This document shows, one piece after another, positions 1 to 15,269 of a DNA stretch of 15,269 bases (positions are counted from its first letter, which is position 1; the number at the start of each line of letters is the position of its first letter). Source of the stretch: an uncultured archaeon. Lineage in GTDB: Archaea > Asgardarchaeota > Jordiarchaeia > Jordiarchaeales > Jordiarchaeaceae. The DNA lies in NCBI GenBank assembly GCA_964510585.1, contig CAZECW010000006.1:1-15269 (forward strand), in the 5' to 3' direction. The position numbers and the translations under genes are program-made. A model generated the notes under the pieces. The model was not told where the DNA came from, made no database searches, and saw only the letters and a program-made list of their open reading frames with translations.

Positions 1-138
1 CCCCATGAGGGTGCCAACATAGACGCCGTTCCCTTAAGGGAAGGGCGTGCTAACTGGGTGATGGCACACCCATTGCTTCGAAGGCTCCCGATGAGCCAGA
101 AGCAAGAATCTCCCGACTTTAGTCGCGGAGAGTGTCAA
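1..138 (+). mobile_element. 3' part of an IS200/IS605 (IS608-type) element: omegaRNA-like scaffold plus right end; truncated by the window start
   Basis: Matches 8793-8926 except for 3 substitutions and a 4-nt indel. Right-end guide GAAT (106-109), imperfect hairpin CTCC-CGAC-TTTA-GTCG-C-GGAG (110-130) and terminal TCAA (135-138). Whether this copy is a MITE or a full IS cannot be seen. Confidence 0.9.
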
Positions 139-158
139 ATATTTCAACTAAATATGTT
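1..158 (+). ncRNA. putative TnpB omegaRNA (reRNA) scaffold plus flank-derived guide, copy 1 (5' end outside window)
   Basis: Stacked stems ACGCC/GGCGT and TTCCC/GGGAA (23-48), GGGTG/CACCC (56-71), GCTTC/GAAGC plus GGCTC/GAGCC (75-103), ending at the RE TCAA. omegaRNAs of IS200/IS605 tnpB elements are known to occupy this position. Expression is not shown. Confidence 0.55.
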
Positions 159-246
159 CTCTCTTTAACTTCTCATCCTTCCCGAAAGACTAAAGGGGTT
201 CTCTTTAAAATTATTTATGTTCTTGTTGGAAAAGTTTTGATTATCA

Positions 247-266
247 ATGCTTTATTGGTAAAGCAT
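247..266. repeat. perfect 8-bp inverted repeat ATGCTTTA-ttgg-TAAAGCAT
   Basis: Read directly from the sequence in an intergenic region; function unknown. Confidence 0.6.
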
Positions 267-452
267 CTTTGTTTTACGCTACCCTCTGAGGCATTGTAGC
301 GGCAAACTTTTCTTAGAGGGTTTTTCACCTTTCCTTGGCTGTTAATTTGGCAAAATAAAGAAGAACAAGACTTTTGGTATATAATAGCGGGGTTGAAAAT
401 TTAAAAAAAGAGGTTTTTGAAAAAGTATTTTTGTGTGAAACGTTTCACTATT

Positions 453-656
453 TTACTTTCTTACTATTAGGTAAATAATTAGTCCTATAATGCCCAGAAG
501 TATGACGATTATGAGCCATAGGGCGCCATTCTCGCCCCTGGATTCAGCGTCTCTGTAGACCCAGATTGCCAGTACGATGGCTATAATGCACCAGATAATC
601 ACTACGATCCAGTAAATCATCATTGCTGCTTCCAAGCCAAATTGTAGTGGAATCAT
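453..656 (-). CDS. small two-TM membrane protein, PLDc_N (phospholipase D/cardiolipin synthase N-terminal)-like
   Basis: 67 aa with the pattern WVYRDAESRGENGALWLIIVILLGIIGLIIYL; AGGAGG SD (664-669) 7 nt before the ATG. Confidence 0.75.
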   Translation of the reverse strand: MIPLQFGLEAAMMIYWIVVIIWCIIAIVLAIWVYRDAESRGENGALWLIIVILLGIIGLIIYLIVRK

Positions 657-886
657 TCACTTTCCTCCTTTATGTACATTGGTTTTATGAATTGTTTTAC
701 TTTATATTTAAATATTTCTAATAAATTCGAGCATTTTGTATGTTATCCCTTGATACTTTTTAAAAATATTTAAAATTAATTAAATATCACTAACATAATT
801 AACATACATATAGGCTAAACCTAATTAATCCTAACCTTCTAATTCCCTCAGAGATTTGAAATCAGCCCAATATTCGGGGTGAAATT

Positions 887-1792
887 TTGAAAATTATCCC
901 TTTAGCCTTTGAAAGCCTCGGAACCAGAAGTATGGCGACTCTTGTTGAAACCGTGGATTGTCGAATTGTTATTGACCCCGGTGTGGCTCTCGGACCTTGG
1001 AGATACGGTCTGCGCCCCCACGAATTAGAATTGGAGAGACTCTCACAGCACTGGAGGGAAATTAAAACCCACTCCCAGAATTCCGATGTGCTAGTTATCA
1101 CCCACTACCATTACGATCATCATAATCCAAGAGAGCCCCAAATATTTCGCGACAAAATCGTTCTCTTAAAGCATCCGGAAAAGAACATAAATTTCAGCCA
1201 GAAGAGAAGGTCTGCATATTTCCTAAAACAGATAGAGGGTTTACCCAGAGAAATTCTTTATTGCGATGGGAAATCCTTCGAATTTGGCAATACCACCATA
1301 ACCTTTTCTCAACCAGTCTTCCACGGAATTGATTCCAAGCTGGGATATGTAACTGAGGTTGCCATTAAAGAAGGGAAGGACGTGTTTCTACACACCTCAG
1401 ATATAGAGGGACCCAGCCTCAAAGACCAAACCTTATTCATAATTGAGAACGACCCCAACACCATTTTCTGTGACGGTCCCCTAACCTATATGCTTAACAC
1501 CAACTATCCACTCAGAAGCCTGCAGGATTCAATCCAGAACATAATGGAAATAATTGATAAAACACGCGTCAAAAAATTCGTTTTAGACCACCACTTTCTG
1601 AGAGACATCCAGTGGAAAGAAAGAATAAAAGACTTATTTCCATTCGCTGAATCTAGGGGACTAGAAATCATAAGCGCCGCGGAATTTAAAGGCTTAAAAA
1701 AGGATCTCCTGGAAGCCAGAAGAAAAGAACTATGGGAAACAGTACCCCAAACGCAAACGAGTTATCAAGACTTAGACATGTTCACAGAATAA
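887..1792 (+). CDS. UPF0282-family (COG2248-like) metallo-beta-lactamase-fold hydrolase
   Basis: N-terminus LAFESLGTRSMATLVET..IDPGVALGP; metal motif THYHYDHH; later HG, SD and DHH ligands; TTG start. Confidence 0.88.
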   Translation: MKIIPLAFESLGTRSMATLVETVDCRIVIDPGVALGPWRYGLRPHELELERLSQHWREIKTHSQNSDVLVITHYHYDHHNPREPQIFRDKIVLLKHPEKNINFSQKRRSAYFLKQIEGLPREILYCDGKSFEFGNTTITFSQPVFHGIDSKLGYVTEVAIKEGKDVFLHTSDIEGPSLKDQTLFIIENDPNTIFCDGPLTYMLNTNYPLRSLQDSIQNIMEIIDKTRVKKFVLDHHFLRDIQWKERIKDLFPFAESRGLEIISAAEFKGLKKDLLEARRKELWETVPQTQTSYQDLDMFTE

Positions 1793-1840
1793 CCCTTATT
1801 CAAAAACCATGAAGTGCGGAGCCTGGACAGGTACATTTTT

Positions 1841-2584
1841 TTAAGGTTGATTCCTGTTTTTTAACTCTTTTTTAATTGACTTTGATAGTTTATGGGCTTG
1901 CCTTATTGGTTCTGGTAGGCGGAGCTTTGAGGTCTCCAACACAATATTTACAGCTGTTTCAAGAGATATCTTGTGACCCACACTGACATAAACTGGTTTC
2001 TTTTCAGTTTTTGTAGTGACTGCGGCCCCCACCACTCGCCCCTCCAGCGTAACTAGTGAGTATTTTTCTTCTCCCTTTTTTGGGGACACTTGGCCGCAGA
2101 GCAGAGTTTTGGCCACTCCAATTGTTGGTGCATCCATTAGAATTCCAAAGTGTGACGCGGCTCCAAGGAGATAGGGATGCAGTCTACCATTGGAGTCCAC
2201 CATAAACAAGTCCACACTGCTCTCCAAACTCTTAGCAACCCTCAACATGGGGGGTGTCTCTCGAAAAGAGAGGAGAGTTGGTATATACGGGAATGAGACC
2301 TCCTCATAGATCACCTTCTCCTCCAATACCTGCAAATTCCTTAGATCCAAAACAACCCCACACGCAATCGCAGTATTCTTATAGTATGATACGTCTAAGC
2401 CGCAGATATTCTCAATTTTGTCAAAGCAATCCTCCTCCACAACCTGTGAAGCTAGTTTCCTCTGAAGTTTCCTCGCCTCCTCCAGCGTCAAACCAATCTT
2501 AGCCAAATCCTCATCCAAACGGCTCCCCCTCTTTAGACTTCCGGAACCCAAACCAAAAACCTCTCCTACTAAAGCCCTAACCAC
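1841..2584 (-). CDS. nfi: endonuclease V (deoxyinosine 3'-endonuclease)
   Basis: Motifs GLDVSY, FPYIPTLLSFRE, DSNGRLHP, GAASHFG, PTIGVAK, PVYVSVGH, RLPEPIRQAH. Start codon uncertain (GTG 2584 or a later one). Confidence 0.93.
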   Translation of the reverse strand: MVRALVGEVFGLGSGSLKRGSRLDEDLAKIGLTLEEARKLQRKLASQVVEEDCFDKIENICGLDVSYYKNTAIACGVVLDLRNLQVLEEKVIYEEVSFPYIPTLLSFRETPPMLRVAKSLESSVDLFMVDSNGRLHPYLLGAASHFGILMDAPTIGVAKTLLCGQVSPKKGEEKYSLVTLEGRVVGAAVTTKTEKKPVYVSVGHKISLETAVNIVLETSKLRLPEPIRQAHKLSKSIKKELKNRNQP

Positions 2585-2689
2585 CTACCAAACCACTACC
2601 ATCATACAATTATCTATGGTGGGACTATTTTAAAATTTCCAAAAATAAAAGAAGAATATCAAAAAATGATGGTTTTTAGTTTTTGATAC

Positions 2690-4480
2690 CTATAACCATA
2701 ACACCACGGCGGGAGGGAAGAATACAAAGGGAGTTAGTGCCAGAACTTGGTAGGTTATGCTGTTTTTTTGCCCAAGGGACATAATCCACACTCCTTGGAG
2801 ATCCCCTACCACTGCCAAACTATTAATGGGTTTAAAGTCCTGCAGCCAAACAAGGTGGGGACTCATATCTTGACCAACACACTCCACCGTCACCCTCACA
2901 TTCCAGTAATAAACTGGCAGCAGGGTGGAGCCCAAAGGTATAAGGTAGACGCCGTCGGGATAGGCGAAAGTGTAAGGCCACTTGGCAAAAACTACGTGCT
3001 TAGACCAAGATGATGTGTCATTAATCTGGTGGAAGGCGTCAAAAGCATTAAGCAGTCCATATCCTGAAGCGGGGTCCCAACCGGGAAGTAGTATGTCATT
3101 CATTGTGGCGGATCTAATTATGGCTGCCCTTATCCTGAGAGACCACTCATCCCTCGGTATGTTGAGTTCCTTGCAGGTTTGGGCAAGCATCGCGCAAACC
3201 CCCGCAGTTGTGGGGCCGGCTAGACTGGTGTGTCCACTAGTGGATGGGGATAGAACTTCGGGTTTGGGTTGTCCATCCCAAGTGGGTCCGAAACTGGTAA
3301 TGGTTGATGGAAGACCGTATTTGTTAGCAGCTCCTGATGTGACGGCGAACTCAGCGTTACCGGGATTTGAAACTGATTTTATCCTATTGGCGTTGTTTCC
3401 TACAGCTAGGCACACCACTATTCCGCAGTATAGTTGGATATAATTTATCATTTCTGTGAGGGTTTGGCTCATGCGGATGGGGTTATCTGTTCCATCACTA
3501 AAATTGATTACTGTGATGTTGTACTTGCCTCGGTTAGCCACGCACCAAGCCATCCAATACATGAGGGTCATGGGGTCGTAGCTGAAATCCCAATCAATAA
3601 CCCTGATGTCAATTATATTGGCACCCTTTGCCACTCCCCTACCTTCACCCCCTGCGGCGGCGCCGGCGCAGGCAGTGCCATGATTCACTCCGTAGGGATG
3701 AATATCTGGAACTGGATCATAGGTAGTGTTAATGGTGTCAAAAATAATTCCTGTAGAGCCCTCAATATTTAGAATTACTTCCCCTACGCCTTCTTTGTAA
3801 AAGTGGCCTCCGGGAATTTCAAACTCCTTATCATCTATTCCCGCATCTAGAAATGCTATGCTTACACCCTGACCCGTAATATTTACATCGTTAATCTTAA
3901 GGTTCCAGACTTCTGGGGCGTGGGTTAACTCTACCCACCACCTGATTATCTGCTGTTGCTCTATATCTTCTGCCTGAGGTTCCCCCTCCTTGTCTAGAAA
4001 GCTCATGGTTTGGATAATGTTTTGTGTTTCGTTGACAATGTTTGGGGAGAGTTGCTGCTTGAAGTTGTTTTCCACATACAGTATTTTGTCGCGGTAATTC
4101 TTGGTAAATTCCTCTAATTTATCGTATCCCTGAATTTCGCAGGACAATATGTGAATGTCTCCCAAGTTTACAAGGAAGGGTTCACCATTGGCGTTCCTCT
4201 TTATTTTGAGGTATGTGAGGTTCTCCAGCTCCTCTACCATGCTTGCGTTAAGGTAGTCCTTGAAGCGTATTGTTATGGGGATCCACTCACCATCTAGGCT
4301 TTTTGCCATTTGTTTAATTTTTGGATCGATAATCCAGTTAGAGTCTACGCTGGGGCTTGGAAACTGAACTACAAATGGGATTGCGGGAGGTGAGGAAATT
4401 GAAGGGTGAACTACCAATAAAAAGAAGCTCAGAATTAGGAGGGCGGCCATCACTTTTTTGGGTATGTTTAACTTAGTCAA
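2690..4480 (-). CDS. secreted subtilisin-like S8 serine peptidase (signal peptide, propeptide, catalytic domain, C-terminal extension)
   Basis: Hydrophobic N-terminus; catalytic Asp FLDAGID, His NHGTACAG, oxyanion Asn AVGNN, Ser HTSLAGP; WDPASGYGLLNA. Start is TTG 4480 or ATG 4450. Confidence 0.9.
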   Translation of the reverse strand: MTKLNIPKKVMAALLILSFFLLVVHPSISSPPAIPFVVQFPSPSVDSNWIIDPKIKQMAKSLDGEWIPITIRFKDYLNASMVEELENLTYLKIKRNANGEPFLVNLGDIHILSCEIQGYDKLEEFTKNYRDKILYVENNFKQQLSPNIVNETQNIIQTMSFLDKEGEPQAEDIEQQQIIRWWVELTHAPEVWNLKINDVNITGQGVSIAFLDAGIDDKEFEIPGGHFYKEGVGEVILNIEGSTGIIFDTINTTYDPVPDIHPYGVNHGTACAGAAAGGEGRGVAKGANIIDIRVIDWDFSYDPMTLMYWMAWCVANRGKYNITVINFSDGTDNPIRMSQTLTEMINYIQLYCGIVVCLAVGNNANRIKSVSNPGNAEFAVTSGAANKYGLPSTITSFGPTWDGQPKPEVLSPSTSGHTSLAGPTTAGVCAMLAQTCKELNIPRDEWSLRIRAAIIRSATMNDILLPGWDPASGYGLLNAFDAFHQINDTSSWSKHVVFAKWPYTFAYPDGVYLIPLGSTLLPVYYWNVRVTVECVGQDMSPHLVWLQDFKPINSLAVVGDLQGVWIMSLGQKNSITYQVLALTPFVFFPPAVVLWL

Positions 4481-4815
4481 TTCAAGTCTTGCTCCGGAGC
4501 ATTCTTCAACTTTTAGTGGTTGTTCCCTTGGATGTTTTTACGTTGAATTGTCACCGGTAAGAGAATGGATAAACTAATATTTCTTTTTACTTTTAAACAA
4601 TACGCTATTTTTTAATGCTGCAGTTGTGGGGGCTGAGGCCGTCTTTTCGGAGTGTTTTTTTGTTTTGTTTTATGCGGCTATTGGGGTTTTCAGCTCCCAA
4701 ATATGATTGATAGTAATTTTTTATTTATGAAAATATGAACGAAAAGTATAAATAGGGGAGCGTAATTAGATTGAGTCCATAAAAATACACATTGCGACTA
4801 TCCGAGAGTGCCGCC

Positions 4816-5577
4816 ATGAAACTTACCCGAGCAACATACACCATTAAACAATCAAAGCTCACAATAGAAACAGATAAACCCTCCTCCATAAAGCTTGCCA
4901 TCCACTCCATAAAAAGAAACAGAGAACTATTAGAAGAATACATCCAAAAGAATCCCGAATTTCTAACATCCTTCGAACCCCTAGAAGTCAGAGACGCCCC
5001 CAAAATTGTAAACATCATGGCGGAAGCGGCTTTTGAGGCAGGGGTAGGCCCCATGGCTGCGGTTGCCGGAGCCCTAGCAGACCTAGCGGTTGACGCCATG
5101 CTGGTAGAGGCCAAGGTGGCTGTGGTGGAAAATGGTGGTGAAATATCCGCAAACTCAGACACCCCCATCGTGGTAGGCTTACTGGCAGGAACTTCCACAT
5201 TATCCGGTAAAATTGGGTTCCATTTAAAGCCCAAGGATTTCCCCATAGGTATTGGTACAAGCTCTGGAACTGTGGGACACGCAATAAGTTTCGGGGAGGC
5301 GGATGCCGCAACCATTATTGCTGATAGTGCCGCTCTAGCAGATGCTGCTGCTACTGCAGTGGGAAATGCGGTTCAGGGAGAAGACTACGAAAAATCTGTA
5401 CAAAAGGGTTTGGAAACTGCGGAAGCTATTCGGGGAGTAAGAGGCTCACTTATCATAAGGGGCGAGTATGCGGGAATGGTGGGCAAACTCCCCCAACTTG
5501 TGAAAATTGAGGGAGAAGCTTGGAAGAGCTTGAAAAATGTTCAGGATTATCTCCCACCAAAAATCAAATTCATATAA
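4816..5577 (+). CDS. UPF0280 family ApbE-like protein (COG2122-type)
   Basis: GPMAAVAGA, ENGGEI and GTSSGTVGHAISFGEADAATIIADSAALADAAATAVGN. ATG 4816 is preferred over TTG 4792. Confidence 0.88.
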   Translation: MKLTRATYTIKQSKLTIETDKPSSIKLAIHSIKRNRELLEEYIQKNPEFLTSFEPLEVRDAPKIVNIMAEAAFEAGVGPMAAVAGALADLAVDAMLVEAKVAVVENGGEISANSDTPIVVGLLAGTSTLSGKIGFHLKPKDFPIGIGTSSGTVGHAISFGEADAATIIADSAALADAAATAVGNAVQGEDYEKSVQKGLETAEAIRGVRGSLIIRGEYAGMVGKLPQLVKIEGEAWKSLKNVQDYLPPKIKFI

Positions 5578-5594
5578 AAGGGGAGCGAACAAAA

Positions 5595-6155
5595 ATGGTT
5601 CCCGGAAGGCAGGACAGGTTAATCCTAGAAGTAGAAGGCGGAAACATTTCCACCCCCTCAGACATATTAAGCATCGTTGAACACATTAAAAATAGTAAGA
5701 GGAGGGAAGTCCTCGTAGTAGTCACTGGATCTGGAAACCTTCCGAAGCAGATAACCAGTGTGGCTTCTCAGTCATCCTCTAACCAGATGGTTTTTCCAGA
5801 AGAGGATGAAATCCTAGCCCTCGAGCATCTCTTGGGAGCACAACTCATAACTGCTGCGCTGAAATCCAAAAAAATAAACGCCACCTACATTGATCCATTC
5901 CAATACACTCCAATAAGGACGATGGGAAACTCTGGCAGCCCACAAATATCAGAAACTGAAACAGTGAGAGAAGTTAAAAACACAGTTGGCTCCAAACTCA
6001 CAAATAACATAGTAGTTATGTGTGGATTGGTTGGAAAAAATGAGCAGGGAAAAATAACCATAATCAGGGACGATAGGGAGAAAATATTCACAATTTTGAA
6101 AAAGGCCCTTAAGACCCCGCTGCATAAAAAACTATCATACTCCAACGCATCATAG
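5595..6155 (+). CDS. aspartokinase-like (amino-acid-kinase fold) N-lobe-only protein with degenerate catalytic motifs
   Basis: Segment order follows aspartokinase: LEVEGG (KFGG position), VLVVVTGSG (VVVVSAMG), DEILALEHLLGAQLITAAL (D.LLS.GE.LSA.L), YIDP, VVMCGLVGKNEQGKITII (VV.GFIG...G.ITTL). AAGGGGA SD before ATG 5595. Confidence 0.7.
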   Translation: MVPGRQDRLILEVEGGNISTPSDILSIVEHIKNSKRREVLVVVTGSGNLPKQITSVASQSSSNQMVFPEEDEILALEHLLGAQLITAALKSKKINATYIDPFQYTPIRTMGNSGSPQISETETVREVKNTVGSKLTNNIVVMCGLVGKNEQGKITIIRDDREKIFTILKKALKTPLHKKLSYSNAS

Positions 6156-6281
6156 ATGAACAAGTTTAAGAACCATTCAGCCTTTTTTGGTGTCAAATTA
6201 CTGGTTTGAAACTTTTTGGGCTCATAAAATTTGTAGGGTCCTCGGTGGGGGAATAGCTAGGCTGTTCAGCGAGTTTTTGGT

Positions 6282-7226
6282 TTAGATTCTGATTTCTTGC
6301 CTTGTAGCTCTTTTTCTTCTCCTTCTCTCAGGTTTCTTATTCTCCTTGTATGGGCATGCCAGTATCTCGTTGACCTTTTCTTGAACGTCTGGGGGAAGCT
6401 CTTTGTTGGCTATAGCGTAGACTTTCGCAATTACTAGCAGGTCTGATTGTGAGATGTCTGGGTTGCTTGACCAGCCTGAAGAAGCCAGAATCATACATAC
6501 CTTCTCTTTTTTAACGCAGTCCCTCTCACATTCATCACATTGAATCGGCTGAAGGTAGACTTCACCGGTTCTCAGATCAACAGTCCATATGGCTCTCTCA
6601 TCTCTCAAAATAACCTCGTCGTTCTCTGTGCAGAATCCCATTGCTTCCAATACTTCCCTAATTAGGGGGACGTTTAACGGGATTGTTGCGAGGTTCTCCA
6701 GTTTCCTCCGGCTCAGAAGCTGAGCGTAGGGTGGAAGGGTACTATAGGAAAGCCTCAGGTAGAGGGGTTCACTCCTTCTTTCAAATATCCTCTCTGAAAG
6801 AATCTTTAAGCTTTCAATAGGATCCTCGATGTAACTGTCGCCATACTCTATGAAAAGTTCTTGGGGGCTTCTCTCATCCACAATGATGACCAGTACTGGG
6901 ATTTTTCCACAGTGTTTGTAAATCTCTTCGATGTATTTGGGCGCCTCTCCCTCCACACGCCTAGTTAGGAGAACTATAGCTCCATAGGCTCCCTTGAAGT
7001 AGTGGTGAAACATGGACTTAAAAGGCGGAGAATCATAAACGTCCCAGATTTGAATCTTAACCATTCTGCCCTTAACATTAATTACATTCACCTGCAGGCT
7101 AACACCCACAATGGATTTAAAACACTCCAAAAAATAGCTATTAGAATCCATGGATAAAAGGAAACGATCCTTAACCTCCTCACGGGGACCAACAACCAAA
7201 ACCTTAAAAACAAACTCTGAACTCAA
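6282..7226 (-). CDS. Rab/Ras-like small-GTPase-fold protein with degenerate G boxes, fused to a C-terminal Cys-cluster domain and polybasic tail
   Basis: FKVLVVG...SIVGVSL...VKIQIWD...PFKSMFHHYFKGAYGAIVLL follows the Rab consensus. TTG 7226 after a GGGAGTGG SD-like motif is preferred over the track start 7283, which overlaps the upstream gene. Confidence 0.8.
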   Translation of the reverse strand: MSSEFVFKVLVVGPREEVKDRFLLSMDSNSYFLECFKSIVGVSLQVNVINVKGRMVKIQIWDVYDSPPFKSMFHHYFKGAYGAIVLLTRRVEGEAPKYIEEIYKHCGKIPVLVIIVDERSPQELFIEYGDSYIEDPIESLKILSERIFERRSEPLYLRLSYSTLPPYAQLLSRRKLENLATIPLNVPLIREVLEAMGFCTENDEVILRDERAIWTVDLRTGEVYLQPIQCDECERDCVKKEKVCMILASSGWSSNPDISQSDLLVIAKVYAIANKELPPDVQEKVNEILACPYKENKKPERRRRKRATRQEIRI

Positions 7227-7254
7227 GAGATAACCACTCCCCACCGGCCCCTTT

Positions 7255-7452
7255 TCAGCCTCCCGCAATACGGGGCAAAACAATCACAAGGCTACCCTCA
7301 TCAACAAGTGATTCAGAATCCGCCTTCCTGCCATCGACAATAACCGTAAAGTAGTCCTTACTGACCCCTAACTCTGCAAGAAGTTCCCCAACCCTAATAC
7401 TTCTTTTACTAACAAACTTCAACAAACCTAACTTTCCTGAACTTTCACTCAT
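7255..7452 (-). CDS. ThiS/MoaD/SAMP-type ubiquitin-like (beta-grasp) protein with C-terminal GG
   Basis: 65 aa with VGELLAELGV..VIVDG...LVDEGSLVIVLPRIAGG-stop. Confidence 0.9.
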   Translation of the reverse strand: MSESSGKLGLLKFVSKRSIRVGELLAELGVSKDYFTVIVDGRKADSESLVDEGSLVIVLPRIAGG

Positions 7453-7658
7453 AGCTCACAAGTCCACCAAAAACCAGTAATACCCAATAAAATCATAATG
7501 ACAGAAAATATAAGCTTTATGTCAAAAGCAATCCAAAAACAAAAAACCCACAAAAACATTAAAATAACACCCCTAAATTGGCGGTGCATCCCAAACCTTA
7601 AATTAAAAAATAAGGCAAAAAATAACAAAAAGACCAAAAAATTGGGAAAAAAATACAT
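7449..7658 (-). CDS. possible small hydrophobic membrane protein
   Basis: 69-aa very hydrophobic ORF whose TGA overlaps the Ubl ATG (ATGA, 7449-7452). It lies in a T-rich low-complexity stretch, so it may be spurious. Confidence 0.4.
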   Translation of the reverse strand: MYFFPNFLVFLLFFALFFNLRFGMHRQFRGVILMFLWVFCFWIAFDIKLIFSVIMILLGITGFWWTCEL

Positions 7659-8093
7659 TCAGCCTCACATTATACTTCCGCCCACACCACCTCACCAGCC
7701 TCATAAAATTAGCTGAAAGACAACCACCACACTTCAAGCAGACCAAACCCTATCAGCAACAGTTCTGCTACCCAACTCTCATTTACCCCCAGGAAAAGAA
7801 GACCCCTTTTCCAGTGTCTAATCCACTATTACATAATGCTCGACAAGAAAGCGCGCGCTGTAAATAAATGGTGATATGAATTGAATTTATAGTATAGCCA
7901 CATACTTTATTATTCCAAAATTTGTGTGCAGATTCAAATAGTGTTGAAAAATATGAGAGTATTGTAATACGATTTTTCTGGAATGGAGGGAATCTATGGT
8001 GTTATAAGGCATTTTGAACATTTATGCCCATTAATCTATTATTATGGAGATAAATTACAATAATAGGGGAATTTTAACTATTTTTGAGGGAAT

Positions 8094-8318
8094 ATGACGA
8101 TTGTAACATTGAGTTCAAGGGGAAGATTGACGCTTCCGGCTGAGGTTAGGTCTAAGATCAAAGCCACAAAATTCTTGGTTCTTCTGGAAGATGACTCCAT
8201 AAGACTAATTCCTCTTCCAGACCCATTAAAACTAAAGGACTCAATAAAAATTCCATGGAGCCTGGAAGAACTTGAAGAGACGGGCGAAGAATTTACACTC
8301 AAAAGAGCTGAAGGGTAA
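8094..8318 (+). CDS. AbrB/MazE/SpoVT-family DNA-binding antitoxin (VapB-type)
   Basis: VTLSSRGRLTLPAEVRSKI ... LLEDDSIRLIP; acidic C-terminus; GAGGGA SD; overlaps the downstream PIN gene. Confidence 0.88.
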   Translation: MTIVTLSSRGRLTLPAEVRSKIKATKFLVLLEDDSIRLIPLPDPLKLKDSIKIPWSLEELEETGEEFTLKRAEG

Positions 8319-8655
8319 ATTTCTACTATTCTAATGTCTTCCTGTCCTATCTGAAAGGCGACGAACTCTCAGCTCAAGCAGAAAAGGTCATAAAATCTGC
8401 AGTCGGAGGCACTCTAGAAGCCTTTGCATCCTCAATGCTCTATGATGATGTGATATCGGGGTTACGGTCAAAAGGTATGACGCCCAATGAAATTCTGCAG
8501 GTTCTCACAGCTATTGCATCAATACCTCACGCCGCTCTTCCGGTTACCCCCACGATAGCGATAGGCACCCTAACACTATACATAAAATATGGTGGTCAAA
8601 GGAAACTCCACTACTTATGCATTCCACGTAGCCACATCCAGAATCTAGGAGTTAC

Positions 8656-8926
8656 AAAACCTTGGCGAGAAAGCCCCCGACTTTAGTCGTGGGGATGAAT
8701 CGCCAAAAAAGCTTATTTGAAAGTAGGGTTATAAGTAGTTGTTGGTAGCTGAAGGGTTTGGCTTGGGCTTAAGAGGCTAAACAAGATGCAGCCCCCATGA
8801 GGGTGCCAACATAGACGCCGTTCCCCTAAGGGAAGGGCGTGTTAACTGGGTGATGGCACACCCATTGCTTCGAAGGTGATGAGCCAGAAGCAAGAATCTC
8901 CCGACTTTAGTTGCGGAGAGTGTCAA
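8656..8926 (+). mobile_element. complete 271-bp non-autonomous IS200/IS605 element (MITE/PATE) with IS608-type ends
   Basis: Target TTAC (8652-8655); LE guide AAAG (8670-8673) before hairpin CCCC-CGAC-TTTA-GTCG-T-GGGG (8674-8694); RE guide GAAT (8894-8897), hairpin 8898-8918, TCAA 8923-8926. No target duplication, no transposase ORF, and precise removal restores the vapC frame. Confidence 0.93.
8705..8726 (+). promoter_or_regulatory. putative archaeal BRE/TATA promoter inside the MITE
   Basis: AAAAAAGCTTATTTGAAA followed by TTATAAG just inside the left end, oriented toward the omegaRNA-like scaffold. Motif match only. Confidence 0.4.
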
Positions 8927-8946
8927 CGATAATAACAAGCGATGAA
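8785..8946 (+). ncRNA. putative TnpB omegaRNA scaffold plus vapC-derived guide, copy 2
   Basis: Same stems as copy 1; ends at the RE TCAA, followed by flank CGATAATAACAAGCGATGAA. The 5' boundary is approximate. Confidence 0.55.
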
Positions 8947-9108
8947 TATATAATTGAACACCAAAAAAATCTAGGCATAAACGCGATCAATTTAGAAAAC
9001 TTATAACAGTTCGGGATAATACTAGCTATTAATGGATTTTCATAGATGTCTCTGTGGACACAATTTTTATTTACTGTTTTTCCCAATTATTCAAAGGGAG
9101 GATCTATT

Positions 9109-9588
9109 ATGAGTGATTCTACAAACTTCACGGAGATCAGAAAGATCGCGGTTAACTGTCTAGTTGGGGAACTAGGTGAGAAGTTTCTTGGACTAGCCCT
9201 TTTTGGGAGTGTGGCGCGAGGGGAGGGAAATGAGAGAAGCGACTTGGACTTCTTTGTGGTTACACGGGGAGTTGAAGGGGATCGTGAACAGAGGAGAAGA
9301 AGAATGTATCGAATCCTCTCTCCAGTAAATAGGAGGTTTAGGAGAGATGTCTCGGTTTTCACCCTGGAGGAGAGTGAAATTACGGATGTTACTCCTCTTC
9401 TTATAAACATCGCTCACGATGCAGTGATATTATTCGACCCGGAAGGATATCTTGAAAAACTTTTTGAGCGGGTAAAAGAGGCTGTGAGAAGGGCTGGGCT
9501 TGTACCTTACAGGACTAGAGATGGAAAAATCGGGTGGAAACCGGTAAGAGAGCTAGAGTGGGGAGAAAAAATTGAGGTGAAATTTTGA
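9109..9588 (+). CDS. minimal nucleotidyltransferase (MNT/MntA-type antitoxin)
   Basis: LFGSVARGEGNERSDLDFFVV (GS..DxD motif); GGGAGGA SD before ATG 9109; overlaps the HEPN start by 4 nt. Confidence 0.9.
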   Translation: MSDSTNFTEIRKIAVNCLVGELGEKFLGLALFGSVARGEGNERSDLDFFVVTRGVEGDREQRRRRMYRILSPVNRRFRRDVSVFTLEESEITDVTPLLINIAHDAVILFDPEGYLEKLFERVKEAVRRAGLVPYRTRDGKIGWKPVRELEWGEKIEVKF

Positions 9589-10046
9589 ACTCAGAAGAAG
9601 AAGCCAAATACAGGCTCACCCTAGCTCAAGGATATTTGGAGAGAGCTGAGGAAGCCTCAAAACGTGGAGACCACTTCGCAGTCATTTCAAACTCCCAGCT
9701 AGCAGTAGAAAACTCGGCAAAAGCGGTTATCTCCTGCTTTAGAATTCCCAGCTGGAGTCACGACCCAAGTAGTGAACTCTTGGAAGTGACTGAGAGTAAC
9801 AGGGGCAAAATTGAGAAAAGAACTGGGATTAACGTTTATCACGCGCTAAGCACTTTAGCTTCTCACTCCAGTAACCTGGCACCTGAACATGGGAGAATGA
9901 GTTATGGAGATCCCAACCTAAGAATACCGCCTTGGGACTTGGCAAACGCGCAACGGGCCAGAGAAGCCCTAAGCTATGCACGGGAGTCAGTAAAAATTGC
10001 AGAAAAATTTGTCGAAAGATGGTTTTCGGTGGATCCTAAAAATTGA
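9585..10046 (+). CDS. HEPN-domain protein (COG2250-type), MNT-HEPN toxin partner
   Basis: AKYRLTLAQGYLERAEEA, SQLAVENSAKAVI, SHD, HGRMSYGD and AREALSYARES helical pattern; coupled to MNT. Confidence 0.88.
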   Translation: MNSEEEAKYRLTLAQGYLERAEEASKRGDHFAVISNSQLAVENSAKAVISCFRIPSWSHDPSSELLEVTESNRGKIEKRTGINVYHALSTLASHSSNLAPEHGRMSYGDPNLRIPPWDLANAQRAREALSYARESVKIAEKFVERWFSVDPKN

Positions 10047-10132
10047 GAGTTGCCGCGCCTAGCTTTTGGACTCGCTATTAACCATTCTGAATGTCTTCTG
10101 CTTCCTGTTTAGGATAGGTTCATGGCTCTTTT

Positions 10133-11800
10133 TTATTCTAGGATTTTTGTGACGCGTCCAATTGTTCTTGTTGTTCCTTCTCTGGTGAGGATTCTGTCTC
10201 CCACTCTTAGGAATTCTGGTGAGTATTTTAGTCGCAGTTTAACTTTTGCGAAGTCTCCAACTACTAAGTAGTCGTGGCCTTCGATTTCTTCAAAAACTAC
10301 TGTTTGTTGGATAGTGTTAGTTTGGAGTACTGGTGAGTAGCCTACGGAGATTTTTGCGGGGTGTCTTGTTACCACAATGTTTGCTTCAAATAGCCTGCAG
10401 GCTTTGGATTCAAAGTCCATGTCTGCGATGATTTGACCTCTCCTAATTTTTTTGGGGTCTACACGTTTAACGTCGAAACCGAATATGTCCCCCGCTTTGA
10501 CGCGCTGGACGCGTTCCCGGAAGACTTCTACTGTGGAGATTTTTCCCTCGAAAAAGTGTCCGTTTTCGTCAGGGCCTATTTTCACTCTTTGTCCGGGTTT
10601 GAATATTCCCTGCTTGACTGTTCCCGTGACTACCACGTTTGTCCCTGGCAGTCCCAGGTAAACCTTGTCTATGTAGGCTAGTGCTGGTTTTGTGAGTGAT
10701 TCTTGAGTTATGCGTGACGGTAGGCTGGCTAGTATGTTTATGAGGAGGTTTAAACCATCACTGGTGACGCTGCTTACTTCAACTATGGGGACGATTATTC
10801 TGTGCATAATCTCCTTTTGTATAATTTTGATGTCTTCCTCGTCTCTAACGAATAGGGGTAGCCGGCCAATGTTTTTGATGGTTTGGCGAACCACTTCTCT
10901 TACCTTTTCCAGTTCGGGAGGCTTTGCTTGGTCCACTTTTGAAATTAGAACCATGAATGGTGTTTCCTGACTAGCCATGAGTAAGAGGTGTTCTCTTGTA
11001 ATGTCGTCCAAGCGCCAGACGCCTGTCCGCATCTCTTCTGACAGCATGAGTTTATACTCGTCTCGGGCTGGGATGAGTATTACACCGTACTGAGAATCGG
11101 ATCCTAGGATGGCCCTAATCATAGTTTTTACGTATTCTGAGTGTCCGGGGGCGTCTACAAAATTGATTATTCTTTTTGACCGTTCTAATACTCTGGCTCT
11201 TTCCTCTGGATCCAATGGATTTTCTAGTGGGGTTATTTTGTTGTTGTGGTCTAGTCCTACGAATGCGAAGTGGAGGTCGGCTGTCTGCCCTTTTTCCAGT
11301 TCTTGGGGGTGTCTGAGTAGGCAGGCTCTTGCTGATCCCTTTCCATCGTCTAGCTTGTTTCCCAGGAGAACCCCTATAAGAGTGCTTTTACCAGCGTTAA
11401 CTCTTCCCGCGAATCCTACGGAGATTAGATCCTGTAATTCCTCTGAGGGTGTTTTTGCCAGAGTATACCTTAATACAATTCCTTTAGTGGTGTGAAAAGT
11501 ATACTTTTCGGTTATGTTTAAACCCGCTTCTTGGCAGATTATCCTTAGCACGAAGTCTGAAACCTCAGCCTGCTCCTCTGTTAATCCAAATATCTCCCAC
11601 TCCTCGCCGCCTAAGTCCTCTATTCCAACAAAAAGGTTTCCCTCGCCCTCACTTGTTATATATTTTAATTGTGCTATAAGCTTTTGTTTTCTTTTTGGAG
11701 ACAGGTCTGCAGATTTTAGAAGACGCTTAAACTCCGTGCGAAAATTTTCGCCCCGATTCACCAAATCTCTGAGAACATCATTGTCAGACAAAACTAACAC
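10133..11800 (-). CDS. GTPBP1/GTPBP2-like translational GTPase (EF-Tu/EF1A superfamily) with N-terminal AlbA_2/Schlafen-like domain
   Basis: G1 GRVNAGKST, G2 RHPQELEKGQT, G3 DAPGH, G4 SKVD, G5 SSVT; beta-barrel domains II and III; N-terminal GENFRTEFK...LIAQLKY...GEGNLFVGIED. Confidence 0.9.
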   Translation of the reverse strand: MLVLSDNDVLRDLVNRGENFRTEFKRLLKSADLSPKRKQKLIAQLKYITSEGEGNLFVGIEDLGGEEWEIFGLTEEQAEVSDFVLRIICQEAGLNITEKYTFHTTKGIVLRYTLAKTPSEELQDLISVGFAGRVNAGKSTLIGVLLGNKLDDGKGSARACLLRHPQELEKGQTADLHFAFVGLDHNNKITPLENPLDPEERARVLERSKRIINFVDAPGHSEYVKTMIRAILGSDSQYGVILIPARDEYKLMLSEEMRTGVWRLDDITREHLLLMASQETPFMVLISKVDQAKPPELEKVREVVRQTIKNIGRLPLFVRDEEDIKIIQKEIMHRIIVPIVEVSSVTSDGLNLLINILASLPSRITQESLTKPALAYIDKVYLGLPGTNVVVTGTVKQGIFKPGQRVKIGPDENGHFFEGKISTVEVFRERVQRVKAGDIFGFDVKRVDPKKIRRGQIIADMDFESKACRLFEANIVVTRHPAKISVGYSPVLQTNTIQQTVVFEEIEGHDYLVVGDFAKVKLRLKYSPEFLRVGDRILTREGTTRTIGRVTKILE

Positions 11801-11830
11801 CCATCAAATATAATTTGAATGATTAACGGA

Positions 11831-11840
11831 TTTAAATATA
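11831..11840 (-). promoter_or_regulatory. putative TATA box for the GTPBP1-like gene
   Basis: TATATTTAAA on the minus strand about 30 nt upstream of GTG 11800, consistent with a near-leaderless transcript. Confidence 0.45.
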
Positions 11841-11985
11841 CTCTAAAAACTCCCTAAAATGGAAATGCGAATCCATTAACCTAATAGCTCCCTTTTTGCT
11901 TCTCATTACTGTTTCTTATCCAACAAAAATACGAAAAATCAGTTCCTAGCCTATTCCGCTTACTAGAAATGTGGAGATGTTCATT

Positions 11986-12513
11986 TCAAATTTTTTGGGA
12001 AAGTAGTAGATAATCGTGGAGCATTCTTCCTTTATCGGTTAAGTGTAGCGTCCCCTTTTTTTCAGAGACCAGCTTTAAAATTTTTAAAACTGTTAGCTTG
12101 AAGGGAAGTTCCTCTTTTTTGATGTCACTTACTGCTAAAACTTCATCAATCGTTAAAAGGCTCCAGCCCAAACTTCTAATAATGCTTATGCCCTCGTTTC
12201 CTATTAGCGATATGAGAAAACTTATTTCCCCGTCCAGCTTGCTGTGGGGGAAGGCTTCACTTATGTATTCACAACGGAATCCATTAATGAAGCACCTGCC
12301 ATTGCAGTTCCAGGTTCTTCTGGAATAGGGATCAAGTAAACACTTGGATTCCACAGATTTTGAAAAGAAGGGACACTCTCCCACTTCAGATGTGTAACCC
12401 TGTATTAATGCTTGGGCGCAATCGTCCCTAACTAAAGGGTCAAAACTAATCTTTTTTCCCCTATTTTCTTCTCTGATTCCTTCCAAGCTATGCACCTTTA
12501 AAGTTATGTACAC
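11986..12513 (-). CDS. hypothetical protein: Cys-rich N-terminal region plus C-terminal winged-helix-like domain
   Basis: Six Cys in the N-terminal half. The C-terminus TIDEVLAVSDIKKEELPFKLTVLKILKLVSEKKGTLHLTDKGRMLHDYL fits a wHTH ending in Y/H-x-LT-x-KG. Confidence 0.65.
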   Translation of the reverse strand: MYITLKVHSLEGIREENRGKKISFDPLVRDDCAQALIQGYTSEVGECPFFSKSVESKCLLDPYSRRTWNCNGRCFINGFRCEYISEAFPHSKLDGEISFLISLIGNEGISIIRSLGWSLLTIDEVLAVSDIKKEELPFKLTVLKILKLVSEKKGTLHLTDKGRMLHDYLLLSQKI

Positions 12514-12588
12514 TATTTTTTGTCCATCCTCTGTTTTTAAGGCTTTTAGTACTTTTATCCGCAGATGGTCACCACTGTTATTTATTTC

Positions 12589-13449
12589 CTAAAACTTTTT
12601 GGCAACAAAAATGTCTAGAACACTTAGATAGAAGCCAGGAGATAAACTTCTTATTCTTCTCTTGTAGGTGATTTCAACTTCCAATTTCAATTCTTCTAGT
12701 CTAGATGTAACCTTTTCGCATAACTTTTCAAGTTGCTGAGATTTTTCTCCCCTAGCTATTACTGTATCATAATAGTGAATCGTTCCCCCCGGAGTTATTT
12801 TTTGGGCCGCGACGCTCAAATATTCGTAGGCCTTGAGAGGAAGAGGCATTATTATTCGGTTAGCTAATGCTGGTTCCTGGATTTGGGCCGCGTCTCCAAG
12901 GATGGGTATAACCTTGTCTTCGACATGGTTGAGTAGAATGTTTTTTTTCAAATACTCGATGGCTAAGGGGTTAATATCAACGGAGAAAACTCGGCAGTTT
13001 CTCACCCTTTTAGCGATTAGGATGGAGAAGGCTCCAATTCCAGAAAACATGTTTAGTACAACTTCCCCCTCTCTAACTAGGTTTGCCACCCTGTTATGCT
13101 CGTAACTTAGTCTAGGGGTGAAAAACACCTTCGCTAAGTCCAGCTTGTATCTACACTCATATTCTCTGTGGACTGTTTCTGTTCTATCCTCACCCGCAAT
13201 GACCCTCACTTCCCCCACACGTTTCTCATTTTCAATATTTCCCACTCGCACAACAACGGTTCGAAACTGGGGATAATTATCAAGAATCGCTTCACCTATC
13301 CGGTGGTAGAACTCTGATAATTCGGGGGAGAGCCTCAGCACACAAATATCCCCAACTTGTTCGTGTCTGCGTGGAATTAGGTGCCACTTATCCTCAGGAA
13401 GCAATTTTCGAAGTATTTCTTCCTGTCTCACTATACCCTTATCTCCCAA
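12589..13449 (-). CDS. trm5: Trm5/Taw2 (Met-10+-like) class I SAM-dependent tRNA-modifying enzyme, most likely tRNA m1G37 methyltransferase
   Basis: QVGDIC, VIAGEDRTETVHREY, KVFFTPRLSYEH, VLNMFSGIGAF, VDINPLA, NRIIMPLP, GGTIHYY. The short form lacks the N-terminal D1 domain. Confidence 0.8.
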   Translation of the reverse strand: MGDKGIVRQEEILRKLLPEDKWHLIPRRHEQVGDICVLRLSPELSEFYHRIGEAILDNYPQFRTVVVRVGNIENEKRVGEVRVIAGEDRTETVHREYECRYKLDLAKVFFTPRLSYEHNRVANLVREGEVVLNMFSGIGAFSILIAKRVRNCRVFSVDINPLAIEYLKKNILLNHVEDKVIPILGDAAQIQEPALANRIIMPLPLKAYEYLSVAAQKITPGGTIHYYDTVIARGEKSQQLEKLCEKVTSRLEELKLEVEITYKRRIRSLSPGFYLSVLDIFVAKKF

Positions 13450-13520
13450 TCGCTACATTAGCCGGAGAAATCCACCAATAGAGGGATATATTCTTATTCG
13501 ACTTCAAAATTTTTTCTCTT

Positions 13521-15011
13521 CTACAGGGTGTCGAGCATGTCTTGGACGTGTGATTCAGGTATTATGTCGTGTGGAAGTCCTTCCCTGAACCCAACCCATG
13601 TCCTCTTGGCGTAACGTGCTTTTTCCCACATTTCCTTCGTGTTTCTTGCTCCAACGTAACCATATGCTGCTTTGAGAGCGTCTGCCAGGTCTCTTACCAG
13701 TGTCCTAACGGAGCCCCTATAAGTCACCATTCCCTCCACACCCTCAGCTATTCTCTTGGTGCCCCTAGTGTATCTGTCTACTGCGTATCTTTCCCTAATG
13801 GCTGATGGAGAAGCCATTCCTCTGTACCTTTTCATGGGTACTCCCCTAATATAGACTTTCTCGCTAGGTGCCTCATCTGTTCCGGCAAATAGGTACCCAA
13901 TCATAACTGCGCTTGCTCCTACACCCATTGCTTTTGCAATGTCGCCACTTCCTCGGATTCCGCCATCTGCTACAACACTTATGTGTGCATCGTGTTCCTG
14001 AACTGCGTCTGCGACGAGTGCTGTGGCGGATAAGGTTGTTAGTCCTACTCCGGTTACTTGGGTGGTTTGGCAAATGCTTCCACCCCCCAATCCTACTCGT
14101 AGACTCGCAAGATTGTTTATGTCGCTTGTGATTACCTCGTGTGCTGCCTCTTCTGTGGCTATGTTTCCGTACATGATGAAGGCGTTTACGTCTTTCGAGA
14201 TTTTTTCCACTGATTTTAAGGCATTAATGTTCATACCGTGGGCTATATCTATGACTAAAATATCTACTCCCACCAGATCCAGTCTTATAGCTCTTTCGTG
14301 GTCAAAGGGGCTTATAGCGGCGCCCACCATTAAGCGTCCCTCTGCGTCTCTTGAAACGTGTGGTGAGTCCTCCAATCTTTTGATGTCTTTGAGTGTTATT
14401 AGACCGGTGAGTTTTCTGAGTTCGTCTAAAACAAGCAGTTTTTCTATTCGGTGAAGGTGGAGCAACTGCTTTACCTTCTCTGTGTTAAGTTTTCCCCCCT
14501 GAAGTATTTCCCTCTCCATGACTGTAACCAGTTTTTCCTTGGGAGTCATTTCCGAACTTACTGGAGCGTCAGGATTAGCGGTGATAACGTCTCTATTGGT
14601 AATTATTCCAACTAGGTCGCCGGATTTGTCCAGAACAGGTAGTCCTGAAATGTTTTTTTCACGCATAATTCTAATAACTGTAGAGATGGGAGTGTCCGGT
14701 GTAACCGTTAGGGGATCCCTAATTATTCCCGATATCTCTTCACGTTTAACCTTCTTTGCCATTTCCACTTCTACTTGTGTGGGACAGTTCCTGTGAAGTA
14801 CTCCCAAAGCTCCCTCCCTAGCTAGAGCTATACACATTTCTGATTCAGTGACCCTATCCATGGGTGAGGATATAAAAGGTAAAGCTAACATGTGCTCCGG
14901 AGTTATCCACACAGAAATATCAGCTTCGCTGGGTTCAAAATCGCTCCTTCCGGGCAGTAGGGCAACATCGTCAAATGCTAGGTGCTCATTGATTTTATTG
15001 TTATACTGCAT
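13521..15011 (-). CDS. guaB: inosine-5'-monophosphate dehydrogenase with tandem CBS domains
   Basis: [21 protein letters not shown] pair, IDIAHG, GNIAT, catalytic loop [22 protein letters not shown], flap DRY, AEGVEG. Start is most likely ATG 15011 (alternatives 15035 and 15044). Confidence 0.93.
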
Positions 15012-15048
15012 CCCCAACTTTTCTGAAAATTTCATAAATCTCACCGGC

Positions 15049-15056
15049 TTATAAAA
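15049..15056 (-). promoter_or_regulatory. putative TATA box for guaB
   Basis: TTTTATAA on the minus strand about 40 nt upstream of ATG 15011; argues against the GTG 15044 start. Confidence 0.45.
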
Positions 15057-15123
15057 ATGTTTAATGGATTAATCCCTGATTTAGATTTAAAATTTTTGTA
15101 TCCAAATCCTAACATAAATCCCC

Positions 15124-15151
15124 TAAAACAAGAACAAAACCCCTTTCGGGG
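15124..15151 (-). terminator. hairpin plus U-rich tract after the upstream partial gene
   Basis: Minus strand CCCC-GAAA-GGGG followed by TTTTGTTCTTGTTTT, 3 nt after the TAA at 15155-15157. Confidence 0.55.
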
Positions 15152-15154
15152 AAA

Positions 15155-15269
15155 TTATCGATAAATTGGACTGCTTATGATGTGGTTCCAATCAGTTATC
15201 CTCTCCCCAAATCCAAGTTCCTTCACAACTTCAAACCCAGGGGGAGGCTTACCCATCCCTGATGAGTAC
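15155..15269 (-). CDS. 3' end of an unidentified gene entering from the window edge
   Basis: Open frame ...YSSGMGKPPPGFEVVKELGFGERITDWNHIISSPIYR* followed by a terminator-like hairpin. Confidence 0.55.
   Translation of the reverse strand, partial: YSSGMGKPPPGFEVVKELGFGERITDWNHIISSPIYR

Follow-up and report, generated by a model that had tools for sequence, protein, structure and literature searches.

An Asgard archaeal pseudo-GTPase fused to a conserved cysteine domain predicted to bind a ubiquitin-like protein

In a 15,269-nucleotide stretch of DNA from an uncultured Asgard archaeon (the window), we identified a gene whose product joins a Rab-like G domain, degenerate in all of its nucleotide-binding motifs, to a cysteine-rich alpha/beta domain that is specific to Asgard archaea. 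Directly upstream lies a gene for a small ubiquitin-like protein (Ubl) ending in GG, and the most conserved surface of the cysteine-rich domain is predicted to bind the tail of this Ubl. We propose that the protein combines a pseudo-GTPase with a Ubl-binding module that may be E2-like, and give this reading as a whole about an even chance of being right. The features on which it rests are as follows, in window coordinates.

6282..7226, minus strand: the whole pseudo-GTPase and Cys-domain gene, 314 aa, with a TTG start and the stop codon at 6282-6284 (ORF list and translation)
6777..7226, minus strand: Ras/Rab-fold domain, residues 1-150, with G1-G5 all degenerate (Pfam, Foldseek and paralogue alignment)
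6672..6776, minus strand: extra beta-strand LYLRLSY and low-confidence linker, residues 151-185 (AlphaFold2 model)
6351..6671, minus strand: Asgard-specific alpha/beta Cys domain (C-domain), residues 186-292, in the order a1-b1-b2-b3-b4-a2-a3
6516..6539, minus strand: C230-x2-C233-x3-C237, three Cys of a putative metal tetrad, lost together with C291 and outside the predicted Ubl interface
6495..6497, minus strand: C244 at the end of strand b4, universal, a candidate reactive or Ubl-tail-contacting Cys within the predicted interface
6375..6497, minus strand: predicted Ubl-binding surface, residues 244-284 (complex prediction and conservation)
6354..6356, minus strand: C291, fourth Cys of the putative tetrad, just past helix a3 and invariant in the family alignment
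6285..6341, minus strand: polybasic tail KKPERRRRKRATRQEIRI, residues 296-314, clade-specific, pLDDT below 50
7255..7452, minus strand: 65-aa SAMP2/ThiS-like Ubl ending in ...VLPRIAGG, with 28 nt between it and the pseudo-GTPase start
7505..7521, minus strand: DNA motif CATAAAGCTTATATTTT, candidate BRE/TATA promoter of a two-gene operon, lying 53 nt ahead of the ATG of the Ubl gene

All of the protein strings quoted in the first-pass annotation of this locus are present in the open reading frame 6282-7226, which, as an amendment to that annotation, is encoded by the minus strand. The TTG at 7226 is preceded, at a distance of 12 nt, by an SD-like GGTGGGGAG; an alternative, longer frame of 333 aa starts at 7283, within the end of the upstream gene, and we consider this start less likely. 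Thirteen orthologues with 70-92% identity were recovered from Freyarchaeia/Jordarchaeia metagenomes. In the AlphaFold2 model the extra strand, which is kept across the family, is confidently placed (pLDDT above 90 for residues 155-160), and confidence falls below 50 at residues 175-180 of the linker. The polybasic tail noted earlier is real and is kept in most Freyarchaeia orthologues, but it is not a family-wide feature, as other clades either lack it or carry a longer helical extension instead. The protein terminates in ...RRRRKRATRQEIRI and does not have the CC/CxC prenylation motif of Rab proteins.

The assignment of the N-terminal domain to the Rab/Ras fold, as originally suggested, is upheld by both sequence and model. 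Residues 8-115 match Pfam Roc (PF08477; 33.4 bits against a cut-off of 27) and Ras (PF00071; 26.6 bits against a cut-off of 21.6). Foldseek searches with the AlphaFold2 model returned Rab43, Rab1b and Rab8 as the best matches (E from 9e-9; TM by target 0.57-0.66), and the top matches were all Rab or Ran (probability 1.00; TM by target 0.46-0.66). To judge the G boxes we aligned the protein with eight paralogues encoded in the same genome, all canonical small GTPases in which GDGxVGKT, WDxxGQ, NKxD and ETSAK are intact. Every box is degenerate in the protein studied here, in agreement with the earlier claim that all are broken. G1 reads GPREEVKD in place of GxxxxGK[ST] and is invariant in 14 sequences; within this P-loop the second Gly is changed to Val and the Ser/Thr to Asp, and two Glu are present. 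The G2 Thr is replaced by Ile, G3 reads WDVYDS and lacks DxxG, the segment carrying NKxD (G4) is deleted and G5 is IEDPIE where the paralogues have ETSAK. Since these changes are invariant across the 13 orthologues, they are not a sequencing artefact. The loss extends to the wider family, where none of 81 full-length members retains G1, G3 and G4 together and Thor-like members lack even the P-loop Lys (e.g. GDNPALMA). Structural residues of the RabF-type segments are kept, with K8, G41, W61 and G79 nearly invariant family-wide. A modelled G fold combined with motif loss that selection has preserved identifies this domain as a pseudo-GTPase.

The C-domain is found throughout Asgard archaea (101 cluster representatives; 60 of 201 genomes) and almost all of its occurrences are fusions to a degenerate G domain. 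Its model, built from 71 sequences, has a pLDDT of 87.6. The domain profile matched no Pfam family and no PDB sequence, and a Foldseek search of the PDB had no hits with an E of 0.001 or less. The best hit of a shape search in the ESM Atlas was a DUF4132-type bacterial protein (TM 0.55 over 101 residues), which we judged uninformative, and feature searches of the Atlas gave either no usable match or scores below 0.8. Three long matches from the representative search (P0041, P0093 and P0103) were left out as spurious; they lack the Cys motif and match via repeats. That the architecture had not been described, as first supposed, is consistent with our searches of Pfam, the PDB and the literature, none of which returned it.

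Six cysteines are present in the C-domain. Five of these, the CDECERDCVKKEKVC cluster (C230, C233, C237 and C244) and C291, are invariant among the orthologues; the sixth, C199, is not. Across 116 sequences of the family all five occur in 106, C237 alone is replaced in four, and in the remaining six C230, C233, C237 and C291 are jointly absent and C244 alone is kept. Because they are lost together, C230, C233, C237 and C291 look like a single metal site, and we read them as a Cys4 site that probably holds Zn. C244, present in 116/116 sequences, appears to have a role of its own, as it is kept where the other four are gone; W252, at +8 from C244, is kept in 92%. Spacing between the cysteines is variable (x3-x6 and x6-x11). 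Thus, the fused, Cys-rich and probably metal-binding domain proposed in the first-pass annotation stands, although not as a single CxxCxxxC-x6-C cluster but as a tetrad plus a separate, universal C244.

The gene immediately upstream encodes the SAMP2/ThiS-like Ubl. The copy in the window scores below the Pfam cut-offs for both families (ThiS 19.3 bits against 22.5; SAMP2 18.5 bits against 27), but seven of eight Ubl orthologues match SAMP2 (best E 1.5e-6), and the best PDB match of the Ubl is SAMP2 itself (5lda_B, E 0.0028). A C-terminal GG followed directly by the stop codon is invariant in the eight orthologues. In Freyarchaeia lineages the pseudo-GTPase gene follows a GG-ended SAMP2-like gene at a distance of 20-30 nt, although the context further upstream differs, and the two are directly adjacent in every Freyarchaeia lineage examined except one, in which the Ubl gene is decayed by frameshift and the pseudo-GTPase gene is intact. 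The motif CATAAAGCTTATATTTT is identical in 8/8 lineages with varying flanks and is found once in the window against a chance expectation of 0. It is the probable promoter of an operon comprising the Ubl and pseudo-GTPase genes, and the invariance of this promoter-like motif, together with the 28-nt spacing, argues for co-transcription of the two. An open reading frame at 7449-7658 that overlaps the motif had been considered as a gene for a membrane peptide and was rejected; the same frame in close relatives contains stop codons, and its conserved part is the DNA motif.

Only within one family of close relatives (f1) does the Ubl gene adjoin the pseudo-GTPase gene, and the neighbours differ in other clades. 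The conserved upstream gene of the Thor-like clade encodes a membrane protein of ~145 aa with an acidic tail, and no conserved Ubl, E1 or JAMM neighbour was found in the gene context of distant relatives. At the level of whole genomes, 56 of the 60 with the C-domain match the Ubl profile, versus 46 of 141 without it; this includes a family in which a canonical E2 is found in 0/6 genomes. The counts are inflated, both by relatedness among the genomes and because the Ubl family is the broader of the two families. The genome studied here encodes four ThiF-family E1s of MoeB/ThiF type, one of them a 246-aa MoeB-like protein close to a second Ubl on contig C149.

Structure prediction places the Ubl on the C-domain. 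The predicted complex reached an ipSAE of 0.77 in the best run (0.75, 0.77 and 0.77 in the three runs), and the best of three controls reached 0.00. In the calibration of the prediction tool, 58 of 80 solved complexes attained this mark, as did 2 of 110 mismatched pairs; the calibration is only rough here, where our own alignments were used and Zn was included. At least 64% of contacts were common to the runs, and the partner pLDDT was at least 64. The predicted interface brings Ubl residues 53-65 against C-domain residues 244-255, 260-271 and 277-284, that is, the loop from C244 to S255 with G251-W252-S253, the helix 260-271 with L263, L264 and K268, and then P278, V281 and K284. These positions coincide with the non-Cys residues that are conserved family-wide, and the four tetrad Cys lie outside. 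The suggestion that the protein acts as a scaffold or interaction module is therefore too general, because the conserved C-domain surface is predicted to bind the upstream GG-ended Ubl, whose gene did not enter into the first-pass reading. On these models, a Ubl-handling, possibly E2/UEV-like, module would fit the evidence better than a scaffold.

The modelled order of secondary structure in the C-domain, a1, a four-strand meander, a2 and a3, resembles that of E2, UEV and RWD domains, including the divergent E2-like Atg3/Atg10 and the UEV domains of BRCC45. As in E2s, a conserved Cys lies past b4, a Trp follows at +8 and a2 is hydrophobic; the Asgard E2 consensus VCVGILGKDW has the same Cys-to-Trp spacing as C244-W252. 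The predicted complex also resembles E2~Ub, in that the Ubl would sit on a2 with its tail running towards C244. In contrast to E2s, which have an HPN motif before the active-site Cys, the C-domain carries C230-x2-C233-x3-C237 there, and a putative Cys4 metal site would be inserted before b4. Comparison with 27 Asgard E2s by hhalign gave P 0.28, and enlarging the alignment brought P to 0.047; the probability was about 1% or less, and both alignments were in the same Cys-on-Cys register. None of 71 C-domain members matched Pfam UQ_con (PF00179) at E up to 1. Neither the profile nor the fold scores reached significance, and they do not establish homology of the C-domain to E2. We put forward only tentatively the possibility that the C-domain is a highly diverged E2 to whose C244 an E1-activated SAMP2-type Ubl would be joined by a thioester, the dead Rab-like domain being its built-in targeting subunit.

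We considered several other explanations. The protein may be a nucleotide-independent scaffold with no Ubl function, whose structural Zn domain binds another partner, such as a membrane protein, and the upstream Ubl would then be a lineage-specific neighbour with no functional tie. Such a scaffold could explain why the Ubl is never adjacent outside f1, where the Thor-like clade has its membrane protein, and why one Freyarchaeia lineage lost the Ubl and retained the pseudo-GTPase gene; synteny is, moreover, weak evidence among genomes whose orthologues are 70-92% identical. We nevertheless regard it as unlikely, given that the predicted complex far exceeds its controls and falls exactly on the conserved surface of the family, that the common invariant promoter motif and short spacing point to co-transcription, and that the Ubl family accompanies the domain in nearly all of the domain-bearing genomes. 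A cryptic NTPase with a non-canonical nucleotide pocket seems very improbable. The P-loop Lys (K19) and the Asp of the WD motif (D62) survive in this clade and one relative (P0035) keeps GAVGTGKT, but the Val and Asp changes and two Glu in the P-loop, the deletion of NKxD, the loss of G5 and the Thor-like members without the Lys all speak against nucleotide binding.

The remaining alternatives concern the cysteines. In sulfur-relay systems modelled on TtuB-TtuA or Urm1-Ncs6 chemistry, the Cys would take sulfur from the thiocarboxylated C-terminus of a ThiS/SAMP2-like protein; alternatively, they could hold an Fe-S cluster. The Ubl belongs to the ThiS/SAMP2 sulfur-carrier family, the C-domain has five conserved Cys and the predicted contact puts the GG tail at a Cys-bearing loop. 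SAMP2 is also a sulfur carrier for tRNA thiolation (PMC2948915). Against this, Pfam revealed neither a PP-loop ATPase nor a rhodanese or any further sulfur-transferase domain, the variable Cys spacing suits structural Zn over a cubane cluster, and the C244-only variants cannot hold a cluster yet retain the interface residues, making a sulfur-relay or Fe-S protein improbable in our view. We think it still less probable that the protein is a zinc-finger regulator binding DNA or RNA through the Cys cluster and basic tail, with the G-like domain serving in dimerisation. A Cys4-type site next to a KKPERRRRKRATRQ tail would suit such a regulator, and the opening helix and three strands of the C-domain bear a loose resemblance to a winged helix. 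However, the tail is restricted to this clade, the conserved surface (W252, L263 and L264) is hydrophobic rather than basic and no DNA-binding fold stood out in structure searches.

If the protein is a pseudo-GTPase with a Ubl-binding module, its parts could work together as follows. Residues 1-150, a pseudo-GTPase of class-I type, would not bind guanine nucleotide and would most likely provide a fixed interaction or targeting surface. Residues 186-292 would be held by one metal ion, probably Zn, through the four tetrad cysteines. The face formed by C244, G251-W252-S253, helix 260-271 and P278/V281 would bind the last beta-strand and ...LPRIAGG tail of the Ubl. In Freyarchaeia this would be a dedicated Ubl copy co-transcribed from just upstream; in other Asgard clades the Ubl is present as a single copy at another locus. 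The most likely mechanism would be that C244 carries the activated Ubl as in an E2, since the order of secondary structure, the spacing from Cys to Trp and the predicted approach of the tail to the Cys recall the E2~Ub intermediate. Should C244 be unreactive, the domain may instead read the Ubl non-covalently, as a UEV would. The pseudo-GTPase domain and the basic tail would set the place or target.

Small GTPases and ubiquitin-like systems of Asgard archaea are both central to ideas on eukaryogenesis, and here they appear to be joined in one protein. With this family, dead GTPases, until now a topic mostly of eukaryotic biology, are shown to exist as a conserved and widespread family in archaea. 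The protein is a concrete and testable candidate for a missing step of sampylation, and the predicted binding mode pinpoints C244, W252, L263/L264 and K268 against residues 56-65 of the Ubl tail. With neither a Pfam family nor a solved relative, the C-domain also offers a clean target for structure determination. Were it indeed a diverged E2, it would be the first E2 for an archaeal SAMP and would define a second, Asgard-specific route of Ubl conjugation beside the eukaryote-like ubiquitin operons, one that would exist even in Thor-like lineages without a canonical E2.

Compared with Rab/Ras small GTPases, the family protein has the same fold but lacks the five G boxes and the prenylation Cys, and it carries an extra region of ~160 residues. 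Eukaryotic pseudoGTPases, including CENP-M, pG1/pG2 of p190RhoGAP and the N-domain of AAGAB, are likewise nucleotide-free G-fold interaction modules (PMC5593906, PMC12490416). The present family differs from these in being archaeal, of independent origin and fused to a Cys domain. CENP-M was the top language-model neighbour of a Thor-clade member, with a sub-threshold score of 0.78 that we treat as a lead only. Our literature search did not turn up any paper that names a pseudoGTPase family in archaea. As TRAPPC3 of Thorarchaeota is a Zn-Cys4 protein (PMC10933270), a TRAPPC3/V4R reading of the C-domain was considered. It was rejected, with no TRAPP or V4R structure or family appearing in any search. 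Rag/Gtr proteins, of which the Rags are active GTPases, have a like layout, with a small G domain followed by an alpha/beta interaction domain of ~110 residues, but the C-domain has no helix between its strands 2 and 3, the hallmark of roadblock domains. A Rag-like roadblock/longin assignment was rejected, as the order of secondary structure differs and matches were no better than background. Sampylation, to our knowledge, involves an E1 only, and we know of no E2 or reader for SAMP conjugation in archaea. SAMP2/UbaA sampylation of Haloferax volcanii, P. furiosus SAMP2 (PDB 5lda) and the locus described here have in common a SAMP2-type beta-grasp partner with an ...LPxIxGG tail. Unlike SAMP2/UbaA sampylation, this locus links the Ubl to what is predicted to be a dedicated Ubl-binding module.

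The following features of the window bear on the pseudo-GTPase and on the ubiquitin-like protein (Ubl) encoded next to it:

6282-7226, minus strand: pseudo-GTPase ORF, TTG start, 314 aa
7255-7452, minus strand: Ubl gene, 65 aa, ending VLPRIAGG, 28 nt upstream of the pseudo-GTPase gene
7505-7521, minus strand: 17-nt DNA motif CATAAAGCTTATATTTT, roughly 53 nt ahead of the ATG of the Ubl gene
8094-8318: small ORF with a VapB/AbrB-like N-terminus, assigned by eye, part of a toxin-antitoxin-like block
9046-9588: MNT nucleotidyltransferase, part of this block
9585-10046: HEPN protein, part of the same block
10133-11800, minus strand: EF-1-alpha/EF-Tu-like gene, 555 aa, extended at the N-terminus by about 120 residues

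A longer reading frame for the pseudo-GTPase, from 7283, overlaps the 3' end of the upstream gene; since an SD-like GGTGGGGAG lies 12 nt ahead of the TTG at 7226, we took 7226 as the start. The DNA comes from an Asgard archaeon in the Freyarchaeia/Jordarchaeia group, and all 13 close homologues of the protein (70-92% identity) come from Freyarchaeia/Jordarchaeia-type metagenomes, those with names being 'Candidatus Freyarchaeota', 'Freyarchaeum deiterrae' and 'Jordarchaeum'. Residues 8-115 score above the Pfam cut-offs for both Roc (33.4 versus 27 bits) and Ras (26.6 versus 21.6 bits). The same genome encodes at least eight canonical small GTPases with GDGxVGKT, WDxxGQ, NKxD and ETSAK, and in alignment to these paralogues the pseudo-GTPase spans the entire G domain with all G boxes altered: GPREEVKD replaces GDGxVGKT in G1, Ile the canonical Thr in G2, WDVYDS replaces WDxxGQ in G3 and IEDPIE replaces ETSAK in G5, while NKxD of G4 is deleted along with about 10 residues. 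These altered strings are identical across 14 orthologues, indicating that they are maintained and are not the product of decay. In the AlphaFold2 model (pLDDT 72.7) the G-domain core exceeds pLDDT 90 and the switch regions are weak. The structural search that the first-pass annotation had proposed for the N-terminal domain returned Rab or Ran for all of the best PDB matches, headed by Rab43 (E 9e-9; TM by target 0.46-0.66). Its description of a Rab-like domain with every nucleotide-binding box broken is therefore confirmed by Pfam, the paralogues, the orthologues and the model alike.

The C-terminal part (residues 186-292, the C-domain) defines a wider family. We searched 1.84 billion cluster representatives exhaustively with HMMER, using residues 130-314 as the query, and identified 101 proteins with E <=0.001, of which 18 reach <=1e-10. 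Most are 300-400 aa long and match through their C-terminal third; named entries are few and are hypothetical proteins from Thorarchaeota and Hermodarchaeota. The N-termini of these relatives are likewise degenerate G domains, such as GGPEGFKT, GDNPALMA and GEEEPLKT; a Walker A motif is kept by only one of 81 full-length members, and G1, G3 and G4 are retained jointly in none of the 81. The member with the Walker A motif, a 357-aa metagenomic protein (P0035), has GAVGTGKT and the G2 Thr, with DxxA instead of DxxG and NKxD absent; it may be an intermediate en route to the dead state. Among 201 sampled Asgard genomes the C-domain profile matches 60, mostly with one copy each, in 7 of 27 taxonomic families. 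We found no Pfam family and no PDB sequence relative for the C-domain, and no description of the pseudo-GTPase family or its C-domain in Pfam, PDB or the searched literature.

Modelled by itself from a 71-sequence alignment, the C-domain gave a confident model (pLDDT 87.6), with a helix (186-195), four strands (204-208, 212-217, 223-227 and 241-243), a long loop after the fourth strand, and two further helices (260-273 and 279-289). C230, C233, C244 and C291, together with G79 of the G domain, are invariant in the family alignment; P227, C237, G251, W252, K268, P278 and V281 are nearly so. All five cysteines are present in 106 of 116 sequences, and C237 alone is substituted in four. In the remaining six, C244 is the sole survivor, with C230, C233, C237 and C291 all missing. 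These six are P0111 and five stand-alone proteins of about 120-200 aa from one Asgard taxonomic family (L111:4823-5311, L112:4987-5382, L113:4734-5327, L114:4963-5442 and L115:4610-4969), which lack a G domain, carry only the C244 equivalent of the five cysteines (within LCVT...PW), and always lie between a profilin-like gene of 123-130 aa and a GAPDH-like gene. The simplest reading of this sequence pattern is that C230, C233, C237 and C291 make up a single metal site, dispensable as a unit, and that C244 has a separate, indispensable role; the variable spacing among the four points to Zn. The fused cysteine domain reported in the first-pass annotation stands, but its single CxxCxxxC-x6-C cluster does not, as the tetrad and C244 vary separately, and its interpretation overall is supported only in part.

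The window's Ubl matches ThiS and SAMP2 in Pfam below threshold; seven of eight orthologues match SAMP2 (best E 1.5e-6), and the best PDB match of the Ubl profile is P. furiosus SAMP2 (5lda_B). The pair of genes is retained across Freyarchaeia lineages despite differing contexts farther upstream (IMPDH/TYW2/EF1A-like, MttB, HicB or XylR-V4R). The 17-nt motif is identical in eight of eight lineages with variable flanks, and is probably, as judged from sequence, the archaeal BRE/TATA promoter of a two-gene operon. An overlapping 69-aa hydrophobic 'membrane peptide' ORF (7449-7658, minus strand), which covers the motif and the Ubl start, is interrupted by stop codons in close relatives and is probably not a gene; the motif is the only conserved part of that region. 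In one Freyarchaeia lineage, represented by two independent assemblies (L018:2045-2262 and L019:71-289), the Ubl gene has decayed through frameshifts while the pseudo-GTPase gene is intact: the Ubl gene is still alignable as DNA, but several of its indels have lengths not divisible by three, and the GG end is lost.

Farther upstream, the 555-aa protein scores 127 bits against an NCBIfam EF-1-alpha cut-off of 502 and looks like a divergent translational-GTPase paralogue; a relative (L009) has a 552-aa EF-Tu-family gene in the syntenic position, co-oriented with the Ubl and pseudo-GTPase genes. The toxin-antitoxin-like block (8078-10046) between this gene and the Ubl operon looks like an insertion, since L009 has a second ThiS-like gene (102 aa, ending AAGG) in the corresponding stretch instead. 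Elsewhere in the genome (G000:C157:38116-38391; L023), a 303-aa ORF beside a canonical E1-E2 pair has a weak, sub-cut-off UQ_con match (21.3 bits).

We predicted the complex of full-length pseudo-GTPase (66-row alignment) and Zn with the Ubl (8 rows). Three runs gave ipSAE values of 0.75, 0.77 and 0.77, and the best of three control runs gave 0.00; the method's calibration, in which 58 of 80 solved complexes and 2 of 110 mismatched pairs reach the mark, holds only roughly here, as custom alignments and a ligand were used. At least 64% of contacts were common to the runs, with partner pLDDT of at least 64. The predicted interface involves pseudo-GTPase residues 192, 195-197, 244-255, 258, 260, 263-264, 266-268, 270-271, 277-278, 280-281 and 284, and Ubl residues 53-65 (last strand and GG tail), 28-42 and 50; contacts are tightest between W252 and Ubl 56-58, and between 247/248 and P60/R61. 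The conserved non-cysteine positions of the family map to this surface, the tetrad lies outside it, and the Ubl tail heads toward C244, suggesting that the prediction is more than a high score. The contact is a model and not a measurement.

At the loci examined outside the closely related family with the adjacent Ubl, Ubl adjacency was never found. Thor-like members are preceded by a conserved membrane protein of about 145 aa with a poly-acidic C-terminal tail (P0120; L062, L065-L067, L073, L076, L077, L083 and L089), a possible membrane partner; no conserved gene context was found in other clades. At L089 (4654-6930), a 604-aa protein with weak N-terminal PIN-domain matches lies ahead of the membrane-protein gene. 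A profile of the Ubl matches proteins ending [IV]LPxIAGG in 102 of the 201 genomes, one each and occasionally two or three: in 56 of 60 genomes with the C-domain versus 46 of 141 without (raw Fisher P 1e-16, inflated by relatedness). For the Thor-like family, a hand tally of per-genome tables counted both C-domain and Ubl in 19 genomes and neither in 18; 2 genomes had the C-domain alone and 4 the Ubl alone, and none of six sampled genomes of this family had a canonical E2. A second, SAMP2-like Ubl copy is encoded in the window's own genome (G000:C149:16575-16763; L104:6064-6267; 67 aa, ending IIVLPKIKGG), some 3.3 kb from a MoeB/ThiF-type E1 of 246 aa (L104:2014-2754), likely the activating enzyme for both copies. 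Given this second copy, the operon Ubl looks like a lineage-specific duplicate placed next to its user.

We read the protein, at about even odds, as a pseudo-GTPase joined to a domain braced by Zn, which would bind a SAMP2-type Ubl and either carry it on C244 or read it non-covalently. Several alternatives carry less weight, led by a scaffold unrelated to the Ubl. A sulfur-relay or Fe-S protein ranks behind that, followed by a nucleic-acid binder, and we give the least credence to a cryptic NTPase.

The C-domain has likenesses to E2 enzymes, none of them statistically secure. Alignment by hhalign to 27 Asgard E2s gave P 0.28, falling to 0.047 when a larger alignment was used, at a probability of about 1% or less, always in Cys-on-Cys register. 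The E2 HPN motif is absent and Pfam UQ_con does not match the C-domain; we therefore do not file it in the E2 superfamily. Among the 50 structural neighbours listed, about one third are E2, UEV, RWD, Atg3 or Atg10 folds, and in the model the C-domain's order of secondary structure is the one seen in the UBC/UEV/RWD fold. C244 directly follows the fourth strand, the Cys-to-Trp distance of the Asgard E2 consensus VCVGILGKDW (+8) equals that of C244 to W252, and a hydrophobic helix followed by a Pro-led helix comes next, as in E2s. The C-domain may thus function much as an E2 or a UEV domain does, and the predicted pose of the Ubl on it resembles the closed E2~Ub state.

Follow-up and report, generated by a model that had tools for sequence, protein, structure and literature searches.

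A protein-less IS200/IS605 derivative with IS608-type ends and an omegaRNA-type scaffold, multicopy in a Jordiarchaeaceae genome

Introduction

PATEs, as described in Haloquadratum walsbyi, are elements too short for a transposase that originated by internal deletion of IS605-type elements; they have subterminal palindromes in place of terminal inverted repeats, do not duplicate their target, and reach many copies (PMC3119063). In Haloquadratum, even a 52-bp PATE made up of ends alone is presumed to be mobile (PMC3119063). PATE-like elements are also known from Geobacillus stearothermophilus, and PATEs often encode omegaRNAs for TnpB acting in trans; the use of a PATE-encoded omegaRNA in trans is an already published idea (Meers et al. 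2023, PMC10055086). In the literature that we searched, we found no published test of trans-acting PATE omegaRNAs.

Two further systems are relevant here. In IS608 (ISHp608) of Helicobacter pylori, the prototype of the family, TTAC serves both as the target and for cleavage on the left, TCAA is cleaved on the right, AAAG lies 5′ of the left hairpin foot, and the hairpins are imperfect and bulged; for robust complex formation with its TnpA, a right end of 45 nt with nothing 5′ of the guide is enough (PMC3201880). The DNA encoding the TnpB omegaRNAs (reRNAs) of ISDra2 and ISGst elements spans the tnpB 3′ end together with the right end; these RNAs have a multi-helix scaffold that stops where the transposon does, and they take their guide from the flank, with a TAM equal to the TnpA target.

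Here, we analyze a 271-bp element, referred to as the MITE, in a 15,269-nt stretch of contig CAZECW010000006.1 of an uncultured archaeon of the Jordiarchaeaceae (GCA_964510585.1); this whole stretch is called the window. The MITE shares with PATEs the coding incapacity, the palindromes, the deletion origin, the high copy number, and the insertion without duplication. It differs in its Asgard-type archaeal host, in forming a very uniform family of ∼80 copies that breaks the assembly at 91 contig ends, and in combining a left-end-proximal promoter-like region with a complete scaffold. With IS608 it shares both cleavage sites, the position of AAAG, and the bulged hairpins; the distance from the cleavage point to the left hairpin foot is 18 nt compared with 19 nt in IS608 (PMC3201880), and the TCAA end follows the right hairpin foot after 8 nt compared with the reported 10 nt. 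Unlike IS608, it has neither tnpA nor tnpB, carries an extra 7-bp outer left stem, and resides in an archaeon. Its 3′ part resembles the ISDra2/ISGst omegaRNAs in location and layout, with flank-derived guide and TAM being predicted, whereas an adjacent tnpB, an Rfam match, and a lineage-supported pseudoknot are absent. Since there is no adjacent tnpB, an RNA made from the MITE would need its own promoter.

Structure of the element and its ends

By direct reading of the sequence, the protein-less IS200/IS605 derivative (PATE/MITE) occupies positions 8656-8926 of the plus strand (Table 1). All frames contain stops, the length is insufficient for a transposase, terminal inverted repeats are absent, and palindromes lie near both termini; every structural property that characterizes a PATE is present (PMC3119063). 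The element derives from a resident IS200/IS605 element whose ends are of the IS608 type, and is itself non-autonomous.

On the left, the guide AAAG (8670-8673) is located immediately 5′ of a hairpin with a bulged T (8674-8694; CCCCCGAC/TTTA/GTCG(T)GGGG), and both are surrounded by an outer stem formed by TTGGCGA (8662-8668) and TCGCCAA (8700-8706). On the right, the guide GAAT (8894-8897) immediately precedes a hairpin with a bulged C (8898-8918; CTCCCGAC/TTTA/GTTG(C)GGAG). GAAT is the right guide (GR) of IS608. AAAG is its left guide (PMC3201880). An earlier interpretation of the window, which we call the sequence-only reading, had described the 271-bp extent, the TTAC and TCAA cleavage sites, the bulged hairpins, the extra left stem, and both guide tetranucleotides, and direct inspection confirms all of them. 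The outer left-end stem covaries in other lineages, for example as TCGACAA/TTGTTGA in the element at C81, and is probably a conserved structure acting at the DNA level. For the hairpin at 8754-8782, comparison with other lineages gives no support. By the logic of related systems, TTAC at 8652-8655 is also the TAM expected for TnpB.

Table 1. Features of the element and its surroundings in the window.
Feature	Position	Strand	Basis and remarks
Second copy, right half only, at contig start	1-138	+	Covariance model R1, score 154 bits
vapC (PIN) pseudogene split by the element	8315-9006	+	Alignment to intact G004 orthologue
TTAC	8652-8655	+	TnpA target and left cleavage site; same tetranucleotide in IS608 (PMC3201880)
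Left-end module	8662-8706	+	Sequence reading, MFE fold
Promoter-like stretch	8705-8736	+	Alignment with parental region upstream of tnpA
MITE-specific upstream hairpin GGGTTTGGC...GCTAAAC	8754-8782	+	MFE folds; no parental counterpart
tnpB C-terminal coding relic (ANIDAVPLREGRVNWVMAHPLLRR, then stop)	8805-8879	+	Alignment with parental C8, C54, C152, C45
OmegaRNA-type scaffold	8811-8926	+	Covariance model R1, 135 bits for the 8656-8926 copy
Helix S2	8815-8841	+	Folds and helix table; compensatory forms ACGCC/GGCGT vs GTGCC/GGCAC, also ATCCC/GGGAT
Helix S3	8848-8865	+	Folds and helix table; compensatory forms TGGGTG/CACCCA vs GGGCTG/CAGCCC
Helix S4	8866-8893	+	Folds and helix table; compensatory forms TTGCTTC/GAAGCAA vs TTGGAGG/CTTCCAA
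TCAA right terminus of the 271-bp element	8923-8926	+	Sequence reading
Predicted 20-nt guide from right flank (vapC C-terminal coding sequence)	8927-8946	+	Inferred from TnpB omegaRNA layout; unique in genome

The interrupted vapC locus

The congener G004 carries an intact PIN-domain vapC orthologue (…LLDSNVFL…HYFDAYHVATA…IITSDK…) that represents an exact empty site: the 271 bp are absent, with no base missing or added, which confirms the boundaries of the element. The flanks in the window are 87.6% (left) and 84.4% (right) identical to this gene, which has TTAT instead of TTAC at the insertion site. The sequence-only reading had argued from restoration of the vapC frame. The boundaries it derived are exact, and removal of the element does restore the local reading ...ELP-IITSDE, but it yields no working vapC: the gene is broken three more times, by a CAA>TAG change that creates a stop at 8646-8648 and by two deletions of 2 nt each, and is therefore a pseudogene regardless of the insertion. 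The 8656-8926 copy has also accumulated private changes, namely a 4-nt deletion at the tip of S4 (common only to the C49 copy), a C>T exchange in the right-end hairpin, and a TATA box that departs from the consensus. Together with the additional vapC lesions, these changes suggest a comparatively old insertion.

Upstream of vapC, the antitoxin gene (8094-8318) remains open and shows a weak MazE/AbrB-type match. The region directly downstream (9046-10046) contains a nucleotidyltransferase (NTP_transf_2) and HEPN gene pair that looks like a second toxin-antitoxin-type module beside vapBC.

Copy number and insertion sites

We searched the genome (3.78 Mb, 217 contigs, 434 contig ends) by BLASTN and obtained 121 matches of at least 100 nt, comprising 29 full copies of 271-280 bp, 52 left halves, and 40 right halves. 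The multicopy family postulated from the window alone is thus borne out by 29 full copies and 92 halves, and its copy number is about 70-80. As 91 of the 434 contig ends terminate within an element of this family, the MITE explains much of the assembly fragmentation, and these counts point to it as a main cause of assembly breaks in this genome.

TTAC, which the sequence-only reading had expected 5′ of each copy, precedes all but one of the 91 left-end junctions, about 10 of which stem from parental IS copies; five junctions need a 1-base shift of the BLAST boundary, and the exception is preceded by TCAC. On the other side, all 75 right junctions end in GTGTCAA and are followed by 75 distinct flanks. 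The flanks of the 91 left and 75 right junctions share nothing beyond TTAC, so that there is no target duplication, again as proposed earlier. The copies have inserted at diverse sites, which share no gene context. A lone 36-nt right end at C136:4663-4698, 97% identical and with unrelated sequence upstream, may be what is left of a truncated copy.

Resident parental elements

The genome contains four matches to Y1 transposase and five to TnpB. At C169, C7, and C162, left ends 92-95% identical to MITE positions 1-61 (∼61 nt) are located directly upstream of tnpA; the same left end, which we call type A, is also present at several contig ends. Three open tnpA frames of 129-145 aa begin immediately after such MITE-like left ends. 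The type A tnpB 3′ end together with the right end was found at C8, C54, C152, and C45, and the type A TnpB pieces carry D, E, and D motifs. Following tnpB at C8, the last 25 nt of the right end are identical to the MITE, and BLASTN aligns MITE positions 153-271 to C8:254-366 with 77% identity. The autonomous tnpA/tnpB parent with matching ends that the sequence-only reading had invoked is hence resident. At least one type A copy, the one at C7, is frameshifted. Neither contig-end walking nor tblastn recovered a full type A tnpB, of which ∼83 middle residues (∼151-233) are unassembled. In G004, a full-length type A element of 1.7 kb is present (C141:27312-29037), with several frameshifts in tnpA and tnpB.

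A second parental lineage, type B, is represented by a complete element of 1757 bp at C81:5075-6831 with a different left hairpin and a longer scaffold. Its TnpB is encoded by an open 424-aa frame and shows OrfB_IS605 and zinc-ribbon domains as well as RuvC II/III motifs, and its tnpA is frameshifted. We rejected a TnpA-TnpB fusion, suggested by a 571-aa open frame, as a stop-to-stop artefact over a decayed tnpA: the tnpA N-terminus with its Y-H motif lies in a different frame and runs into a stop, and tnpB has its own in-frame ATG (MERTNTF). The C81 tnpB frame spans the entire scaffold, and its TGA stop is supplied by the flank just beyond TCAA. No assembled tnpB in the genome has a scaffold identical to that of the MITE. 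Judged by sequence, the C81 TnpB and the incompletely assembled type A TnpB are possible partners of a MITE RNA.

A conserved scaffold derived from the tnpB 3′ end and the right end

Over its last ∼120 nt, the MITE corresponds to the 3′ end of the parental tnpB together with the right end. When folded separately, MITE, type A, and type B sequences gave the same layout of S2, S3, S4, and right-end hairpin. Toward the 3′ end of the MITE, S4 is followed by GAAT (8894-8897), the right-end hairpin (8898-8918), and TCAA (8923-8926). The MITE scaffold is a mosaic, with type A-like S2 and S3 and type B-like S4 and right end; it is 77% identical to type A and has only S4 and the right end in common with type B. 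Compensatory changes distinguish it from type A in S2 (ACGCC/GGCGT vs GTGCC/GGCAC) and in S4 (TTGCTTC/GAAGCAA vs TTGGAGG/CTTCCAA).

A covariance model, R1, built from ten MITE copies matched 83 places in the own genome and detected the scaffold in 18 of 40 relatives, representing 11 of 25 genera. We then counted base pairs in an alignment of 40 sequences from 19 of 41 genomes (the own genome and the 18 relatives). Allowing that this alignment was fitted to the structure by the covariance model and that related sequences inflate such counts, 92.1% of the cells were paired, compared with 67.3% after shuffling and at most 50% with slid partners, and the covariation score was 0.49, compared with 0.16 and at most 0.11, respectively. 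Both sides had changed in 32 of the 36 scaffold pairs, and none of 500 shuffles reached the observed values. The covariance-model alignment was used for these pair counts instead of a MAFFT alignment, which misaligned S2 and S4. A helix table made by hand, independent of the model alignment, agrees with the covariation. The covariation could stem entirely from tnpB-linked ancestors.

Two further pairings were considered. GTGCCA (8803-8808) can form a candidate pseudoknot with the S3 loop TGGCAC in the MITE family, and type A and type B have no conserved upstream partner. A long-range closing stem in the MFE fold (GACGC/GTGTC) has no comparative support and was rejected as spurious. Searches against Rfam gave no match over the whole window at gathering thresholds and none on 8600-8990 with E up to 1. 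The suggestion that the interior of the element is structured and no random remnant agrees with these results: the interior contains a conserved scaffold whose homologue is the tnpB 3′ end together with the right end, the region that encodes omegaRNAs.

The tnpB relic and the promoter-like region

The scaffold overlaps a remnant of tnpB coding sequence, in which ANIDAVPLREGRVNWVMAHPLLRR, followed by a stop, aligns to the parental TnpB C-terminus ALNIGAVYNGGHVNWAMAHPLEVQI, also followed by a stop. The peptide LKRLNKMQPP with its stop, read earlier as a possible tnpB tail, is no such tail, as the parental C-terminus aligns further downstream, at 8805-8879.

Positions 47-62 of the MITE (AAAAAGCTTATTTG) are a remnant of the parental interval between left end and tnpA start (AAAAAGCTTATAGG). 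A TATA-like motif behind the left end, noted in the sequence-only reading, does exist as a family consensus (TATATAAA, positions 73-80), but in the 8656-8926 copy it is degraded to TTATAAGT (8729-8736). The consensus TATA would put a start site near position 100-105, corresponding to about position 8755 of the window, and the stretch 8705-8736 may, from its sequence, have promoter activity. Because the genome encodes TBP, in two genes, a TATA box would be meaningful in this organism. The genome also encodes a eukaryote-like actin (E = 1e-136), and McrA was not found in it; this gene content is consistent with an Asgard archaeon, and a methanogen was rejected for lack of McrA. Within the family, variation is highest in the promoter-like/TATA region (6.6% compared with 0.8-1.7% elsewhere).

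Predicted guides

The 75 right flanks provide 75 different 20-mers. By established logic, each of these predicted guides would match only the donor joint made by excision of its own element; since a guide matches only its own flank, its expected role would be self-retention or homing at the emptied site and no general targeting repertoire. The dispersed guide repertoire envisaged in the sequence-only reading is therefore accurate as far as the diversity of the flank 20-mers is concerned but overstated as to targeting, with 1 of 75 guides having a second perfect TTAC-adjacent match. This is the guide of the C12 copy, which also matches C154:2124-2143. In the corresponding regions of C12 (8680-8975) and C154 (2105-2143), 98% homology begins exactly at the insertion point, and the C154 match lies inside an open reading frame. 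The pair could reflect an allele or strain variant, a paralogue, or a rearrangement between copies.

Discussion

We consider it probable that the family is explained by four steps. First, TnpA of the full-length relatives would move the MITE in trans by single-strand peel-and-paste, inserting it 3′ of TTAC without duplication. This step is well supported, and the ∼80 TTAC insertions and the three open tnpA frames suggest that the MITE ends would undergo TnpA cleavage and strand transfer. Second, the MITE demonstrably keeps the two ends, the left-end-proximal region derived from upstream of the parental tnpA, and the ∼120-nt four-helix scaffold. Third, an RNA would begin downstream of the TATA-like box, cross the scaffold, and end 16-20 nt into the flank, and a resident TnpB would trim and bind it in trans. 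Fourth, after excision by TnpA, the guide would match the restored TTAC-plus-flank site, TnpB would cut there, and recombinational repair would restore the element; the use of both TnpA and TnpB would help explain the ∼80 copies. The interpretation offered in the sequence-only reading is partly supported: structure, family, and parents of the MITE are documented, and a guide-RNA function is predicted.

The main question raised by this account is if the scaffold is kept for a reason. Three separate protein-less families, of 271-280 bp, ∼330 bp, and ∼205 bp, keep the complete S2-S4 scaffold. The ∼330-bp family is present in low copy number in the own genome (C107:∼6910-7233, C58:∼28228-28557, C21:236-398) and consists of a left end with the outer stem GTGCTCA/TGGGCAA and a full type B scaffold. 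In the numerous ∼205-bp elements of G004, the left end and promoter-like region are joined directly to a type A scaffold from S2 onward. Among 38 scaffold matches outside the window, a crude classification found ∼25 without a long TnpB frame and at least 14 with a left-end-like motif 35-215 nt upstream. An ends-only version was not detected in the own genome, where all 27 assembled protein-less left-right pairs measure 271-280 bp. Because other protein-less families keep the same scaffold, its retention looks non-accidental.

A MAG assigned to Candidatus Methanomethylicota (WYZ-LMO10) contains a related element, likewise protein-less and ∼330 bp long, that shares the S3/S4 junction. It is located at QNVH01000069.1 5266-5595 and QNVH01000047.1 1-134, on contigs otherwise dissimilar to the own genome. 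This suggests either spread across archaeal phyla or a binning error.

The mutation pattern bears on the first alternative, a passive deletion derivative that is moved by TnpA through its ends, has kept the scaffold by descent in a young family, and makes no functional guide RNA. Private (singleton) mutations are evenly spread over ends, promoter-like part, and scaffold (Fisher p = 0.38), so that there is no sign of purifying selection on individual copies; private divergence among copies is low (∼0.3% per site), and the family may simply be young. The variable TATA region and the lack of a tnpB with an identical scaffold likewise fit a passive derivative. At the level of lineages, however, shared variants avoid the scaffold (0.06-0.22 per site) relative to positions 51-94 (0.43 per site). 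Passive descent would also have to account for complete S2-S4 scaffolds in three protein-less families from three scaffold lineages and for the missing ends-only version, although TnpA systems need only ∼45 nt of the right end. We therefore regard a passive origin as possible but rather unlikely.

Alternatively, the helices could act not as RNA but as a structure of the single-stranded top strand, for example by stabilizing the excised circle or helping TnpA. IS200/IS605 elements do transpose as top-strand ssDNA whose hairpins are read by TnpA (PMC3201880), the G-T/G-U wobble pairs that we counted fit the top strand as DNA or RNA, and the conserved outer left-end stem probably functions at the DNA level. 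Yet autonomous relatives have the same helices in the tnpB 3′ end and right end, the established site of omegaRNAs (Meers et al., PMC10055086), and IS608 TnpA requires nothing 5′ of the right-end guide (PMC3201880), which makes a purely DNA-level role of the scaffold very improbable. Finally, domesticated TnpB relatives that work as RNA-guided transcription factors are known (PMC10705468), and the guide of the 8656-8926 copy falls within vapC, but we see hardly any case for host-adopted copies guiding a nuclease-dead or regulatory (TldR-like) TnpB relative to control neighbors such as vapBC, as the resident TnpB pieces retain RuvC motifs, the copies lie at diverse sites without a shared gene context, and vapC in the window is a decayed pseudogene.

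The four-step reading, with mobilization by TnpA and retention guided by TnpB, can be taken further, if tentatively and with somewhat more doubt than confidence. The MITE family would then be a double parasite that has shed both genes: resident TnpA would move it, and resident TnpB, together with a guide RNA driven from its own promoter, would copy it back, so that TnpB homing, beyond transposition alone, would have driven the family to ∼80 copies and it would have spread between archaeal phyla.

The compact, covariation-supported archaeal omegaRNA-type scaffold with its three length variants could guide minimal-scaffold design for the associated TnpBs. The MITE family leaves the general principles unchanged and extends the PATE-omegaRNA picture to Asgard archaea, and its ∼80 near-identical copies with 75 different flank guides are a natural test set for the idea of omegaRNAs acting in trans. 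If the double-parasite interpretation is true, the family would provide the first concrete and testable archaeal example of elements whose omegaRNAs act in trans.
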